From: Tagaea sp.
Lineage (GTDB): Bacteria; Pseudomonadota; Alphaproteobacteria; CACIAM-22H2
Direction of reading: 5' to 3'
Length of the DNA: 64,000 nucleotides
NCBI GenBank assembly: GCA_965279525.1
Contig: CBDIIB010000005.1
Span: 960,001 to 1,024,000, forward strand
The translations under genes and the position numbers were made by a program. Below, in pieces: positions 1 to 64,000 of the stretch. The stretch's first letter is position 1. Every line of letters begins with the position of its first letter. The notes below the pieces were generated by a model, which saw only the letters and a list, made by a program, of their open reading frames with translations, did not search any database and had not been told where the DNA came from.

Positions 1-444
1 GACGAGTTCGACGAACCGCGCGGCGAATGCATGTCCGATCTCGTCGAGCCCGATGTCGCTGTTGCCGTCGGCGACGCCTTGCGCGAGTTCGCCCAGCACC
101 ATCATCCCGGGCAGCGGCGGCAGGGCGCCGCTGCGCCACAGTTCCGCGCGATCGCCGAGGCCGGCCAGTGCTTCGCGCGACAGGCGGAAAGACAGGCACT
201 CGTCGCCGCACGCATGATGGTCGTGGGTGCAGACATATTCGTCGCCCGGATGGCCGGCCAGCACGGCACCGGCCACCAGCTCGTGCGTGCGGCCGCGATA
301 GCGGTAGCCGAAGCTGCCCCGGCGCACATACGCCAGCGACAGGCCGCGATGCTGCTCGGCGAAAGGCCGGGCACCGGGCCCCGCATCGCAGCGATAGTCC
401 GTCACCGTCATGAAGGCGGTCTCGATGAGGGTACGGACCTGCAT
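1..444 (-). CDS. AraC-family transcriptional regulator, N-terminal part (runs off window edge)
   Basis: Not in the ORF track. My translation from CAT at 442-444 is open to base 1 (MQVRTLIETAFMTVTDYRCDAGPGARPFAEQHRGLSLAYVRRGSFGY...EYVCTHDHH) and resembles an AraC cupin-like N-domain; the HTH would lie outside the window. Confidence 0.7.
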   Translation of the reverse strand, partial: MQVRTLIETAFMTVTDYRCDAGPGARPFAEQHRGLSLAYVRRGSFGYRYRGRTHELVAGAVLAGHPGDEYVCTHDHHACGDECLSFRLSREALAGLGDRAELWRSGALPPLPGMMVLGELAQGVADGNSDIGLDEIGHAFAARFVELV

Positions 445-445
445 G

Positions 446-1120
446 TCAGGACGCCGCGAGGAACTGGCGAAGATGCGGCAGCAGGCTTGCGACGATTTTA
501 TCGACGCCGGCGGGATTGGGGTGGATCCCGTCGGCCTGGTTCAGTGCCGGGTCGGCCGCCACGCCTTCGAGGAAGAAGGGATAGAGCGCCGCCTTGTGCT
601 TCTGGGCCACGCGCGGATAGACGGCCTTGAAGCGGCCGGAATAGTCGCTGCCCATGTTGGGCGGGGCCAGCATGCCGGCCAGCATCACGCGGCTGCCGCG
701 CGCGGCCAGCTTCTCGACGATGCGGTCGAGATTGCGCTCCATCGCGTCCACGTCGAGGCCACGCAACCCGTCATTGGCCCCCAGCGCCACGAACGCGAAC
801 TCGGGCGCCTTGTCGCCGAGCGCCCAGTCGAGACGTGCGAGACCGCCGGCACTCGTGTCGCCCGACACGCCGGCATTGACGATCTCGACGGCAAGACCGG
901 CCTCGCGCAAGGCCGCTTCGAGCTTCGCCGGGAACGCCAGCGAGGCCGGCAGGCCGTAGCCGGCGGTCAGGCTGTCGCCGAGCAGCAGCAGGCGGCGACG
1001 GGCCTGCGCACGCGCCTGAATAGGCCATGACAGGCAAAGACTTGCCGCACCCGCGTTGAAAAGAAGCCGGCGGCGACCATATGTTGAAGATCCCGGCACC
1101 GACCCTGAAAGCGAACGCAT
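446..1120 (-). CDS. tesA: arylesterase / acyl-CoA thioesterase I (SGNH/GDSL hydrolase)
   Basis: GDSLTAGYG, NAGVSGDT, GANDGLRG and DGIHPN motifs; divergent from a ybbA-like ABC gene. Start is uncertain. Confidence 0.88.
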   Translation of the reverse strand: MRSLSGSVPGSSTYGRRRLLFNAGAASLCLSWPIQARAQARRRLLLLGDSLTAGYGLPASLAFPAKLEAALREAGLAVEIVNAGVSGDTSAGGLARLDWALGDKAPEFAFVALGANDGLRGLDVDAMERNLDRIVEKLAARGSRVMLAGMLAPPNMGSDYSGRFKAVYPRVAQKHKAALYPFFLEGVAADPALNQADGIHPNPAGVDKIVASLLPHLRQFLAAS

Positions 1121-1829
1121 GTCCGTTGCTCCTGCCGCCCCGATCGTCGAATTGCGCGACGTCCACCTGAAGTTGGCGAGCCAGGCGGGTGAGGTCAATA
1201 TCCTGCGCGGGGTCGATCTTGCAATGATGCCGGGCGAAAGCCTTGCGGTCGTCGGCCCATCCGGTTCGGGCAAGTCGACAATGATGATGATCGTCGCCGG
1301 TCTCGAGCGGCCCACGCAAGGCAGCGTGCGCGTCGCCGGACAGGATCTGGGAACGCTCGACGAGGACGGTCTGGCCCTGTTCCGCCGGCGCAATGTCGGC
1401 ATCGTCTTCCAGGCCTTCCACCTGATCCCGACGATGACCGCGCTTGAAAACGTCGCGATCCCGCTGGAGTTCGCCGGCGATGCCGACGCGTGGGACAAGG
1501 CGCGCGCGGCACTCGACTCGGTCGGGCTTTCGCACAGGACCACGCATTATCCCGGCCAGATGTCGGGCGGCGAGCAGCAGCGCACGGCGCTTGCGCGCGC
1601 CTTCGTGGCCCAGCCGGCCCTGCTGCTGGCCGACGAGCCCACCGGCAATCTGGATGCGACGACCGGCCATTCGATCGTCGACCTGATGTTCGACCTCAAA
1701 GACCGGCTCGGCACCGCCCTGCTGCTGATCACGCACGACGCGAAGCTCGCCGCCCGCTGCGGGCGGGCCGTGCGCATGGACGACGGCAAGCTTTCGCCGG
1801 CACCCGCCCTGATGTCGGCCGCCCAGTGA
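1119..1829 (+). CDS. ybbA: ABC transporter ATP-binding protein (YbbA/LolD-like)
   Basis: Walker A GPSGSGKST, signature MSGGEQQR, ADEPTGNLD, H-loop ITHD. Confidence 0.9.
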   Translation: MSVAPAAPIVELRDVHLKLASQAGEVNILRGVDLAMMPGESLAVVGPSGSGKSTMMMIVAGLERPTQGSVRVAGQDLGTLDEDGLALFRRRNVGIVFQAFHLIPTMTALENVAIPLEFAGDADAWDKARAALDSVGLSHRTTHYPGQMSGGEQQRTALARAFVAQPALLLADEPTGNLDATTGHSIVDLMFDLKDRLGTALLLITHDAKLAARCGRAVRMDDGKLSPAPALMSAAQ

Positions 1830-4357
1830 CGCCGGCTGCCGACCGCTATCCGCTCGCCTGGACGCTTGCCGGGCGCGAGCTGCGCGGCGGCATCAAGGGA
1901 TTCCGCGTGTTCATGGCCTGCCTGATGCTGGGCGTGGCCGCCATCGCGGGCGTGGGGTCGCTTGCCGAGGGCGTGCGCGAAGCGCTGCGCCAGAACGCGC
2001 GTCTGCTGCTGGGCGGCGACGTCGAGCTTTCCTTCACGCACCGCACGACCACGCCCGAACAGCTCGCCTTCCTGACCGCATCCGGCCGCGTGTCGCAGAT
2101 CCTCGAGATGCGCGCGATGGCGCGCACGGCAACCGAGCGCACGCTGGTGGAACTCAAAGCCGTCGACGGCGCCTATCCGCTGGTCGGCGACATTCGAGTT
2201 TCGGGTGCCGCCGACCTTGCCGCCGCGACGGCAAAGGACGCGCAAGGACGCTGGGGGGCCGCCGTCGAGCCGGCCACGCTGTCGCGCCTTTCGATCGCCA
2301 TCGGCGACACGATCGAGGTCGGCGACGGCACGTTCGTCGTGCGCGCGGCGGTCGAAGTCGAGCCGGACCGCTCGGCCAATCTTTTCACGCTGGGCCCGCG
2401 CGTGATGGTGTCGCGTGAAGCACTGGGTGACACGGGCCTCGAACAGCCGGGCGCCCTGATCCGCTACCAGTCGCGCATCGTGCTCGCCCCCGGCACGGAT
2501 CCCGTCGCCTGGATCGAAGCGCTGAAGGCGCGGTTTCCCGACGCCGGCTGGCGCATCCGCGGCGAGAGCGAGGCGGCCCCCGGCCTGCAGCGCTGGATCG
2601 ACCGGATCGCGATGTTCCTGACGCTCGTCGGGCTGACCTCGCTGCTCGTCGGCGGCGTGGGCGTGGCCAACGCGGTGCGCAGCTATCTGGAAAGCCGCAC
2701 GGCGACCATCGCGACGATCAAGTGCCTGGGCGCACCGGGCCGGCTCGTGCTGCGGCTCTATTTGATCCAGATCCTCGCTTTGGCCGTCCTTGGCATCCTT
2801 GCGGGGCTGGCGCTCGGTGCACTTGTCCCGACGGTCGTGGCACCCTTGCTTGCCGAACGCCTGAGCCTTGAAGCGCGCGGCGGGATCTATCCGCTGCCGC
2901 TGCTGATGGCGACGGGCTTCGGGCTGCTGACGGCCCTTGCCTTCACGCTGTGGCCGCTGGCGCGCGCGCGCGAAGTGCCGCCGGCTGCACTTTTCCGCGA
3001 TCTGGTGGCGCCGGTCCGGCGCTGGCCGCGCACCGAATACGTGATCTACACCGCCGCTGCCGTGCTGGCCCTTGCCGCACTTGCCATCGTCACGTCGATC
3101 GACCGGAAGCTCGGCGCGGGGTTCTGTGCCGCCGCGATCGTCACCTTCGTGATCTTCCGGGGTGCCGCCTGGCTGATCGCGTGGATGGCGCGCCGTCTCG
3201 GGCATGTGCGCAACCCCGCACTGCGGCTCGCACTCGCCAACATGCACCGGCCGGGCAGCCCGACGCCGGGGATCGTGCTGTCGCTCGGGCTTGGTCTCAC
3301 CGTGCTCGTGCTGATCGCGCAGGTGCAGGGCAATTTCGCACGCCAGCTCGCCGAACAGCTGCCGCAGATGGCGCCGTCGTTCTTCTTCATCGACATCCAG
3401 CCCGACCAGATCGTCGCGTTTGACGCGCTCGTCGAGAAGCATCCCGGTGTGGGCGAGGTGCGGCAGGTGCCTTCGTTGCGCGGTCGCATCGTGCGGCTCA
3501 ACGGCGTGCCGGTCGAGCAGGTCGAGATCGCCCCCGACGCGCGCTGGGCGATCGGTTCGGACCGCGGGCTTACCTATACCGGGCCGATGCCGGCGGGCAC
3601 GCGGCTGGTCGCCGGAGAATGGTGGCCGGCGAACTATGCCGGCCCGCCGCTCGTTTCGTTTGACGCGCAGATCGCCAAGGGCATGGGGCTGGGCGTGGGC
3701 GACACGATCACGATCAACGTGCTGGGTCGCGAGATGGAAGCACGAATCGCCAACCTGCGCGCCATCGACTGGACGAGCCTGGGCATCAATTTCACGCTGA
3801 CCTTCGCGCCGGGCATGCTCGAAGGCGCCCCGCAGACCTGGATCGCGACGGCACAGGTCGAAGGGGCCGACGAGGACGCGCTCGAGCGCGCCGTCACCGC
3901 CGCCTTCCCGAACGTGTCGTCGATCCGCGTCAAGCGGGCGCTCGCCACCGCCCGTCAGACAGTCACCGGGATCGCCACGGCCGCGCGCGTCACGGCCGCG
4001 ATCACGCTGGTGGCCGGCACGCTGGTGCTGGCTGGCGCCATCCTCGCCACGCAGCGCCGGCGCACCTACGACGCGGTCGTGCTCAAGGTGCTGGGTGCGC
4101 GCCGACGCGACATCATGCGCGCCCTGCTGACCGAGTTCGCGCTCACCGGGGCGGCCGCCGCGACCGTCGCCGCGATCATCGGCACGGCCTGTGCGGCCCT
4201 GCTGATCGGCATCTACATGCGCATCGATTTCGTCGTGCTGCCGGGCACGCTGGCAGCCACCATCGCGGGTGCGGCCCTCGCCGTCGCCCTGCTGGGCCTC
4301 GCCGGGACCTGGCGCGCCCTTGGCCAGAAAGCGGCCCCGCTGCTGCGCAACGCCTGA
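1826..4357 (+). CDS. ybbP: ABC transporter permease, FtsX-like (YbbP)
   Basis: GTG start overlaps the upstream stop (GTGA); LLGGD, PSFFFIDIQPDQ and IDWTSLGINF motifs; two FtsX-type TM bundles. Confidence 0.88.
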   Translation: MTPAADRYPLAWTLAGRELRGGIKGFRVFMACLMLGVAAIAGVGSLAEGVREALRQNARLLLGGDVELSFTHRTTTPEQLAFLTASGRVSQILEMRAMARTATERTLVELKAVDGAYPLVGDIRVSGAADLAAATAKDAQGRWGAAVEPATLSRLSIAIGDTIEVGDGTFVVRAAVEVEPDRSANLFTLGPRVMVSREALGDTGLEQPGALIRYQSRIVLAPGTDPVAWIEALKARFPDAGWRIRGESEAAPGLQRWIDRIAMFLTLVGLTSLLVGGVGVANAVRSYLESRTATIATIKCLGAPGRLVLRLYLIQILALAVLGILAGLALGALVPTVVAPLLAERLSLEARGGIYPLPLLMATGFGLLTALAFTLWPLARAREVPPAALFRDLVAPVRRWPRTEYVIYTAAAVLALAALAIVTSIDRKLGAGFCAAAIVTFVIFRGAAWLIAWMARRLGHVRNPALRLALANMHRPGSPTPGIVLSLGLGLTVLVLIAQVQGNFARQLAEQLPQMAPSFFFIDIQPDQIVAFDALVEKHPGVGEVRQVPSLRGRIVRLNGVPVEQVEIAPDARWAIGSDRGLTYTGPMPAGTRLVAGEWWPANYAGPPLVSFDAQIAKGMGLGVGDTITINVLGREMEARIANLRAIDWTSLGINFTLTFAPGMLEGAPQTWIATAQVEGADEDALERAVTAAFPNVSSIRVKRALATARQTVTGIATAARVTAAITLVAGTLVLAGAILATQRRRTYDAVVLKVLGARRRDIMRALLTEFALTGAAAATVAAIIGTACAALLIGIYMRIDFVVLPGTLAATIAGAALAVALLGLAGTWRALGQKAAPLLRNA

Positions 4358-4527
4358 CCAAGGCGCATTTCACACCCGATTTCCGTAATAAGACGCTGAA
4401 AAGCCATATTTATCAGTCGGAATGGCGATATCCGGGATATTGAATTCCGGGGCAGGAGCCCCCATTATCCTGTCAGTCCGGTTCCGGCATCCGCCGGGTC
4501 CGTAAATTTTCTGGGAGCCAGATACCC

Positions 4528-5244
4528 ATGTATGAGACCGAAAGACAGTATATGCCGCGCGCCGGCGTCGATGCCGCGGCATTCGACGAAGGGCTGCGCA
4601 GCTATATGCTCGGCATCTACAACTACATGGCTTCGGCCGTGGCGTTGTCGGGCATCGTGGCTTTCCTGGTCGCCGGTTCGCCGGCGGTCTCGCAGCTGCT
4701 CTTCGGCACCCCGCTGAAGTGGGTCGTGATGCTCGCCCCGCTCGGCTTCGTGATGCTGATGTCGTTCCGCTTCGAGAAGATGTCGAAGCCGGTGCTGCTG
4801 GCGATGTTCTGGGTGTTCGCGGCCCTGATGGGTGCGTCGATGGCGGCGATCCTGATGGTCTTCACGGGTGCGTCGGTCGCGCGCGCCTTCTTCATCGCGG
4901 CCGGCATGTTCGCCGGTGTCAGCATCTACGGCTACACGACCAAGGCTGACCTGACGAAGTTCTCGACCTTCCTGATCATGGGCCTGATCGGCCTCGTGGT
5001 CGCGAGCCTGGTCAACATCTTCGTCCAGTCGTCGATGATGCAGTTCGTCATCTCGGCGGTGTCGGTGCTGGTGTTCTGCGGCCTGACGGCATGGGACACG
5101 CAGCGCCTCAAGGACACCTACGCCGAGGCGGCAGGCACGGAGATGGAAGGCAAGCTCGCCGTGATGGGCGCGCTCTCGCTGTACCTCAACTTCGTGAACC
5201 TGTTCCAGGCGCTCGTGCATCTGGTCGGCAACAAGGAAGAGTAG
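4528..5244 (+). CDS. Bax inhibitor-1/YccA family membrane protein
   Basis: DEGLRSYMLGIYNYM, YGYTTKADL, AWDTQRLK, GALSLYLNFVNLF; about 7 TM helices. Confidence 0.92.
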   Translation: MYETERQYMPRAGVDAAAFDEGLRSYMLGIYNYMASAVALSGIVAFLVAGSPAVSQLLFGTPLKWVVMLAPLGFVMLMSFRFEKMSKPVLLAMFWVFAALMGASMAAILMVFTGASVARAFFIAAGMFAGVSIYGYTTKADLTKFSTFLIMGLIGLVVASLVNIFVQSSMMQFVISAVSVLVFCGLTAWDTQRLKDTYAEAAGTEMEGKLAVMGALSLYLNFVNLFQALVHLVGNKEE

Positions 5245-5271
5245 TTCGTCCGACCTTCGGGTCGCCGATCG

Positions 5272-5303
5272 AGCCCCGGACCGGAAACGGTCCGGGGCTT
5301 TTT
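5272..5303 (+). terminator. Rho-independent terminator
   Basis: AGCCCCGGACCG-GAAA-CGGTCCGGGGCT followed by TTTT. Confidence 0.85.
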
Positions 5304-5462
5304 CGTTTCCATACCAATGTATGAATTGCCGGGCGCGACGCCCGATCACGTACAACAATAGTATGTATTCGAATTTTTATGCGTCCTCCGGGAGAAACCT
5401 TCCGGTAATACTCTTTCCGTAGAGTCGCCCGCGATCCATCCCGTCGCGAGAGAGACATCCGG

Positions 5463-6983
5463 ATGCGAAAGGACGAAGACATGTTCCCCCTGTTCGGTTC
5501 CTTCGAGGCCCAGGCCACGCTCGCCGCCCTCGACAGGTCGCTTGCGGTCATCGAGTTCGAACCGGACGGCACGATCGTGCGCGCGAACGACAATTTCCTG
5601 AAGACGATGGGCTATGCACCGGACGATGTGAAAGGCCGGCATCACGGCATGTTCGTCGAGGCCGGCTATCGCGACAGTGCCGAATACCGGGAGTTCTGGG
5701 AAAGCCTGCGCCGGGGCGAGCACAAGCGCGCGCAGTTCAGGCGGATCGGCAAGGACGGGCGCGAAGTGTGGATCGAGGCGACTTACAATCCGGTCCTTGG
5801 CCGGAACGGCACGCCGTTCAAGATCGTCAAGTTCGCGACCGACGCGAGTGCCGCCAAGAGCGAGTATGCGGATCTACTCGGCAAGGTGAATGCCATCGGC
5901 CGGTCGCAGGCGACGATCGAATTCAACCCGGATGGCACGATCATCACCGCCAACGAGAATTTCCTCGCCGTGCTCGGCTACACGCTCGACGAGATCCGCG
6001 GCAAGCACCACGGCATGTTTGTCGATCCGGCAGAGCGTGCGGGCGCCGCGTACCGCGAGTTCTGGGCCGCCCTCAATCGCGGCGAGTTCCGCGCCGCGCA
6101 ATATCGCCGCATCGGCAAGGGCAGCAGGGAGATCTGGATCGAGGCGTCCTATAACCCGATCTTCGATCTCAACGGCAGGCTCGTGAAGGTCGTGAAGTTC
6201 GCGACCGACCTGTCGAAGCGCAAGGAAGCCAACGCCAAGCTCGCCGCCGACTTCGAAACCGGCGTCAAGGCGCTGGCCGGCACGGTCGGCGGATCGGCCG
6301 GCGAGCTGGAAGTCACCGCCCAGTCGCTCGCGGCCGCCGCTGACCAGACGAACCAGCAATCCTCCATGGTCGCGACCGCGTCCGAGCAGCTGACGTCGTC
6401 CGTCGGCGAGATATCCCGCCAGCTGGCCGAAGCCACGAAGGTGATCGATGTCGCGGTCGAAGAATCCGAGAGGTCGAACCGGATGGTGCGCGACCTGGTC
6501 GGGATCGCCGAGCGGATCGGCGAGGTGACCAAGATGATCGCCCAGATCGCCAACCAGACGAACCTGCTGGCGCTCAACGCGACGATCGAGGCCGCGCGCG
6601 CCGGCGATGCCGGCAAGGGCTTCGCGGTCGTGGCATCCGAAGTGAAATCGCTGGCCAACCAGACGGCCAAGGCGACCGACGAGATCTCCGAGCAGATCGG
6701 CGCCATCCAGTCGTCCAGCAAATCGACCGCCGACGCGATCGGCGAGATCGCGCGCGTCATCACGCGCATCAGCGAGGTCAATACCTCGATCTCGGGCGCC
6801 ATCGAGGAACAGTCGGTCGCCACGCGCGAAGTCTCGTCGAACATCGCCGGTGTGCAGCAGGCTGCCGAAGCGACCGGGCGCTCGTCGACAGGCGTCCTCG
6901 AATCCTCCCGGGCCTTGAAATCGCAGGCGGCGGAGCTGGCGACCCGCGTCGACGGGTTCCTTGCCAGCGTCCGGTCGATGTAG
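5463..6983 (+). CDS. soluble methyl-accepting chemotaxis protein with two PAS domains (BdlA-like)
   Basis: Two PAS/PAC repeats (IEF.PDGTI..AN.NFL; WIEA.YNP) plus the MCP hairpin [31 protein letters not shown]; no TM segment. Confidence 0.92.
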
Positions 6984-6990
6984 CCTCGCG

Positions 6991-8118
6991 TCAACCCATC
7001 CAGAGGATCTGGCGGACGACGTCGCCGGCGGCAAGCCGGTCGAAGGCCTCGTTGAGACCGTCGAGGCCGATCCGGTCGCTCATCAGGCGATCGACCGGCA
7101 GCTTTCCGCGCCGCCACAGTTCGACATAGCGCGGGATGTCGCGCAGCGGCACCGCACCGCCGACATACGAGCCCTTCACGGTGCGTTCCTCGGCGACGAG
7201 GCTGACCGGCGACAGCGACCACATGTGCGATGGATTGGGCAGGCCTGCGGTGACGGTCGTGCCGCCGCGCCGCGTGATCCGGTAGGCAAGCTCCATCGCC
7301 TTGACCGAGCCGGCCATCTCGAACGCGTGATCCACGCCGCCGGGAACAAGTGCTTTCACGCGCTCGGCGGCATCCGCCTCGCGCGCGTCGACCGCGTCGG
7401 TGGCCCCCAGCTGACGGGCAAGCTCGAGCTTGCGCGGATCGAGATCGACCGCGACGATGGCGCGCGCACCTGCCGCGTTGGCACCCAGCAGCGCATTCAG
7501 ACCGACTCCGCCAAGGCCCACCACCGCGACGCTGTCGCCGGCCTGAACCCGCGCGGTGTTGACGACGGCACCCACGCCGGTCAGCACCGCGCAGCCGAAC
7601 AGGGCCGCCACATCGAGCGGCACGGACCTGTCGATGCGGATCGCGGAACGGCGCGAGATGACTGCCTGCTCGGCGAAGGCCGAAACACCGAGATGATGGT
7701 TGAGGGCCGTGCCATCGCGCGCGATGCGCCGCGCACCCGACAGCAGCGTGCCCGCCCCGTTGGCCTTGGCCCCCGGCTCGCACAAGGCCGGCCGTCCTTC
7801 GGCGCACGGCAGACAGCAGCCGCACGACGGCACGAAGACCATAACGACATGGTCGCCGACCGACAGGTCGTCGACGCCGACACCCAGCTCTTCGACGATG
7901 CCCGCCGCCTCGTGGCCCAGCGCCATCGGCATGACACGCGGCCGGTCGCCGTTGATGACGGAGAGGTCCGAATGGCAGAGGCCTGCCGCGACGATGCGCA
8001 CGCGGATCTCGCCAGATCCCGGCGGGGACAGCTCTATCGATTCGATCCTGAGCGGCTTGCTCGCCGTGTAGGGGCGGGACGCGCCCATCGATTCGAGAAT
8101 TGCTGCACGGACACGCAT
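6991..8118 (-). CDS. zinc-dependent alcohol dehydrogenase
   Basis: GLCHSD, GHEAAG, structural Zn CGCCLPC...C, GLGGVG Rossmann motif. Confidence 0.92.
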   Translation of the reverse strand: MRVRAAILESMGASRPYTASKPLRIESIELSPPGSGEIRVRIVAAGLCHSDLSVINGDRPRVMPMALGHEAAGIVEELGVGVDDLSVGDHVVMVFVPSCGCCLPCAEGRPALCEPGAKANGAGTLLSGARRIARDGTALNHHLGVSAFAEQAVISRRSAIRIDRSVPLDVAALFGCAVLTGVGAVVNTARVQAGDSVAVVGLGGVGLNALLGANAAGARAIVAVDLDPRKLELARQLGATDAVDAREADAAERVKALVPGGVDHAFEMAGSVKAMELAYRITRRGGTTVTAGLPNPSHMWSLSPVSLVAEERTVKGSYVGGAVPLRDIPRYVELWRRGKLPVDRLMSDRIGLDGLNEAFDRLAAGDVVRQILWMG

Positions 8119-8142
8119 CGGTCCTCCCTTTCGGGAGGAAGG

Positions 8143-9468
8143 CTACCAGCCGATGGCCTTGGGAAGCCAGAGGGCGAGCGCCGGGAAATAGAAGACCAGC
8201 ACCAGGGCCACGAGCTGCAGCCCGATGAAGGTCCACACACCGCGATAGATGTCGTTGGTCGAGATTTCCGGCGGCGCCACGCCGCGCAGGAAGAAAAGCG
8301 CCCAGCCGAAGGGCGGAGTCAGGAAGCTCGTCTGCAGGTTCACGCAGATGAGCGTGGCGAGCCACACGAGATCGACACCTTCCTTGATGAAGATCGGCAG
8401 GAACAGCGGCACGGCGATGTAGCTGATCTCGATCCACTCGATGAAGAAGCCGAGCACGAAGATGATCGCCATCATGAACCAGATGCCGGCATCCACGCCG
8501 CCGGGCAGGGCCGCGAACATGTCCTCGACCAGCTTCTCGCCCTGCAGGCCGCGGAAGGCGAGCGCGAAGACCTGCGCGCACATCAAGATGAACATCATCA
8601 TGGCGGTAATCTTGGTCGTGGTCGTCACGGTGTCGCGCAGCACCGCGAACGAGAAACGCCGGCCCAGCGACGTCACGACGATGGCACCGAGTGCCCCCAT
8701 CGACGCGGCTTCGGTCGGGGCCGCGATGCCGGCGATGATCGAGCCGAGCACGGCCACGACCAGACCCAGCGGCGGGGCGACGACGCGCAGCAGCTTTTTC
8801 CACAGTTCCTTGCGCGGCAGTGCGTCGAGCTCTTCCTGCGGGACGGCAGGCACCGAGCCGGGGCGGAAGACGCCCAGCAGCAGGATGTAGATGCAGAAGA
8901 TGCCGGCGAGCATCAGGCCCGGGATCATCGCGGCGGCGAACAGTGTGCCCACCGACTCGTTCAGGATGTCGGCAAGCAGGATCAGGATCAGCGACGGCGG
9001 GATGATCTGGCCAAGCGTGCCCGACGCACAGATGACGCCGCAGGCAAGGCCCTTGTCGTAGCCGCGGCGTAGGAGTGTGGGCAACGTGAGCAGGCCGAGC
9101 GTGACGACCGTGGCACCCACGATGCCGGTCGTGGCCCCCATCAGCACGCCGACGATCACGATGCCGATACCGAGCCCGCCGCGCAGCCGGCCGGCGAGAT
9201 GGCCGATCACGTCCATCAGGTCGATGGCCAGCTTCGATTTCTCCAGCATCACGCCCATGAACACGAACATCGGGATGGCGAGCATCGAATAGTTCGTGAT
9301 GACGCCGTAGAGCCGGTGCGGCAGCAAGTTGAACAGCATCGGCCCGAAGCCGAGCCAGCCGAAGACGAAGCCGGATATGGCAAGGGTCAGCCCGACCGGG
9401 ATGCCGATCATCAGCAGCGCGAAGAAGCTGACAAGCATCGCGATGGCGTAGATTTCGGTCAGCGGCAT
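8143..9468 (-). CDS. dctM: TRAP transporter large permease (DctM)
   Basis: Highly hydrophobic; GTLGQIIPPS and NLQTSFLTPPFG motifs. Confidence 0.92.
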   Translation of the reverse strand: MPLTEIYAIAMLVSFFALLMIGIPVGLTLAISGFVFGWLGFGPMLFNLLPHRLYGVITNYSMLAIPMFVFMGVMLEKSKLAIDLMDVIGHLAGRLRGGLGIGIVIVGVLMGATTGIVGATVVTLGLLTLPTLLRRGYDKGLACGVICASGTLGQIIPPSLILILLADILNESVGTLFAAAMIPGLMLAGIFCIYILLLGVFRPGSVPAVPQEELDALPRKELWKKLLRVVAPPLGLVVAVLGSIIAGIAAPTEAASMGALGAIVVTSLGRRFSFAVLRDTVTTTTKITAMMMFILMCAQVFALAFRGLQGEKLVEDMFAALPGGVDAGIWFMMAIIFVLGFFIEWIEISYIAVPLFLPIFIKEGVDLVWLATLICVNLQTSFLTPPFGWALFFLRGVAPPEISTNDIYRGVWTFIGLQLVALVLVFYFPALALWLPKAIGW

Positions 9469-9478
9469 GGGAGCGTGC

Positions 9479-10000
9479 TCAGGTGCGGCGGTAGAGGATC
9501 GCGTAGCGCGCGGCGAGTGCCGCGTACTGGAGCATCAGGATGGCGAAGCCCAGCGGGATGAAGGCTTTCAGCGCCCAGCGGAACGGCATGCCACCGGGAT
9601 TGGCCGAATCCTCCCACTGGCCCAGCGACTGCGCGACGTAGCCCCACGCGAGCCAGACGACGGTGAAGCTGACCAGCACGCCGGCGACGGCCGATGCGAA
9701 CTCGACCGCGAGCTTGCCGCGCGTTCCGTATTTCGCGAACAGCACGTCGACCCGCACGTGCTCGCCGTGCGCCAGCGCATACGACATGCCGAACAGGCAG
9801 ATCGGTGCCTGCAGATGCCACTCCAGCTCCTGCGCCCACACGGATCCGGTATTGAAGACGTACCGCGAAAGCACGTTGCCAGCCATCAGGCAGACCAGCA
9901 CGAACGTGGTCCACGCGGACCACCGGCCGATCTCCTCGACCAGCCGGTCGATCCGGCGGACCGCGGCGGGCATGCCCGCCGCGTCGTCGACAAGCGTCAC
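9479..10000 (-). CDS. dctQ: TRAP transporter small permease (DctQ)
   Basis: GTG start overlaps the dctP stop; QELEWHL, HVRVD and SANPGG motifs; 4 TM. Confidence 0.88.
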   Translation of the reverse strand: MTLVDDAAGMPAAVRRIDRLVEEIGRWSAWTTFVLVCLMAGNVLSRYVFNTGSVWAQELEWHLQAPICLFGMSYALAHGEHVRVDVLFAKYGTRGKLAVEFASAVAGVLVSFTVVWLAWGYVAQSLGQWEDSANPGGMPFRWALKAFIPLGFAILMLQYAALAARYAILYRRT

Positions 10001-11088
10001 GCCTTCACCCGGATCTTGTTGTGATAGACGGTCTCGCTGTAGCCCGACCACGTATCGAACTTGGCCTTGTAGGCCATGTACGAGTCGTGGACCTTCTTGA
10101 CAACCGGATCGCGCGCGACGGCTTCCTCGAGGATCTTGTCGTTGGCCGTGCGCAGCGCGTCGATGACCGGATCTGGAAGTGCCGACGCGATGACGCCCTG
10201 GTTCTTGATCAGGTCTTCCATCGCCTCGGCATTGTTCTTCTGGCACCACGCTTCGGAGATGACATTGCATGCGGCCGTCGCGTTCTCGACGATGGCCTTG
10301 AGGTCGGCCGGCAGCCGGCCCCAGGCGGCCTTGTTGATGATGAGTTCGGAGGCCGTCGCCGTCTCGTGCCAGCCGGTCGTGTAGTAGTACTTGGCCGCAC
10401 GCTGCAGGCCGAGCTGGCGGTCGAGGAACGGGCCGACGAACTCGGCCGCGTCGATGACGCCGCGCTCGAGGGCCGGGAAGATCTCGCCGCCCGGCAGCAG
10501 GCGCACGTCGACACCCAGCGTCTGGTAGACGCGCCCGGCAAGACCGGGGATGCGCATCTTGAGGCCCTTGAAATCCTCGATCTTCTCGATCGGCTTCTTG
10601 AACCAGCCGGTCATCTGCACGCCGGTATTGCCGCACAGGAACGGCACGACGTTGAAACGGTCATAGACCTCGCGCCACAGGCCGAGGCCGCCGCCGTCGT
10701 ACATCCAGCCGTTCAGGCCCTGGAAATTGAGACCGAACGGGACGGCGGTGAAATACTGGGCAGCGAAGCTCTTGCCGGTCCAGAAATAGGCATTGGCGTA
10801 GTTCATCTCGACGATGCCCTGCGAGACCGCATCGAAGCCCTCGCCGGCCGGCACAAGTTCGCCCGCCCCGAAGAACTGGATCTTGATGCGACCGTTCGAC
10901 ATCGCCTGTATGCGTTCGATCAGGTCCTTGGCGGACCCGGGACCGGTCGAATAAAACGCGGCATTGGGACCGTAGAAGCTGGTCATGCGCCAGTTGAAGG
11001 TGGTCTGCGCCGTGACGACGGCAGGGGCCGCAAGCGTGGCGCCGGTGGCGCCGGCGACGGCACCCGAAATGAATCTGCGACGGAGCAT
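9997..11088 (-). CDS. dctP: TRAP substrate-binding protein (DctP, TakP-like) with Tat signal
   Basis: MLRRRFISG Tat motif; GNTGVQMTGWF, GLKMRIPG and LERGVIDAAEFVGP motifs. Confidence 0.9.
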   Translation of the reverse strand: MLRRRFISGAVAGATGATLAAPAVVTAQTTFNWRMTSFYGPNAAFYSTGPGSAKDLIERIQAMSNGRIKIQFFGAGELVPAGEGFDAVSQGIVEMNYANAYFWTGKSFAAQYFTAVPFGLNFQGLNGWMYDGGGLGLWREVYDRFNVVPFLCGNTGVQMTGWFKKPIEKIEDFKGLKMRIPGLAGRVYQTLGVDVRLLPGGEIFPALERGVIDAAEFVGPFLDRQLGLQRAAKYYYTTGWHETATASELIINKAAWGRLPADLKAIVENATAACNVISEAWCQKNNAEAMEDLIKNQGVIASALPDPVIDALRTANDKILEEAVARDPVVKKVHDSYMAYKAKFDTWSGYSETVYHNKIRVKA

Positions 11089-11132
11089 GGCTGACCTCGG
11101 ATCGGAAAGGAGGAATCGGGAACTCCCCTTTC

Positions 11133-11163
11133 AGCAATCCATATGCCAGCAATCATGCCGCCA
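11133..11163 (-). promoter_or_regulatory. sigma54 (-24/-12) promoter element(s) for the TRAP operon
   Basis: Minus strand reads TGGCGGCATGATTGC-TGGCATATGGATTGCT; both units fit TGGC...TTGC with GG-N10-GC spacing. Confidence 0.65.
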
Positions 11164-11174
11164 TTTGGTTGCGC

Positions 11175-11930
11175 TCAGATGCAGCGGCCGCCATCGACCT
11201 CGAAGGCCACGCCGGTGATGAATTCCGCCTCGTCCGAGCATAGATAGAGGGCGGCGTTCGCGATGTCCGTCGGCGTCGACAGCCGGCCCAGCGGGATCGA
11301 TGCCTTGAACTGTGCGCGCTTTTCCGGCGTGTCGGTTCCCATGAATGTCGCCAGCAGCGGCGTGTCGCCGGCAACGGGGCACAGGCAGTTCACGCGGATC
11401 TTCTCGGGTGCGAGTTCCACGGCCATCGCCTTGGTAAGCGTGATCGCCGCCCCCTTCGAGCCATTGTACCAGACAAGGCCGGGGCGCGGCCTTAGGCCCG
11501 CGGTCGATGCCGTGTTGAGGATCACGCCCCCGCCCTGGCGGCGGAAGACCGGAACAGCCTCGATCGCGGCGAGGTAGATCGACTTCACGTTGACCGCGAA
11601 GACGCGGTCGAACGTCGCTTCGTCGACGCCGAGCATCGGCCCGTTGACGTGGCTGATGCCGGCGTTGTTGACGAGGATGTCGAGCCGGCCCCACCCGTCG
11701 GTCGCGGCAGCGACCATCTTCTTCGTGTCGTCGGCGCGCGATACATCGATCCGCACGGCCTTGGCCGTTCCGCCCGCGCGCCCGATCGCCTCGGCCACGC
11801 GCGCGGCGCCGGCAAGATCGATGTCGGCGACGATGACTTTCGCTCCTTCGGCCGCGAAGCGCTCCGCGATCCCCTCGCCGAAGCCCGAGCCGCCGCCGGT
11901 CACGATCGCGACCTTGTCCTTGAGACGCAT
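11175..11930 (-). CDS. short-chain dehydrogenase/reductase
   Basis: TGGGSGFG, NNAG and YNGSK catalytic motifs. Confidence 0.92.
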   Translation of the reverse strand: MRLKDKVAIVTGGGSGFGEGIAERFAAEGAKVIVADIDLAGAARVAEAIGRAGGTAKAVRIDVSRADDTKKMVAAATDGWGRLDILVNNAGISHVNGPMLGVDEATFDRVFAVNVKSIYLAAIEAVPVFRRQGGGVILNTASTAGLRPRPGLVWYNGSKGAAITLTKAMAVELAPEKIRVNCLCPVAGDTPLLATFMGTDTPEKRAQFKASIPLGRLSTPTDIANAALYLCSDEAEFITGVAFEVDGGRCI

Positions 11931-12003
11931 GCCATTCCCCCCTCTTTTGCCGGGAGTCTAGCGGGTCGACGGCATTGTGCGCTAGCGTGCGACGCACAGC
12001 CGG

Positions 12004-13482
12004 ATGACCGACATACCCGCCCACTACTGGATCTACCTTGCCGCCGTGGCGCTCGCGATGCTCTGGCTCGCAGTCGCGGGCATGCGTTCGCGCGATCCGG
12101 TGCGCCGTCGCCTTTCGGCCCTCGGGATCGTGCTGCTGGTCGCCACGGCCCTGTGGGTCGGCGGGCCGAAGCTCGCCGGGCAGTTCGCCTCGCCGACGCT
12201 CAAGGGCCTGATCGCGGACGCGGCACGCGTCTTCGGCGTGCTGTGGTGGGTGCTGCTCGCCTTCATCCTGCTGGTCGGACTGGAGCGCTTCGTCTGGCGG
12301 ACGCTCGACAAGCGCAAGATCGCGGTACCCAAGCTGCTGAAGGACGTCGTGCGCGCCCTCGTGATGATCGTGGCGCTGTTCGGCATCGTTTCGGCGGCGT
12401 TCGACCAGTCCTTCACCGGCGTGCTCGCGGCCTCCGGCGTGCTTGCGGTCGTCATCGGCTTTGCCATGCAGTCGACGCTGGCCGACCTGTTCAGCGGGAT
12501 AGCGCTCAACATCGAGCGGCCCTACCGCGTGGACGACTGGGTGCAGATCGACAGCAATCTCGTGGGCCAGGTGCAGGAGATCAACTGGCGGGCCACGCGC
12601 CTGCGCTCGGCCGACGGCAACACGGTCGTGCTGCCGAACTCCAAGCTCGCCGCCGCCCAGATCGTCAACTACACCACGCCCGTCCCGCGCTACCGCGCAT
12701 CGGTCCTCGTTCCGCTCGATGCAGGCGTGCCGCCTGGCGTCGCCAAGGAAGCGCTCGCCGCCGCCGCGCTCAAGGCCATGCGCGTATGCGCCGATCCGGG
12801 GCCGACGGTCGAAACCAAGTCGATCGAGTATTCGACCGTCATCTACGACGTGCGCTACTGGGTCGATTCGTTCAACGATGATTCGATCGTGCACGACGAG
12901 GTGACGACGTCGATCTGGTACGCGCTTGACGCCGCCGGCATCGCCATCGGCCAGCCGATGCAGACCGACCGGTCGATGCACGAGCGGCTGCTCGACCATG
13001 TCGACCTGTTCCGCATGCTTGAACCCGAGCTGCGCGCGCGCATCGCGGCGGCGGCGCAGACCGTCTCGTTCCATAGCGGCGACGACGTGGTGCGGCACGG
13101 CGACACCGACAACTCGCTCTTCATCGTCGCGCGCGGCGTGTTCGAGGTCAGCCTCGAGAACGAAGGCAAGCGCGTGGCGGTGGCACGGCTGGGTACCGGC
13201 GATTTCTTCGGCGAGATGTCGCTGCTGACCGGCAGCCCCCGCAGCGCGCACGTGACGGCACTTTGCGATACGACGGCACTCGAGATTGACAAGAGCGCGC
13301 TGGGTCCGATCCTGAAGACGAACCCCACGCTCGCGAAGCTGCTGGGCGAAACCGTGCTACACCGTCGCCTTGCCAACGACGCCATGTTGCGTGCCATGCC
13401 GCCGACCGAACGGCGCACGGCCACGCGCAGCCAGGCCGCCGAGCTTCTCGATCGAATCCGCGCGTTCTTCGCGCTCGACTGA
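12004..13482 (+). CDS. MscS-family mechanosensitive channel with C-terminal cNMP-binding domain
   Basis: TM N-terminus; GFAMQSTLADLFSG, ERPYRVDDW and INWRAT MscS motifs; GDFFGEMSLLTGSPRSAHV cNMP motif. Confidence 0.88.
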   Translation: MTDIPAHYWIYLAAVALAMLWLAVAGMRSRDPVRRRLSALGIVLLVATALWVGGPKLAGQFASPTLKGLIADAARVFGVLWWVLLAFILLVGLERFVWRTLDKRKIAVPKLLKDVVRALVMIVALFGIVSAAFDQSFTGVLAASGVLAVVIGFAMQSTLADLFSGIALNIERPYRVDDWVQIDSNLVGQVQEINWRATRLRSADGNTVVLPNSKLAAAQIVNYTTPVPRYRASVLVPLDAGVPPGVAKEALAAAALKAMRVCADPGPTVETKSIEYSTVIYDVRYWVDSFNDDSIVHDEVTTSIWYALDAAGIAIGQPMQTDRSMHERLLDHVDLFRMLEPELRARIAAAAQTVSFHSGDDVVRHGDTDNSLFIVARGVFEVSLENEGKRVAVARLGTGDFFGEMSLLTGSPRSAHVTALCDTTALEIDKSALGPILKTNPTLAKLLGETVLHRRLANDAMLRAMPPTERRTATRSQAAELLDRIRAFFALD

Positions 13483-13492
13483 AGGTCCGACG

Positions 13493-14536
13493 ATGGAAAC
13501 AAGTCCCGAGCGGCAGGAATTCTACGACCGCATCGCCAGTGCCGGCCTGGCACCACTGTGGGAAGTGATGAAGGGCCTCATCACCAAGGAACCGAAAAGC
13601 GCTGCCGTCGCCCATCTGTGGCGCTACGAGGCCATCCGGCCCTTCATTCTCGAAGCCGGCGGTCTCATCACCGCCAAGGAAGCCGAGCGGCGCGTCCTGA
13701 TCCTCGAGAATCCGGGCCTGCCCGGGCAGTCGCGGATCACCAATTCGCTCTATGCCGGGCTGCAGCTGATCTTGCCGGGCGAAGTGGCACCGGCGCACCG
13801 CCACACGCAGTCGGCGCTGCGTTTCGTCGTCGAGGGCAGCGGCGCCTATACCGCCGTCGAAGGCGAGAAGACGGTCATGCGGCCGGGCGATTTCGTCATC
13901 ACGCCGTCCTGGGCGTGGCACGATCACGGCAACGAATCGCCCGATCCGATGGTGTGGCTCGACGGGTTGGACATCCCGATCGTCGGCTTCTTCGACGCCT
14001 CGTTCGCCGAGAGCCATGCCGACGACAGCCAACAGCTGGCGCGGCCCGTCGGCGACTCGATGGCCCGCTTCGGCGAGGGACTGCTGCCGGTGGGCTTCGA
14101 GCGCCGCTCGGCCACCAGCCCGGTCTTCAATTATCCCTATGAGCGCACGCGCGCCGCCCTCGAGACGCTGCGCCGCACGCAGGAATGGGACCCGTGCAAC
14201 GGCCTGCACATGCGCTACGTCAATCCGCTGGACGGCGGCTGGGCGATGCCGACGATCGGCACGACGATCCAGCTTCTGCCCGGCGGCTTCACGACGCAGC
14301 CCTACCGTTCGACCGACGGCACCGTGTTCTGCTGCACCGAAGGGCGCGGCAAGACGCACGTCTTCGGCCCGGGCGGCCGGCTCGAGACACTGGAATGGGG
14401 GCCGCGCGACATCTTCGTCGTGCCGTCGTGGAACTGGCGGCGCCACGAGGCGAGCGAAGACGCCGTGCTGTTCGCCTTCTCCGACAGGCCGGTGCAGGAA
14501 AAGCTCGGCCTGTGGCGCGAGGCGCGCGGGAACTAG
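13493..14536 (+). CDS. gtdA: gentisate 1,2-dioxygenase (bicupin)
   Basis: AERRVLILENPG, APAHRHTQSALRF, WHDHGN, WLDGLDIP, FSDRPVQEKLGLWRE. Confidence 0.9.
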   Translation: METSPERQEFYDRIASAGLAPLWEVMKGLITKEPKSAAVAHLWRYEAIRPFILEAGGLITAKEAERRVLILENPGLPGQSRITNSLYAGLQLILPGEVAPAHRHTQSALRFVVEGSGAYTAVEGEKTVMRPGDFVITPSWAWHDHGNESPDPMVWLDGLDIPIVGFFDASFAESHADDSQQLARPVGDSMARFGEGLLPVGFERRSATSPVFNYPYERTRAALETLRRTQEWDPCNGLHMRYVNPLDGGWAMPTIGTTIQLLPGGFTTQPYRSTDGTVFCCTEGRGKTHVFGPGGRLETLEWGPRDIFVVPSWNWRRHEASEDAVLFAFSDRPVQEKLGLWREARGN

Positions 14537-15381
14537 TCCGCCTTGATCGGATTGCGCAGCAGACCCACGCCGGTGATCTCGACCTCGACCGTGTCGCCGG
14601 GGAACATGTATTCCGGCGGCGTGCGGGCATTGCCGACCCCGCCCGGGGTGCCGGTGACGATCACGTCGCCCGGCTCGAGCGGTGCGAACGTCGAGATGTA
14701 GGCGATCAGCTGCGGAATGTCGTGGATCAGCATGTCGATCGTGGCCTGCTGCTTCACATGGCCATTCACGCGCGTGGTCAGCGTCTGCTTGGTGATGTCC
14801 TTCATCTCGTCGGACGTCACCATCCACGGGCCGAAACCGCCCGTTCCGGCGAAATTCTTGCCAGCGGTGAATTGCGAGGTGTGGCGCTGGTAGTCGCGCA
14901 CCGAGCCGTCGTTGTAGCAGGCATAGCCTGCGACGTATCCCATCGCCTTCTCGCGCGCGATGCGCCGGCCCTTCTTGCCGATCACGATGGCAAGTTCCCC
15001 TTCCCAGTCGAGCCGTTCGCTCTCCTTGGGCTTGAGCATCGGCTGGCCGTGGCCGATCTGGGTATATGCGTAGCGCGTGAAGATCGTCGGATGCTGCGTG
15101 TCGGGACGGCCGGTTTCGGCGCGGTGCTCGCGATAATTGACGCCGGCGCAGAAGATGATCGACGCATCGGGAATGACCGGCATCCAGACGAACTTGCCGT
15201 CCTTGATGTCGGGTTTGCGGCCCTTGGCATAGGCCTTGAGCTTGGCGAGGCCGCCGCCGAGCAGGGCCAGGCGCAATGTGGGCCATTTCTTGCCGAATTT
15301 CTTGCCGAGGTCGACCAGACCGCCGGCGACAATGGCGCCATAGGTTTCTTTCTTGCCGACGCGCACGCTCGCGAGCTTCAT
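14533..15381 (-). CDS. fumarylacetoacetate hydrolase family protein
   Basis: GVNYREH, DWEGELAIVIG, NDGSVRDYQ, GKNF, PGDVIVTGTPGGVG. Confidence 0.9.
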   Translation of the reverse strand: MKLASVRVGKKETYGAIVAGGLVDLGKKFGKKWPTLRLALLGGGLAKLKAYAKGRKPDIKDGKFVWMPVIPDASIIFCAGVNYREHRAETGRPDTQHPTIFTRYAYTQIGHGQPMLKPKESERLDWEGELAIVIGKKGRRIAREKAMGYVAGYACYNDGSVRDYQRHTSQFTAGKNFAGTGGFGPWMVTSDEMKDITKQTLTTRVNGHVKQQATIDMLIHDIPQLIAYISTFAPLEPGDVIVTGTPGGVGNARTPPEYMFPGDTVEVEITGVGLLRNPIKAD

Positions 15382-15494
15382 ATGCGATCTTCCTTCCCCG
15401 GATGACCCGGCCGGTCTTGCGCCGGCCGGCAAATTCGATGCCCGTTGGATAGCCCGTCCGGCGGTTTGCGGCAACCCCGTCAGCAGCACAAGAA

Positions 15495-16142
15495 ATGACC
15501 CTGGAATCGCCTCCGGAATTCGACGAAACCTTTGCCGGTCAGCTCGATTCGCTGTTGCGCTGGCGGCGCGACGTGCGTCATTTCCGGACCGAACCCCTGC
15601 CGGCGGGCACGCTGGAAGCGCTCGTCGCGCGCGCCGCCCTCGCCCCGTCGGTGGGCAACAGCCAGCCTTGGCGCTTCGTGCGCGTGGCCGATCCCGCAAG
15701 ACGGGCAGCGGTAAGGGCCGAGTTCGAGCGCTGCAACGCGGCCGTCCTGGCAGGTCAGGACGGCGAACGGGCCGCACGCTATTCGACGTTGAAGCTCGCC
15801 GGGCTGGATCGGGCGCCCGAACATCTTGCCGTGTTCTGCGACGACGGCACGCTTGCCGGCCACGGCCTGGGCCGCGCCACGATGCCCGAGACGCTGCGCT
15901 ACTCGGCCGTGGGGGCGGTGTCGGCACTGTGGCTCGCCGCCCGCGCGCGCGGCATCGGCGTCGGCTGGGTCTCCATCCTCGAGCCAGCGCGCGTCGCAGC
16001 ACTCCTCGAGGTTCCCGGCGACTGGTCGCTCGTCGCCTATCTATGCGTGGGCTGGCCGACGTCCGACAGCGACGTGCCGGAACTGGAGCGCGCCGGCTGG
16101 CAGGCCCGCGACCCGCGTGCTTCGGAGATTCTCGCGCGCTAG
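15495..16142 (+). CDS. bluB: 5,6-dimethylbenzimidazole synthase (nitroreductase fold)
   Basis: WRRDVRHF, APSVGNSQPWRF, LKLAGL, GVGWVSI, PELERAGW. Confidence 0.9.
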   Translation: MTLESPPEFDETFAGQLDSLLRWRRDVRHFRTEPLPAGTLEALVARAALAPSVGNSQPWRFVRVADPARRAAVRAEFERCNAAVLAGQDGERAARYSTLKLAGLDRAPEHLAVFCDDGTLAGHGLGRATMPETLRYSAVGAVSALWLAARARGIGVGWVSILEPARVAALLEVPGDWSLVAYLCVGWPTSDSDVPELERAGWQARDPRASEILAR

Positions 16143-16146
16143 ATGC

Positions 16147-16998
16147 CTAGCTGCGCATCCAAGCTCCGCCCCACAGATTGAGCGCGCGCTCGCCGTGCTC
16201 CCAGCGCCGCGCCTTCGTGTCCACCCCCATCGTCTCGAGCTCGGCGGAGATCTCGACCTTGTAGCCGTCGGGGTCCTCGACCATGAAGAACAGGTTGTTG
16301 CCCGGCCCGTGCCGGCCCGGCCCCCACCACAATTTTACGTGAAGGCTCGCCATGTGGTCGGCCCATAGCTTGATGTCGCTCCAGCCCGTGGTCTCGTAGG
16401 CATGGTGGTCGCCGCCCGCCTTGGGTGCGCGGAACGCCGCCAGCGAATGGTGTTCGGCATCCGAGCGCCAGAACGTCGCGGTCACCTGGTTGCCCTGCAT
16501 CACGTCGTCCGACGTGCGGAAGCCGAGCTTGCCGACATAGAAATCGACCAGCCGCGCGAGATCTGTCGTCGCGTGGACGACATGCTGCAGGCGTCCGGGC
16601 AGCGCTTGGGCGCCTGCGCCCGGCGGCGGCACGGGAAACTTCGCGTCCGGCAGGCCGAAGGCAAGGATGCGCGCGTCGGGATCGACGAGCGCGAAGCCTT
16701 CGGCGAACAGCGGCGTGGCGTTGGGCAGTACGGCAAGCCCTTGTGTCGCACAGTGCGCGCGCAGGGCGGCAAGCTGGGCCAGATCGGCCACGCGGAAGGC
16801 CGACAGGTTCTGTCCGCCCTTCTCGCCCGGACCCACCAGCAGACGGCGGTTGAAACCTTCGAGCAGCCACAGCCCGTCGCCCAGATCGCGAGGCGCCATG
16901 CCGAACGCGTCGCGATAGAACGCGACGAGCCTGTCGGGCGCGTCGGAGTCCCGGCGGATGTGGTCCAGTCTTGCCGGCCAAAGCGGTGTCGAGTTCAT
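16147..16998 (-). CDS. VOC-family protein, extradiol dioxygenase-like
   Basis: Two VOC domains; LQHVV, EHHSLA, DHHAY, GPGRHGPGNNLFFMVEDPDGYKVE. Confidence 0.8.
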   Translation of the reverse strand: MNSTPLWPARLDHIRRDSDAPDRLVAFYRDAFGMAPRDLGDGLWLLEGFNRRLLVGPGEKGGQNLSAFRVADLAQLAALRAHCATQGLAVLPNATPLFAEGFALVDPDARILAFGLPDAKFPVPPPGAGAQALPGRLQHVVHATTDLARLVDFYVGKLGFRTSDDVMQGNQVTATFWRSDAEHHSLAAFRAPKAGGDHHAYETTGWSDIKLWADHMASLHVKLWWGPGRHGPGNNLFFMVEDPDGYKVEISAELETMGVDTKARRWEHGERALNLWGGAWMRS

Positions 16999-17008
16999 GC
17001 CCGTCGTC

Positions 17009-18256
17009 TCACTCCCTTGAAAATGCGTCAGCACGGCGCACGACGACGAGCGCCACAAGGCTGATGCCGGTGCACAGGATACCTGTCCCCAGCATCGTCG
17101 GCGCCACGCCGAAGACGCCGAACAGGCTCGGCGACAGGAGGCTGGCGATCATGATGCCGCCGAAGGTCATGAACATGCGCACGCGATGCACCGAGGCCGC
17201 GGCGGCGCGCGGTGCCGCAGGGCCGCCCGCAAGCTGGATGCGCATGGCAAGCGGGATGTCGCACATCGGCCCGCCGAGGGCCGCCAGCGCCAGCCCGGCA
17301 TAGAGAGCCGGCAGCAGGGCCGGTTCGGGTGCCAGCAGCGCGCCGAGCCCCATGGCGCCAAGCCCCGTTCCCATCAGCGCGAGGCCCGTTACCATGCGCA
17401 GCATCGAAAGCGACGGGGCGATCGAGACGATGACGATGTTCGAGAAGATGTTGAAGATCCCGTAGGCGGCAAGTCCGGTGCCGTAGGCGGCCACGCCCGA
17501 GATGCCAAGCCAGCTCGCACCGCTCTGCTCGATCGTCAGCGGGAATGCGTGACCGATCACCACGACCCAACAGCCGTCCGTGACGCTCTTCAGGCTCAGT
17601 ATGCTGCGGAGTGCACGCTCGGAGCGCACGATGCGTACGCCGAGAATGAATCCGCCGTCGCTGCGCCCTTCGCGCACCGGGATCGCATCGCCAACGCGCA
17701 GCAGCAGATAGGCCGCGAAAAGCAGGGCGGCCGCGTAGACGAAAAACAGGTCATGCACCGCGATGACCGTCGCGAGCGCTGCGGCAAGCAATGGGCCGGT
17801 GATGCGCGCCAAGCGGCGGACCCCGTCGATCAAGCCGTTCGTCGCGAACAGCAAGTCGCGGCTGGCGACCAGTACGGGCAGGTGGCCCTGGATCGCCGGT
17901 TCGAACTGGGCGCGCATCAGCGAGACCAGGACCGCCGGCACCATCAGGGCCGCGAAGGACGGATAGCCCGCCTCCCAGGCGATCGGCGGGACCAACACGC
18001 AGACCGCACCCACCGTCAGGAAGATCGACAGCGCCCGGCGCTGGCTTGCCGCGGCGGCGAGCGCGCCGCCGAACGCAGCACCCACCAGCATGCAGGCCGA
18101 TTGCATGGCACCCAGATAGCCCGCCTGCCGGCCGACGATGCCGACGGCAAGCCAGACGAGTGCCACGCGATAGAGTTCGTCGCCCATCGTGAACACGCTG
18201 AGCGCCGTCCAGAGCCGGGCGATGATCGGGTTCTTGAGAGGGGCGAGCGCCCTCAC
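17009..18256 (-). CDS. MFS transporter
   Basis: GTG start overlaps the upstream stop; about 12 hydrophobic segments; LWTALSVFTMGDELYRVALVW resembles DHA3/macrolide-type MFS. Confidence 0.75.
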   Translation of the reverse strand: MRALAPLKNPIIARLWTALSVFTMGDELYRVALVWLAVGIVGRQAGYLGAMQSACMLVGAAFGGALAAAASQRRALSIFLTVGAVCVLVPPIAWEAGYPSFAALMVPAVLVSLMRAQFEPAIQGHLPVLVASRDLLFATNGLIDGVRRLARITGPLLAAALATVIAVHDLFFVYAAALLFAAYLLLRVGDAIPVREGRSDGGFILGVRIVRSERALRSILSLKSVTDGCWVVVIGHAFPLTIEQSGASWLGISGVAAYGTGLAAYGIFNIFSNIVIVSIAPSLSMLRMVTGLALMGTGLGAMGLGALLAPEPALLPALYAGLALAALGGPMCDIPLAMRIQLAGGPAAPRAAAASVHRVRMFMTFGGIMIASLLSPSLFGVFGVAPTMLGTGILCTGISLVALVVVRRADAFSRE

Positions 18257-18789
18257 CTGGCGGTCGCGCGCGCGGCCTTTTTGGCCAGCGCCTGGAAGGC
18301 GCCCGCCGCGTAGAGGAGCGGAGCGCCGTTCTTGCGCGCGTGTGCCGCACGCACCTCGCCGATGAACACCGTGTGTGTGCCCGACTGGATCGCGTCGACG
18401 AGCGTGCAGTCGAAATAGGCAAGCGCGTCGGCAAGCACGGGTGCGCCAGTTGCCGCCGCGATCCAGTCCCCGCGCCCGAAGCGCTCCTCGCCCTGCACGC
18501 CGGTGGCACCGGCAAAGCGCAACGCGAGCGACTTGTGGCGCGTGCCGAGCACGTTGACCGAGAACCGTCCGGCCCGCGCGATCGCCGCGTTGGGGGCCGA
18601 ATCCCGATTGACGCACACGAGAATGCGCGGCGGCTCGGCCGACAGCGAGCAGACGGCGGTCGCCGTCAGGCCCGACCGTTCGCCCTTGCGCCCGGCCGTG
18701 GCCACGATCGTCACGCCGGCGGCGAGCCGGCGCATGGCGTTCTTGAATTCGGTGGCCGCGACGGCGGCGGCGGTGCGGCGGCGCTTCAT
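18253..18789 (-). CDS. flavin reductase family protein (HpaC-like)
   Basis: FKNAMRRLAAGVTIV, GLTATAVCSLSAEPP, GTHTVFIGEV, PLLY. Confidence 0.88.
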   Translation of the reverse strand: MKRRRTAAAVAATEFKNAMRRLAAGVTIVATAGRKGERSGLTATAVCSLSAEPPRILVCVNRDSAPNAAIARAGRFSVNVLGTRHKSLALRFAGATGVQGEERFGRGDWIAAATGAPVLADALAYFDCTLVDAIQSGTHTVFIGEVRAAHARKNGAPLLYAAGAFQALAKKAARATAR

Positions 18790-18953
18790 CGGACGGAAAC
18801 GCTGGATACGGGACCGGATTCCATGGCGGGCATCGGCTTTCGGGAAGGCTGGCGAATCGGGGAGTACTGTAGCGCCGCCGGGCGTGCCGCGCACAGGTCC
18901 CTTGCCCGTACCGGGCGGACGCGCTACGAACCCCGCGCGCGACGGGAGCACGG

Positions 18954-19406
18954 ATGCAGTCGATCCCAAGCTTGTGTTTTCTGGTCCTTTTCCTGTCCGG
19001 CCCGGTCGCCGCGCAGACCCAGCCGCGCACGCTGGAAATGGAGCTGGCGCGCGATTTCCTCGCACTCGAACTCGCCGGCTGGCGGCTCCCCGATCCCGTG
19101 CTCGACTGCATCGAAACGCTGCGTCTGTCGCGCCTGGAGCCGGGCAGCTTCGGGGCGGCCGAAATGGCGGTCGATCCGATCCTTGTCGACGGTCCCGGCC
19201 CGTTCGCCCGGGTTGTTTCGATCGAACCGGATCCGGTCGACAGGCGCCGAAGAATCGTTCGGATTCAATGGCTTGTGATCGAGCAGGGGGCTTCGAAGAC
19301 GTACAACGACATGTTCGTCATGGCGATGAACGACGCCGGCGGGGCAGCAGCGATGATGCGCGAGCCGGACCGGCTGGTCGTGCGCCGGGAATGCTTCGGC
19401 GGTTGA
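18954..19406 (+). CDS. hypothetical secreted protein
   Basis: Signal-peptide-like N-terminus (LCFLVLFLSGPVAA/Q), host-like codons, 22 bp upstream of the methyltransferase gene. Confidence 0.6.
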   Translation: MQSIPSLCFLVLFLSGPVAAQTQPRTLEMELARDFLALELAGWRLPDPVLDCIETLRLSRLEPGSFGAAEMAVDPILVDGPGPFARVVSIEPDPVDRRRRIVRIQWLVIEQGASKTYNDMFVMAMNDAGGAAAMMREPDRLVVRRECFGG

Positions 19407-19428
19407 GCCGTTAGAACGGACAGGAATC

Positions 19429-20175
19429 ATGGAAATCGAACAGAATCCGGCTACCGACTGGCGCCAGCGTTTTCTCGCGCGCTACGTCTCGACCCACGCG
19501 GCCGTCTCGGACGCGGCGGGCAACCTCGACCGGCGCTGGCCGTTCCTCGAGAAGCTGGTGCGCGAGCATTTTCCGGCCGACCGCGACGCGAAGATCGTCG
19601 ATCTGGGCTGCGGGCACGGCGCCATCGTGTGGGCGGCCCGCAAGCTCGGCTATCGCAACATCGAGGGCGTGGACGCCAGCCCCGAGCAGGTCGCGATGGC
19701 AGCCCAGCTCAAGATCGACGGCGTGCGCCAGGGCGACTTGATGGCCACGCTGCGTTCAGCACCGGCCGACAGCCTCGACGCCGTCGTGCTGTTCGACCTC
19801 TACCACTATTTCGATCCGGCCACGCAGCTGCGCCTGGCCGACGAAGTGCGCCGCGTGCTGAAGCCGGGCGGGCGCTTCATCATGCATCTGCCCAACGGCG
19901 AAGCACTGTTCGCCGGGCGCGTGCGCTACTGGGACATCATGGCGACCGGCTCGTTCACGCGCCGGTCGATCGAGCAGCTGATGCTGGTGTGCGACTTCAA
20001 GGGCGTCGCCTGCTTCGAGGACCAGCCGGTCGTGCACGGCCTCAAGAGTGCCGCCCGCTACGCGGTGTGGAAGCTTGTCCGCGCAGCGCTGCGCCTGGCG
20101 ATGGCGGCCGAGACGGGCGAAACGGCCAGCGATGCGATCTTCAGCCAGACGTTTCTGGCGGTCGCGCGCAAGTAA
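19429..20175 (+). CDS. class I SAM-dependent methyltransferase
   Basis: VDLGCGHG motif I; RRVLKPGGRFIMHLPNG. Confidence 0.88.
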   Translation: MEIEQNPATDWRQRFLARYVSTHAAVSDAAGNLDRRWPFLEKLVREHFPADRDAKIVDLGCGHGAIVWAARKLGYRNIEGVDASPEQVAMAAQLKIDGVRQGDLMATLRSAPADSLDAVVLFDLYHYFDPATQLRLADEVRRVLKPGGRFIMHLPNGEALFAGRVRYWDIMATGSFTRRSIEQLMLVCDFKGVACFEDQPVVHGLKSAARYAVWKLVRAALRLAMAAETGETASDAIFSQTFLAVARK

Positions 20176-20196
20176 CGCTATCGTCCGGACACCCCC

Positions 20197-21336
20197 ATGC
20201 GCATCCTGTTCCTTGGCTTCGACATCGAAGGCTATGGCGGCATCGCCACCTACAGCCGCTATCAGGTCGCGGCCCTGAAGCGGCTTGGCCATGCCGTCGA
20301 GATCGTGTCGATCGACAAACAGAGCGGCGCACCCCTCGCGCCGGGCATCGCCGACCGCAAGCTGCCGTTCGACAGCCGGCTGCGCGCCGTCGCCACACTG
20401 GTGAAGGAAGCCATCGCGGCGCGCGGGCGCTACGATCTCGTGATGCTCAACCATGTGTTCCTCGCAGGGCTCGGCTGGCTCGTGAAGAAGATCTCGGGCA
20501 CGCCCTTCACCGTCAATGTCTACAACATCGACATCCTGACGAAGCTGCCGCCCTTGCGCGAAGGTGCGTTCGCGGCTGCCGATCTGGTCATTGCGGATTG
20601 CCAGTACACGATCGACTGGATGCCGAAGTACCGCAACTTCGTGCCGCCGACGGGCCTGCTCTATGATCCGGTGGATGTGGAGTTCTTCAAGCCGATGGCG
20701 AAGGCGGCAGCACGCGCGGAACTCGCGAAGGCCTATGGCTGGAACGATCTTGCCGGGCGCTTCGTCGTGACGACGGTCGCCGCAATGCTGCTGCCACCCA
20801 ACAAGGGCCAGCGCCAGACGATCGACGCGATCGCCAAACTCGCCGATCCGCGCCTGCTCTATATCGTCGTCGGCTCGGGGCCGGACCGCGAGGCGATGGA
20901 AGCCTATGCGCGTACCGCCGGCGTGGCCGGTCAGGTCCGCTTCACGGGCCGTGCGCCGCAAGGACAGCTGCCGGTGCTCTATGCCGCGGCCGACGTCGCG
21001 ACCCTCGTCGCGCGCGGCGGGCCGGGCTGGGGCGAAGCCGTACCCCTCGGTCTCATCGAGGCGGCCGCCTGCGGCACGCCGTTCGTGTGCGGCAACGAGG
21101 ACGGCTCGCCCGAAGCCATCGACGCAGCCGATCCCTGCGGCTTCGCGATTTCGCCGCTCGATGTCGACGCACTTGCAGCCACGCTCGCCACTTTGCGCGA
21201 CGATCCGGCACTTTGCGCGCGCATGGGGGCGGCAGGCATCCGTACCGTCGGGAAGCTGTTCGCGTTCGAGCGCTATGTCGAGCAGCAGGAACGTCTGCTC
21301 GCACGTTTCGTCGCGCGCACGAAGATGGCGGCGTGA
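20197..21336 (+). CDS. glycosyltransferase family 4
   Basis: GGIATY N-terminus, NKGQ, EAVPLGLIEAAACGTP (EX7E). Confidence 0.88.
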   Translation: MRILFLGFDIEGYGGIATYSRYQVAALKRLGHAVEIVSIDKQSGAPLAPGIADRKLPFDSRLRAVATLVKEAIAARGRYDLVMLNHVFLAGLGWLVKKISGTPFTVNVYNIDILTKLPPLREGAFAAADLVIADCQYTIDWMPKYRNFVPPTGLLYDPVDVEFFKPMAKAAARAELAKAYGWNDLAGRFVVTTVAAMLLPPNKGQRQTIDAIAKLADPRLLYIVVGSGPDREAMEAYARTAGVAGQVRFTGRAPQGQLPVLYAAADVATLVARGGPGWGEAVPLGLIEAAACGTPFVCGNEDGSPEAIDAADPCGFAISPLDVDALAATLATLRDDPALCARMGAAGIRTVGKLFAFERYVEQQERLLARFVARTKMAA

Positions 21337-21343
21337 GGACGAC

Positions 21344-22078
21344 ATGACCGGCAGCCGCTTTCGCACCCGCATCTACGCCAACTACACGGCCGCGACCTGT
21401 GCACCACTCGCCCCGGACACGCTCGACGGGCTCGCCCCGCGTGCAGCCCATCTGACGCGCACGGTGCGTGCCTATTTCCCGGCAGACCGAAGTGCGCGGA
21501 TTCTCGAACTGGGCTGCGGACACGGCGCCTTGCTGCATTTCGCCCGCCAGCTCGGCTATGCCAACACCGAGGGCGTGGACGGCTCGTCTGCCCAGATCGC
21601 GGCGGCGAAGAAGCTCGGCATCGGCGGCATCCGCGAGGGCCAGCTGATGGAAGCGCTCGCGGCCGCGCCGGACGCGAGCTACGACGCGGTCGTGCTGTTC
21701 GACGTGCTCGAGCATCTGACGCGCGACGAGGTGATCGACGCGATCGACGCGATCGCGCGCGTGCTCAAGAAGGGTGGCCGGCTGATCCTGCACGTGCCCA
21801 ACGGGGCCTCGCCCTTCGGCACGCTGATGATCTATTCCGATTTCACGCACGAGGTGGCCTTCACGCCGGAAAGCCTCGCCCAGATCTTCCTTGCCTCGGG
21901 CTGGTCGCGGGTCGACTGCTTCGAAGATCGGCCCGCCGTGCACGGGGTCGCCAGCTTCGTGCGTGCGGTCCTGTGGCGCTGCATCCGGGCCGTCTTACGT
22001 TTCTATCTGGCGGTCGAGACCGGCTCGCGCCGGCACGACGTGCTGACGCAGAACCTGTTCGCGGTGGCGGTGAAATAG
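21344..22078 (+). CDS. class I SAM-dependent methyltransferase (paralog of 19429)
   Basis: LELGCGHG, FDVLEHL, LKKGGRLILHVPNG. Confidence 0.88.
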   Translation: MTGSRFRTRIYANYTAATCAPLAPDTLDGLAPRAAHLTRTVRAYFPADRSARILELGCGHGALLHFARQLGYANTEGVDGSSAQIAAAKKLGIGGIREGQLMEALAAAPDASYDAVVLFDVLEHLTRDEVIDAIDAIARVLKKGGRLILHVPNGASPFGTLMIYSDFTHEVAFTPESLAQIFLASGWSRVDCFEDRPAVHGVASFVRAVLWRCIRAVLRFYLAVETGSRRHDVLTQNLFAVAVK

Positions 22079-22079
22079 C

Positions 22080-23837
22080 ATGTGCGGCATCGCCGGCGCC
22101 TTCGCCTATGCCGCCGGCGCGCCGCCCTTGCGCGAGGGCGAGCTGCGCGCGATGCGCGACGCGATGGCAGCCCGCGGCCCCGACGGCACGGGCGAGTATT
22201 TCTCGACCGACCGGCGTCTCGCCTTCGGCCACCGACGCCTTGCCATCGTCGACCTGCGCACCATCGCCGACCAGCCCATGCGGCTTGCCGGCACCGGGAT
22301 CCGCATCGTCTTCAACGGCGAGATCTACAATTACAAGACCCTGCGCGAACGCCTCGCACGCGAGGGTGCCGTCTTCGAGACGACCTCGGATACCGAGGTG
22401 CTGCTGCATCTCTACGCGCGCGAAGGGGCTGGCATGCTGCGCCACCTGCGCGGCATGTACGCATTCGCGATCCACGATCCCGACAAGGGCGGCATGTTTC
22501 TGGCGCGCGATCCATTCGGCATCAAGCCGATGTATCTCGCCGACGATGGCGGGACGCTGCGCTTCGCAAGCCAGGTAAAGGCGCTGCTCGCCGCCGACCG
22601 GCCCGACACGCGACCGGATCCGGCCGGCCATGCCGGCTTCTTCCTGTGGGGCCACGTGCCCGATCCCCATACGCTCTATCGCGGGATCTCGGCGTTGCCC
22701 GCGGGCACGTCGATGTGGGTGGACGCGAAGGGCCTCGGCAAGCCCGCCCCGTTCTTCGACCTCTGTGCGGCACTCGCATCACCTGCTTCGCCCGCACCGA
22801 GCCTGCGCGATGCCGTGCGCGATACGGTCGCCCACCACATGATCGCCGACGTGCCGGTCGGCGTGTTCCTGTCGGCCGGCATCGATTCGACCGTGCTGGC
22901 GGGCATCGCGGCGGAAAACGACGCGGCCCGCCTCGATACCGTCACGCTCGGCTTCGACGCCTATCGCGGGACGGCGAACGACGAGACGAAGCTGGCCGAG
23001 GCCTTCGCCCGCGCGCGCGGAACGCGCCAGCATACGCAGTGGATCGGCCAGGCCGAGTTCGCCGCCGAGCGCGAGGCGCTGTTCGCCGCGATGGACCAGC
23101 CGACGGTCGACGGTATCAACACATATTTCGTCGCGCGCGCGGCAAAGCGTGCCGGTCTCAAGGTGGCGCTGTCGGGCCTCGGCGGCGACGAGATCTTCGC
23201 TGGCTATCCCGGTTTCGCGCAGATCCCGGCCCTGGTGCGGCGCACTGCACCCTTCGCGTTCCTCGGGCCTGTTTTCCGCGCGGCCACGCAAGGCTGGATC
23301 GGGAACTTCACGTCGCCCAAGTATGCGGGCCTGTTCGAGTACGGATCAACATATCCCGGTGCCTATCTGCTGCGCCGCGCGCTGCACATGCCATGGGAGA
23401 TCACGGACCTCCTGCCGCGCGCGATGGCCGAGGAAGGGCTGGCGACACTCGGCTATCCCGACACGCTCGACCGCGGGCTTGCCGCCGTGCCGTCCGACCG
23501 CCTCAAGGTCTCGGCTCTCGAGATCGCAAACTACATGCGCGACCGGCTGCTGCGCGACGGCGACTGGGCGGGCATGGCCCACTCGATCGAGATCCGTGTG
23601 CCGTTCGTCGATCCGGTGTTTCTCGCGAATGCGCTTGCCACGATGGGCGCGCCGGGCAAGCGCGATCTCGCCGCCACGCCGAGCCCGCCGCTGCCGCCGG
23701 AGCTGGTCGACCGGCCGAAAACCGGCTTCGTGGTGCCGGTACGCGAATGGCTGATGGGCGAAGCGCATCCCGACGCCGGCCTGCGCGGCCTGCGCGGCTG
23801 GTCGAAGCAGGTCTACCGCGCCTTCACGGACGCGTGA
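22080..23837 (+). CDS. asnB: asparagine synthase-like glutamine amidotransferase
   Basis: MCGIAG Ntn start, RGPD, GHRRLAIVDL, FNGEIYNY, LSAGIDS, SGLGGDE. Confidence 0.92.
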   Translation: MCGIAGAFAYAAGAPPLREGELRAMRDAMAARGPDGTGEYFSTDRRLAFGHRRLAIVDLRTIADQPMRLAGTGIRIVFNGEIYNYKTLRERLAREGAVFETTSDTEVLLHLYAREGAGMLRHLRGMYAFAIHDPDKGGMFLARDPFGIKPMYLADDGGTLRFASQVKALLAADRPDTRPDPAGHAGFFLWGHVPDPHTLYRGISALPAGTSMWVDAKGLGKPAPFFDLCAALASPASPAPSLRDAVRDTVAHHMIADVPVGVFLSAGIDSTVLAGIAAENDAARLDTVTLGFDAYRGTANDETKLAEAFARARGTRQHTQWIGQAEFAAEREALFAAMDQPTVDGINTYFVARAAKRAGLKVALSGLGGDEIFAGYPGFAQIPALVRRTAPFAFLGPVFRAATQGWIGNFTSPKYAGLFEYGSTYPGAYLLRRALHMPWEITDLLPRAMAEEGLATLGYPDTLDRGLAAVPSDRLKVSALEIANYMRDRLLRDGDWAGMAHSIEIRVPFVDPVFLANALATMGAPGKRDLAATPSPPLPPELVDRPKTGFVVPVREWLMGEAHPDAGLRGLRGWSKQVYRAFTDA

Positions 23838-23845
23838 GGCCGGCC

Positions 23846-25069
23846 ATGGACAAGCTCCGCCTCGCCTATCTCGTCACGCACCCGATCCCCTATCAGGCGC
23901 CGCTCCTGCGCATGGTGGCGGCCCAGCCCGACATCGAATTCAAGGCGTTCTTCGGTACCGACTTCACGACGCGGCCCTTCGTCGCCGGCGATTTCGGCCA
24001 GCAGATCATCTGGGACGTGCCGCTCGTCGAGGGCTACGCGCACCGCACGCTCGGCCGTCTCGACCCACAGCCGCCGGCCGGTATCATCGAGCCGCTCACG
24101 CTCTGGCGCCCGCTGTCGACCGGTTTCGCGCGTGCGCTCGATGAAGGAAAGTTCGACGCGCTGTGGATTCACGGCTACGCGCATTTCAGCCATTGGGCGG
24201 CGATCCTGTCGGCCAAGAAGCGCGGCATCAAGGTGATGATCCGCGACGAGGCGACGCCGATCTCGGCCGTGCGCTCGCCCGCCAAGCGTTTCGCCAAGCG
24301 CGCCTTCTTCGAGGCGCTCAAGCTCGGCGTGGATGCCTACCTCGCGATCGGCACGCTCAACCGGCAGTACTATCTCGACTACGGCGTGCCGGCCTCGCGG
24401 ATCTTCCACGTGCCCTATGCGGTCGACAACGACCGCTTCGCCGGCCAGGCGCACGCGGCCTCCGTCCGGCGCGCCGAATTCAAGCACGAGCTGGGCATAG
24501 CACCCGGCCGGCCAGTCGTGCTTTTCTGCGCCAAGCTCATCGAGCGCAAGCGCCCCGGCCTGCTGCTCGACGCCTTCGCGCGCATCCATCGCGATCCGGC
24601 CATGCGCGATCCCGTACTTGTCTTCGTCGGCGACGGGCCACAGCGCGGCGAACTCGAAGCGGCGGCTTTGAGGCTCGGCCCCGACGCCGTGCGTTTCCTC
24701 GGCTTCAAGAAGCAGAACGAGCTGCCACCCTGCTACGACCTTGCCGACCTGTTCGTGCTGCCCTCCGGGCAGGAAGCCTGGGGCCTTGTTGTCAACGAGG
24801 TGATGTGCGCGGGCAAAGCCGTGATCTGCTCGGACAGCATCGGTGCGGCACCCGACCTCGCCAGGCCCGGCGAGAACGGTGCCATTTTCCGAACCGACGA
24901 TGTCGGCGATCTCGCGCGCGCACTGGCCGACGTGCTGCGCGACGAAAAGCGGCTTGCCGCAATGGGGCGGCGCTCGTCCGAGATCATCGATACGTGGAGC
25001 TACCGCGAAGACGTAGCGGGCCTGCGTGCCGCACTCGCCGCCATCTGTCCGGGGCGGATCGCGCCATGA
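23846..25069 (+). CDS. glycosyltransferase family 4
   Basis: THPIPYQAP, VPYAVDN, EAWGLVVNEVMCAG. Confidence 0.88.
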   Translation: MDKLRLAYLVTHPIPYQAPLLRMVAAQPDIEFKAFFGTDFTTRPFVAGDFGQQIIWDVPLVEGYAHRTLGRLDPQPPAGIIEPLTLWRPLSTGFARALDEGKFDALWIHGYAHFSHWAAILSAKKRGIKVMIRDEATPISAVRSPAKRFAKRAFFEALKLGVDAYLAIGTLNRQYYLDYGVPASRIFHVPYAVDNDRFAGQAHAASVRRAEFKHELGIAPGRPVVLFCAKLIERKRPGLLLDAFARIHRDPAMRDPVLVFVGDGPQRGELEAAALRLGPDAVRFLGFKKQNELPPCYDLADLFVLPSGQEAWGLVVNEVMCAGKAVICSDSIGAAPDLARPGENGAIFRTDDVGDLARALADVLRDEKRLAAMGRRSSEIIDTWSYREDVAGLRAALAAICPGRIAP

Positions 25070-26355
25070 AAGACATGTCGGTCTCTTTCATTACGACGAT
25101 CCTGATCCAGATCGTCAATATCCTGACCGGCCTGCTCGCCGCGCGCCTGCTGCTGCCCGAAGGGCGCGGCGAACTTGCCGAGATCATGCTGTGGCCCGGC
25201 CTGCTGATCGAGTTCGGCATCCTCGCGATGTCGGATGCCCTCCTCTACCGGGCGGCAACGCGCTCCGCCGGTCCCAAGGTGCTTTTCGCGACCGTGATGG
25301 CGATCGGGGCCGTGCTTGCGGTCGTTCTCGTGGCGGTCGGGTTCCTCGTCCTGCCCTACACGGTCGCGCACGACTCCCAGACCGTGAAGGCCGTCGAGTT
25401 CTGGTATCTGGCCGCTTTCGTGCCGGTCTATCTCTTCTCGCTTTTCGTCGCGACGATGTTCCAGGGTCAGCTCGACATCCTCGCGTGGAACGTCGTGCGC
25501 GCCCTTGTCGGATTCGGCTATCTCGGCTTCATCGCGATCTTCTGGTTTGCCGACAAGACGCAGGTTGCGAACTTTGCCGTCGCCTACATTGCTGGCAACG
25601 CGCTTTCGGCCCTGGTCGGCCTCGCGTGGCTGACGCGGCGGGGCTGGGTGGGCTGGCGGCCGGATCTTGCCGTCGCACGCGGACTTGTCGCTTACGGCGC
25701 TCGCGTCCATGTCGGCGAGATGGTCAACAGCCTGCGCCAGCGCGTCGACCAGATGGCTGTTTCGCTGTTCCTGACCTCGGCGGACATGGGTCTCTATGTC
25801 GTGGCGTTGACCGTCGCCAACGGCCCGATGATCCTCGTCAACACGATTGCCGGCGTGGCATTCCCGAAGATCAGCCAGGCGCCCGACAAATCCGAGAAGC
25901 TCCGCATCTTCGGCCTCTACCTGCGTCTCGCGATGGCGATGTCGATCGCCAGTGCCGCGAGCCTTGCGATCCTCGCCGAGTATCTGGTGCCGCTGATCTT
26001 CGGCCGGCTTTTCGACGACAGCGCGACCTTGTGCCAGATCATGCTGATCGGGCTGCCGTTCTTTGCGGCGAAGCTGATGTTCATCCAGGCGCTCAACGCG
26101 TTCGACCGTTCGCTCGCCATCGGCTGGGCGGAGGCCGCCGGCCTCATCGCGGCGGTGCTCTCGCTTTACGGAATGCTGCCGGTCCTCGGCATCTACGGGG
26201 CCGCCTGGGCGCTGGTCGTCGCCAATGTCGTGGCGCTGGGTGCCATGGCCGCGTCGCTCAACCGCCAGATCGGGGCGCCGGTCCTGCGGCTGCTGCGGCC
26301 TACCGAAGAGGATTTCGAGAAGGTCCGCCGGATCGCGGCGCGCGTGTGGCGATGA
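25066..26355 (+). CDS. polysaccharide flippase (Wzx/MOP family)
   Basis: About 12 TM; ARLLLPEGRG, RVDQM and MGLYVVA motifs. Confidence 0.82.
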   Translation: MKDMSVSFITTILIQIVNILTGLLAARLLLPEGRGELAEIMLWPGLLIEFGILAMSDALLYRAATRSAGPKVLFATVMAIGAVLAVVLVAVGFLVLPYTVAHDSQTVKAVEFWYLAAFVPVYLFSLFVATMFQGQLDILAWNVVRALVGFGYLGFIAIFWFADKTQVANFAVAYIAGNALSALVGLAWLTRRGWVGWRPDLAVARGLVAYGARVHVGEMVNSLRQRVDQMAVSLFLTSADMGLYVVALTVANGPMILVNTIAGVAFPKISQAPDKSEKLRIFGLYLRLAMAMSIASAASLAILAEYLVPLIFGRLFDDSATLCQIMLIGLPFFAAKLMFIQALNAFDRSLAIGWAEAAGLIAAVLSLYGMLPVLGIYGAAWALVVANVVALGAMAASLNRQIGAPVLRLLRPTEEDFEKVRRIAARVWR

Positions 26356-27599
26356 ACCGGCATGCCGTGCGCGGCCTTGTCGGCCATCCGGGGTCGAACC
26401 ATCTCGCCTACCAGATGGTCGCGGCCCTGCAGAAGGCCGGCTACGACGCGTCGTTCGAGACGGGGCTGTTCTGGACCGGGACTGGTCTGCTGCCGAAACT
26501 CACCGGCCTTTTTCCGGCCGCCTTGCGCGGCAGGATCGAGCGCGAATTGAAGCGCCGGTCGCACCCGGACATCGATCCGGCCCGCGTGTCGTTCCAGCCG
26601 GCTCCCGAACTTATGTACCTCGCGTCGACTCGCCTGAAACTGTCGGCCGAACGGCAGCTTGCCGCCATCGCGTGGCGCAACGACGTGTTCGACGCGCAGT
26701 TCGCCCAGCGCGTGCTGGCCGAACGGCCGCGCTTCACGATCGGACATGACAGCTCGGCCCTTGCCGCACAGCGCGCCACGCAGAGTTATGGCGGCCTTGC
26801 GATTCTCAATCAGGTGATCGGCCATATCCGGAGCGGGCTCGACCTGTTCGCCGAGGAAGCGCGGCTGGCGCCCGAGTTCGCCGAGACGTTGCCGCTGCCG
26901 CCCTCGCGCGTGATCGAGCAATGCACGACCGAGGCGCGCGAAGCCGATCGTGTGATCGTGCCGTCGGACTATGTACGCGACACGATGATCGCGAACGGCA
27001 CCAAGGCGGCGCGCGTGTTCGTGCTCCCCTATGGCGTCGATACGCAGCGCTTCCGTCCGCCCGAGCGGCCGCGCGAACCGGACGGCAATTTCCGTGTGCT
27101 GTTCGTCGGCGCGCTGACCCAGCGCAAGGGCATCAAGTACCTGCTTGAGGCTGCGAAGCGGGCCGACATCAAGGGTCTCGAGCTTGTCTGCGTGGGCAAA
27201 CTTGCGGGCGATCCGGCGGCTTTTGCACCCTATGCCGACATATTCCGCCATGTGCGCCACGTGCCGTTCCACGAGGTGCACCGGCTCTTCCAGACCGCCG
27301 ACGTCTTCGCCTATCCCTCGCTGCATGAAGGCTCTGCCTTCGCGAGCTACGAAGCACTCGCTTCGGGTCTGCCGGTGGTTTGCACGCCCAACACGGGTTC
27401 TGTGGTACGGGACGGGAGCGAGGGATTCATCGTGCCGGTGCGCGACGTCGACGCCCTCGTCGAGCGGCTGCGCCGTCTTGCGCGCGACCCGGACCTGCGC
27501 GCGCGCATGGCGCTGGCGGCCCGTGCTCGCGCCGAGGAATTCACGTGGACGCATTATGGCGAGCGTCTGGCGACGTGGTTCGACGCGCAGCTTTCCTGA
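26352..27599 (+). CDS. glycosyltransferase family 4
   Basis: PYGVD, QRKGIKYLLEA, PSLHEGSAFASYEALASGLPV. Confidence 0.88.
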   Translation: MNRHAVRGLVGHPGSNHLAYQMVAALQKAGYDASFETGLFWTGTGLLPKLTGLFPAALRGRIERELKRRSHPDIDPARVSFQPAPELMYLASTRLKLSAERQLAAIAWRNDVFDAQFAQRVLAERPRFTIGHDSSALAAQRATQSYGGLAILNQVIGHIRSGLDLFAEEARLAPEFAETLPLPPSRVIEQCTTEAREADRVIVPSDYVRDTMIANGTKAARVFVLPYGVDTQRFRPPERPREPDGNFRVLFVGALTQRKGIKYLLEAAKRADIKGLELVCVGKLAGDPAAFAPYADIFRHVRHVPFHEVHRLFQTADVFAYPSLHEGSAFASYEALASGLPVVCTPNTGSVVRDGSEGFIVPVRDVDALVERLRRLARDPDLRARMALAARARAEEFTWTHYGERLATWFDAQLS

Positions 27600-27611
27600 A
27601 GCCCCAAAAGC

Positions 27612-27641
27612 AAAACCCCGCGCCTTGAAGGGCGCGGGGTT
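27612..27641 (-). terminator. terminator between convergent GT4 and trxA
   Basis: AAAACCCCGCGCC-ttgaag-GGCGCGGGGTT hairpin; U-tract on the minus strand. Confidence 0.75.
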
Positions 27642-27664
27642 CGCGAAGTCGCGGCCGGAAACGG

Positions 27665-27991
27665 TCAGACGTTCTGCTGGACCCACTCGTAGAGCTTGCT
27701 CTTGGGCAGCGAGCCGATCTTGGTCGCGGCAACCTCGCCACCCTTGAACAGCATCAGCGTGGGGATGCCGCGCACGCCGTACTTGGACGGCGTCATCGGG
27801 TTCTCGTCGATATTGATCTTGGCGACGGTCAGCTTGCCGGCCATGTCGCCGGCCAGCTCGTCGAGGGCCGGTGCGATCTGCTTGCAGGGGCCGCACCATT
27901 CCGCCCAGAAATCGACCAGCACCGGGGACGCCGACTGGAGCACGTCGGTCTGGAAGCTGGCATCGGTAACCTTGGTCGTGTTGGCGCTCAT
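27665..27991 (-). CDS. trxA: thioredoxin
   Basis: [14 protein letters not shown]; conserved position after addA. Confidence 0.96.
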
Positions 27992-28096
27992 GGAAGCCTC
28001 GCGGATGAACGGCGAATCGAAGATACGTGAAGGTAGGAAGGGCCAAGGTCCCGGTCAAGGCAGACCGACCTCAAAGAAACTGTCGTACCTTTTCAG

Positions 28097-31000
28097 TCAG
28101 TTAGGTGCGTGCCGGTCGAGAAATTCCGGGGGGATCGGCATCAGGCGCGGTGCATGCGTCCACAACAGCGCGCAGCGGATCGCCCGACCTTCGAACAACG
28201 GCATCAGCGCCGCGCGATACGCGGCAAGCTGCGCGAGATAGACCGGCGCCACGCCGGCAACGTCGGCCGGCGGCGGCCGGTTGGTCTTGAAGTCGATCAC
28301 ATAGACCGCATCGTCGCGCACGACGAGCCGGTCGATCCGCCCCGACAGCGCACGACCGCCGAGGCGTGCCACGACCGCCGCCTCGGCAAGACCGGGGCCA
28401 TCGAACGCGGCGGCGAATTCCGGATGGGCGAGCACGGCCAGCGTCTCGCGCGCGAGCTCGTCGACCTGCGCCGGCGTCAGGCCATAGGCCGGACGCGACA
28501 GCAGCCGGCGGGCGGCGTCCGCACGCGCACCGGCATCAAGGTCGGGCAGCGCCTGCAGCAGCCGATGGATGAGCTTGCCGCGCAGGAACGCGAACCCCTC
28601 GCCGGTTCCCAATGGCGAAGCGACGGGCGGTTCGCTTTCCGGCCGCGAGGGCGCCAGCGGGCGCGGCGGCGACGGTTCGGCGGGCGCTGCCTTGCCACGC
28701 GCCCACAATGGCAGAGGTGCCGCGACGACGTTCCCGGCATCCACTTCGGCACGGCCGTCGATCTGGCGGGTCGACTGCTCGATCCGCCAGACCTTGCCGT
28801 CCGGCGTGTCGATCTCGACGGCCTGCGGATGGGCCTGCAGCGCCGGCGCCACGCGCGCGTACCAGGAGCCCGCACCGATCCCCTTGTCGCCGGCCCAGCC
28901 GCAGACATAGAGCCGGTCGCGCGCGCGCGTCATCGCGACATAGAGCAGGCGCCGGTACTCGGCCTGTTCGCGCGCCGAGATCTCGGCACGCGCCGCGGCG
29001 ACGAGCTTCTGGGCGCCGGTGCCGCGCGGCGGCCACAGCGGCAGGCCGCCTGCCCACACGACGCTGGCACGCGCGCCGGGCGGCGTGCACGTATCGGGCA
29101 GGAAGACGATATCCGCTTCCAGTCCCTTGGCGCCGTGCACGGTCATCACGCGCACTTCATCGCGCCCCTGCTCCATATCGCGCTTGAGATCCGTGGCACC
29201 GGATTCGAACCATGCGAGAAATCCCTGGAGAGACGGTGCACCGGCACGCTCGTAGGAAAGACATGCGGCAAGAAACTCGTCGAGCGGATCCGCCGCGTCC
29301 GGTCCGAGCCGAGCCAGCATGCGCTGGCGTCCGTCGCGCGCGTTGAGCAGGCCCGCGTAAAGCTCGTAGGGCGCCACGAAATCGGCGCGCGAAAGCATGT
29401 CGGTCAGTTCGTCGCACGCCGCGCGCCACTTCGTGCGCTCGTCCGCGCGTGCGCGCAGCGTTGCCCATAGATGGCGCTTCCGGCGCCAGGCAAGGGCGAA
29501 CAGGTCGTCGTCGTCGAAACCGTAGAGCGGCGATTTCAGGACTTCGGCCAGCGCGAGGTCGTCGGCCGGCATCAGGCAGAATCGCGCGAGGGAAAGCAGA
29601 TCCATCACCGCGATCTGGTCGGCGAGGACCATGCGATCCGCACCGGCGACCGCCACGCCCGCATCCTTGAAGGCGCGCACGCATGCCTCGAAGAAGCGGT
29701 TGCGCCGGCGCACGAGAACGAGCACGTCGCCCGCACGGACCTTGCGGCCACGCGCCGGCAGGTCCTCCACCCCGATCCATTGCCTGACCGTATCCGCGAT
29801 GCGCGCGGCAAGTCGCACCGAAGGATGCTCTGTCGAAAGATAGTCGACCGGCGCGTCCCACTCGGACGGCGGATCGGACGGCGCAGTGAGCATGGGCTCC
29901 CACAGTTCGACGCGTCCGCCAGCCCCGGCCCGGTGCGCGCGATGCATCAGCGTTCGCGCGCCCGAAACGACACCGTCGCGATTGTCCGGAATGGCAAAGA
30001 CGTGGTCGACGGCGTCGAGAACGGCCGGCGCCGAACGGAACGACACTTCAAGCGGCACCTCGGCCCAGCGCTGGCCGACCTTGGCCTGGAACGCGGCGCG
30101 CGTGCGTTCGAATGTCGCGAGATCGGCGCCCTGGAAACTGAAGATCGACTGCTTCTCGTCGCCGACGACGAAGACGCTGCGCGGCGGACGCGATTCGCGT
30201 GCCCCCGCACCGGCGAAAAACTCGTCGATCAGCGCGCCGACCGCTTCCCACTGCTCGGGGGCCGTGTCCTGCGCCTCGTCGACGAGGACATGATCGATGC
30301 CGCCATCGAGCTTGTAGTGTACCCACGGGGTGGTGCCTTTCAGCAGCGCCACCGCGCGCAGGATCAGATCGTCGTAGTCGAGCAGGGCCCGCGACTTCTT
30401 GAGCCGGTCGTAGCGATCGAACAGGGCGGCCCCCAGCCGCAGCAATGCCGCCGACGGCTCTGCCGTCATGATCGCCAGCAGCCGGTCGTTGAGCGTGCCG
30501 ACACGCGCCTGTTCGGCAAGGAGTATGGCCTCGGTCCCCGGATGCGCAGCCTCGACACCCTTGGTCGCGAGCCGTTTGCGCGGCTTGCCGGTCTGCGTCA
30601 TGAACGCGGCGATCCAGTCATCGATGCCGGTCTCCGGCGGATCTGCGCGCAATGCCGCCTTCAGACTGGCGGCGATCTCCTTGTCGCTATCCTTCCCGGC
30701 TTCCAGCACCGCCACGGCACGCTCCAGCGCAGCCATATCGGCATCCGCACGGTGCGCGGCGAACGCGGACCCACGCGTCTCGCCAGGCGCCACGCCCAGT
30801 GCTTCGTGGAGATCGCCGACGGCGGCCTCGACATTGCCGTCCTTCGCGTCGAGCAGACGGCGCAGACGGCGCCGATCGGCAAGCAGCGCATCGATGGCGG
30901 TCCGGAACCCGCCTTCGGTTGCCCAAGTCGAAAGGATTTTCAATGCTTCGGCGAGGACGGGATCGGCGGCGCAATCCGCGATCAGGATCTCGCGCGCATG

Positions 31001-31477
31001 ATGGAGGAGTTCCTTTCCGGTCCCCTCATCGGCGACCGAGAAGTGCGGCGGCACGCCGGACTCGACCGGAAACCGCTTCAGAATCCCTTCGCAGAAAGAG
31101 TGGATCGTCTGGATGCGCAGGCTTCCGGGCGCATCGATGACCCGCGCGAACAGCGTGCGCGCGTGTCGAAGTTCGCCTGCTTCGGCCGCACGGCCGAGAC
31201 GGTCGAGAAGCTCGTCCGCGAGCGGCTTCTCGTCCAGCGTCGCCCACTTCGCAAGGAGCCTGGACAGCCGGTCGCGCATCTCGGCGGCGGCGGCCTTCGT
31301 GAAGGTCAGACACAGGATCGCCGACGGCCGCGCGCCCGCCAGCAGCAGGCGCACGATGCGCGAGGTCAGCACGTACGTCTTTCCCGAACCGGCATTGGCG
31401 ACGACCCAGACCGAATTGTCCGGATTTGCGGCGGCGCGCTGGTTGGCGAACCCGGCTTCGATGTCGCGCGCAGTCAT
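28097..31477 (-). CDS. addA: double-strand break repair helicase/nuclease AddA
   Basis: ANAGSGKT, LVDEAQDT, GDEKQSIFSFQGAD, TVHGAKGLE, YVAMTRARD, C-terminal IDRL...IDFKT nuclease. Confidence 0.95.
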   Translation of the reverse strand: MTARDIEAGFANQRAAANPDNSVWVVANAGSGKTYVLTSRIVRLLLAGARPSAILCLTFTKAAAAEMRDRLSRLLAKWATLDEKPLADELLDRLGRAAEAGELRHARTLFARVIDAPGSLRIQTIHSFCEGILKRFPVESGVPPHFSVADEGTGKELLHHAREILIADCAADPVLAEALKILSTWATEGGFRTAIDALLADRRRLRRLLDAKDGNVEAAVGDLHEALGVAPGETRGSAFAAHRADADMAALERAVAVLEAGKDSDKEIAASLKAALRADPPETGIDDWIAAFMTQTGKPRKRLATKGVEAAHPGTEAILLAEQARVGTLNDRLLAIMTAEPSAALLRLGAALFDRYDRLKKSRALLDYDDLILRAVALLKGTTPWVHYKLDGGIDHVLVDEAQDTAPEQWEAVGALIDEFFAGAGARESRPPRSVFVVGDEKQSIFSFQGADLATFERTRAAFQAKVGQRWAEVPLEVSFRSAPAVLDAVDHVFAIPDNRDGVVSGARTLMHRAHRAGAGGRVELWEPMLTAPSDPPSEWDAPVDYLSTEHPSVRLAARIADTVRQWIGVEDLPARGRKVRAGDVLVLVRRRNRFFEACVRAFKDAGVAVAGADRMVLADQIAVMDLLSLARFCLMPADDLALAEVLKSPLYGFDDDDLFALAWRRKRHLWATLRARADERTKWRAACDELTDMLSRADFVAPYELYAGLLNARDGRQRMLARLGPDAADPLDEFLAACLSYERAGAPSLQGFLAWFESGATDLKRDMEQGRDEVRVMTVHGAKGLEADIVFLPDTCTPPGARASVVWAGGLPLWPPRGTGAQKLVAAARAEISAREQAEYRRLLYVAMTRARDRLYVCGWAGDKGIGAGSWYARVAPALQAHPQAVEIDTPDGKVWRIEQSTRQIDGRAEVDAGNVVAAPLPLWARGKAAPAEPSPPRPLAPSRPESEPPVASPLGTGEGFAFLRGKLIHRLLQALPDLDAGARADAARRLLSRPAYGLTPAQVDELARETLAVLAHPEFAAAFDGPGLAEAAVVARLGGRALSGRIDRLVVRDDAVYVIDFKTNRPPPADVAGVAPVYLAQLAAYRAALMPLFEGRAIRCALLWTHAPRLMPIPPEFLDRHAPN

Positions 31478-34407
31478 TCGTCGTCCCCACCGTTCGCCCA
31501 TTCGCGCCAGCGCGCGAGGTGGTCGTAGTCACCGGGCCAGTCGACGAACTGCGGGCGCGGGCGAGAGAGATAGGGTTGTGCCGGATCGGCATAGGCCGCG
31601 ACGAGTCGGCGCAGGTCGCCGATCTGCCGGTCCGCAAGTGCGTCGGCATCGGGTGCATCCTTCGTCGGCACGACGACCTGGACGGCGCCCGGGTCGCGCG
31701 GAGCCCCGAGACGGAAATAGACGAGTTCCCGGATCGGGGCTGCCGGAAGGCCGTCGAAGCCGCCTGCCTTCGCGATCGCCGCCGTCAACGGGAGCTGCGG
31801 GGAAAGGCCGGAGACGACCTGCCGGACCGACGGCGGCTTTCCGGTCTTGTAATCGATGATGTCGAGCCGGCCGTGCGCATCGCGGTCGATCCGGTCGGCG
31901 CGCGCTTTCAGCATGAAGCCGCCCAGATCGAGCCGCCCTTTTTTCTCGACGACGCACGGGAAGATGCCGGCTCCACGACGGCGGCGCTCGTTGGCGACGA
32001 ACCAATTCGCGACCTCGACGAAACGCGGCCACCAGAACGCGGCGACGGCAGGCCGCGCCATATAGGGTGCGAACAGCTTCCGGCCGATCTCGACCAGCAG
32101 CGACTCCGCATCGCGCGGCAGAGCCCCGGGAAATTCGTTTGCGAACGTCTCGAGGGCCGCATGGAACAGGTTTCCGCGCTCGAGCGCATCGACGTCGGCG
32201 TCGATCGGCTTCAACGGCTCGAGGCCAAGGCAGTAGCGCGCATAGATCCAATAGGGATCGCGCAGCCATTTCTCGACGCTCGTCACGTAAAGCTTGCTCG
32301 GACGCGCTTCGACGGGCGGCGTCGGGTGCGGCGGAACGAGCGTCCTGCCCGCTTCGCCCGCACCGGCGATCTCCCGGTCCCAAGCGACGGCGTCGTGCGC
32401 AAGCGTGGCTTGCCAGCGCGCGTCGGCGCCCAGCAGCGCTTCGAGGCGCGACAGCCAGCGCGCCGGCAAAGTCGGCGTGCCGTCGATCTTGCGCGCGCGC
32501 GTCAGGATGACCTCGGGGCCGGCAAGCGCCTGCGCGAAATCGTGTGCGGCAAGTCCGATCTGGCGCTCGGGCGGCGAAAGTCCGACGCGTTCGCGCATCG
32601 GGCGCGACAGCCACGGATCGTCCCGCACTTCGCCCGGCCACACGCCTTCGACGAGCCCGCCGAGCACGACGCGATCCGCACTGACGAGGCGCGCTTCGAG
32701 CGTGCCGAGGATCGCCAGGCGCGGATGGCCGCCATGCGCCGGCCGGAACGGGACGCCGGCGAGCAGCGTTTCGAGGAAATCGGCGAACCGGGCCGGTTCG
32801 ATGGCGCCGAACAGTGGTGCCGCCTCGCGCAGGTCGCCGACGAAGCGCGCCAGCATTTCGCCTTCAGCACGTTCCCAAAGCTTCGCGCTTCCGTCCTCGC
32901 CGGTCGAAAGGCGTTCGGCTGCGCGCACATGCGCGTCGACGAGTGCTGAAAGGTCGTCGGATACGGACGCGACTGGTTCCAGTGCGGCTTCGAGCGCATC
33001 GACGAGCGCTTCAAGCCCATCGACGCCCTTGAGCGCGATCGTGGCGCGCAGGCCGGCGATTCCCGGTGCTGGCCGCGCACCGCGAAGCACCTTGCGGTCG
33101 AGCCGGCGCACGCCGGCGAGATGTGCTGCCCGTGTCTGCCCGAGCGAGACAAGCGGATGCTTGAGAAGTGCCAGGAGTGCAACGGGCGCAAGCCGCTCGT
33201 TCGCGGCGGCAGCCACAAGCCGCAGCAATGCCGCCGGCGGTGTGCGGCCGAGCGGCCGGCCCGCCGTATCGTCGATATCGATTCCCCAGCGCGCGAGCTT
33301 GGCCGCAACGCGACGTGCAAGATTGCGATCGGCGGTGACCAGCGCTGCCGTCCGGCCCGGCGTTTCCAGTGTCTCGCGCAGCAGCAGTGCGACCGCCCCG
33401 GCCTCGCCGTCGGCATCGCCGGCTTCGAGACGGGACAGCCCGGCGAAGGCCGCATCGTCGAACGGCGCGGTCGTGCGCCAGGATCCGGTCGCCGGTGCGG
33501 GCAGCATCGCACATGCGATCAGGCCCGTGCGCGGCATCGCCTTCGTTTCCGGCCAACCCTGTACATCTTCGCGCAACACTTCCATGCGGCGCAGCAGCTG
33601 GTGCAGGCCGTATTGCGGGTGGGCCGGATCGATGCCGATCGCTTCCCAGGTCGCGGCGTCGGCATCGCGATCGAGGCCGGGCAGAACGACCGCTCCTTCC
33701 GGCAGGCGCGCGATCGTCGACAGCAGGTGGGCGGTCGCCGGCACCGAACCGGTCGAGCCGGCCGCCCAGATCGGCCCCGGCGGGCGGGCGGTCCAGTGGG
33801 CGGCGAGTGCACGCACCAGCCGCACGCGGCGCGCCTGCGGGTCCATCTGGCCGCGCTCGGCAAGTATGCGCGGCCACGCTTCGCGCAGGATGTCGAGGAA
33901 CGCGAGCGTCTGCGCCCAGTGGGATGCGTAGTCCGCCGGAACGAGATCCGCGAAGGCGTCGAAGCCGACTTCCTCGATTTGCAGCGCATCGAGCAGCTCG
34001 GCGAGCGCACCGGCAAGCTTCAGGGCTGCCGCGGGCGACGGGGCGATGTCCTCGCGCGCGGCGACGAGCCGGGCCAGCAGCAGGCTGCGCGCCAGTGGAT
34101 CGATCGCCGGCGGCAGCTCGGCGTCGAGTGCGGCCGCACTTCCCGTGAGGACCAGCTCGTCTTCGTCCACGTCGCCGATGGCCGCCAGACGCGGCAGCAG
34201 CATCGGCTTTCCGTCGCCGGCCACGAGAAACGCCTCGCCCAACGCGCGCACCGCGCGCCGGTTGGGCAGCAGCACCGTCGCGCGCGCGAGTACCAGCGGA
34301 TCGTCGCCGAGGGCGGCGCGGATGCCGGCCGCGAGGGCGGCCAGGAACGGCACGCCCGGCGGGATCGAGAAGATTCGCGCGGGCCCTGCCGGCGTGCCTT
34401 GCGTCAC
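31474..34407 (-). CDS. addB: double-strand break repair protein AddB
   Basis: LLPNRRA, AGSTGS, HPQY, RDPY.IYA, RADRID...IIDYKTG, YDHLAR. Confidence 0.93.
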   Translation of the reverse strand: MTQGTPAGPARIFSIPPGVPFLAALAAGIRAALGDDPLVLARATVLLPNRRAVRALGEAFLVAGDGKPMLLPRLAAIGDVDEDELVLTGSAAALDAELPPAIDPLARSLLLARLVAAREDIAPSPAAALKLAGALAELLDALQIEEVGFDAFADLVPADYASHWAQTLAFLDILREAWPRILAERGQMDPQARRVRLVRALAAHWTARPPGPIWAAGSTGSVPATAHLLSTIARLPEGAVVLPGLDRDADAATWEAIGIDPAHPQYGLHQLLRRMEVLREDVQGWPETKAMPRTGLIACAMLPAPATGSWRTTAPFDDAAFAGLSRLEAGDADGEAGAVALLLRETLETPGRTAALVTADRNLARRVAAKLARWGIDIDDTAGRPLGRTPPAALLRLVAAAANERLAPVALLALLKHPLVSLGQTRAAHLAGVRRLDRKVLRGARPAPGIAGLRATIALKGVDGLEALVDALEAALEPVASVSDDLSALVDAHVRAAERLSTGEDGSAKLWERAEGEMLARFVGDLREAAPLFGAIEPARFADFLETLLAGVPFRPAHGGHPRLAILGTLEARLVSADRVVLGGLVEGVWPGEVRDDPWLSRPMRERVGLSPPERQIGLAAHDFAQALAGPEVILTRARKIDGTPTLPARWLSRLEALLGADARWQATLAHDAVAWDREIAGAGEAGRTLVPPHPTPPVEARPSKLYVTSVEKWLRDPYWIYARYCLGLEPLKPIDADVDALERGNLFHAALETFANEFPGALPRDAESLLVEIGRKLFAPYMARPAVAAFWWPRFVEVANWFVANERRRRGAGIFPCVVEKKGRLDLGGFMLKARADRIDRDAHGRLDIIDYKTGKPPSVRQVVSGLSPQLPLTAAIAKAGGFDGLPAAPIRELVYFRLGAPRDPGAVQVVVPTKDAPDADALADRQIGDLRRLVAAYADPAQPYLSRPRPQFVDWPGDYDHLARWREWANGGDDE

Positions 34408-35126
34408 GACCGCGCGCGCCGCCAGCCCAGATCGAACTCGGTCTGCGCCACGCTCTCGGGCGTGCCGACATGGAACCACAGGCCGTCGTGCGGCATGGCG
34501 CGCAGGCGGCCGTCGGCCTCCGCCGCGTCGTAGAGGAGATTGAGAGAAAAGCGCCCGGGGGCAAGGCCCGCGAAGCGGCGCGGATGCAGTATCTGCACGC
34601 CGGCATAGACGAAGGGGGCAACCTCGTTGCCCTTGCGACGGCGCGCCTTGCCGACCGGATCGACGAAATAGTCGCCCCGGCCCTCGTAGCCTTGCGCCGT
34701 CGCCGCCGACTGCGTCAGCAGCAGCACGTCGCTGTTCGCCTCGTTCCAGATGCGCGCGAGACGCTTGAGAGCGGGCGTGGGTCCGTCGAACCACAGGACG
34801 TCGGCATTGGCACAGTAGAATGGCCGCTCGCCGATCAGCTTCAGCGCGTTGAGCACGCCCCCGCCGGTCTCGAGCAACTCGGCTTCCGGTGACAGCACGA
34901 TCTCGACGTCGGTGCGTGCCTTGAGGTGCGCTTCCAGCGTCGAGCGATGATGGTGGATGTTGACGATCACGCGTTTGACGCCGGCCTCGATCATCCGGTC
35001 GATGACGCGGTCGATCAGCGTACGCCCCGCGACCGGCACCAGGGGCTTGGGCAGCGTGTCGGTCAGCGGGCGCATGCGTTTGCCGAGGCCGGCTGCCAGC
35101 ACCATCGCGGTCTCGATCGGCTTCAT
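34404..35126 (-). CDS. murU: nucleotidyltransferase (MurNAc-1-P uridylyltransferase-like)
   Basis: LAAGLGKRMRPLT..PKPL, LETGGG, WFHVGTP; adjacent to amgK. Confidence 0.85.
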   Translation of the reverse strand: MKPIETAMVLAAGLGKRMRPLTDTLPKPLVPVAGRTLIDRVIDRMIEAGVKRVIVNIHHHRSTLEAHLKARTDVEIVLSPEAELLETGGGVLNALKLIGERPFYCANADVLWFDGPTPALKRLARIWNEANSDVLLLTQSAATAQGYEGRGDYFVDPVGKARRRKGNEVAPFVYAGVQILHPRRFAGLAPGRFSLNLLYDAAEADGRLRAMPHDGLWFHVGTPESVAQTEFDLGWRRARS

Positions 35127-36130
35127 GGCACTTCCTCGAAAGCCGGGGCGATCCGCCATGCGGCCGGCACGTTGTCGTCGAACCAGTCGCGCAGCCCGGC
35201 CAGGGCCGGATGGGCAAGATTGCCTTCCAGCAGGCGCCAGACGCGCGGGATGTGTTTGAGATACTGCGGCTTGCCGTCGCGGCGCGCCAGCCGGACGAAG
35301 ATGCCGACGATTTTGGCGTTGCGCTGTGCCGCCATCACGGTCATCGCCGTGGCGAAGGCCTCGCGCGGCAGTTCGGGGAACGCGTCGAGATAGCGGGCAA
35401 TGCAGGCCCCTGCGACCGCCGGATCGACGTCGCGGCGCGCGTCCTCGACGAGGCTTGCCAGATCGTAGGCGCGCGGGCCGATCAGCGCGTCCTGGAAATC
35501 GAGCAGGCCGCAGCCGGCAATCCCCGTGCGGTCGGGCAGGCGCACGAGATTGTCGACATGATAGTCGCGCAGCACGAGGCCGGGCGCACCCACGCGCGCC
35601 AGCGGATAGACGCCGCGCCACGCCGCAAGATAGGCGCGCACGTCGCCGTCCGCCACGGGCGCCCCGCGCCAGGCCGGCAGGAACCAGTCGACGAGCAGGC
35701 TCGCCTCGCGGTCGAGTACCGCGTCGTCATAGGCGGGCACGTCGACCTTGGTCTGGGCCGGATGGCGATGCAGCGCCACCAACGTATCGACGGCAAGCGA
35801 ATAGAGCCCGCCTTCGTCCGCACCGCCGGCAAGGGCGCGCGTGAAGGTCTCGTCGCCGAAATCCTCGAGCAGCAGGAAACCCGCGTGCGTGTCCTTGGCC
35901 AGGATGCGCGGTGCTGAAAGGCCCAGTGCTGCCAGATGGGCGGCGATCGCCGCAAACGGCCGCACGTCTTCGCGCGGCGGTGGCGCGTCCATCAGCACCG
36001 CGCGGCGCTTGCCGTCGCTCAGGCGGAAATAGTGGCGGAAGCTCGCGTCGCCCGCGAGCGGCACCGGGTCGATGCCGGTCCAACCGTACGAATCGAGGAA
36101 AAGCCGGGATGCGGCGCGCGCCTCAAACAT
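35123..36130 (-). CDS. amgK: aminoglycoside phosphotransferase-family anomeric sugar kinase
   Basis: GDASFRHYFR, LLEDFGD, RDYHVDNL, LDFQDA. Confidence 0.85.
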   Translation of the reverse strand: MFEARAASRLFLDSYGWTGIDPVPLAGDASFRHYFRLSDGKRRAVLMDAPPPREDVRPFAAIAAHLAALGLSAPRILAKDTHAGFLLLEDFGDETFTRALAGGADEGGLYSLAVDTLVALHRHPAQTKVDVPAYDDAVLDREASLLVDWFLPAWRGAPVADGDVRAYLAAWRGVYPLARVGAPGLVLRDYHVDNLVRLPDRTGIAGCGLLDFQDALIGPRAYDLASLVEDARRDVDPAVAGACIARYLDAFPELPREAFATAMTVMAAQRNAKIVGIFVRLARRDGKPQYLKHIPRVWRLLEGNLAHPALAGLRDWFDDNVPAAWRIAPAFEEVP

Positions 36131-36599
36131 CCGCGCTCTCCAGCCGGGCCGCCCAGCTGCCGTGCCCTTCGAGACGGGCCTCGCGTGCCGATGGCGTGGC
36201 GCCGGACGACAGCTTCACGTCGAGCCGGTCGGCCGGGAGGATGTCGCCCAGACGGACCGGCCATTCGACCAGCACGATCGCGTCGGCAATCGCTTCCTCC
36301 CAGCCGAGTTCCCAGACGTCCTCCGGCGTGCCGAGCCGGTAGAGATCGAAATGCCAGACCGGCCCGCCCGGCAGGTCGTAGGTCTGCACGAGCGTGAAAG
36401 TCGGGCTCGGTACCTCGGTCGGCGTCCCGGCCCGGGCGGTCACGAAAGCGCGCGCGAAGCTGGTCTTGCCCATGCCCAGATCGCCCCACAGCGCCAGCAC
36501 GTCGCTTTTGCGTGCGACGGCAGCCAGCCGCCCGGCAAGGGCGGCGGTCGCGTCCTCGTCGGCAAGCGGGCGGTTGCGAATCGACAGGGGTGTCGCCAT
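36123..36599 (-). CDS. tsaE: tRNA threonylcarbamoyladenosine biosynthesis ATPase
   Basis: GDLGMGKTSFAR, VPSPTFTLVQ, HFDLYRL, VEWP. Confidence 0.94.
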   Translation of the reverse strand: MATPLSIRNRPLADEDATAALAGRLAAVARKSDVLALWGDLGMGKTSFARAFVTARAGTPTEVPSPTFTLVQTYDLPGGPVWHFDLYRLGTPEDVWELGWEEAIADAIVLVEWPVRLGDILPADRLDVKLSSGATPSAREARLEGHGSWAARLESADV

Positions 36600-36696
36600 G
36601 CCCCCGTTCTACAGGGGCCGAAATGCATTGAAAACCCGCCCGAGGCCGCTATCAATTGCCTTTTCCCCAAGCCGGTCCCGGAGCCTGCCCCCGTCC

Positions 36697-37710
36697 ATGT
36701 CCGAAACCCACACAACCGACGTCGCGATCATCGGAGCAGGCCCCGTAGGCCTGTTCGCCGTCTTCGAATGCGGCATGCTCAAGATGCGCTGCCACGTGAT
36801 CGACGCGCTGGAAATGGCCGGCGGGCAGTGTGCCGCCCTCTATCCGGAGAAGCCGATCTACGACATTCCCGGCTATCCCAAGGTGGGCGCGCTCGAGTTG
36901 ATCGAGAACCTGCAAGCCCAGGCCGCCCCGTTCGCACCCGCGTACCATCTCGGTCAACGGGTCGAGAAACTGGTCCGCGACGGCGAATACTGGCAGCTCG
37001 AATCCGCCTCGGGCACGAAGATCCGCGCCAAGGCCGTCATCCTTGCCGCAGGCGTGGGCGCCTTTGGCCCCAACAAGCCGCCGCTCGCCCGCATCGACGA
37101 ATTCGAGAACCGGGGCGTCCATTATTTCGTCCAGCGGCGCGAAGAGTTCCGCGGCAAGCGCGTGGCCATCGCCGGGGGCGGCGATTCCGCCCTCGACTGG
37201 ACGCTGTCGCTTGCCGACGTCGCAGCGCGCGTGATGGTCATCCACCGGCGCGACAAGTTCCGCGGCGCGCCCGACACGGTCGACAAGGTGATGGCGCTCG
37301 CCAAGGCCGGCAAGATCGATCTGGTCACCCCCTACCAGCTCGAAGGGCTGGAGGGCGAGCCGGGCGCTCTCACGCATGTCGTGCTCAAGGATCTCGACGG
37401 CAACATCCGCAAGCTCGAAGCCGATGCACTTCTGGCCTTCTTCGGGCTGGCGATGAATCTGGGGCCGATCGCCACATGGGGCCTCGACCTTGTAAAGGGT
37501 AACATCTCGGTCGAACCGTCGACCTGTGAGACCTCGTCGCCCGGCATCTTCGCCATCGGCGACATCGCGCAGTATCCGGGCAAGCTCAAGCTGATCCTGC
37601 AGGGCTTCGCCGAGGCCGCGATGGCGGCACACGCCTGCCACAAGCTCGTGCATCCGGGCGAAGTGCTGCATTTCGAGTATTCGACGACCAAGGGCGTGCC
37701 CGCCGCCTGA
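36697..37710 (+). CDS. TrxB-like ferredoxin--NADP+ reductase
   Basis: GAGPVG, LYPEKPIYDIPG, GGGDSALDW, YPGKLKLILQGFAEAA; no CxxC. Confidence 0.88.
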   Translation: MSETHTTDVAIIGAGPVGLFAVFECGMLKMRCHVIDALEMAGGQCAALYPEKPIYDIPGYPKVGALELIENLQAQAAPFAPAYHLGQRVEKLVRDGEYWQLESASGTKIRAKAVILAAGVGAFGPNKPPLARIDEFENRGVHYFVQRREEFRGKRVAIAGGGDSALDWTLSLADVAARVMVIHRRDKFRGAPDTVDKVMALAKAGKIDLVTPYQLEGLEGEPGALTHVVLKDLDGNIRKLEADALLAFFGLAMNLGPIATWGLDLVKGNISVEPSTCETSSPGIFAIGDIAQYPGKLKLILQGFAEAAMAAHACHKLVHPGEVLHFEYSTTKGVPAA

Positions 37711-37714
37711 AGCG

Positions 37715-39751
37715 TCAGTCGTCCGCCGCGACCGCGCGTTCGCCCGGTACCCACAGCGGCAGCCGGCACGTGACGGTCGTGCCTTCGCCGGGCACGGACA
37801 CGAGATCGATCGTGCCGCCGTGCAGCTCGACGATGCGCTTGACCAGCGACAGGCCGAGCCCCGCCCCCATGCGCCGCGCGTCGGGGGCCGCACCGCGCTC
37901 GAATTCCTTGAACACGCGCGCCTGGTCGGCGATCGGGATGCCAACGCCATTGTCGGCGACCTCGAGCGAGACCATGCGCTCGTCCGCATGCGCCGAAAGC
38001 CGCACCACCCCGCCGGGCGGCGTGAACTTGAGCGCGTTGGAGACGAGATTGCACATCGCCTGCTTCAGGCGCCGCTCGTCGCCACGCAAGCGCGGAACCC
38101 GGGCGCGCACCACGTCGAGCTTCAGTTCGCGCTCGCGCGCGAGATCGCCCATGATCTGGGCGGCGTCGGCCAGCATCTCGACCGGATCGACGGCGGCCAG
38201 TTCCAGCGTCATGCGGCCCGCGTCGATCGAGGCGAGATCGAGGATGTCGTTGATGATCGCCAGCAGACGTTCCGACGCGGTCAGGATGTCGGCACAGTAT
38301 TCGCCCTGGCGCTTGTTGAGATCGCCGAAATACTGCTTCGACAGCAGCTCGGCGAACCCGATGATCGTGTTGAGCGGCGTGCGCAGCTCGTAGGACACGG
38401 TCGAAATGAACTCGGATTTGAGCCGGTCGGCGGCTTCCAGCGCTTCGGCGCGCTCGCGCAGCGCCTGCTCGACACGCACCTTGTCGGTCACGTCCACGTA
38501 GGAAAGCTGCGTGGCGCCGTCGGGCAGCGGAACGAGCGCGTAGTCGAGCACGCGCCCGTCGGTGCGCTCGATGCGCGCATTGGCGGCATCGCGCGAGGTC
38601 AGGTTCTCGACGAGGCGCTCCTTCAGCGACGACCAGTCGATGTCGGCAGGATAGAAGGCGCGCATGCGCTCGACGACGTCGGCGATATGCGGCTCGGCGA
38701 TCAGGGCGGCGTCGGGGATGTCCCAGATGCGCGCGAAAGCCGGATTGTGGAGCTTGAGCCGCCCGTCCGAACCGAACACCGCCACGCCTTCGTAGAGATT
38801 GTCGAGCGTGGCCCGCTGGACCGCGATCAGCGTGTTGTACGAGCGCTCGAGCACGAGACGGTCGGTCACGTCCTCGAACGCGAACAGCAGCCCGCCCAGC
38901 GGGTGTGGCATACAGCGCTCGCGCAGCGTCGTGCCGTCGGGCAGGTACATCAGCTCGTCGAACGATTCGAAAATCGTGTCGAACAGCTTGAGCCGCTGGC
39001 GCTTGAACATGCGGAAGTCGGCGACCTCCGGCAGGCGCCGGCGCTCGCGCAGGTTCTCGAGGATTTCGCCGTATTCCGGCTCACCGGACAGCCACGCCTC
39101 GTCGGCGCGCCACAGGCGCGCATAGGCGCTGTTGAAGTATTTGAGCCGCTTGTCGGCGCCGAAGATGCCGATGGCGACGGGCATCGTCTCGAGGACCGCG
39201 CCCTGTGCGGCGATATGGCGGGCAAGCTCGATGCCCGCATCTTCCCGCTCTGTCTGGTCGACGGCCATGCCGACCGTGCCGCCGTCGGGCAATGGCGCTT
39301 CGACGAACTCGTAGAGGCGCCGGGCACCCGACACGACGATGTGCTCGGCCTCGCTCTGTGCCGTGCGCGCGGCAAGCGCAAGGCGCGCCAGTGCTGCAAG
39401 CCGGCGCGACAGGGCGGGCCCGCCGATGCCGTCGCTGCCGGCCAGCAGTTTCTCGCGCTCGACGTCGGCCGCCAGCGCATAGGCCGAATTGCACCACACG
39501 AGCCGCTGCTCGCCGTCGCGCCGCCACAGCGGGAGGGGAAGCGCGTCGAGGGCCGCCTCGATCCGTCTTGCCGTGTCTTCGGCCGCTTCGCGCTCGGCGC
39601 GCAGAAGATTGGTGCGCACGGAAAGCTCGTTGCGGGAAATCTCGGCCGCACGGGCACGTGCGGTCTCGGCGCGCAGACGCTGCAGCAGGAAAAGGCATCC
39701 CGCCCCGCCCAGCCCCAGCCCCGTCGCCAGTCCCGTCAGAAGTTCGTTCAC
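37715..39751 (-). CDS. divL: PAS-domain pseudo-histidine kinase DivL
   Basis: PAS repeats; H-box with Tyr instead of His (VSYELRTPLNTIIGF); NALKFT and GLGL; ahcY-divL-tsaE context. Confidence 0.88.
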   Translation of the reverse strand: MNELLTGLATGLGLGGAGCLFLLQRLRAETARARAAEISRNELSVRTNLLRAEREAAEDTARRIEAALDALPLPLWRRDGEQRLVWCNSAYALAADVEREKLLAGSDGIGGPALSRRLAALARLALAARTAQSEAEHIVVSGARRLYEFVEAPLPDGGTVGMAVDQTEREDAGIELARHIAAQGAVLETMPVAIGIFGADKRLKYFNSAYARLWRADEAWLSGEPEYGEILENLRERRRLPEVADFRMFKRQRLKLFDTIFESFDELMYLPDGTTLRERCMPHPLGGLLFAFEDVTDRLVLERSYNTLIAVQRATLDNLYEGVAVFGSDGRLKLHNPAFARIWDIPDAALIAEPHIADVVERMRAFYPADIDWSSLKERLVENLTSRDAANARIERTDGRVLDYALVPLPDGATQLSYVDVTDKVRVEQALRERAEALEAADRLKSEFISTVSYELRTPLNTIIGFAELLSKQYFGDLNKRQGEYCADILTASERLLAIINDILDLASIDAGRMTLELAAVDPVEMLADAAQIMGDLARERELKLDVVRARVPRLRGDERRLKQAMCNLVSNALKFTPPGGVVRLSAHADERMVSLEVADNGVGIPIADQARVFKEFERGAAPDARRMGAGLGLSLVKRIVELHGGTIDLVSVPGEGTTVTCRLPLWVPGERAVAADD

Positions 39752-39805
39752 GCCGCCATCCTAGACGAAGGCCGCGAGTCGGAGCGAGGGGGACGCAAAA
39801 CGGCA

Positions 39806-39835
39806 ACGGCCGGAGCCCTTGCGGGCCCCGGCCGT
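39806..39835 (-). terminator. hairpin/terminator after ahcY
   Basis: Minus strand ACGGCCGGGGCCC-GCAA-GGGCTCCGGCCGT followed by TGCCGTTTT. Confidence 0.6.
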
Positions 39836-39864
39836 GACTTCCCGCCCCTGAAGGGCGATATCGT

Positions 39865-41262
<1,398 letters not shown>

Positions 41263-41332
41263 GGGAATGGAGGCTCCGGAAGAAAGAGGGCGCCGTTCAA
41301 CGGGCGGATTCGCTGGAAAATTCCGAGGGCGC

Positions 41333-41361
41333 CTTATACCGGCCCCGGCGCACCCCCTCAA
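41333..41361 (-). promoter_or_regulatory. sigma70 promoter of ahcY
   Basis: Minus strand TTGAGG-N17-TATAAG. Confidence 0.6.
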
Positions 41362-41400
41362 TCGGTTTCGGGGATGTCGCCTAAGCCACTGAAAACGCGT

Positions 41401-43215
41401 CTATTCCTTGGCGCGGACGAGGCTTTCGTTGAATTCGTCGACGAGGCTGGCGATGGCCTTCGTGTCCCACTGCTCCATGACCACGCGCGCACGTGCGGTC
41501 GCACTCTGGACGTCGAGGTTGCGCACCCGGTTCTTGACGCGCGGAATCTTGATCGGCGACATCGAGAATTCGCGGATGCCGAGGCCGGCCAGCAGGGCCG
41601 TATAGCGCGGATCGCCGGCGATCTCTCCGCAGATCGACACCGGGATGCGGTTGCGCAGGGCCGCCTCCGCCGTGAACTGGATCAGGCGGAGCACGGCCGG
41701 ATGGAGCGGGTTGTAGAGATGCGCCACCTGCTCGTCGCCACGGTCGATGGCGAGGGCGTACATCGTCAGGTCGTTGGTACCCAGTGCCAGGAAATCGCAC
41801 ACCCGCGCCAGCGCGTCGGCGGCAAGGGCGGCAGCGGGAATCTCGATCATGGCGCCCAGCGGAGGCAGCGGATCGGCGATGGCGATCCCCTTGCGTACGA
41901 GCCGGCGCGCGGCCTTGCCGACGGCATCGCGCACCTGCTTCATCTCGTCGACCGTGGCGACCATGGGCACGAGGATGCGCAGCGGCCCATGCGCGCCCGC
42001 ACGAAGGATCGCGGCAAGTTGCGCATCGAGCAGCTCGGGGCGCGCAAGCGACAGGCGGATCGCGCGCAGGCCGAGGGCGGGGTTGGGTCCGGGCGAAAGG
42101 TCGCCAAGTGCGGAAGCCAGCTTCTCGCCGCCCACATCCAGCGTGCGCACGGTCACGACACGTCCGGCCATGCCCTTCACGATCTCGGCGAGCTGCTGGT
42201 ACTGCTCCTCCTCGTCGGGCACGTCGTTGCGGTTCATAAACAGGAATTCGCTGCGCAGCAGGCCGATCGACGCGGCACCCGCCGCCAGCGCCTGCTCGAC
42301 TTCGCGCGGCAACTCGAGATTGGCCCCGAGCGCGAACTCAATCCCGTCCTTGCTGACGGACGGCAGCTTGGAAAGTCGTGCAAGCTGGCGCTCTTCCTTG
42401 GCGTATTCGAGGCGGCGCTTCTCGTAGCGTTCGAGCGTGGCCGCCGTCGGCCGCGCAATGACCTTGCCTTCGTTGCCGTCGATGATGATCGTGTCGCCGG
42501 TCCGCACCGCACCCACGAGGTCGGCCACGCCGAGCACGGCCGGCAGGCCCAGAGCGCGCGCCATGATCGCGGTGTGGCCTTCCGCACCGCCGATGACAGT
42601 CGCGAAGCCGCCGACGATGGCGGGGTCCATCACGGCCGTATCGGCGGGCGTGATCTCCTCGGCGACGACGATGGCACCTTCCGGCAGGTTCTTGAAGGCG
42701 CCCCACGGCGTCTGCGTGAGGTTGCGCACGAGACGCGCACCCACTTCGCGCACGTCCTGCACGCGCTGGGCGAGGTAGGAATCCTCCATCGCCTCGAAGG
42801 CTTCCGCGATCGCCTCGGCCTCGGCGCGCACGGCGGTTTCGGCCGTGGCGAGATTCTCCACGATGCGCTTTTCCACGCCGCGCACGAGGCGCGACTGGGA
42901 GAGCATCTGCACGTGCGCGTCGAGCAGATAGCCGAGTTCCTCGGCCGCGGCCGGCGGCAGGCCGGCGGTCTTCTGCTTGAGCTTGGAAAGCTGCTTCTTG
43001 CTGGCTTCGACCGCCGCACGGAAGCGGTTGCGTTCGCCCTCGGCCTGGTCGGGTGCGATGGCGCACTCCGCGAAGGCGGGCAGTTCGATGCCGTGGACAT
43101 GGGCAGGGCCGATCGCCACGCCGGGCGCCACGCCCAGACCCTGGAACACGGTCTGGCCGTCGCCGCCGGGACGCCGGCTGCGGGGCTTCGCCGCCTTGGG
43201 ATTGCGCAGCGTCAT
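41401..43215 (-). CDS. ptsI: phosphoenolpyruvate-protein phosphotransferase (PTS enzyme I, no GAF domain)
   Basis: GGAEGHTAIMARA phospho-His, IGLLRSEFLF, NPALGLRAIR, GTNDLTMY, ICGEIAGD. Confidence 0.92.
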   Translation of the reverse strand: MTLRNPKAAKPRSRRPGGDGQTVFQGLGVAPGVAIGPAHVHGIELPAFAECAIAPDQAEGERNRFRAAVEASKKQLSKLKQKTAGLPPAAAEELGYLLDAHVQMLSQSRLVRGVEKRIVENLATAETAVRAEAEAIAEAFEAMEDSYLAQRVQDVREVGARLVRNLTQTPWGAFKNLPEGAIVVAEEITPADTAVMDPAIVGGFATVIGGAEGHTAIMARALGLPAVLGVADLVGAVRTGDTIIIDGNEGKVIARPTAATLERYEKRRLEYAKEERQLARLSKLPSVSKDGIEFALGANLELPREVEQALAAGAASIGLLRSEFLFMNRNDVPDEEEQYQQLAEIVKGMAGRVVTVRTLDVGGEKLASALGDLSPGPNPALGLRAIRLSLARPELLDAQLAAILRAGAHGPLRILVPMVATVDEMKQVRDAVGKAARRLVRKGIAIADPLPPLGAMIEIPAAALAADALARVCDFLALGTNDLTMYALAIDRGDEQVAHLYNPLHPAVLRLIQFTAEAALRNRIPVSICGEIAGDPRYTALLAGLGIREFSMSPIKIPRVKNRVRNLDVQSATARARVVMEQWDTKAIASLVDEFNESLVRAKE

Positions 43216-43508
43216 TCCTCGTCGAACCTCGCCGCGATCAGCGCCGCGATCGCGTCGACGGCTTCGCGCGCGTCCGGACCTTCGGCACGCACCTCGACCG
43301 TGCAGCCGGGTGCCGCCGCCAGCATCATCAGCCCCATGATCGAAAGCCCCGAGACGGTCGTGCCGCCCTTGGTGACATGCGTGGATGAGGCGAACTGGCC
43401 GGCGAGCTTGACGAACTTGGCCGCGGCGCGCGCGTGCAGGCCGCGCTTGTTCAGGATCTCGCAGTCCCGCGTGACGACGAGGCCGCCGGGTGCGGCCGCA
43501 TCGTTCAT
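43212..43508 (-). CDS. ptsH: HPr/NPr phosphocarrier
   Basis: NKRGLHARAAAKFV (His15), SGLSIMGLMML (Ser46). Confidence 0.93.
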   Translation of the reverse strand: MNDAAAPGGLVVTRDCEILNKRGLHARAAAKFVKLAGQFASSTHVTKGGTTVSGLSIMGLMMLAAAPGCTVEVRAEGPDAREAVDAIAALIAARFDEE

Positions 43509-43930
43509 CGCGCCCCCGCGGCGGGCTTGATATCGCCGGCCAGGAGCTGCGAGGCGACGTTGATGTATTTGCGGCCGGCTTCGCGCGCCGCCTGGACGGC
43601 GGCGGCGAGCGGCTCGGTGTTGCGCACGCTGGCAAGCTTGATCAGCATCGGCAGGTTGACGCCGGCGATCACCTCGATGCGCGCGCGATCCATGATCGAG
43701 ATGGCGAGGTTGGACGGTGTACCGCCGAACATGTCGGTCAGCACGACCACGCCGGCACCGGTATCGCAGCGCGCGACGGCGGCCAATATCTCGTTGCGGC
43801 GCATCTCCATGTCGTCTTCGGGGCCGATGCAGACGGAAGCGACGTTGCGCTGCGGCCCCACCACGTGCTCGAGCGCCGAGACGAATTCGGCGGCCAGGCG
43901 GCCGTGGGTCACGAGAACGAGTCCGATCAT
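43505..43930 (-). CDS. PTS mannose-family EIIA component
   Basis: MIGLVLVTHG, LTDMFGGTPSN, GVNLPML. Confidence 0.93.
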   Translation of the reverse strand: MIGLVLVTHGRLAAEFVSALEHVVGPQRNVASVCIGPEDDMEMRRNEILAAVARCDTGAGVVVLTDMFGGTPSNLAISIMDRARIEVIAGVNLPMLIKLASVRNTEPLAAAVQAAREAGRKYINVASQLLAGDIKPAAGAR

Positions 43931-43977
43931 TTGAGACGTGCCTTCTTTCGCGTGTTGCGCGGAGCCGGAAACTAGCT

Positions 43978-44892
43978 TCATGCGAAGCTCCGGTCGAGAT
44001 CGCGGTGGACGAGGTTGACGCGTCGCCCGCCCTGGGTGAGGCGCTCGGCGAGGCGTTCGGCGACGAAGACCGAGCGATGCCGCCCGCCGGTGCAGCCGAC
44101 GGCGACGGTGAGATAGGATTTCCCTTCGGCCTCGAAGCGCGGCAGCAGCGCCACGATCATGTCGCTGAGGCCGTCGAAGAATGCGTGGAAGCCCGGGTCG
44201 CGTTCGACGAAGCGCGCCACTTCGGCATCCTTGCCGGTCAGCGGCTTGAGGTCGGGCCGGTAGTGCGGATTCGACAGGAAGCGGACGTCGAACACGAGAT
44301 CCGCTTCGCGCGGCAGCCCGTTGCGGTAGGCGAAACTTATGATCGACAGCGCCAGGCCCGCCGGCGCGTCGAGCGCGAAATCGTCCTGCACGAGGCGCTT
44401 GAGCTGGTTGGCCGAAAGCGCTGCCGTGTCGATGACCCGGTCGGCGCGCGCGCGCAACGGCTCGAGCAGGCGCCGTTCGGCCTTGATGCCGTCGACCAGC
44501 GGCCGATCAGTCGCCAGCGGATGGCGCCGGCGCGTTTCGGTGTATCGGCGCGCGAGCGTCTCGTCGTCGCAGTCGAGATAGAGCAGGCGTACGTCGAGGC
44601 CCTGTTCGCCCAGGAGCCGGTCGATCGCGGCCACCAGCGCGTCGACGCCGAAATCGCGCGTGCGCGTATCGACACCGATGGCGACCGGGCGGGCGTGGGT
44701 CGAATCTGTCTCGGAAAGGACGAGGCTCGCGAGCAGCGTAAGGGGCAGGTTGTCGACCGCTTCGTAGCCGGCATCCTCGAGAGCCCGCATGGCGGTCGAG
44801 CGGCCGGCACCGGAAAGGCCGGTCACGAGCGCGATGCGCCGGCGCGGCGTCAGGGCGGTCTGCGGTGTCGCGACGGGCAAGGGAACGATCAT
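43978..44892 (-). CDS. rapZ: RNase adapter RapZ (YvcJ family)
   Basis: TGLSGAGRS, VDNLP, TRRRHPL, FDVRFLSNP, GCTGGRHRSV. Confidence 0.93.
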   Translation of the reverse strand: MIVPLPVATPQTALTPRRRIALVTGLSGAGRSTAMRALEDAGYEAVDNLPLTLLASLVLSETDSTHARPVAIGVDTRTRDFGVDALVAAIDRLLGEQGLDVRLLYLDCDDETLARRYTETRRRHPLATDRPLVDGIKAERRLLEPLRARADRVIDTAALSANQLKRLVQDDFALDAPAGLALSIISFAYRNGLPREADLVFDVRFLSNPHYRPDLKPLTGKDAEVARFVERDPGFHAFFDGLSDMIVALLPRFEAEGKSYLTVAVGCTGGRHRSVFVAERLAERLTQGGRRVNLVHRDLDRSFA

Positions 44893-44915
44893 GATGCGGC
44901 CAAGCCCCGAGCCTG

Positions 44916-45380
44916 TCAGTGCGCGAACAGCTTGCCCTGTCGGGCAAGGCCGGCCGCGATGCGCAGTTTGGCGGCCGCCGACGCGGCCCAGGGGTCGAGG
45001 GCAAGTCGCGGCAGCTTGACGCCGAGCAGGTCGCGGGTCGACGCCTCGGGCAGCCGGTCGATGGCCGTACGATCCGTCAGGTCGACGACCAGCCCCAGCT
45101 TCGCGCTGTCCGCGCAGGCCCCTTCAACGCCGTCGAGATGCACGATTCCGATGCCTCTTACTTCCAACAGACCGGCAATATTGCCGGGAGCGGTTGCCCA
45201 GATCGCGTTGCCGCGCCGTTCGAGATCGACCCTGTCATCGGCCACCAGCCGAGCCCCGCCATCGACGAGCCGCAGCGCGAGGTCCGATTTTCCGCTGCCC
45301 GACGGTCCGCACAATAAAACGCCAATCTCGGCAAGAACGACACAGGTGCCATGAACCTGAAGAGTGAGCGGGTCCGTCAC
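44916..45380 (-). CDS. hprK: short HPr kinase/phosphorylase
   Basis: VHGTCV, GPSGSGKSDLALRL, LVADD, GLLEVRGIGI. Confidence 0.9.
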   Translation of the reverse strand: MTDPLTLQVHGTCVVLAEIGVLLCGPSGSGKSDLALRLVDGGARLVADDRVDLERRGNAIWATAPGNIAGLLEVRGIGIVHLDGVEGACADSAKLGLVVDLTDRTAIDRLPEASTRDLLGVKLPRLALDPWAASAAAKLRIAAGLARQGKLFAH

Positions 45381-45490
45381 GCGGCAATAAACTGCGGCTG
45401 TTCCGAATCGATGTCAATCTTGACTCTTTGCACTGCACAAATTCCAAGCAAGGTATTTTTAGGTATTTAAATACCGCGAATTTTACGGCT

Positions 45491-47149
45491 TTACGCAGCC
45501 GGAAGCCGGATCCGGAATCGGGCGCCACGGATTTCCCCATTGGAATCATGGCGATTTTCGGCCTCGATCACGCCGCCGTGGGCTTCGACGATCTGACGGG
45601 AGATCGACAGGCCCAGACCGGAGTGGGTTCCGAATTTTTCGGCCGCCGGGCGCTCGGAATAGAACCTTTCGAAGATCGATTCGAGCTTGTCGGCCGGTAT
45701 GCCGGGGCCGTCGTCGTCGATTGTCACGGTGACAAACTCGCCCGCCCGGCCCACGGCGATCCGGACCTCGGCCCCGGGCGGGCTGAAAGACTGCGCATTC
45801 GCGATCACATTGCGGAAGACCTGGCCGAGCCGGTCGGCGATGCCCATCACGGCGAACGGGCCGGCGCCGGCCCGGGTCAGGACGGGCTTCGCCTGGTCGG
45901 GCTTGGCGACGGCAGAAAGCGCGTCGACCAGCCCGCCGAGCACTTCGGAAAGATCGACGGGCTCGGCATTGGTGCGGCTGAGTTCGGCATCCAGACGCGA
46001 GGCTCCAGCGATGTCGGTGATCAGCCGGTCGAGCCTTGCGACGTCGTCGAGCACGATGGCCATCAGCTTCTCGCGGACGGCAAGGTCGGGAACCCGTGCG
46101 GCCGTCTCGACGGCACTCTTGAGCGACGTCAGCGGGTTCTTGAGCTCGTGCGCGACGTCGGCCGCGAACCGGTCGATGGCGTCAAGGCGGCGCGACAGCG
46201 CGTCGGTCATCTCCCGCAGGGCCGCGGACAGGTCGCCGATTTCATCGCCGCGCGCCGACAGGTCGGGAATGGCGCCGGCGAGTGCCGCCCCCGCCCCCAG
46301 CGTGCCGCCGATCCGCGCGCGTGTCCCGCCGGTGCGCACCCGGTCGGCGGCCCGCGCGAGCCGGCGGATCGGTCGCGCGATCGTGCCGGCAAGATAGAGC
46401 GACAACAGGACGGTCAGCAGAAGCGTGACGCCCGCAACCCGCAGGATGTCGCGCCGCACGGTGCGCAGCGCGACCTCGATGTTGCGCCCGTCGCTCGACA
46501 GCATCAGGGCGCCCAGCACCTGCTTGAAGCGCTGGACCGGAACGGCGACCGACAGCAGGACCTGGCCGCTTGCGGTCCGCCGCACCGCCCGTCCACCGTC
46601 GCCGACGAGGGCCGCGATCGCTTCCTCGTAGTCGAGGGCGACCGGATCGCGCCGCTCGCGATAGAGCGGCAGGTTGAGATTGCCGGCAAGCCCGCCGCCG
46701 AAAAAGTCCGACAGCGCGTCGACCGTGCGGCCGGGCAGCGGCGCCGCGGGCTCGGGCGGCGGCAGGATCTCGACTTCGACCGCGAGGCTGCCCTGCCCCA
46801 ACACACGGGTGTCGGCCAGCAGCATCCCGGTGAAGTCGAACAGGCGGGCGCGCACGCGCGTCGGCTCGACGAGACGGCGCAGGATCTGGCGCGCGACGTC
46901 GGGAGCAAGTCGGTCGTCGCGCTCCTCGTCGTCCGGATCGGCGACCGAGACGGCCGCCTCGCCCAGTGCCGCCGCGATGATCTGGCTTTGGGTGGACAGG
47001 GCCTGCAGCTCGGACTCGATCAGGCCGCGGCGGAAATCGTCGAGATAGAGCACGCCCGCCGCCAGCAGAAGCAGCGGCAGCATGTTCAAGAACAGGATGC
47101 GCCGGGTGAGCGGCGAGAAACTTCGGCGGAAACCGAACCGGACGGCCAT
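45491..47149 (-). CDS. chvG: sensor histidine kinase ChvG/ExoS
   Basis: SPLTRRILFLN, SVAVPVQRFKQVLGAL, HAMP, AHELKNPLTSL, FERFYSERP...FGTHSGLGLSIS. Confidence 0.92.
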   Translation of the reverse strand: MAVRFGFRRSFSPLTRRILFLNMLPLLLLAAGVLYLDDFRRGLIESELQALSTQSQIIAAALGEAAVSVADPDDEERDDRLAPDVARQILRRLVEPTRVRARLFDFTGMLLADTRVLGQGSLAVEVEILPPPEPAAPLPGRTVDALSDFFGGGLAGNLNLPLYRERRDPVALDYEEAIAALVGDGGRAVRRTASGQVLLSVAVPVQRFKQVLGALMLSSDGRNIEVALRTVRRDILRVAGVTLLLTVLLSLYLAGTIARPIRRLARAADRVRTGGTRARIGGTLGAGAALAGAIPDLSARGDEIGDLSAALREMTDALSRRLDAIDRFAADVAHELKNPLTSLKSAVETAARVPDLAVREKLMAIVLDDVARLDRLITDIAGASRLDAELSRTNAEPVDLSEVLGGLVDALSAVAKPDQAKPVLTRAGAGPFAVMGIADRLGQVFRNVIANAQSFSPPGAEVRIAVGRAGEFVTVTIDDDGPGIPADKLESIFERFYSERPAAEKFGTHSGLGLSISRQIVEAHGGVIEAENRHDSNGEIRGARFRIRLPAA

Positions 47150-47235
47150 GGCTGGCATTTTAGCGAAGGCCGTGGCGAGATTGCGGCGCGAATTCCAGGC
47201 TCCGGGAATACTCACCCGGCATAAGATTGTATACC

Positions 47236-47267
47236 TTGACGCTTTTCTGATTGTTCTTTAGACGTTC
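47236..47267 (+). promoter_or_regulatory. sigma70 promoter overlapped by an alphaproteobacterial LexA (SOS) box
   Basis: TTGACG (47236-41)-N17-TAGACG (47259-64); GTTC-tttagac-GTTC at 47253-47267. Confidence 0.72.
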
Positions 47268-47294
47268 TCTCCACCTTCGGATGTGGAGAGAACC

Positions 47295-48848
47295 ATGCTT
47301 CAGTCGCCTGAGAATCTTCTGACCCCTTACGCACCCCGCCGCCGCCCGTCGACCCCGGGCGCCGGCGCCGGTGGCTGGTTCGACCTCGACGACTGGGTCG
47401 GCCCCGGCCATCCGAGCACGCGCCCGGACATCGCCAAGCTCGAAGCGATCCTCGCCAACAGCGGGGATTTTCCGATGGAGCGCTTCCAGGGCCCGACCGG
47501 CTACTGGGGCGGCGCGCTCGATCAGGGGATCCGCAGCTACCAGAAGCGCAACGGCCTGAAGGTCGACGGCGCATTGCGCCCCGGCGGCCCGACGATCAGC
47601 CACATGCGCGATTCGTTCGCCAACCTGTTCGACGGCCACGAGCCGCCGACGGTCGAGGACATCGACGCGCATCAAAACGGCGTCGGCGACGACGATCCCG
47701 GGACCATCGCGTGGCGCAAGCCCGCCGTCGACCTGTCGCAGATCCCCGGGCTGCCGGAGATCGACCAGGAAGCCGACGCGTCGAACGTCCGCCTCGTGCG
47801 CGCGATGCTGCGCACCGGCGACATCGAGGGCTACGCGCCGCTGATGCGCGACGCCATCGACCAGGGCGGCAAGAACGCGCTCGCCGAAGTCCGCGACCTC
47901 ACGCTGAAGCTCGATGACGCCTCGCCGGGCCTCGGCGGCCGGTTCGCCGGCTACATCTACGACGGAATGACGAAGGCCCAGCGCGACAGGCTTCAGATCA
48001 AGATGCAGGGCGGCCAGCCGCTCGGCACGGTCCAGGTGGCTCAGGTCGGCGAGATTGTTGACGCCGGAATACTGGGATTGCTCGGAATCGGCACGTTGGC
48101 CAGCGTCATGAATGCGGCAGAAGGCACGCGCAAAGCATTGAGTCCGGGCGAAGTCCCGGGCTCACCGCCGCCACTCGTCCCGCCCGACGATCCGACGCGT
48201 ACGCGGCCGGGGTACGAGGAGATCCCGACGGCCATCGCCGGGCCGACGCATACCGGCCATCCAGCGGAAACGCCGAAGGCTTCGGATGGTATCGAGACGT
48301 TCCCGGCGAAGCCGGGAGAGCGCCGCAAGCAGATCGTCGACGGAATCGTCGCTGAACTGTTCCCGAATATCCTCGAGGCCCGCTACGACGACAAGCGGGG
48401 AACCAAGTGGACGGTGAAAGGAACCAATATCGCCATCCAAGAGATCAGAGATGCGATCGATGATTCCGACATTCCGGAAGATATCGTTCATACCGGCGGC
48501 GGATCCATCGAAGGTGAAGAAGAAGTACACCAGAAGGAAGAGACGATCTGGCACGATGACGGTACGTTCAATCGGCCGGATACGTCCCACCGCGCCGAGG
48601 GCATCAAAGACGACAAGGCATCCATCCAATTCAACACGACAAGTCGAAAAGCTGACGGATCGCTGACGAAGCGCGAGCGGGCAGCTCTCGCGCGTCTGAA
48701 GGGAAAGCTTGGCGACGACGTCATGGGTGACTTGCCGAAGATGCTTGAAGGGCAAAGCGAAGAAGAGTATCGCGCGCTCGTACGGCCAATGATCCGCGAT
48801 GCGGTAAGCAAATTGCGTGACCGGTTGCGCAAAATCCGGGAAGAATGA
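47295..48848 (+). CDS. peptidoglycan-binding-domain protein with putative C-terminal nuclease toxin domain
   Basis: GGAGAG RBS then ATG; PG-binding signature GYWGGALDQGIRSYQKRNGLKVDGALRPGGPT; C-terminal GGG...E...RPD...QFNT...G.LT.RE.AA. Confidence 0.7.
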   Translation: MLQSPENLLTPYAPRRRPSTPGAGAGGWFDLDDWVGPGHPSTRPDIAKLEAILANSGDFPMERFQGPTGYWGGALDQGIRSYQKRNGLKVDGALRPGGPTISHMRDSFANLFDGHEPPTVEDIDAHQNGVGDDDPGTIAWRKPAVDLSQIPGLPEIDQEADASNVRLVRAMLRTGDIEGYAPLMRDAIDQGGKNALAEVRDLTLKLDDASPGLGGRFAGYIYDGMTKAQRDRLQIKMQGGQPLGTVQVAQVGEIVDAGILGLLGIGTLASVMNAAEGTRKALSPGEVPGSPPPLVPPDDPTRTRPGYEEIPTAIAGPTHTGHPAETPKASDGIETFPAKPGERRKQIVDGIVAELFPNILEARYDDKRGTKWTVKGTNIAIQEIRDAIDDSDIPEDIVHTGGGSIEGEEEVHQKEETIWHDDGTFNRPDTSHRAEGIKDDKASIQFNTTSRKADGSLTKRERAALARLKGKLGDDVMGDLPKMLEGQSEEEYRALVRPMIRDAVSKLRDRLRKIREE

Positions 48849-48852
48849 AGCG

Positions 48853-49626
48853 ATGGATTTCGATGAAATGCGCCGTGAAGGCCCGACTCCAGCGGTCATT
48901 CCGAATGCCGGCCGGCGACAGGAAGTCTACTGGATGATCGACGACGCGCAGCGATATGCCGTCCTGCTGCGCAAGGCATTCCCGAAAATCATGTTCTATG
49001 AAACCTTCGAGAAAACAGATGATCTAGAAGAGAAGCCTACAATCCGGATTCTCGATCGTCTTGACGATCCAACGATCCGCAATCACGTAGGTGCGTTTGT
49101 CCCATATGATGGCTGGATACCCAATCTGGTTCGTATCAAAGGTCCAACGCAGAAATTGCGATGGACCTGGTCACGCTATCTGTCGCCGCGCCTACGGTTT
49201 CCTGTCTGGTACGGCCCGAATGCACGACCGGCGGAATGGCGCACGGAACCCGATGCGCCACGCGTCGAGACATGGACAGGCACCAGCATCCTGACTTCCT
49301 ACCGTCGCGAACTGCCGGACGAAGGCCGCATTTCGGACAGGTTTGTCGCGCTGGCACGAAAGCTCTGCATCCGGACCGTGCCGGTCCTATGGAAGTCGAG
49401 CCGCGAATTTCTCGAGGGTGACGGCAAGGTGGCGCGCGGCGGACTCTTGGTCGGTGACGGCTGGACGACACCGGCCGCCGCAGCGTGGTGTCTTGCCGCG
49501 CCCGGTCGGGTGCTTGGGTTCAGTGCTTCTGCCTCCGGAGGCGCGCACGGTTGCCTGCCTGTCGAACTCGTCCCCGACTCATGGTGGGGCGACATTCCGA
49601 AGCCCAAATGGGCCCAGCGCCCTTAG
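48853..49626 (+). CDS. hypothetical protein, candidate immunity protein
   Basis: ATG 4 nt after the upstream stop; low GC; Trp-rich, no signal peptide or TM; no family recognised. Confidence 0.6.
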   Translation: MDFDEMRREGPTPAVIPNAGRRQEVYWMIDDAQRYAVLLRKAFPKIMFYETFEKTDDLEEKPTIRILDRLDDPTIRNHVGAFVPYDGWIPNLVRIKGPTQKLRWTWSRYLSPRLRFPVWYGPNARPAEWRTEPDAPRVETWTGTSILTSYRRELPDEGRISDRFVALARKLCIRTVPVLWKSSREFLEGDGKVARGGLLVGDGWTTPAAAAWCLAAPGRVLGFSASASGGAHGCLPVELVPDSWWGDIPKPKWAQRP

Positions 49627-49647
49627 GCGCCGATGCGGCCCCCGCCC

Positions 49648-50379
49648 CTACTTCTCCTTGTAACGATACCCCAGGCCGTAGAGCGTCTCGATCTGCGTGA
49701 AATCCGCGTCGACGGCCTTGAACTTCTTGCGCAGGCGCTTGACGTGGCTGTCGATCGTGCGGTCGTCGACGTAGATCGACTCGCCGTAGGCAAGGTCCAT
49801 CAGCTGGTCGCGGCTCTTGACGAGGCCCGGACGCTGGGCGAGCGCTTTCAGCAGCATGAACTCGGTGACGGTCAGCGTCACCGGCTGGCCCTTCCACGTG
49901 CACAAATGCCGTTCGGGATCGAGGGCAAGCTCGCCGCGCACCATCGGCGGCTCGGCGGTCGCCGAGGGCGCTTCGCCGGAATCCGCCGCGCGGTTCGCGG
50001 CCTGGCGGCGCAGCAGGGCGCGGATGCGCTCGACCAGCAGGCGCTGCGAGAAGGGCTTGGTGATGTAGTCGTCCGCACCCAGGCGCAGGCCCATCACCTC
50101 GTCCACCTCGTCGTCCTTCGACGTGAGGAAGATCACCGGCAGGCGCGAATGCGCGCGGATGCGCTCGAGCAGCTGCATGCCGTCCATGCGCGGCATCTTG
50201 ATGTCGAGGATCGCGAGGTCCGGCGGCTCGGCCAGCAACACTTTCAGCGCCTCGGTGCCGTCGGTCCAGCTGCGCACCTTGAAGCCTTCGGCTTCAAGGG
50301 CGACCGAAACGGAGGCGAGGATGTTGCGGTCGTCGTCGACGAGGGCGATGGTCGCTTGCGGAGCCGGGCTGGGGGTCAT
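49648..50379 (-). CDS. chvI: response regulator ChvI
   Basis: [64 protein letters not shown]. Confidence 0.95.
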
Positions 50380-50564
50380 CGTTTCGATCTTGAGCGAGAG
50401 GGCCATGGCGGATCGGGTCCTCGGAATGTCCGGAATTGCGGGCAGTGGGTGAGGCCTACAATCTGGTGCCCGAATGCGGCCCAAATTGGGCGGCGTTTTG
50501 CCCGTTTCCGGACGCGCCGAAGCATCCGATAATCGATGCGCGCACTATAGGGAGAATCGCACGC

Positions 50565-51320
50565 ATGTCGACCGCCGAACCGGCACAAGCCCCAGTCCCC
50601 GATCCGCTACTCCTTGCCCGGCAGGTGGCGCGCGGCTGCGACCGGGCGGCCCTTGCCGCCGTCGCGCGCGCCGATACGCCCGAGTCGGGTGCCCCTTATG
50701 CCAGCCTCGTCCAGGTCGCCTTCGACCACGACGCCAGCCCGATCCTGCTGATTTCCACCCTCGCCGACCACACCAAGAACCTGCTCGCCGACCCGCGCTG
50801 CTCGCTGTTGTTCGACGGCACGGCGGGCCTCGCCGAGCCGTTGACCGGCCCGCGCGTCAGCCTGCAGGGGACCGCCCGGCCGACGTCCGACGCCCGGATC
50901 GCCGAGCGTTATCTCGCGCGCTTTCCGGGTGCGCGCATGTACGCCGGTTTCAAGGACTTCGCCTTCTGGACGGTGGCACCGGGACGGGCACACCTCGTCG
51001 CCGGCTTCGGGCGCATCCGCTGGTTCGACGCGTTCGCGTTCGACGCATCAGGCGCAGGCGATCTCGCCGCCGGCGAGACAGACGTGATCGCACACATGAA
51101 CGCCGACCATGCGGACGCCGTCGCACTCTACGCGACGAAGCTTGCGGGCCGAGCGGCCGGCGACTGGTCGATGACCGGCGTGGATCCGGAAGGCTTCGAC
51201 CTGCGCGAGGCGGTTCGCGGCGAAAGCGCGCGTCTTGCCTTCGACAAGCCCGTGCACGATCCCGAGACGGCGCGGGTCGAGCTCGTGCGGCTGGTCAAGC
51301 GCGCGCGGGCGGCGGGCTGA
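50565..51320 (+). CDS. HugZ-family pyridoxamine 5'-phosphate oxidase-like protein (with DUF2470-type C-terminus)
   Basis: PYASLV, LISTLADHTKNL..DPRCSLL, YAGFKDF, VAGFGRI, HMNADH. Confidence 0.85.
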   Translation: MSTAEPAQAPVPDPLLLARQVARGCDRAALAAVARADTPESGAPYASLVQVAFDHDASPILLISTLADHTKNLLADPRCSLLFDGTAGLAEPLTGPRVSLQGTARPTSDARIAERYLARFPGARMYAGFKDFAFWTVAPGRAHLVAGFGRIRWFDAFAFDASGAGDLAAGETDVIAHMNADHADAVALYATKLAGRAAGDWSMTGVDPEGFDLREAVRGESARLAFDKPVHDPETARVELVRLVKRARAAG

Positions 51321-51323
51321 GAG

Positions 51324-52487
51324 CTATTCTTTAAGGACGAATTCGCGCGGCGCGTTCTCTGCGAAATACGCATGCGCCGGCGCCACGTCCGCAAGGTCTC
51401 GGTGCTGCAGGCCGAAGAAGAACGGCGTCTGGTCGGGACGGTGGATGTTGAGCTTGACGTTGAAAGCATCCAGCGAAACGTCGGTGCGGATCGGATACCG
51501 GAACGCCTTGATGTCGAACGTCCCCGGCCCGATCTCGTCGCCGGTCAGATAGAGCTTCAGGCTCGATACCTTCTCGGTGCCGAGCAGCACGTTGTCGAAA
51601 TCCTGCAGGCGGCGCTGGGATAGCCCCATGAAACGGGGCGCGTCGAGATTGCGGTAGATGTTGCCGAACAGCGGCGGGCCTTCAACCATCGGCCGGTCGA
51701 AGGAGCCGATCAGGATCTGGCCCGGCAACGCGGCATCGACAAGCTGGGTGACGAGATCTCGCACCTCACCGAGCACGTCGTTGTGGATGACCGGGCTTGC
51801 GCCGCCGCGCGGCAACGAGAACTCCCAGCCGGCCCCGACGGTGAAGGCGGCCTTCACGACGGGTGCCGTGCGCGCGTCGCGCGCGCGTGCCAGACCGTTC
51901 TCGGCAAGTGCAAGGGCGATCAGGCAGAAGAGGTCGATGTCCGCGCGGTAGCCCTGGCGCCGGTTCCACAACCGGTAGCCCGCGGCCGTGGCACTGCGAC
52001 CCAGATCGATCTCGGAACCGAGATCGGCGATGCGGCGGGCCGCGATGTTGATCGAGTAGGAGAGTGTCGCGAGCTGGGCGATCTGCTCGGCCGTGGCGAG
52101 GCGGGCGAACCCGTCGATCTCGATGCGGCCCATCGCGTGGAACGGGGAACGGCGGATCGCGTAGCGCTGGACGCTCTGGGCAAGCGCCGCTTTCATCTGC
52201 GGCGTCGTCCACCAGCCGCCGGCCGGGATCGAATCGATGCGCAGGTTCGCGCGCTGCGCCACCTTGATCAGCGCCTTCGCGTCGAGCGGGTCGCCGCGCA
52301 GCAAGGCGGGTTCTGCGTCGGCCAGTTGTGGCAGGTCGGCGATCTGCGCCATCGCCACGACGAGGTCTTCCTTGTCGAGCGTCCAGCCGGCGACGAACCA
52401 GGCGCCCTCGCGCCACAGCTCCACCATGCGCCGGTCGATGGCGTGGAGGGCCGAGCGTGGATCGGAAATCGTCGCGGTTTCTGACAT
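51324..52487 (-). CDS. hypothetical protein, possibly a degenerate class III nucleotide-cyclase fold
   Basis: Long ORF with host-like codon usage; IEIDGF...SATAAGY...VKAAFTVG...PGQILI pattern. Confidence 0.6.
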   Translation of the reverse strand: MSETATISDPRSALHAIDRRMVELWREGAWFVAGWTLDKEDLVVAMAQIADLPQLADAEPALLRGDPLDAKALIKVAQRANLRIDSIPAGGWWTTPQMKAALAQSVQRYAIRRSPFHAMGRIEIDGFARLATAEQIAQLATLSYSINIAARRIADLGSEIDLGRSATAAGYRLWNRRQGYRADIDLFCLIALALAENGLARARDARTAPVVKAAFTVGAGWEFSLPRGGASPVIHNDVLGEVRDLVTQLVDAALPGQILIGSFDRPMVEGPPLFGNIYRNLDAPRFMGLSQRRLQDFDNVLLGTEKVSSLKLYLTGDEIGPGTFDIKAFRYPIRTDVSLDAFNVKLNIHRPDQTPFFFGLQHRDLADVAPAHAYFAENAPREFVLKE

Positions 52488-52511
52488 GCGGGGCAGCATG
52501 GCTACGCAACC

Positions 52512-52527
52512 GTTACCAACGCGTTAA
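52512..52527 (-). promoter_or_regulatory. CtrA-box-like site
   Basis: Minus strand TTAA-cgcgttg-GTAAC; one mismatch to TTAA-N7-TTAAC. Confidence 0.45.
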
Positions 52528-52552
52528 GCAATCCCGGTTCGGACAGTCCGGA

Positions 52553-52744
52553 TCAGGCTTGAATGTTAACGTTGTTACCGCGTGTGGCGGTCGTGTTCGA
52601 CGTCTGGTTCGTCGGCACCGGGGCCGCCTGGGCCGGTGGCGGCGGCGGCTGGGCGCGCTGGGCGTCGCGCTCGATCCGCGCGGGCGATCCCCCGGTCGGC
52701 GACACCGGCGAGATGACCTTGGGAAGGGGGTAAAGCTCGGCCAT
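52553..52744 (-). CDS. small Pro/Thr-rich hypothetical protein
   Basis: 63-aa ORF filling the gap; starts 4 nt after the upstream stop; ends RGNNVNIQA. Confidence 0.55.
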   Translation of the reverse strand: MAELYPLPKVISPVSPTGGSPARIERDAQRAQPPPPPAQAAPVPTNQTSNTTATRGNNVNIQA

Positions 52745-52748
52745 CGGC

Positions 52749-52949
52749 TCAGGCAAAGAACGAATAGGTGCCGGAACCGAACGATGCCGACGACGGTGGC
52801 AGCGGCGCCGGGGCGTTCGCGTTCGGCTCGCGCCGCACGCTCTCGGCGCGCGAATTGATGTCCGCCTGCACGGCGGGTGCGGCGATCGGATGCTTGTAGA
52901 CCTGCGCCGTGTTCGGCGAGAACACGGAAGGCATCACCTGATAGCTCAT
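52749..52949 (-). CDS. small Pro/Ala-rich hypothetical protein
   Basis: 66-aa ORF preceded by TTGGCC-N17-TAAGAT (52985-52957); ends GSGTYSFFA. Confidence 0.55.
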   Translation of the reverse strand: MSYQVMPSVFSPNTAQVYKHPIAAPAVQADINSRAESVRREPNANAPAPLPPSSASFGSGTYSFFA

Positions 52950-53009
52950 GGATGGCATCTTATATCAAAGGCCGGGTCCGGCCAAGCTGGCGCCGGAATC
53001 CCCGTCGAA

Positions 53010-55856
53010 TCAATGCGCTGCCGACCAGTTCGGGCCGGCACCCCAGTCCACCTGGAGCTTGACCGAGAGCTGCACGGCCGGTTCCGCGGCATTCGCCATG
53101 AGCCCGCTGACGAGGGCTACCGTCCGGTCCTGCTCGGCCGGATCGACCTCGAACAGAAGTTCGTCATGCACCTGCAGCAGCAGCCGCGCGTCGAGCTTTG
53201 CAGCCGCCAGTGCTGCCGGAATGCGAATCATCGCGCGCTTGATGATGTCGGCGGCACCGCCCTGGATGGGTGCGTTGATCGCCGCGCGCTCGGCGAATGA
53301 GCGCATCGCCGGATTCTTCGAGCCGATCTCCGGCAGCCAGATGCGCCGGCCGAATGGCGTGGAGACGTAGCCCTGCTGGTGCGCCTCCTTCTTGGTGCGA
53401 TCCATGTAGGCCCGGATGCCGGGATAGCGCTTGAAATACGCCTCGATATAGGCGCGCGCCTCGCCCTGCGGAATGGAAAGCTGGCGCGCCAAGCCGAAGG
53501 CCGAGATGCCGTAGATGATGCCGAAATTGATCGCCTTGGCGCGCCGGCGCGTTTCCTTGTCCATCTTGTCGAGCGGCACGCCGAACATTTCCGATGCCGT
53601 CGTCGCGTGGATGTCCTGGCCCTTGCGGAAGGCGTCCTTCAGCGATTCGATGTCGGCAACGTGCGCCAGCAGGCGCAGCTCGATCTGCGAGTAGTCGAAC
53701 GACAGAAGCGTCCTGCCGGCCGCCGGCACGAAGGCTTCGCGGATCTTGCGGCCTTCCTCGTTGCGAACCGGGATATTCTGCAGGTTGGGATCGGTCGACG
53801 ACAGCCGGCCGGTCGATGCGGCGGCAAGCGCGAAGCTCGTGTGCACGCGCTTCGTGCGCGGATCGATCGCCTCGACGAGAGCGTCGGTGTAGGTCGATTT
53901 GAGCTTCGCGAGCTGGCGCCAGTCGAGCACCATCTGCGGCAGCTTGTGCCCCGTCGCGGCGAGATCATCGAGGATGTCGGCACCGGTCGCGTAGGCGCCG
54001 GTCTTGGTCTTCGACGGCGTCCGGCCATCGGGCAGCGTCAGACCCAGCTCGTCGAACATGACCTTGCCGAGCTGTGCGGGGCTGCCGACATTGAACGGAT
54101 GGCCGGCTTCCTTGTGGATCGACTTTTCCAGTTCGTCGAGACGCAGCGCGAACTCGTTGGACAGGCGCTGCAGCGCCGCGCGGTCGACCGTGATGCCCTC
54201 GGCCTCCATCGCGACGACGACCGGAACCAGCGGACGCTCGATCGTCTCGTAGACGGTCAGCAGCCCTTGCTCGACCAGCCGCGGCTTCAGCGTGCGGTGC
54301 AGGCGCAGCGTGACTTCGGCGTCCTCGGCCGCATAGTCGCGCGCCTTGTCGAGCGGCACCTCAGCGAACGAGATGCGCGCCTTGCCGGTCCCCGTCACCT
54401 CGTCGTAGGCGATCGTCTTGTGCCCGAGATGCAGCTCGGCGAGCGCATCCATGCCATGGCCGTGCGCGCCTGCCTCGAGGACATAGGAGATCAGCATCGT
54501 GTCGTCGATGCTGGCGACCTCGGTAAGCCCGTGGCGCGAAAAGACCTGGATGTCGTACTTGATGTTGTGGCCGATCTTCAGCGTCGCCGGATCGGCGAGC
54601 AGGGGTGCGAGGCGCTTGAGCACCTCGTCGCGCGGGATCTGGCCCTCGACGAGTTTGCCTGCCGAGCCGAAATCGAGGCCGCCGGCGGCAGCGGCCGAAC
54701 CCGCCGACACGTGGGCGACCGGGATGTAGCAGGCATGGCCCGGCTCGACGCACAGCGACACGCCGACCAATGAAGCATTGAGCGCGTCGAGCGAGGTTGT
54801 CTCGGTATCGATGGCGCAGGCCCCGGCTGCCGTCGCGCGCGCGATCCACGCATCGAGCGACTTCAGGTCCTGCACGAGCTCGTATCGAGCCGGGCTGTCG
54901 GCCTTTTCGGGTGCTGCAGGTGCCGCCGACACCGACGGTGCTGACGAGGGTGCAGGCGGCGGCGCATCCGTTCCGCCGGTCAGCAGTCCCGCCGCCTCGA
55001 GCCGCGACAGAGTCGTGCGGAAGCCTTGCGCCTGCAGGAAGCCGCGCAGCTTTTCGGCATCGGGCCGCTTCAGCGTCAACGCGTCGAGCGGTACCGGTAC
55101 GGCGACGTCGTCCTTGAGGCGCACGAGTTCGCGCGAGACGAGTGCCAGCTCCCTGTTGGCCAGCAGGCTCTCGCGCCGCTTGGGCTGTTTGATCTCGCCG
55201 GCACGCTTCAGAAGCGTGTCCAGATCGCCGTAGGTGTTGATCAGTTCGGCCGCCGTCTTGACGCCGATGCCCGGCACGCCGGGCACGTTGTCGGTCGAAT
55301 CGCCGGCCAGGGCCTGCACGTCGACCACCCGGTCGGGCTTGACGCCGAATTTCTCGAAGACCTCGGCTTCGCCGATGGTCTTCTGCTTGATGGGATCGAG
55401 CATCGCCACGCCGGGCCGCACGAGCTGCATCAGGTCCTTGTCGGAACTGACGATGACGACCTCGTCGCCCGCTTCGACGGCGAGGCGCGCATAGGTGGCG
55501 ATCAGGTCGTCGGCCTCGAAGCCGGCAAGTTCGATCGCCGGCAGGTCGAAGGCGCGCGTGGCATCGCGCACGAGCGCGAACTGCGGCACCAGGTCTTCCG
55601 GCGGATCGGGCCGGTGGGCCTTGTACTGGGGGTAGATCTCGTTGCGGAAGCTGACGCGCGAGGTGTCGAAGATGATCGCGATGCGGTCGCCGGCATGCGT
55701 CTCGATCAGGCGCGAGACCATATTGCAGAAGCCCATCACGGCACCCACCGGCGTGCCGTCTGGCCGCGTGAGCGGCGGCAAAGCGTGGTAGGCGCGGAAG
55801 ATGAACCCCGATCCGTCGACCAGACAGACGCGGGCGCGGGACTTTGTCTTGCTCAA
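53010..55856 (-). CDS. polA: DNA polymerase I
   Basis: 5'-3' exonuclease LVDGSGFIFRAYH, 3'-5' exonuclease IDTET, polymerase motifs DYSQIELR, KAINFGIIYG, LQVHDEL. Confidence 0.97.
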   Translation of the reverse strand: MSKTKSRARVCLVDGSGFIFRAYHALPPLTRPDGTPVGAVMGFCNMVSRLIETHAGDRIAIIFDTSRVSFRNEIYPQYKAHRPDPPEDLVPQFALVRDATRAFDLPAIELAGFEADDLIATYARLAVEAGDEVVIVSSDKDLMQLVRPGVAMLDPIKQKTIGEAEVFEKFGVKPDRVVDVQALAGDSTDNVPGVPGIGVKTAAELINTYGDLDTLLKRAGEIKQPKRRESLLANRELALVSRELVRLKDDVAVPVPLDALTLKRPDAEKLRGFLQAQGFRTTLSRLEAAGLLTGGTDAPPPAPSSAPSVSAAPAAPEKADSPARYELVQDLKSLDAWIARATAAGACAIDTETTSLDALNASLVGVSLCVEPGHACYIPVAHVSAGSAAAAGGLDFGSAGKLVEGQIPRDEVLKRLAPLLADPATLKIGHNIKYDIQVFSRHGLTEVASIDDTMLISYVLEAGAHGHGMDALAELHLGHKTIAYDEVTGTGKARISFAEVPLDKARDYAAEDAEVTLRLHRTLKPRLVEQGLLTVYETIERPLVPVVVAMEAEGITVDRAALQRLSNEFALRLDELEKSIHKEAGHPFNVGSPAQLGKVMFDELGLTLPDGRTPSKTKTGAYATGADILDDLAATGHKLPQMVLDWRQLAKLKSTYTDALVEAIDPRTKRVHTSFALAAASTGRLSSTDPNLQNIPVRNEEGRKIREAFVPAAGRTLLSFDYSQIELRLLAHVADIESLKDAFRKGQDIHATTASEMFGVPLDKMDKETRRRAKAINFGIIYGISAFGLARQLSIPQGEARAYIEAYFKRYPGIRAYMDRTKKEAHQQGYVSTPFGRRIWLPEIGSKNPAMRSFAERAAINAPIQGGAADIIKRAMIRIPAALAAAKLDARLLLQVHDELLFEVDPAEQDRTVALVSGLMANAAEPAVQLSVKLQVDWGAGPNWSAAH

Positions 55857-55866
55857 CTGCCGGTGC

Positions 55867-56064
55867 TCAGTGGCCGCCGCGCGGGCTGCCGGGCTTCAGC
55901 ACGTATTTGCGGTCGCAATAGGGGCATTCGACGGAGTCGCCGGCCGCCATGGTCAGGTAGACCCGCGGATGGCCGAGGGCACCACCCGTGCCGTCGCACG
56001 CGACCGTGGTCGATTCGACCGTGACCGTTTCGGGGGGCGAGGTTGTCGTTGCGGGGCTGGCCAT
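55867..56064 (-). CDS. zinc-finger (CHCC-type) small protein
   Basis: VACDGTGGALGHPRVYL...CPYC. Confidence 0.9.
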   Translation of the reverse strand: MASPATTTSPPETVTVESTTVACDGTGGALGHPRVYLTMAAGDSVECPYCDRKYVLKPGSPRGGH

Positions 56065-56114
56065 GTTCGCTACTTCCGGAATGTTTGACCCTGTCGAGGC
56101 GCGGATGATACCCA

Positions 56115-57101
56115 ATGCACGCCCCGATGCAATCAGCGAAGCAACCCCCGCCCCCGGTTCCCGTCAATGCCCTCGAAATCGAGGGTCTGACGAAGATCTA
56201 TGCCGCGCGCGGCTCGATGCCGGCCAAGACGGCGCTCGACCGGGTCGATCTCGCCGTGCCGCGCGGCGAGATTTTCGGGCTGCTCGGTCCCAACGGTGCC
56301 GGCAAATCGACGCTGATCAACATTCTCGCCGGCCTCGTCAACAAGACCGGCGGCCGCGCGCGCATCTGGGACATCGACATCGATGTCGATCCGCGCGGCA
56401 GTCGCGGCGCCATCGGCATCGTGCCGCAGGAACTCAACCTCGACGCCTTCTTCACGCCGCGCGAACTGCTCGAACTGCAGGCCGGCCTCTATGGCGTGCC
56501 GAAGGCCGAGCGGCGGACGGCGGAAATCCTTGCGGCCGTCGGCCTTGCCGACAAGGCGGACGCCTATGCGCGCACCTTGTCCGGCGGCATGCGCCGGCGC
56601 CTGCTCGTGGCCAAGGCGCTCGTCCATGCGCCGCCGGTCCTTGTGCTCGACGAGCCGACGGCGGGCGTGGATATCGAGCTTCGCCAGAGCCTGTGGCGCT
56701 ACGTGCGCGAACTCAACGCGGCTGGAACGACCGTGGTGTTGACGACGCACTACCTGCAGGAAGCCGAAGAGCTCTGCGACCGCATCGCGATCATCAATCA
56801 TGGCCGCGTCGTCGCATGCGACACGAAGGCCGCCTTGCTCGCGCGCCTCGACGCCAAGGAAATGCGCGTGACGATCGACTGCGATCTCGGCGCGGTCCCT
56901 TCGGCGCTTGCCCCGTTCGCCGTCACGCTCGCCGGGGCACGCACGCTCGTGATGCAGTACCGGCCGAGCCGCACGCGCGTGGACGACCTGCTCGCCGCGA
57001 TCCGCGGCGAGGGCATCGCGATCGTCGACATCTCGACACGCGAAAGCGACCTCGAGGACCTTTTCCTTCAGCTCGTGCGCAGCGCGCCAGCCGCGGCCTG
57101 A
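56115..57101 (+). CDS. ABC-2 type transporter ATP-binding protein
   Basis: GPNGAGKST, LSGGMRRR, LDEPTAGVD, TTHYLQEAE. Confidence 0.92.
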   Translation: MHAPMQSAKQPPPPVPVNALEIEGLTKIYAARGSMPAKTALDRVDLAVPRGEIFGLLGPNGAGKSTLINILAGLVNKTGGRARIWDIDIDVDPRGSRGAIGIVPQELNLDAFFTPRELLELQAGLYGVPKAERRTAEILAAVGLADKADAYARTLSGGMRRRLLVAKALVHAPPVLVLDEPTAGVDIELRQSLWRYVRELNAAGTTVVLTTHYLQEAEELCDRIAIINHGRVVACDTKAALLARLDAKEMRVTIDCDLGAVPSALAPFAVTLAGARTLVMQYRPSRTRVDDLLAAIRGEGIAIVDISTRESDLEDLFLQLVRSAPAAA

Positions 57102-57108
57102 CGACGCG

Positions 57109-58050
57109 ATGAAGCGCCTGCTCGTCCTGCTCGCGGCACTGGCACTGGGTGCCTGCACGCCGATGCTTGCGCCGCGCGGCCCCGACATCCAGCTCCCGCG
57201 CATGACCGGCGACGCCTTCGAGATGGCCGATGGCACCGGCCTGCCCTATCGCGTCTGGCCGGCGGCGGGCGGGACGCCCAGGGCCGTGGTCGTGGCGCTG
57301 CACGGCTTCAACGACCATTCGCGCGCCTGGACGATGCCGGCGGACAGCTGGTCCGCACGCGACATCGCCACCTATGCCTACGACCAGCGCGGCTTCGGCC
57401 GTGCGCCGAATCCGGGAATCTGGCCTGGGACCGACACGCTGGTCGAGGATCTCGCGGCAGCGCTTGCCCTGCTTGTGGCGCGCCATCCCGAGGCGCCCGT
57501 ATTCGTCGTCGGCGAAAGCATGGGCGGAGCGGTCGCGATGGCGGCACTGGCGCGCGGACGGCTCGACGCGGCGACCGGCTCGGTCCTCGTCGCCCCCGCC
57601 GTCCGCGGGCGTTCGACACTGCTGGCCTTCGAGCGCTGGTGGCTCTGGCTTCTCTACAACACGGTCCCGGGCATTGCGCCGACGGTCTCGGTCCCCGGCA
57701 TCCAGCCGTCCGACAATTACGAGATGCTGCGCGAGTTTTCGGCCGATCCCTTGGTGCGCAAGCGCACGCGCGTCGACACGCTCAAAGGTCTCATCGATCT
57801 CATGGACGAAAGCCTTGCGTCGGCACCGCACCTCGTGCGCCCCGTGCTGATCCTGGTCGGCGCGCAGGATTCGCTCGTTCCGAGCGGGCCGATGGCGACG
57901 ATGCTGGCAAGCCTGCCGCCGGCCCCGCCCGCCGACCGGCAGGTCGTCACCTATCCCGCCGGCTTCCACATGCTGCTGCGCGACCGCCAGCGCGGTCGCG
58001 TGCACGCCGACATCGCTGACTGGATCCTCGCGCGCGCGAAGCCGCGATGA
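57109..58050 (+). CDS. lipoprotein alpha/beta hydrolase (lysophospholipase-like)
   Basis: Lipobox LALGAC, LHGFNDH, DQRGFG, GESMGG, GFHMLLRD. Confidence 0.85.
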   Translation: MKRLLVLLAALALGACTPMLAPRGPDIQLPRMTGDAFEMADGTGLPYRVWPAAGGTPRAVVVALHGFNDHSRAWTMPADSWSARDIATYAYDQRGFGRAPNPGIWPGTDTLVEDLAAALALLVARHPEAPVFVVGESMGGAVAMAALARGRLDAATGSVLVAPAVRGRSTLLAFERWWLWLLYNTVPGIAPTVSVPGIQPSDNYEMLREFSADPLVRKRTRVDTLKGLIDLMDESLASAPHLVRPVLILVGAQDSLVPSGPMATMLASLPPAPPADRQVVTYPAGFHMLLRDRQRGRVHADIADWILARAKPR

Positions 58051-58628
58051 TTCCGGCGCGCACCGAAGCGGTCGCGTGGCTGCTGGTCGCGATGCCGGGC
58101 GCGCTGCTTCTGGGCGGCTTGTGGTCGGGTGCCTACGACGCATCGCCGTGGCGCTTCGCGGTGCGCGAATCCGGACTTTGGGCGATGCGCCTGACCGTAG
58201 TGGCACTCGCGGTCTCGCCCTTCGTGGCACTGAGCGGGTGGCGCTGGATCGAGCCGTCGCGCCGGGCACTCGGGCTGGGGGCAGCACTCTACGCCTTCGC
58301 ACATGTCTGGTTCTGGACGCGCCAGTACGCCTTCGACTGGCCTTTCCTGCTCGAAGAGCTCGCGCGGCTTTTTCTGCTGCTTGGCCTTATGGCCACGCTC
58401 CTGATGGTCCCGCTCGCGGCGACATCGAACGACTATGCGCGCCGGCGGCTCGGCATGGCCGTCTGGCGATGCCTGCACCTGCTCGTCTATCCGGCTGCCG
58501 TGGCGGGCTGGTGGCACTATGCGCTTGCCGTGCGCCTCGACCGCACGGAGCTGTACGCGCAAGGTGCGGTTGTCGTGGTGGCACTCGCGCACCGGATCTG
58601 GCGTGCGCTGGTACCGGCACGCCGGTAG
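58047..58628 (+). CDS. MsrQ/YedZ-like heme-binding membrane protein
   Basis: SGLWAMR, RRALGL, YAFAH, PLAATSN, WRCLHLLVY, WWHY. Confidence 0.8.
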   Translation: MIPARTEAVAWLLVAMPGALLLGGLWSGAYDASPWRFAVRESGLWAMRLTVVALAVSPFVALSGWRWIEPSRRALGLGAALYAFAHVWFWTRQYAFDWPFLLEELARLFLLLGLMATLLMVPLAATSNDYARRRLGMAVWRCLHLLVYPAAVAGWWHYALAVRLDRTELYAQGAVVVVALAHRIWRALVPARR

Positions 58629-58783
58629 GCACGCTGCACTGCAACACTTAGTGCCCACTTCCTGTTGACTCTACCCGGCACCCAAGGGACAGTCGGGCCG
58701 ATCGAATGGCGCCGCACAACCGAAAACGGTGTGTCGGCACGAACGGCTCAAAACCGCCATCGATCCCATGGGAGGAACGTCAA

Positions 58784-59785
58784 ATGAAACGTCTGAAATC
58801 GGCCCTTTTCGGCCTCGCGGCGGGTGTGGCGATCGTGCTGGGCGGCGGCGGGATCGCCAAGGCGCAGCAGGTCATCACGCTGCACGGCGCCACGCAGTTC
58901 AACGACGACCACGCTTTCAACAAGGCGATGCTCAAGTTCGAAGAGCTCGTGAAGCGGTATTACGGCAAGCCGATCAACTTCGTGCTCCACCGCAACAGCG
59001 AACTCGGTCTCGAGAAGCAGTATTTCGAGTACATGGCGCAGGGCCGTGCCGTCGATTACGCGATCGTCTCGCCGGCGCACATGTCGACCTTCTCGAAGGC
59101 GGCACCTTTCATCGACGCGCCGTTCATCTTCCGCGACATCGCGCACTGGAACAAGGTGCTCGACGCCGACCTGCTGAAGCCGATCGCCGACGAGGTCGCG
59201 CAGAAGGCCGAAGTCATGCTGATCGGCTATGCCGGCGGCGGCACGCGCAACATCTTCGTCAACAAGCCCGTACGCAACATGGCGGAGATGAAGGGCCTGA
59301 AGGTGCGCGTCCAGGGTGCACCGATCTGGAGCCGCACGTTCCAGGCGGCCGGCATGGCGCCGACCGTCATCGCCTACAACGAGGTCTACAACGCCATCCA
59401 GAACGGCGTCATCGCCGCGGGTGAAAACGAAGCGGCCGGCGTCGAGCAGATGAAGTTCTTCGAAGTCGCCCCGCATCTGGCGATCACCGAGCACGCGATC
59501 ACGATCCGGCCGCTCTGCTTCTCGGCCAAGACGTTCAAGTCGCTGCCGGCCGACCTGCAGGCCGCGATCGTCAAGGCGGGCAAGGAAGCCGGCGCGCATG
59601 GCCGGCAGATCGAGTCGTCGGAAGACGCCGCCAAGCTCGACGCGCTGGAGAAAGCCGGCAAGCTGAAGCGCGTGCCCTTCGCCGACCGCGCCGAGATGAA
59701 GAAGCTCGTCGATCCCGTGATCGCCGCCTACGCCAAGGAAGTGGACGCGGACAAGATCTTCGCGCAGATCAACGCGCTTCGCTGA
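58784..59785 (+). CDS. dctP: TRAP substrate-binding protein (DctP)
   Basis: Signal peptide; GLKVRVQ, EVYNAIQNGVI..GEN, KFFEVAP. Confidence 0.9.
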   Translation: MKRLKSALFGLAAGVAIVLGGGGIAKAQQVITLHGATQFNDDHAFNKAMLKFEELVKRYYGKPINFVLHRNSELGLEKQYFEYMAQGRAVDYAIVSPAHMSTFSKAAPFIDAPFIFRDIAHWNKVLDADLLKPIADEVAQKAEVMLIGYAGGGTRNIFVNKPVRNMAEMKGLKVRVQGAPIWSRTFQAAGMAPTVIAYNEVYNAIQNGVIAAGENEAAGVEQMKFFEVAPHLAITEHAITIRPLCFSAKTFKSLPADLQAAIVKAGKEAGAHGRQIESSEDAAKLDALEKAGKLKRVPFADRAEMKKLVDPVIAAYAKEVDADKIFAQINALR

Positions 59786-59800
59786 TCTGGACATGACGAC

Positions 59801-59835
59801 CGCCGCGGCCGGGAAACCGGCCGCGGCGCTGTTTT
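59801..59835 (+). terminator. intercistronic hairpin / partial terminator after dctP
   Basis: CGCCGCGGCCGG-GAAA-CCGGCCGCGGCG followed by CTGTTTT. Confidence 0.7.
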
Positions 59836-59851
59836 ACGTGGGGGCTTTTCG

Positions 59852-60367
59852 ATGCTTGGACAACAAGCCGGCGCGCCGGGGCTTTGGCGCCGGATCACGG
59901 ACGCCTACAGCCGGTTCCTTTCGTTCCTGCTCGTCGTTTCCGTCGCGATCCTGATCATTCCCGTCACGCTGCAGATCTTCTCGCGCTTCACCGCGCTGAT
60001 CCCGTCCTATATCTGGACCGAGGAGATGGCGCGCTTCCTGTTCGTCTGGACGATCATGGTCGGCGCGATGATCGGCGTGCGCGAGGCGACGCATTTCGAG
60101 GTCGATCTGTGGCCGCAGATGTCGCGGCGCGCCGAAGCGGCGGTGAAGCTGCTGTCCAAGCTCTGCGTGCTGGTGTTCGCCTTCGTCTTCCTTTGGTCGG
60201 GCATCGAGTTCACGCGCTTCGCGTGGTTCCGCTTCTCGGAGCTCGCAGAGCTGCCGCTGTGGCTCATCCACATCGCCTGGCCGATCACCGGCTTCACTTG
60301 GATCGCCTTCCTCGGCGAGCAGGTCGTCGACGACCTGCGCACGATCGCCGGAGGCAACGCGCCATGA
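59852..60367 (+). CDS. dctQ: TRAP small permease (DctQ)
   Basis: WTEEMARFLFVW, HFEVD; 4 TM. Confidence 0.9.
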   Translation: MLGQQAGAPGLWRRITDAYSRFLSFLLVVSVAILIIPVTLQIFSRFTALIPSYIWTEEMARFLFVWTIMVGAMIGVREATHFEVDLWPQMSRRAEAAVKLLSKLCVLVFAFVFLWSGIEFTRFAWFRFSELAELPLWLIHIAWPITGFTWIAFLGEQVVDDLRTIAGGNAP

Positions 60368-61683
60368 TGGGCTCCGTCCTCACGCCGTCCGACGCGTCCT
60401 GGATCCTGTTCGGGCTGTTCTTCCTCGGCTTGTTCTTGCGCGTGCCCGTGGCTTTCGCGCTCGGTCTCGCGTGCCTGCCGATCCTGCTGATCGAGCCGCG
60501 CCTGTCGGCCATGACGCTCGTCCAGGAGACGTTCAACGCCTACAACTCGTTCATCCTGCTGGCCGTGCCGTTCTTCCTGCTCACGGCCAACCTGATGAAC
60601 GTGGGCGGCATCACCGACAGGCTCGTGCGCCTGTCGCGTGCCCTGGTCGGGCATTTTCCGGGCGGACTCGCGCAGATCAACGTCGTGCTGTCGATCTTCT
60701 TTGCCGGAATTTCCGGTTCGTCGACAGCGGATGCGGCCAGCCAGTCGAAGATCTTCATCGAGGCCCAGCGCAAGGAGGGCTACGACGACAGCTTCTCGGT
60801 CGCCATCACCGCCGTATCCGCCGTGCTCGCGGTCATCATCCCGCCCTCGATCCTGATGATCGTGTGGGGCGGCGTGCTGACGGTTTCGATCGGTGCCCTG
60901 TTTCTGGCCGGCATCATCCCCGGACTGCTGATCGGTCTCGCCCAGATGGGCACCGTCCACGCTTACGCCAAGATCCGCGGCTATCCCACCTATCCGCGCT
61001 CGACCTGGGGCGAGATGTTTGCCGCGCTGATGGTCTCGCTGCCGGCGCTGACCACGCCGTTCATCATCATCGGCGGCAAGATCTTCGGCTGGTTCACGGC
61101 GACCGAGTCCGCCTGCATCGCCGTTCTATATGCGGGCGCCCTGTCGCTGTTCGTCTATCGCGAGATGGACGCCAAGGGCCTTTACAGCGCGCTGCTCGAC
61201 ACCGGCAAGCTCGCCGGCATCGCGCTGTTCTGCGTGGGCACGGCCAGCGCGTTCGGCTGGCTGCTTGCCTACTACCAGATCCCCAAGGCGATCCTTGCCG
61301 GCGTTTCCACATGGGGCATGGGACCGATCGCCACCGGGTTCTTCATTTCCGGCGTCTTCCTCGTGGTCGGCTGCTTCCTCGACGCGATCCCCGCGATCAT
61401 CATCGTGGGCAGCATCCTTCAGCCGCTGGCCCAGGCCGTGCAGATCGATCCCGTCCATTTCGCGATGATCGGCATCGTCTCGCTCGCCTTCGGCCTCGTG
61501 ACGCCGCCCTACGGCCTGTGCCTGATGATCGCGTGCTCGATCGCCGGGATACGCATGGTCGACGCGATCAAGGACACGATGATCATGCTCATACCGATGC
61601 TGGCCGTGCTGGCGCTGCTGATCCTGTGGCCAGGCCTGGTCCTGTTCCTTCCGTCCCTGATCTCGCCGGAGTTCCTGCGATGA
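60364..61683 (+). CDS. dctM: TRAP large permease (DctM)
   Basis: LLAVPFF, GISGSSTADAA, IIPPSI, GLVTPPYG. Confidence 0.92.
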   Translation: MMGSVLTPSDASWILFGLFFLGLFLRVPVAFALGLACLPILLIEPRLSAMTLVQETFNAYNSFILLAVPFFLLTANLMNVGGITDRLVRLSRALVGHFPGGLAQINVVLSIFFAGISGSSTADAASQSKIFIEAQRKEGYDDSFSVAITAVSAVLAVIIPPSILMIVWGGVLTVSIGALFLAGIIPGLLIGLAQMGTVHAYAKIRGYPTYPRSTWGEMFAALMVSLPALTTPFIIIGGKIFGWFTATESACIAVLYAGALSLFVYREMDAKGLYSALLDTGKLAGIALFCVGTASAFGWLLAYYQIPKAILAGVSTWGMGPIATGFFISGVFLVVGCFLDAIPAIIIVGSILQPLAQAVQIDPVHFAMIGIVSLAFGLVTPPYGLCLMIACSIAGIRMVDAIKDTMIMLIPMLAVLALLILWPGLVLFLPSLISPEFLR

Positions 61684-62447
61684 CGCCCGCCGAACGCTTC
61701 TCCCTTGCCGGCCGGCACGCGCTTGTCATCGGCGGCACCAGCGGCATCGGCAAGGCGATCGCGACGGGCTTCCTGCAGTCCGGTGCGACCGTCGTCGTCG
61801 CCGGCAAGAACGAGACGAAGCTTGCCGCCGCGGTCGAAGACCTGAAGCGGCATGGACCCGCCTCGGGCATCGCCGCCGACGTGCGTGCGGACGGCGCCAT
61901 CCGCGGCCTGATCGGCGCCGTGCTCGCCCGGCTCGGGCATCTCGACATCCTCGTCAACTGCCAGGGCATGACGACGCTGAAACCCGCGATCGAGTTCACG
62001 TCGGCCGACTGGGACGAGGTCGTGGGCACGAACCTACGCTCGGTTTTCGTCGCGTGCCAGGAAGCGGGCCACCACATGCTTGGCCGCGGCAGGGGCGCCA
62101 TCCTCAATATCGGATCGCTGTCGAGCTATCGCGGCTGGCCGCGCAGCGCGCTCTACGGACTTTCCAAGACGGCGGTCGTCAGCCTCACCGAGACGCTGGC
62201 GGCCGAATGGGCGACGAAGGGCGTGCGCGTCAACGCGCTGGCCCCCGGCTTCTTCATGACCGAGCTCAACCGCGACAAGATGGCGCCCGAACGCAAGGCG
62301 CTGGCCCTGTCGCGCACGCCGATGGGCCGTTTCGGCGAAGTCGACGAACTTGTCGGCGCGGCGATCTATCTTTGCTCGGATGCCGCCGGCTACGTGACCG
62401 GCGAGACGATCCGCGTCGATGGCGGGTTTCTCGCCAGCGGACTCTAG
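61680..62447 (+). CDS. short-chain dehydrogenase/reductase
   Basis: GGTSGIG, YGLSK, VNALAPGFF, RTPMGRFG. Confidence 0.9.
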   Translation: MTPAERFSLAGRHALVIGGTSGIGKAIATGFLQSGATVVVAGKNETKLAAAVEDLKRHGPASGIAADVRADGAIRGLIGAVLARLGHLDILVNCQGMTTLKPAIEFTSADWDEVVGTNLRSVFVACQEAGHHMLGRGRGAILNIGSLSSYRGWPRSALYGLSKTAVVSLTETLAAEWATKGVRVNALAPGFFMTELNRDKMAPERKALALSRTPMGRFGEVDELVGAAIYLCSDAAGYVTGETIRVDGGFLASGL

Positions 62448-62458
62448 GGAGAGACATC

Positions 62459-63322
62459 ATGCTGACCGTCAAGCCGCTGTCCCCGGTTCTGGGCGCCGAA
62501 ATCGCCGGCGTGGATCTCGGCAGGCCGCTCGACGACGCCACCGTCGCGGCGATCGAGACGGCGCTCGACGACCATCTCGTCGTCGTGCTGCCCGGCCAGA
62601 CGCTGACGCCGGCGGCGTTCACGGATTTCGCGCGGCGCTGGGGCCGGCCCGAGCCGCACGTGATCGACCAGTTCCACCATCCGGCAAGTGCGGACATCCT
62701 GATCCTGTCCAATGTCCGGCACGCCGGGCGGCCGGTCGGGCTGGAAGATGCCGGCTCGTACTTCCACACCGACTATTCCTATCTCGACGTGCCGGCACGC
62801 TGCACGATGCTCTATGCGATCCAGATGCCGGCGAGCGGCGTCAATCTCGGCACGACCTTCGCCAACCAGCGCCAGGCGTGGGAGGATCTCGATCCCGCCC
62901 TCAAGAAGCGCATCGACGGGCTGGTTGGCCGGCACCATTACGGCAACCGCGACAATCTCGACGAGACGACGCGCACCGTGGCCTCTCCCCTCAATCAGGA
63001 CCAGAAGGCCCGGCTCGACTGGGTCCGCCACCCGGTCGTTCGCAGCCATCCGCGCACCGGCCGCAAGACGCTCTACTCGATTTCCGGCAGCTCGTTCGGG
63101 ATCGAGGGCATGGACGATTCCGAGGCCGTGAAGCTGCTCGACACGCTCAAGGTCCACGCCACGCAGCCCAAGTATCTCTACCAGCACCCCTACCGCGTCG
63201 GCGACGTGGTGATCTGGGACAATTGCTGCCTGCTGCACCAGGCCCCGCTGCCTGATCCGACCACGGCGCGCACGCTGTGGCGCATCACGGTCAAGGACAA
63301 GGGGCCGACGCTGGCGGCCTAG
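62459..63322 (+). CDS. TauD/TfdA-family Fe(II)/2-oxoglutarate dioxygenase
   Basis: LGAEIAGVDL, FHTD (HxD), HPVVRSHPRTGRK, WDNCCLLH, RTLWR. Confidence 0.9.
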   Translation: MLTVKPLSPVLGAEIAGVDLGRPLDDATVAAIETALDDHLVVVLPGQTLTPAAFTDFARRWGRPEPHVIDQFHHPASADILILSNVRHAGRPVGLEDAGSYFHTDYSYLDVPARCTMLYAIQMPASGVNLGTTFANQRQAWEDLDPALKKRIDGLVGRHHYGNRDNLDETTRTVASPLNQDQKARLDWVRHPVVRSHPRTGRKTLYSISGSSFGIEGMDDSEAVKLLDTLKVHATQPKYLYQHPYRVGDVVIWDNCCLLHQAPLPDPTTARTLWRITVKDKGPTLAA

Positions 63323-63386
63323 GTCCGGCCCGCCGATTCCTCCGATTGCACCACGAGAGGCTTTCGGCTAGTTTCCCGGCCGGTGA

Positions 63387-63463
63387 GCGCCCGTAGCTCA
63401 GTTGGATAGAGTGTCAGCCTCCGAAGCTGAAGGTCGCGCGTTCGAGTCGCGCCGGGCGCGCCA
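63387..63463 (+). tRNA. tRNA-Arg (CCG)
   Basis: GCGCCCG acceptor stem, TAGCTCAGTTGGATAGAG D-arm, TCAGC-CTCCGAA-GCTGA anticodon arm, GTTCGAGTC T-loop, CCA end. Confidence 0.96.
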
Positions 63464-63508
63464 ATTTCCCCCTGATTTGCCTGGTTTGGCCCGGTGGGCC
63501 CCCTGCAT

Positions 63509-63547
63509 TTGACGATTTTGCGGTTGTATACATATTATGTATGACAA
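63509..63547 (+). promoter_or_regulatory. sigma70-like promoter overlapped by an AT-rich palindrome
   Basis: TTGACG-N18-TATTAT; palindrome ATACATA-T-TATGTAT at 63528-63542. Confidence 0.55.
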
Positions 63548-63578
63548 TTGCGGTGCCGCGTCCGATTCGGGAGCGAGC

Positions 63579-64000
63579 ATGTCGAACTCCGTCAACACGA
63601 ACGCCCAGCTTTACTCGGCCCTCGGCGCGTTGAATACGGCGCGGACGACGGCTGACCGCGCCGAAAAGCGGATCCAGACGGGACTTGAGGTCGCGGACGC
63701 GTCGGACGACGCCGCCATCTTCGCTGTTTCCCAGCAGCACCGCGCCGACGTCCAGAGCTGGGAACAGGTCATGCGCGCCCAGGGCCCGGCGACGGCCGCG
63801 GTCACCGGCGCGTCGGTCGCCCTCAAGTCGATCTCGGACCTCGTCAACCAGCTGAAGGCGACCGTCATCGCCTATGCCGGTGCGACCGGTCCCGGCCAGC
63901 AGGCGATCTACAACAACGAGGCCAACCAGCTCCTGGCACAGATCAACTCCGTCGTGGCGACGTCGACGGTCAACGACACGAACTTGCTATCACAGGGCGA
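63579..64000 (+). CDS. flagellin-like protein, N-terminal part (truncated by window end)
   Basis: Not in the ORF track. My translation MSNSVNTNAQLYSALGALN...RIQTGLEVADASDDAAIFAVSQ...QINSVVATSTVNDTNLL matches the flagellin N-terminal pattern. Confidence 0.8.
   Translation, partial: MSNSVNTNAQLYSALGALNTARTTADRAEKRIQTGLEVADASDDAAIFAVSQQHRADVQSWEQVMRAQGPATAAVTGASVALKSISDLVNQLKATVIAYAGATGPGQQAIYNNEANQLLAQINSVVATSTVNDTNLLSQG

Follow-up and report, generated by a model that had tools for sequence, protein, structure and literature searches.

Between the genes for a ChvG-type sensor kinase and a ChvI-type response regulator of a Tagaea sp., two additional genes are found, which raises the question of what they do. 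From the letters of the window (the whole analysed stretch of 64,000 nucleotides) alone, they had been interpreted as an SOS-induced, colicin-like polymorphic toxin/immunity system. This sequence-only reading predicted homologues with variable C-termini, variable downstream genes and conserved upstream LexA boxes. The comparative tests were all favourable to it. In our analysis, the two-gene insert is probably a LexA-repressed polymorphic toxin-immunity cassette, with a presumed toxicity, nuclease activity, SOS induction, export and killing of neighbours.

The left flank (45491-47215, minus strand, likely start at 47152) contains the Sensor_TM1, Stimulus_sens_1, HAMP, HisKA and HATPase_c domains of the kinase, and the right flank (49648-50484, minus strand) the Response_reg and Trans_reg_C domains of the regulator. 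The stop codon of chvI lies 21 nt from that of gene 2. In five out of five cassette-free congeners chvI and chvG are adjacent, about 21 to 24 nt apart, whereas here they are split by the cassette. The cassette family occupies two insertion sites, chvG/chvI and pyk/dps. The C-terminal domain of gene 1 was found in 15 of 50 genomes of the order, all of a single genus (this genome and 14 of 20 congeners), with 0 to 4 matches per genome; it was absent from 6 of the 20 congeners and from all 29 genomes of 14 other genera of the order. By genome comparison, this patchy distribution and the empty sites in congeners identify the cassette as an accessory insert. Its position within the chvI-chvG operon, which encodes a two-component system, also makes a side effect on that pathway testable.

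Both genes are on the plus strand and have the layout that had been described: gene 1, the modular toxin candidate (47295-48848; ATG at 47295, TGA stop at 48846-48848), is an open reading frame with a translation of 517 residues, and gene 2 (48853-49626; ATG at 48853, stop at 49624-49626) follows after a gap of 4 nt and encodes 257 residues. The peptidoglycan-binding domain, VQVAQ motif, Gly-rich hydrophobic stretch and Pro-rich linker named for gene 1 were all located, in that order. The conserved N-terminal domain (residues 1-245; 47295-48029) has an unstructured head with a conserved WFDL(D/E)DWVG stretch (here WFDLDDWVG) and includes a PG_binding_1 match (residues 43-93; 47421-47573; E 1.3e-6, better than the Pfam cut-off). 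This was the sole Pfam match of gene 1 at E <= 1, with no toxin family and no trafficking domain. The junction of the constant and variable parts is marked by a boundary motif, P-x-G-T-V-Q-V-A-Q (residues 242-250; 48018-48044), in which VQVAQ forms residues 246-250; P242, G244 and A249 are invariant across 24 aligned sequences, and past the motif conservation collapses. A Gly-rich hydrophobic segment follows (residues 254-272; 48054-48110) with a 19-residue Kyte-Doolittle mean of 1.89; the corresponding values are 1.2 to 1.75 in most homologues, and the segment is absent from P0014 and P0026. The Pro-rich linker (residues 273-365; 48111-48389) is of low confidence in its modelled part (pLDDT 44-63) and carries the motif SDxIETFPA, conserved in homologue alignments. 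The C-terminal domain (residues 366-517; 48390-48845) is the proposed toxin, with a restriction-endonuclease-like fold according to its AF2 model and structure matches.

Gene 1 has no hydrophobic N-terminus that would indicate a signal peptide (maximal 15-residue hydropathy of −0.07 in the first 35 residues), and neither a lysis gene nor a secretion gene was seen in or beside the cassette; hydropathy and the domain annotation of the neighbouring genes agree here with what had been noted by eye. Base composition changes within the cassette. In gene 1, the N-terminal domain has a GC content of 0.70 (GC3 0.91) and the C-terminal domain of 0.55 (GC3 0.63), and in gene 2 the first half is at 0.54 (GC3 0.57) and the second at 0.66. 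The low-GC tract spans exactly the C-terminal domain and the first half of gene 2. The description of gene 2 as a low-GC gene thus holds for its first half and not for its second, and the tract starts already in gene 1.

The promoter region bears on the regulation of the two genes. A conserved upstream element, CATAAGATTGTATACC (47220-47235, plus strand), is nearly invariant in 16 aligned upstream regions and forms the left edge of a common promoter module of about 80 nt; the two copies present in this genome are homologous from this element onwards. It is followed by a −35-like hexamer, TTGACG (47236-47241), whose TTGAC part recurs in 15 of 16 aligned loci (the exception, L025, has TTTAC), and by a LexA-type box GTTC-N7-GTTC, GTTCTTTAGACGTTC (47253-47267), read directly in the sequence. 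Since the conserved TTGACG sits 11 nt upstream of the box, the box covers the expected −10 position. A strict scan for E. coli-type sigma-70 promoters called none; of the reported perfect box over a −10 element, the box is confirmed and the −10 element is deduced from the spacing. Of the 16 related loci, 14 have a perfect box and two (L020 and L021) a box with one mismatch, the spacer being variable, in line with the predicted conservation of upstream boxes. In a diverged subfamily the box of L066 has one mismatch and L062 has none within one mismatch, and five distant loci inspected showed no box. The bare pattern occurs 73 times genome-wide as compared to 62 times for the reversed control, which is no enrichment, so the weight of the box comes from its position and conservation and not from pattern counts.

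The same motif is present at SOS genes of this genome. Perfect boxes were found upstream of lexA and of a radical-SAM gene, one perfect and two one-mismatch boxes at imuA-imuB, two one-mismatch boxes at recA and a one-mismatch box at uvrA/ssb; GTTC-N7-GTTC is also the motif listed for Caulobacter (PMC9578287, Table 1). The operator motif, its conservation in orthologous promoters and its use at core SOS genes argue for membership of the cassette in the LexA (SOS) regulon. The second GTTC of the box doubles as a stretch of the stem of a hairpin in the 5' leader (47264-47293, plus strand), so that the conservation of this half-site is not independent evidence for LexA. This hairpin, with an 11-bp stem, an 8-nt loop and a minimum free energy of −18.5 kcal/mol (z −3.08), pairs the Shine-Dalgarno sequence GGAG (47285-47288). 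Its consensus structure comprises 8 pairs in 15 loci, of which 2 show compensatory double changes.

Hairpins that sequester the ribosome-binding site are common for tightly held toxins, and in Caulobacter an SOS-induced endonuclease, BapE, exists. The LexA-type box and the hairpin, together with a cytoplasmic partner predicted to bind the toxin (see below) and the absence of an export signal, lysis gene or secretion gene in or near the cassette, would also suit a self-directed SOS module, in which a nuclease kills or arrests the damaged producer or degrades its DNA and gene 2 is the antitoxin, as in chromosomal toxin-antitoxin systems or altruistic death. We regard this as unlikely. A conserved peptidoglycan-binding module, for which the cytoplasm holds no target, makes up half of the protein, and the comparison of related loci described further below points in another direction.

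The nature of the C-terminal domain was addressed by structure prediction. Its AF2 model has a core pLDDT of about 90 or more (block means 87-98) and an alpha-beta-beta-beta-alpha-beta order. The best VIA-align match was the nuclease domain of BpuSI (Z 8.3, rmsd 3.4, 120 residues aligned), followed by Bax1 (Z 7.1), Can2 (7.0), Hjc (6.9) and I-Bth0305I (6.9), and at least 13 of the best 25 rows are nucleases by title. These fold matches are middling (Z 5-8). Foldseek returned nothing at E <= 0.001, comparison by sequence with solved chains gave no match, and no Pfam family matched the domain. The residues H399, G402, E415, D429, N447, E461 and K482 are conserved. D429 takes the "PD" position at the start of strand 2, as an invariant Asp preceded by Pro or Ser. 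Strand 3 reads Q-F-N447 and not (D/E)-x-K, so that the catalytic motif is non-canonical; the conserved E461 in helix 2 and K482 could substitute in the catalytic signature. The domain thus models as a restriction-endonuclease-like fold of the PD-(D/E)xK type, and the nuclease-like C-terminus of the sequence-only reading is borne out at the level of the fold. Sub-threshold leads (0.85) from the domain to Tox-REase-7 and Tox-REase-2 were present in the protein atlas; hhalign of its profile against Tox-REase-7 gave a probability of 0.2%, a comparison of low power as the Tox-REase-7 alignment holds two sequences. A profile search with the domain yielded 168 clusters at 50% identity, and among the 150 matches listed most end near the C-terminus, behind several unrelated N-termini. 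One of 101 proteins with the domain has a weak Pyocin_S match (E 8.5e-5); it is outside the 19 that were scanned singly.

Gene 2 is proposed to encode a cytoplasmic immunity protein on the grounds of adjacency, distant partners and a predicted complex. All 16 loci for which a 3' flank is available have it immediately downstream, and in distant alphaproteobacterial families homologues of gene 2 also follow the C-terminal domain (hhalign 97.4%, E 9.9e-12, 204 columns). No Pfam or NCBIfam family was matched, as had been anticipated, and the protein has no known fold. With 257 residues and 22 invariant columns, the protein is unusual in size and conservation for a small immunity protein. The predicted complex with the C-terminal domain reached an ipSAE of 0.86 (runs 0.87, 0.86 and 0.85) as compared to 0.09 for the best of three controls; between runs at least 87% of contacts coincide, and the partner has a pLDDT of at least 88. 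Of 80 solved complexes 58 attained the mark set for the complex score, and of 110 mismatched pairs 2 did so, counts that are rough because own alignments were used. The predicted interface includes, on the side of gene 2, the conserved motifs PNAG and TSYRR and, on that of the C-terminal domain, a loop carrying E415. Gene 2 is hence predicted to bind the C-terminal domain.

A secreted nuclease with an intracellular inhibitor resembles barnase-barstar or NucA-NuiA. The nuclease-like fold, the peptidoglycan-binding anchor and an inhibitor-like partner that has no signal peptide would fit a wall-anchored nuclease of this kind, serving nutrition, turnover of biofilm DNA or DNA uptake instead of killing. 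A housekeeping exonuclease would be expected to be stable and single-copy, whereas this domain has 0 to 4 matches per genome, is absent from 6 of 20 congeners, has a foreign base composition, occurs in orphan arrays, and diversifies and recombines as a unit with its partner, as set out next. This explanation appears very improbable to us.

With gene 1 as query, 48 proteins were retrieved at E <= 0.001, a count that includes the entry of gene 1 itself. Within the family the N-terminal region of about 245 residues is 50-88% identical, whereas the C-terminal domains fall into subtypes that are 22-43% identical to the focal one. For 66 pairs from 12 loci, the mean identity was 64% for the N-terminal domain, 35% for the C-terminal domain and 44% for gene 2. 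In the same pairs, gene 2 co-varied with the C-terminal domain (r 0.77) and not with the N-terminal domain (r 0.21), and the two domains of gene 1 were uncorrelated (r 0.06). The clearest case is the pair L016 and L020 at the same site, where the N-terminal domains are 85% identical and the C-terminal domains only 29%. Both the variable C-termini and the variable downstream gene predicted at the outset were therefore found; the variation among the tips of LexA-boxed loci is that of a single, diverged domain family and not of unrelated domains. Downstream of the cassette in three relatives (L018, L065 and L066), orphan C-terminal fragments are followed by extra copies of gene 2, and L027 has a partial second gene 2; no such module is present at the focal locus. 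Polymorphic toxins are recognized by a constant N-terminal part to which variable, recombining toxin domains are attached at the C-terminus, and the alignments show this arrangement for the present family, with the toxin itself being putative. Prediction and co-variation together suggest that gene 2 is the cognate immunity protein, and that it would protect the producer. Recombining tips and arrays of orphan fragments with immunity genes are a mark of conflict between cells, and a self-directed module needs no multiple immunity types.

Tips of an entirely different nature (M23 peptidase, glucosaminidase and others) also occur on the N-terminal domain, and in these siblings the box is missing (0 of 10 loci). 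In L036, L039 and L040 the sibling proteins have tightly coupled downstream genes with signal-peptide-like N-termini, in sequence the pattern of periplasm-acting effectors with their immunity proteins; the association of this module with peptidoglycan hydrolases and such downstream genes again speaks against a self-directed function. An M23-tipped paralogue in this genome lies among housekeeping genes and has no immunity gene, and the N-terminal domain is therefore not exclusive to toxins. One domain common to many tips is also known from effector families with a common secretion marker. Along with the conserved WFDL(D/E)DWVG stretch, the effector-like pairs with periplasmic-looking partners and the lack of a lysis gene, it could indicate that the N-terminal module is a secretion or anchoring signal and that the protein is handed over by an unlinked, possibly contact-dependent secretion system and not by lysis. 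This seems improbable, since TssC of type VI secretion, the one system searched genome-wide, was not found in this genome (97% complete), no secretion genes were seen beside any inspected locus, and SOS control is a usual trait of bacteriocins released by lysis and less so of effectors delivered by a machine.

In summary, we favour the LexA-repressed toxin-immunity cassette, which may work as follows. Without DNA damage, LexA would occupy the box that overlies the core promoter, and translation would be further restrained by the leader hairpin. Damage would end the repression, and the gap of 4 nt is compatible with a joint transcript of both genes. The exchangeable C-terminal domain would be a nucleic-acid-cleaving toxin, neutralized in the producer's cytoplasm by binding of gene 2. 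Once released, the toxin would hit relatives of the producer in which the cognate gene 2 is missing. The N-terminal module may serve envelope binding or import, for delivery or anchoring, and the Gly-rich segment might serve passage of the inner membrane. The cassette itself encodes no means of release; SOS-coupled lysis would be most likely and an unlinked exporter possible. Recombination would swap the C-terminal domain and the 5' part of gene 2 between cassettes and leave orphan fragments behind.

A broader proposal is more speculative, and we put it forward as rather doubtful: that this is the first nuclease bacteriocin family outside the gammaproteobacteria, and that its hitherto unrecognised N-terminal module (WFDLDDWVG head, PG_binding_1 and a domain ending in PxGTVQVA) is a device for import or delivery in general. 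In Tagaea it would bear LexA-controlled, cytoplasm-acting nuclease tips with cytoplasmic immunity as well as periplasm-acting peptidoglycan-hydrolase tips with periplasmic immunity, with release by SOS-coupled lysis and no dedicated exporter, and the C-terminal domain and gene 2 would form a new pair of toxin and immunity folds, distributed over several unrelated carriers within the Alphaproteobacteria. Three uncharacterised families, the N-terminal module, the restriction-endonuclease-like domain and the 257-residue partner, gain a testable role. They can be traced in metagenomes, the C-terminal domain having 168 clusters at 50% identity, and offer a natural set of diverged toxin-immunity pairs for specificity studies.

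Compared to known systems, the cassette has the logic of nuclease colicins and S-type pyocins. In the excerpts of Sharp et al. 2017 (PMC5536347) used here, the criteria for nuclease bacteriocins include an immunity gene within 60 bp and a toxin length of 350-950 residues, which compare with 4 nt and 517 residues here; further likenesses are a LexA-type operator and the predicted binding of the cytotoxic domain by a cytoplasmic immunity protein. None of the five cytotoxic families named in these excerpts (HNH DNase, pyocin S3-type DNase, E3 rRNase and E5 or D tRNases) is found in gene 1, which has a PD-(D/E)xK-like fold instead. By Pfam it also lacks a Pyocin_S or colicin translocation domain, and its N-terminus has PG_binding_1. 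The DPY motif D-x4-FP-x8-Y is incomplete: SDGIETFP provides D-x4-FP, and the eighth residue past FP is Q and not Y. Further differences are the 257-residue immunity protein that has no known fold, the lack of a lysis gene and the alphaproteobacterial host. In that systematic survey (PMC5536347), nuclease bacteriocins were found only in gammaproteobacteria, for a reason called unclear there, and this apparent restriction may reflect search models and not biology.

With polymorphic toxin systems, as described in the excerpts of Zhang et al. 2012 (PMC3482391), the cassette shares the constant N-terminal part, the boundary motif, the recombining C-terminal toxin and the cognate immunity gene directly downstream, and its relatives share the orphan modules of C-terminal fragment and immunity gene. 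Restriction-endonuclease-fold toxin domains are a known class there, and PGB domains are listed among the adhesion domains of the toxins. Gene 1 differs in being short (517 residues), in toxin and immunity domains that match no Pfam family, and in having no recognised trafficking domain, signal peptide or other secretion marker, the genome-wide search having covered type VI (TssC). LexA control is a further difference, "SOS" and "LexA" being absent from the excerpted text of Zhang et al. (PMC3482391). The C-terminal domain shares with PD-(D/E)xK nucleases (restriction endonucleases, Hjc, Bax1 and the nuclease domain of Can2) the order of the core and the invariant Asp at the start of strand 2, and deviates from them in having no (D/E)-x-K on strand 3 and the set H399, E415, D429, N447, E461 and K482. 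For the peptidoglycan-degrading tips of the siblings, and not for the focal gene, the comparison is with bacteriocins of the pesticin and colicin M type: the siblings, which have the same N-terminal domain as gene 1, resemble these in their tips, in lacking signal peptides and, at three loci, in a downstream gene resembling periplasmic immunity, and have no LexA box (0 of 10). We read the cassette as a variation on the colicin and polymorphic-toxin theme, but one built from unrelated parts in an alphaproteobacterium.

Gene 1 (47295-48848, plus strand) is an open reading frame whose translation gives 517 aa, and gene 2 (48853-49626, plus strand; 257 aa) begins 4 nt past its stop. Upstream of both lie a TTGACG hexamer (47236-47241, plus strand) and, 11 nt 3' of it, the box GTTCTTTAGACGTTC (47253-47267, plus strand), a perfect GTTC-N7-GTTC motif of LexA type. 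The two-gene unit with its 517-aa first gene, 4-nt gap and perfect box, as described in the sequence-only reading, was read again at 47253-49626. A ChvG-type kinase on one side and a ChvI-type regulator on the other are both encoded on the strand opposite to the unit. PG_binding_1 was the sole Pfam family in gene 1 (aa 43-93, E 1.3e-6), which confirms the peptidoglycan-binding domain proposed for its N-terminus. Gene 2 had no significant Pfam match, NCBIfam held no family for the proteins of the unit, PADLOC matched neither protein, and PHROGs gave only a weak endolysin match on the peptidoglycan-binding part (E 0.0059) and a family of unknown function at 0.079. Neither the C-domain (aa 366-517 of gene 1, the proposed toxin tip) nor gene 2 thus belongs to a family of Pfam, NCBIfam, PADLOC or PHROGs, and the description of gene 2 as lacking a recognisable family holds. 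We propose that the unit would be a LexA-repressed polymorphic toxin-immunity cassette.

Two short stretches of gene 1 deserve a separate mention. The Trp/Asp-rich stretch GGWFDLDDWVGP (47370-47405; aa 26-37) is nearly invariant in the family and recognisable in hydrolase-tipped siblings; we take it to resemble the Tol-box-like epitopes of colicins. The conserved motif SDGIETFPA (48282-48308; aa 330-338) corresponds to D-x4-FP, the first half of the DPY motif by which nuclease bacteriocins are translocated, lacks a Tyr 8 residues on and sits in a low-confidence Pro-rich stretch; the likeness may be a coincidence.

With a cut-off of E <= 0.001, the first protein search returned 48 proteins counting the query itself, most of them with full-length coverage and from Rhodospirillales or Tagaea metagenome genomes, and the species-level genome collection yielded 25 loci. 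In an alignment of 24 sequences the first ~245 residues were strongly conserved up to P242-x-G244-T-V-Q-V-A249, beyond which the family splits into subtypes; identity to the focal protein was 50-88% in the N-terminal part and 22-43% in the C-domain. Over the 66 pairs formed by 12 loci having both genes, mean identity was 64% for the N-domain (aa 1-245), 35% for the C-domain and 44% for gene 2. C-domain identity followed gene 2 identity (r 0.77) but did not follow N-domain identity (r 0.06). The variable C-termini and variable downstream genes expected of such a system were therefore both observed. At one chromosomal site, the loci L016 and L020 have N-domains that are 85% and C-domains that are 29% identical, while L016 and L017, at different sites, agree in 86% of the C-domain and 85% of gene 2. 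The co-variation of C-domain and gene 2 without the N-domain, together with the pattern in these three loci, reflects cassette exchange. The exchanged piece is marked by a low-GC tract, as judged from base composition: GC and GC3 are 0.70 and 0.91 in the N-domain, 0.55 and 0.63 in the C-domain, 0.54 and 0.57 in the first half of gene 2, and 0.66 and 0.72 in its second half. Gene 2 had been called low-GC as a whole; this applies to its first half but not to its second, and the C-domain of gene 1 is low as well.

Wherever a 3' flank is available (16/16 loci), a homologue of gene 2 comes next after gene 1, and orphan modules accompany several of these loci. Directly downstream in L018 lies a C-domain fragment of 62 residues that belongs to another subtype, and then a second gene 2; L065 carries gene 2 three times in tandem with C-domain fragments in between, L066 one orphan fragment with a gene 2, and L027 a second, partial gene 2. 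Within the order, the C-domain profile was found in 15 of 50 genomes and in one genus only (the own genome and 14 of 20 congeners), with 0-4 matches per genome, and in 0/29 genomes from 14 other genera. Cassettes occupy two sites, chvG/chvI (the window, L017, L021, L025, L029) and pyk/dps (L009, L016, L020). In 5/5 cassette-free congeners (empty sites L067-L071) a spacer of ~21-24 nt separates the stop codon of chvI from the start of chvG, which makes the 2.4-kb unit an insertion into this spacer; neither an integrase nor a terminal repeat was seen with it. The stretches concerned are 47153-47219 and 49627-49647, and ~70 nt at the left junction (CATTTTAGCGAA...GAATTCC) are common to chvG-site cassettes only. 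As the chvI-chvG pair is split by 2.4 kb of opposite orientation, chvG would need a new promoter or read-through. A second cassette of the same genome (G000:C5:282540-284940, i.e. L009 5041-7438), between pyruvate-kinase-like and Dps-like genes, has a box and leader identical to those of the window cassette. Its gene 1 carries two frameshifts in the 5' part and its gene 2 is intact; it may represent a decaying toxin with retained immunity, and an assembly error is also possible. No match was obtained by tblastn with the gene 1 protein (P0002) against plasmids and phages or with P0001 against plasmids.

Genome-wide, GTTC-N7-GTTC occurs in 73 copies, compared with 62 for the reversed control, and the bare pattern is not meaningful by itself. 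The box upstream of gene 1 carries weight because the motif is a published operator, is used at core SOS genes and is conserved where its spacer varies. Table 1 of PMC9578287 gives this motif as the LexA operator of Caulobacter. In the own genome a perfect box lies upstream of lexA, one perfect and two one-mismatch boxes lie in the imuA-imuB promoter, two boxes with one mismatch each at recA, and a one-mismatch box in the uvrA/ssb spacer. A perfect box also stands 27 nt upstream of a radical-SAM gene (G000:C5:633267-634390; 360 aa), which we presume could encode a DNA repair enzyme of SplB type that belongs to the SOS regulon. Chance seems to account for the perfect boxes by metG, pepA/lptF, a dctQ-type gene and an M81 peptidase gene. 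Two further perfect boxes, at G000:C5:687800 and G000:C5:1165426, have AT-rich spacers, lie 3' of TTGAC hexamers and precede small or unannotated ORFs, one of which is a Cys-rich ORF of 112 aa (1165422-1165760); these ORFs are possibly unknown SOS genes.

Aligned across 16 related loci, the upstream regions form one ~80-nt module with the order ATAAGATTGTATACC, TTGAC, ~9 nt, TGATT, GTTC-N7-GTTC, hairpin and ATG. The anticipated conservation of the box in homologs was found, with half-sites perfect in 14/16 loci and one base off in the other two (L020, L021), a count to be read with the caveat that the second half-site forms part of the hairpin stem. The 7-nt spacer varies among the 16 loci, being TATAATC in L018. 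The Shine-Dalgarno sequence GGAG is paired within the leader hairpin (47264-47293; -18.5 kcal/mol, z -3.08), which is present in 15 loci, with compensatory changes in 2 of 8 pairs. In a diverged subfamily, L066 reads GTTC-N7-GATC and L062 has no box within one mismatch. A strict sigma-70 scan gave no promoter-like site, and the sole terminator-like site, which is at chance level, lies within gene 1 on the minus strand. LexA would be expected to bind the box, and the unit to be induced by DNA damage. Two distant C-domain proteins of 636-639 aa with a different N-terminus (L075 in genome G765, L077 in G644) share a one-mismatch box, GTTGTCAAT(T/A)TGTTC, ~65 nt upstream, a hint that LexA may also act on such genes in another family of Alphaproteobacteria.

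A profile search of the C-domain against 1.84 billion representative proteins gave 168 clusters at E <= 0.001, 91 at 1e-10 and 15 at 1e-30, and in most of the 150 listed matches of these 168 clusters the match ends near the C-terminus. PG_binding_1 was present in 66 of 101 longer members; Pyocin_S matched weakly in one of the 101, a protein that was not among the 19 scanned singly. Other members have long Ala/Arg-rich N-termini without a Pfam family, or further unrelated N-termini. Among 401 sampled alphaproteobacterial genomes, the C-domain occurs in 8 (the own and 7 others, from 5 families). Its AlphaFold2 model, from a 45-sequence alignment, is confident in its core, with block means of 87-98 from residue 51 onwards and the order alpha-beta-beta-beta-alpha-beta. 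Foldseek against the PDB gave no match at E <= 0.001 for this model or that of gene 2. The best VIA-align match of the C-domain was the BpuSI nuclease domain (Z 8.3, rmsd 3.4, 120 aligned), further top matches being Bax1, Can2, I-Bth0305I, Hjc, AbaSI, D212, EcoRI, PvuRts1I and Vsr; judged by their titles, nucleases fill at least 13 of the top 25 rows. Since the Z values are middling, they support the fold of the model and not a function. The polar residues H399, E415, D429, N447, E461 and K482 are conserved, with D429 at the position of the 'PD' aspartate. The nuclease-like C-terminus of the sequence-only reading is thus retained as a predicted fold class, but (D/E)-x-K is absent from strand 3; we therefore only infer nuclease activity and its substrate, DNA or RNA. 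The best match of the C-domain profile among solved-structure sequences (a transthyretin-like protein, E 0.024) was not meaningful. In the protein atlas the C-domain had only leads below threshold and gene 2 had none. Tox-REase-7, found in 2/401 genomes, scored 0.2% probability by hhalign (A5 against a two-sequence Tox-REase-7 alignment, a test of low power).

The gene 2 family is small, with 16 unnamed clusters without a Pfam domain, and shows 22 invariant columns in 23 sequences, PNAG and TSYRR included. Its model is confident (pLDDT 89.7); the gene 2 profile had no match among solved-structure sequences, and the best VIA-align fold match (Z 7.7 over only 73 residues) indicated no coherent family. 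The genes downstream of six distant alphaproteobacterial C-domain loci proved homologous to gene 2 (hhalign 97.4%, E 9.9e-12, 204 columns), these being the plus-strand loci of nine, the other three, also with a downstream ORF, having been left out; C-domain and gene 2 therefore stay together irrespective of the N-terminus. The predicted complex of C-domain and gene 2 scored 0.86 (runs 0.87, 0.86, 0.85), against 0.09 for the best of three controls, with at least 87% of contacts shared between runs and partner pLDDT of at least 88. The mark for such scores is reached by 58/80 solved complexes and 2/110 mismatched pairs, counts that are only rough because our own alignments served as input. PNAG and TSYRR of gene 2 are placed against helix 1 and the E415-carrying loop of the C-domain. 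The model supports binding of gene 2 to the C-domain, and gene 2 would presumably protect against it.

The N-domain has further partners. Ten loci (L031-L040) have only this domain in common with gene 1, and none of the ten has a perfect box. Their tips include Peptidase_M23 (L037, and L041 in the own genome) and Glucosaminidase (L039); the source records label others as BPSL0067-family or assign PF22322 to them. None of the hydrolase- and other-tipped siblings (L031-L041) has a signal peptide. In L036, L039 and L040 genes with signal-peptide-like N-termini follow, overlapping or few nt apart, an arrangement typical of effectors that act in the periplasm and their immunity proteins. The own-genome M23 paralogue (L041 8373-9803; G000:C5:770373-771803) lies between ubiB-like and coaBC-dut-like genes, names read from the sequence, without a signal-peptide-like partner, so the N-domain also occurs outside toxins. 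An unlikely rival reading is a wall-anchored nuclease with its inhibitor, which shares PG_binding_1 and the predicted complex with the toxin-immunity reading. Gene 1 shows no hydrophobic N-terminus by hydropathy, its top hydrophobic 19-residue window being aa 254-272 (Kyte-Doolittle mean 1.89).

For the toxin-immunity reading, the export route is the weakest point because neither a signal peptide nor a lysis or secretion gene was seen in the gene 1 N-terminus or nearby, as had been noted before, and because the own genome, 97% complete, has no TssC of type VI secretion. No SOS-boxed lysis gene was found among the inspected boxes with AT-rich spacers. With lower probability, the unit could be the effector of an unlinked secretion machine, as the effector-like siblings might suggest, or a self-directed SOS suicide or antitoxin module, for which the same box and predicted complex would apply and which would leave the peptidoglycan-binding domain to be accounted for. 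As a toxin-immunity cassette, the unit would encode a toxin that is released and enters target cells.

The literature on nuclease bacteriocins in Alphaproteobacteria and on polymorphic toxins with peptidoglycan-binding domains yielded no description of the family, in agreement with the earlier statement that the architecture was not recognised as described. In part of the text of Zhang et al. (PMC3482391), PGB domains appear among toxin adhesion domains, and 'SOS' and 'LexA' are both absent from that part; Sharp et al. (PMC5536347) place nuclease bacteriocins only in gammaproteobacteria, a restriction on which the taxon tables of that paper could bear. We rate the logic of the unit as known and its parts as new, and we read the unit as closest in logic to the nuclease colicins and pyocins.
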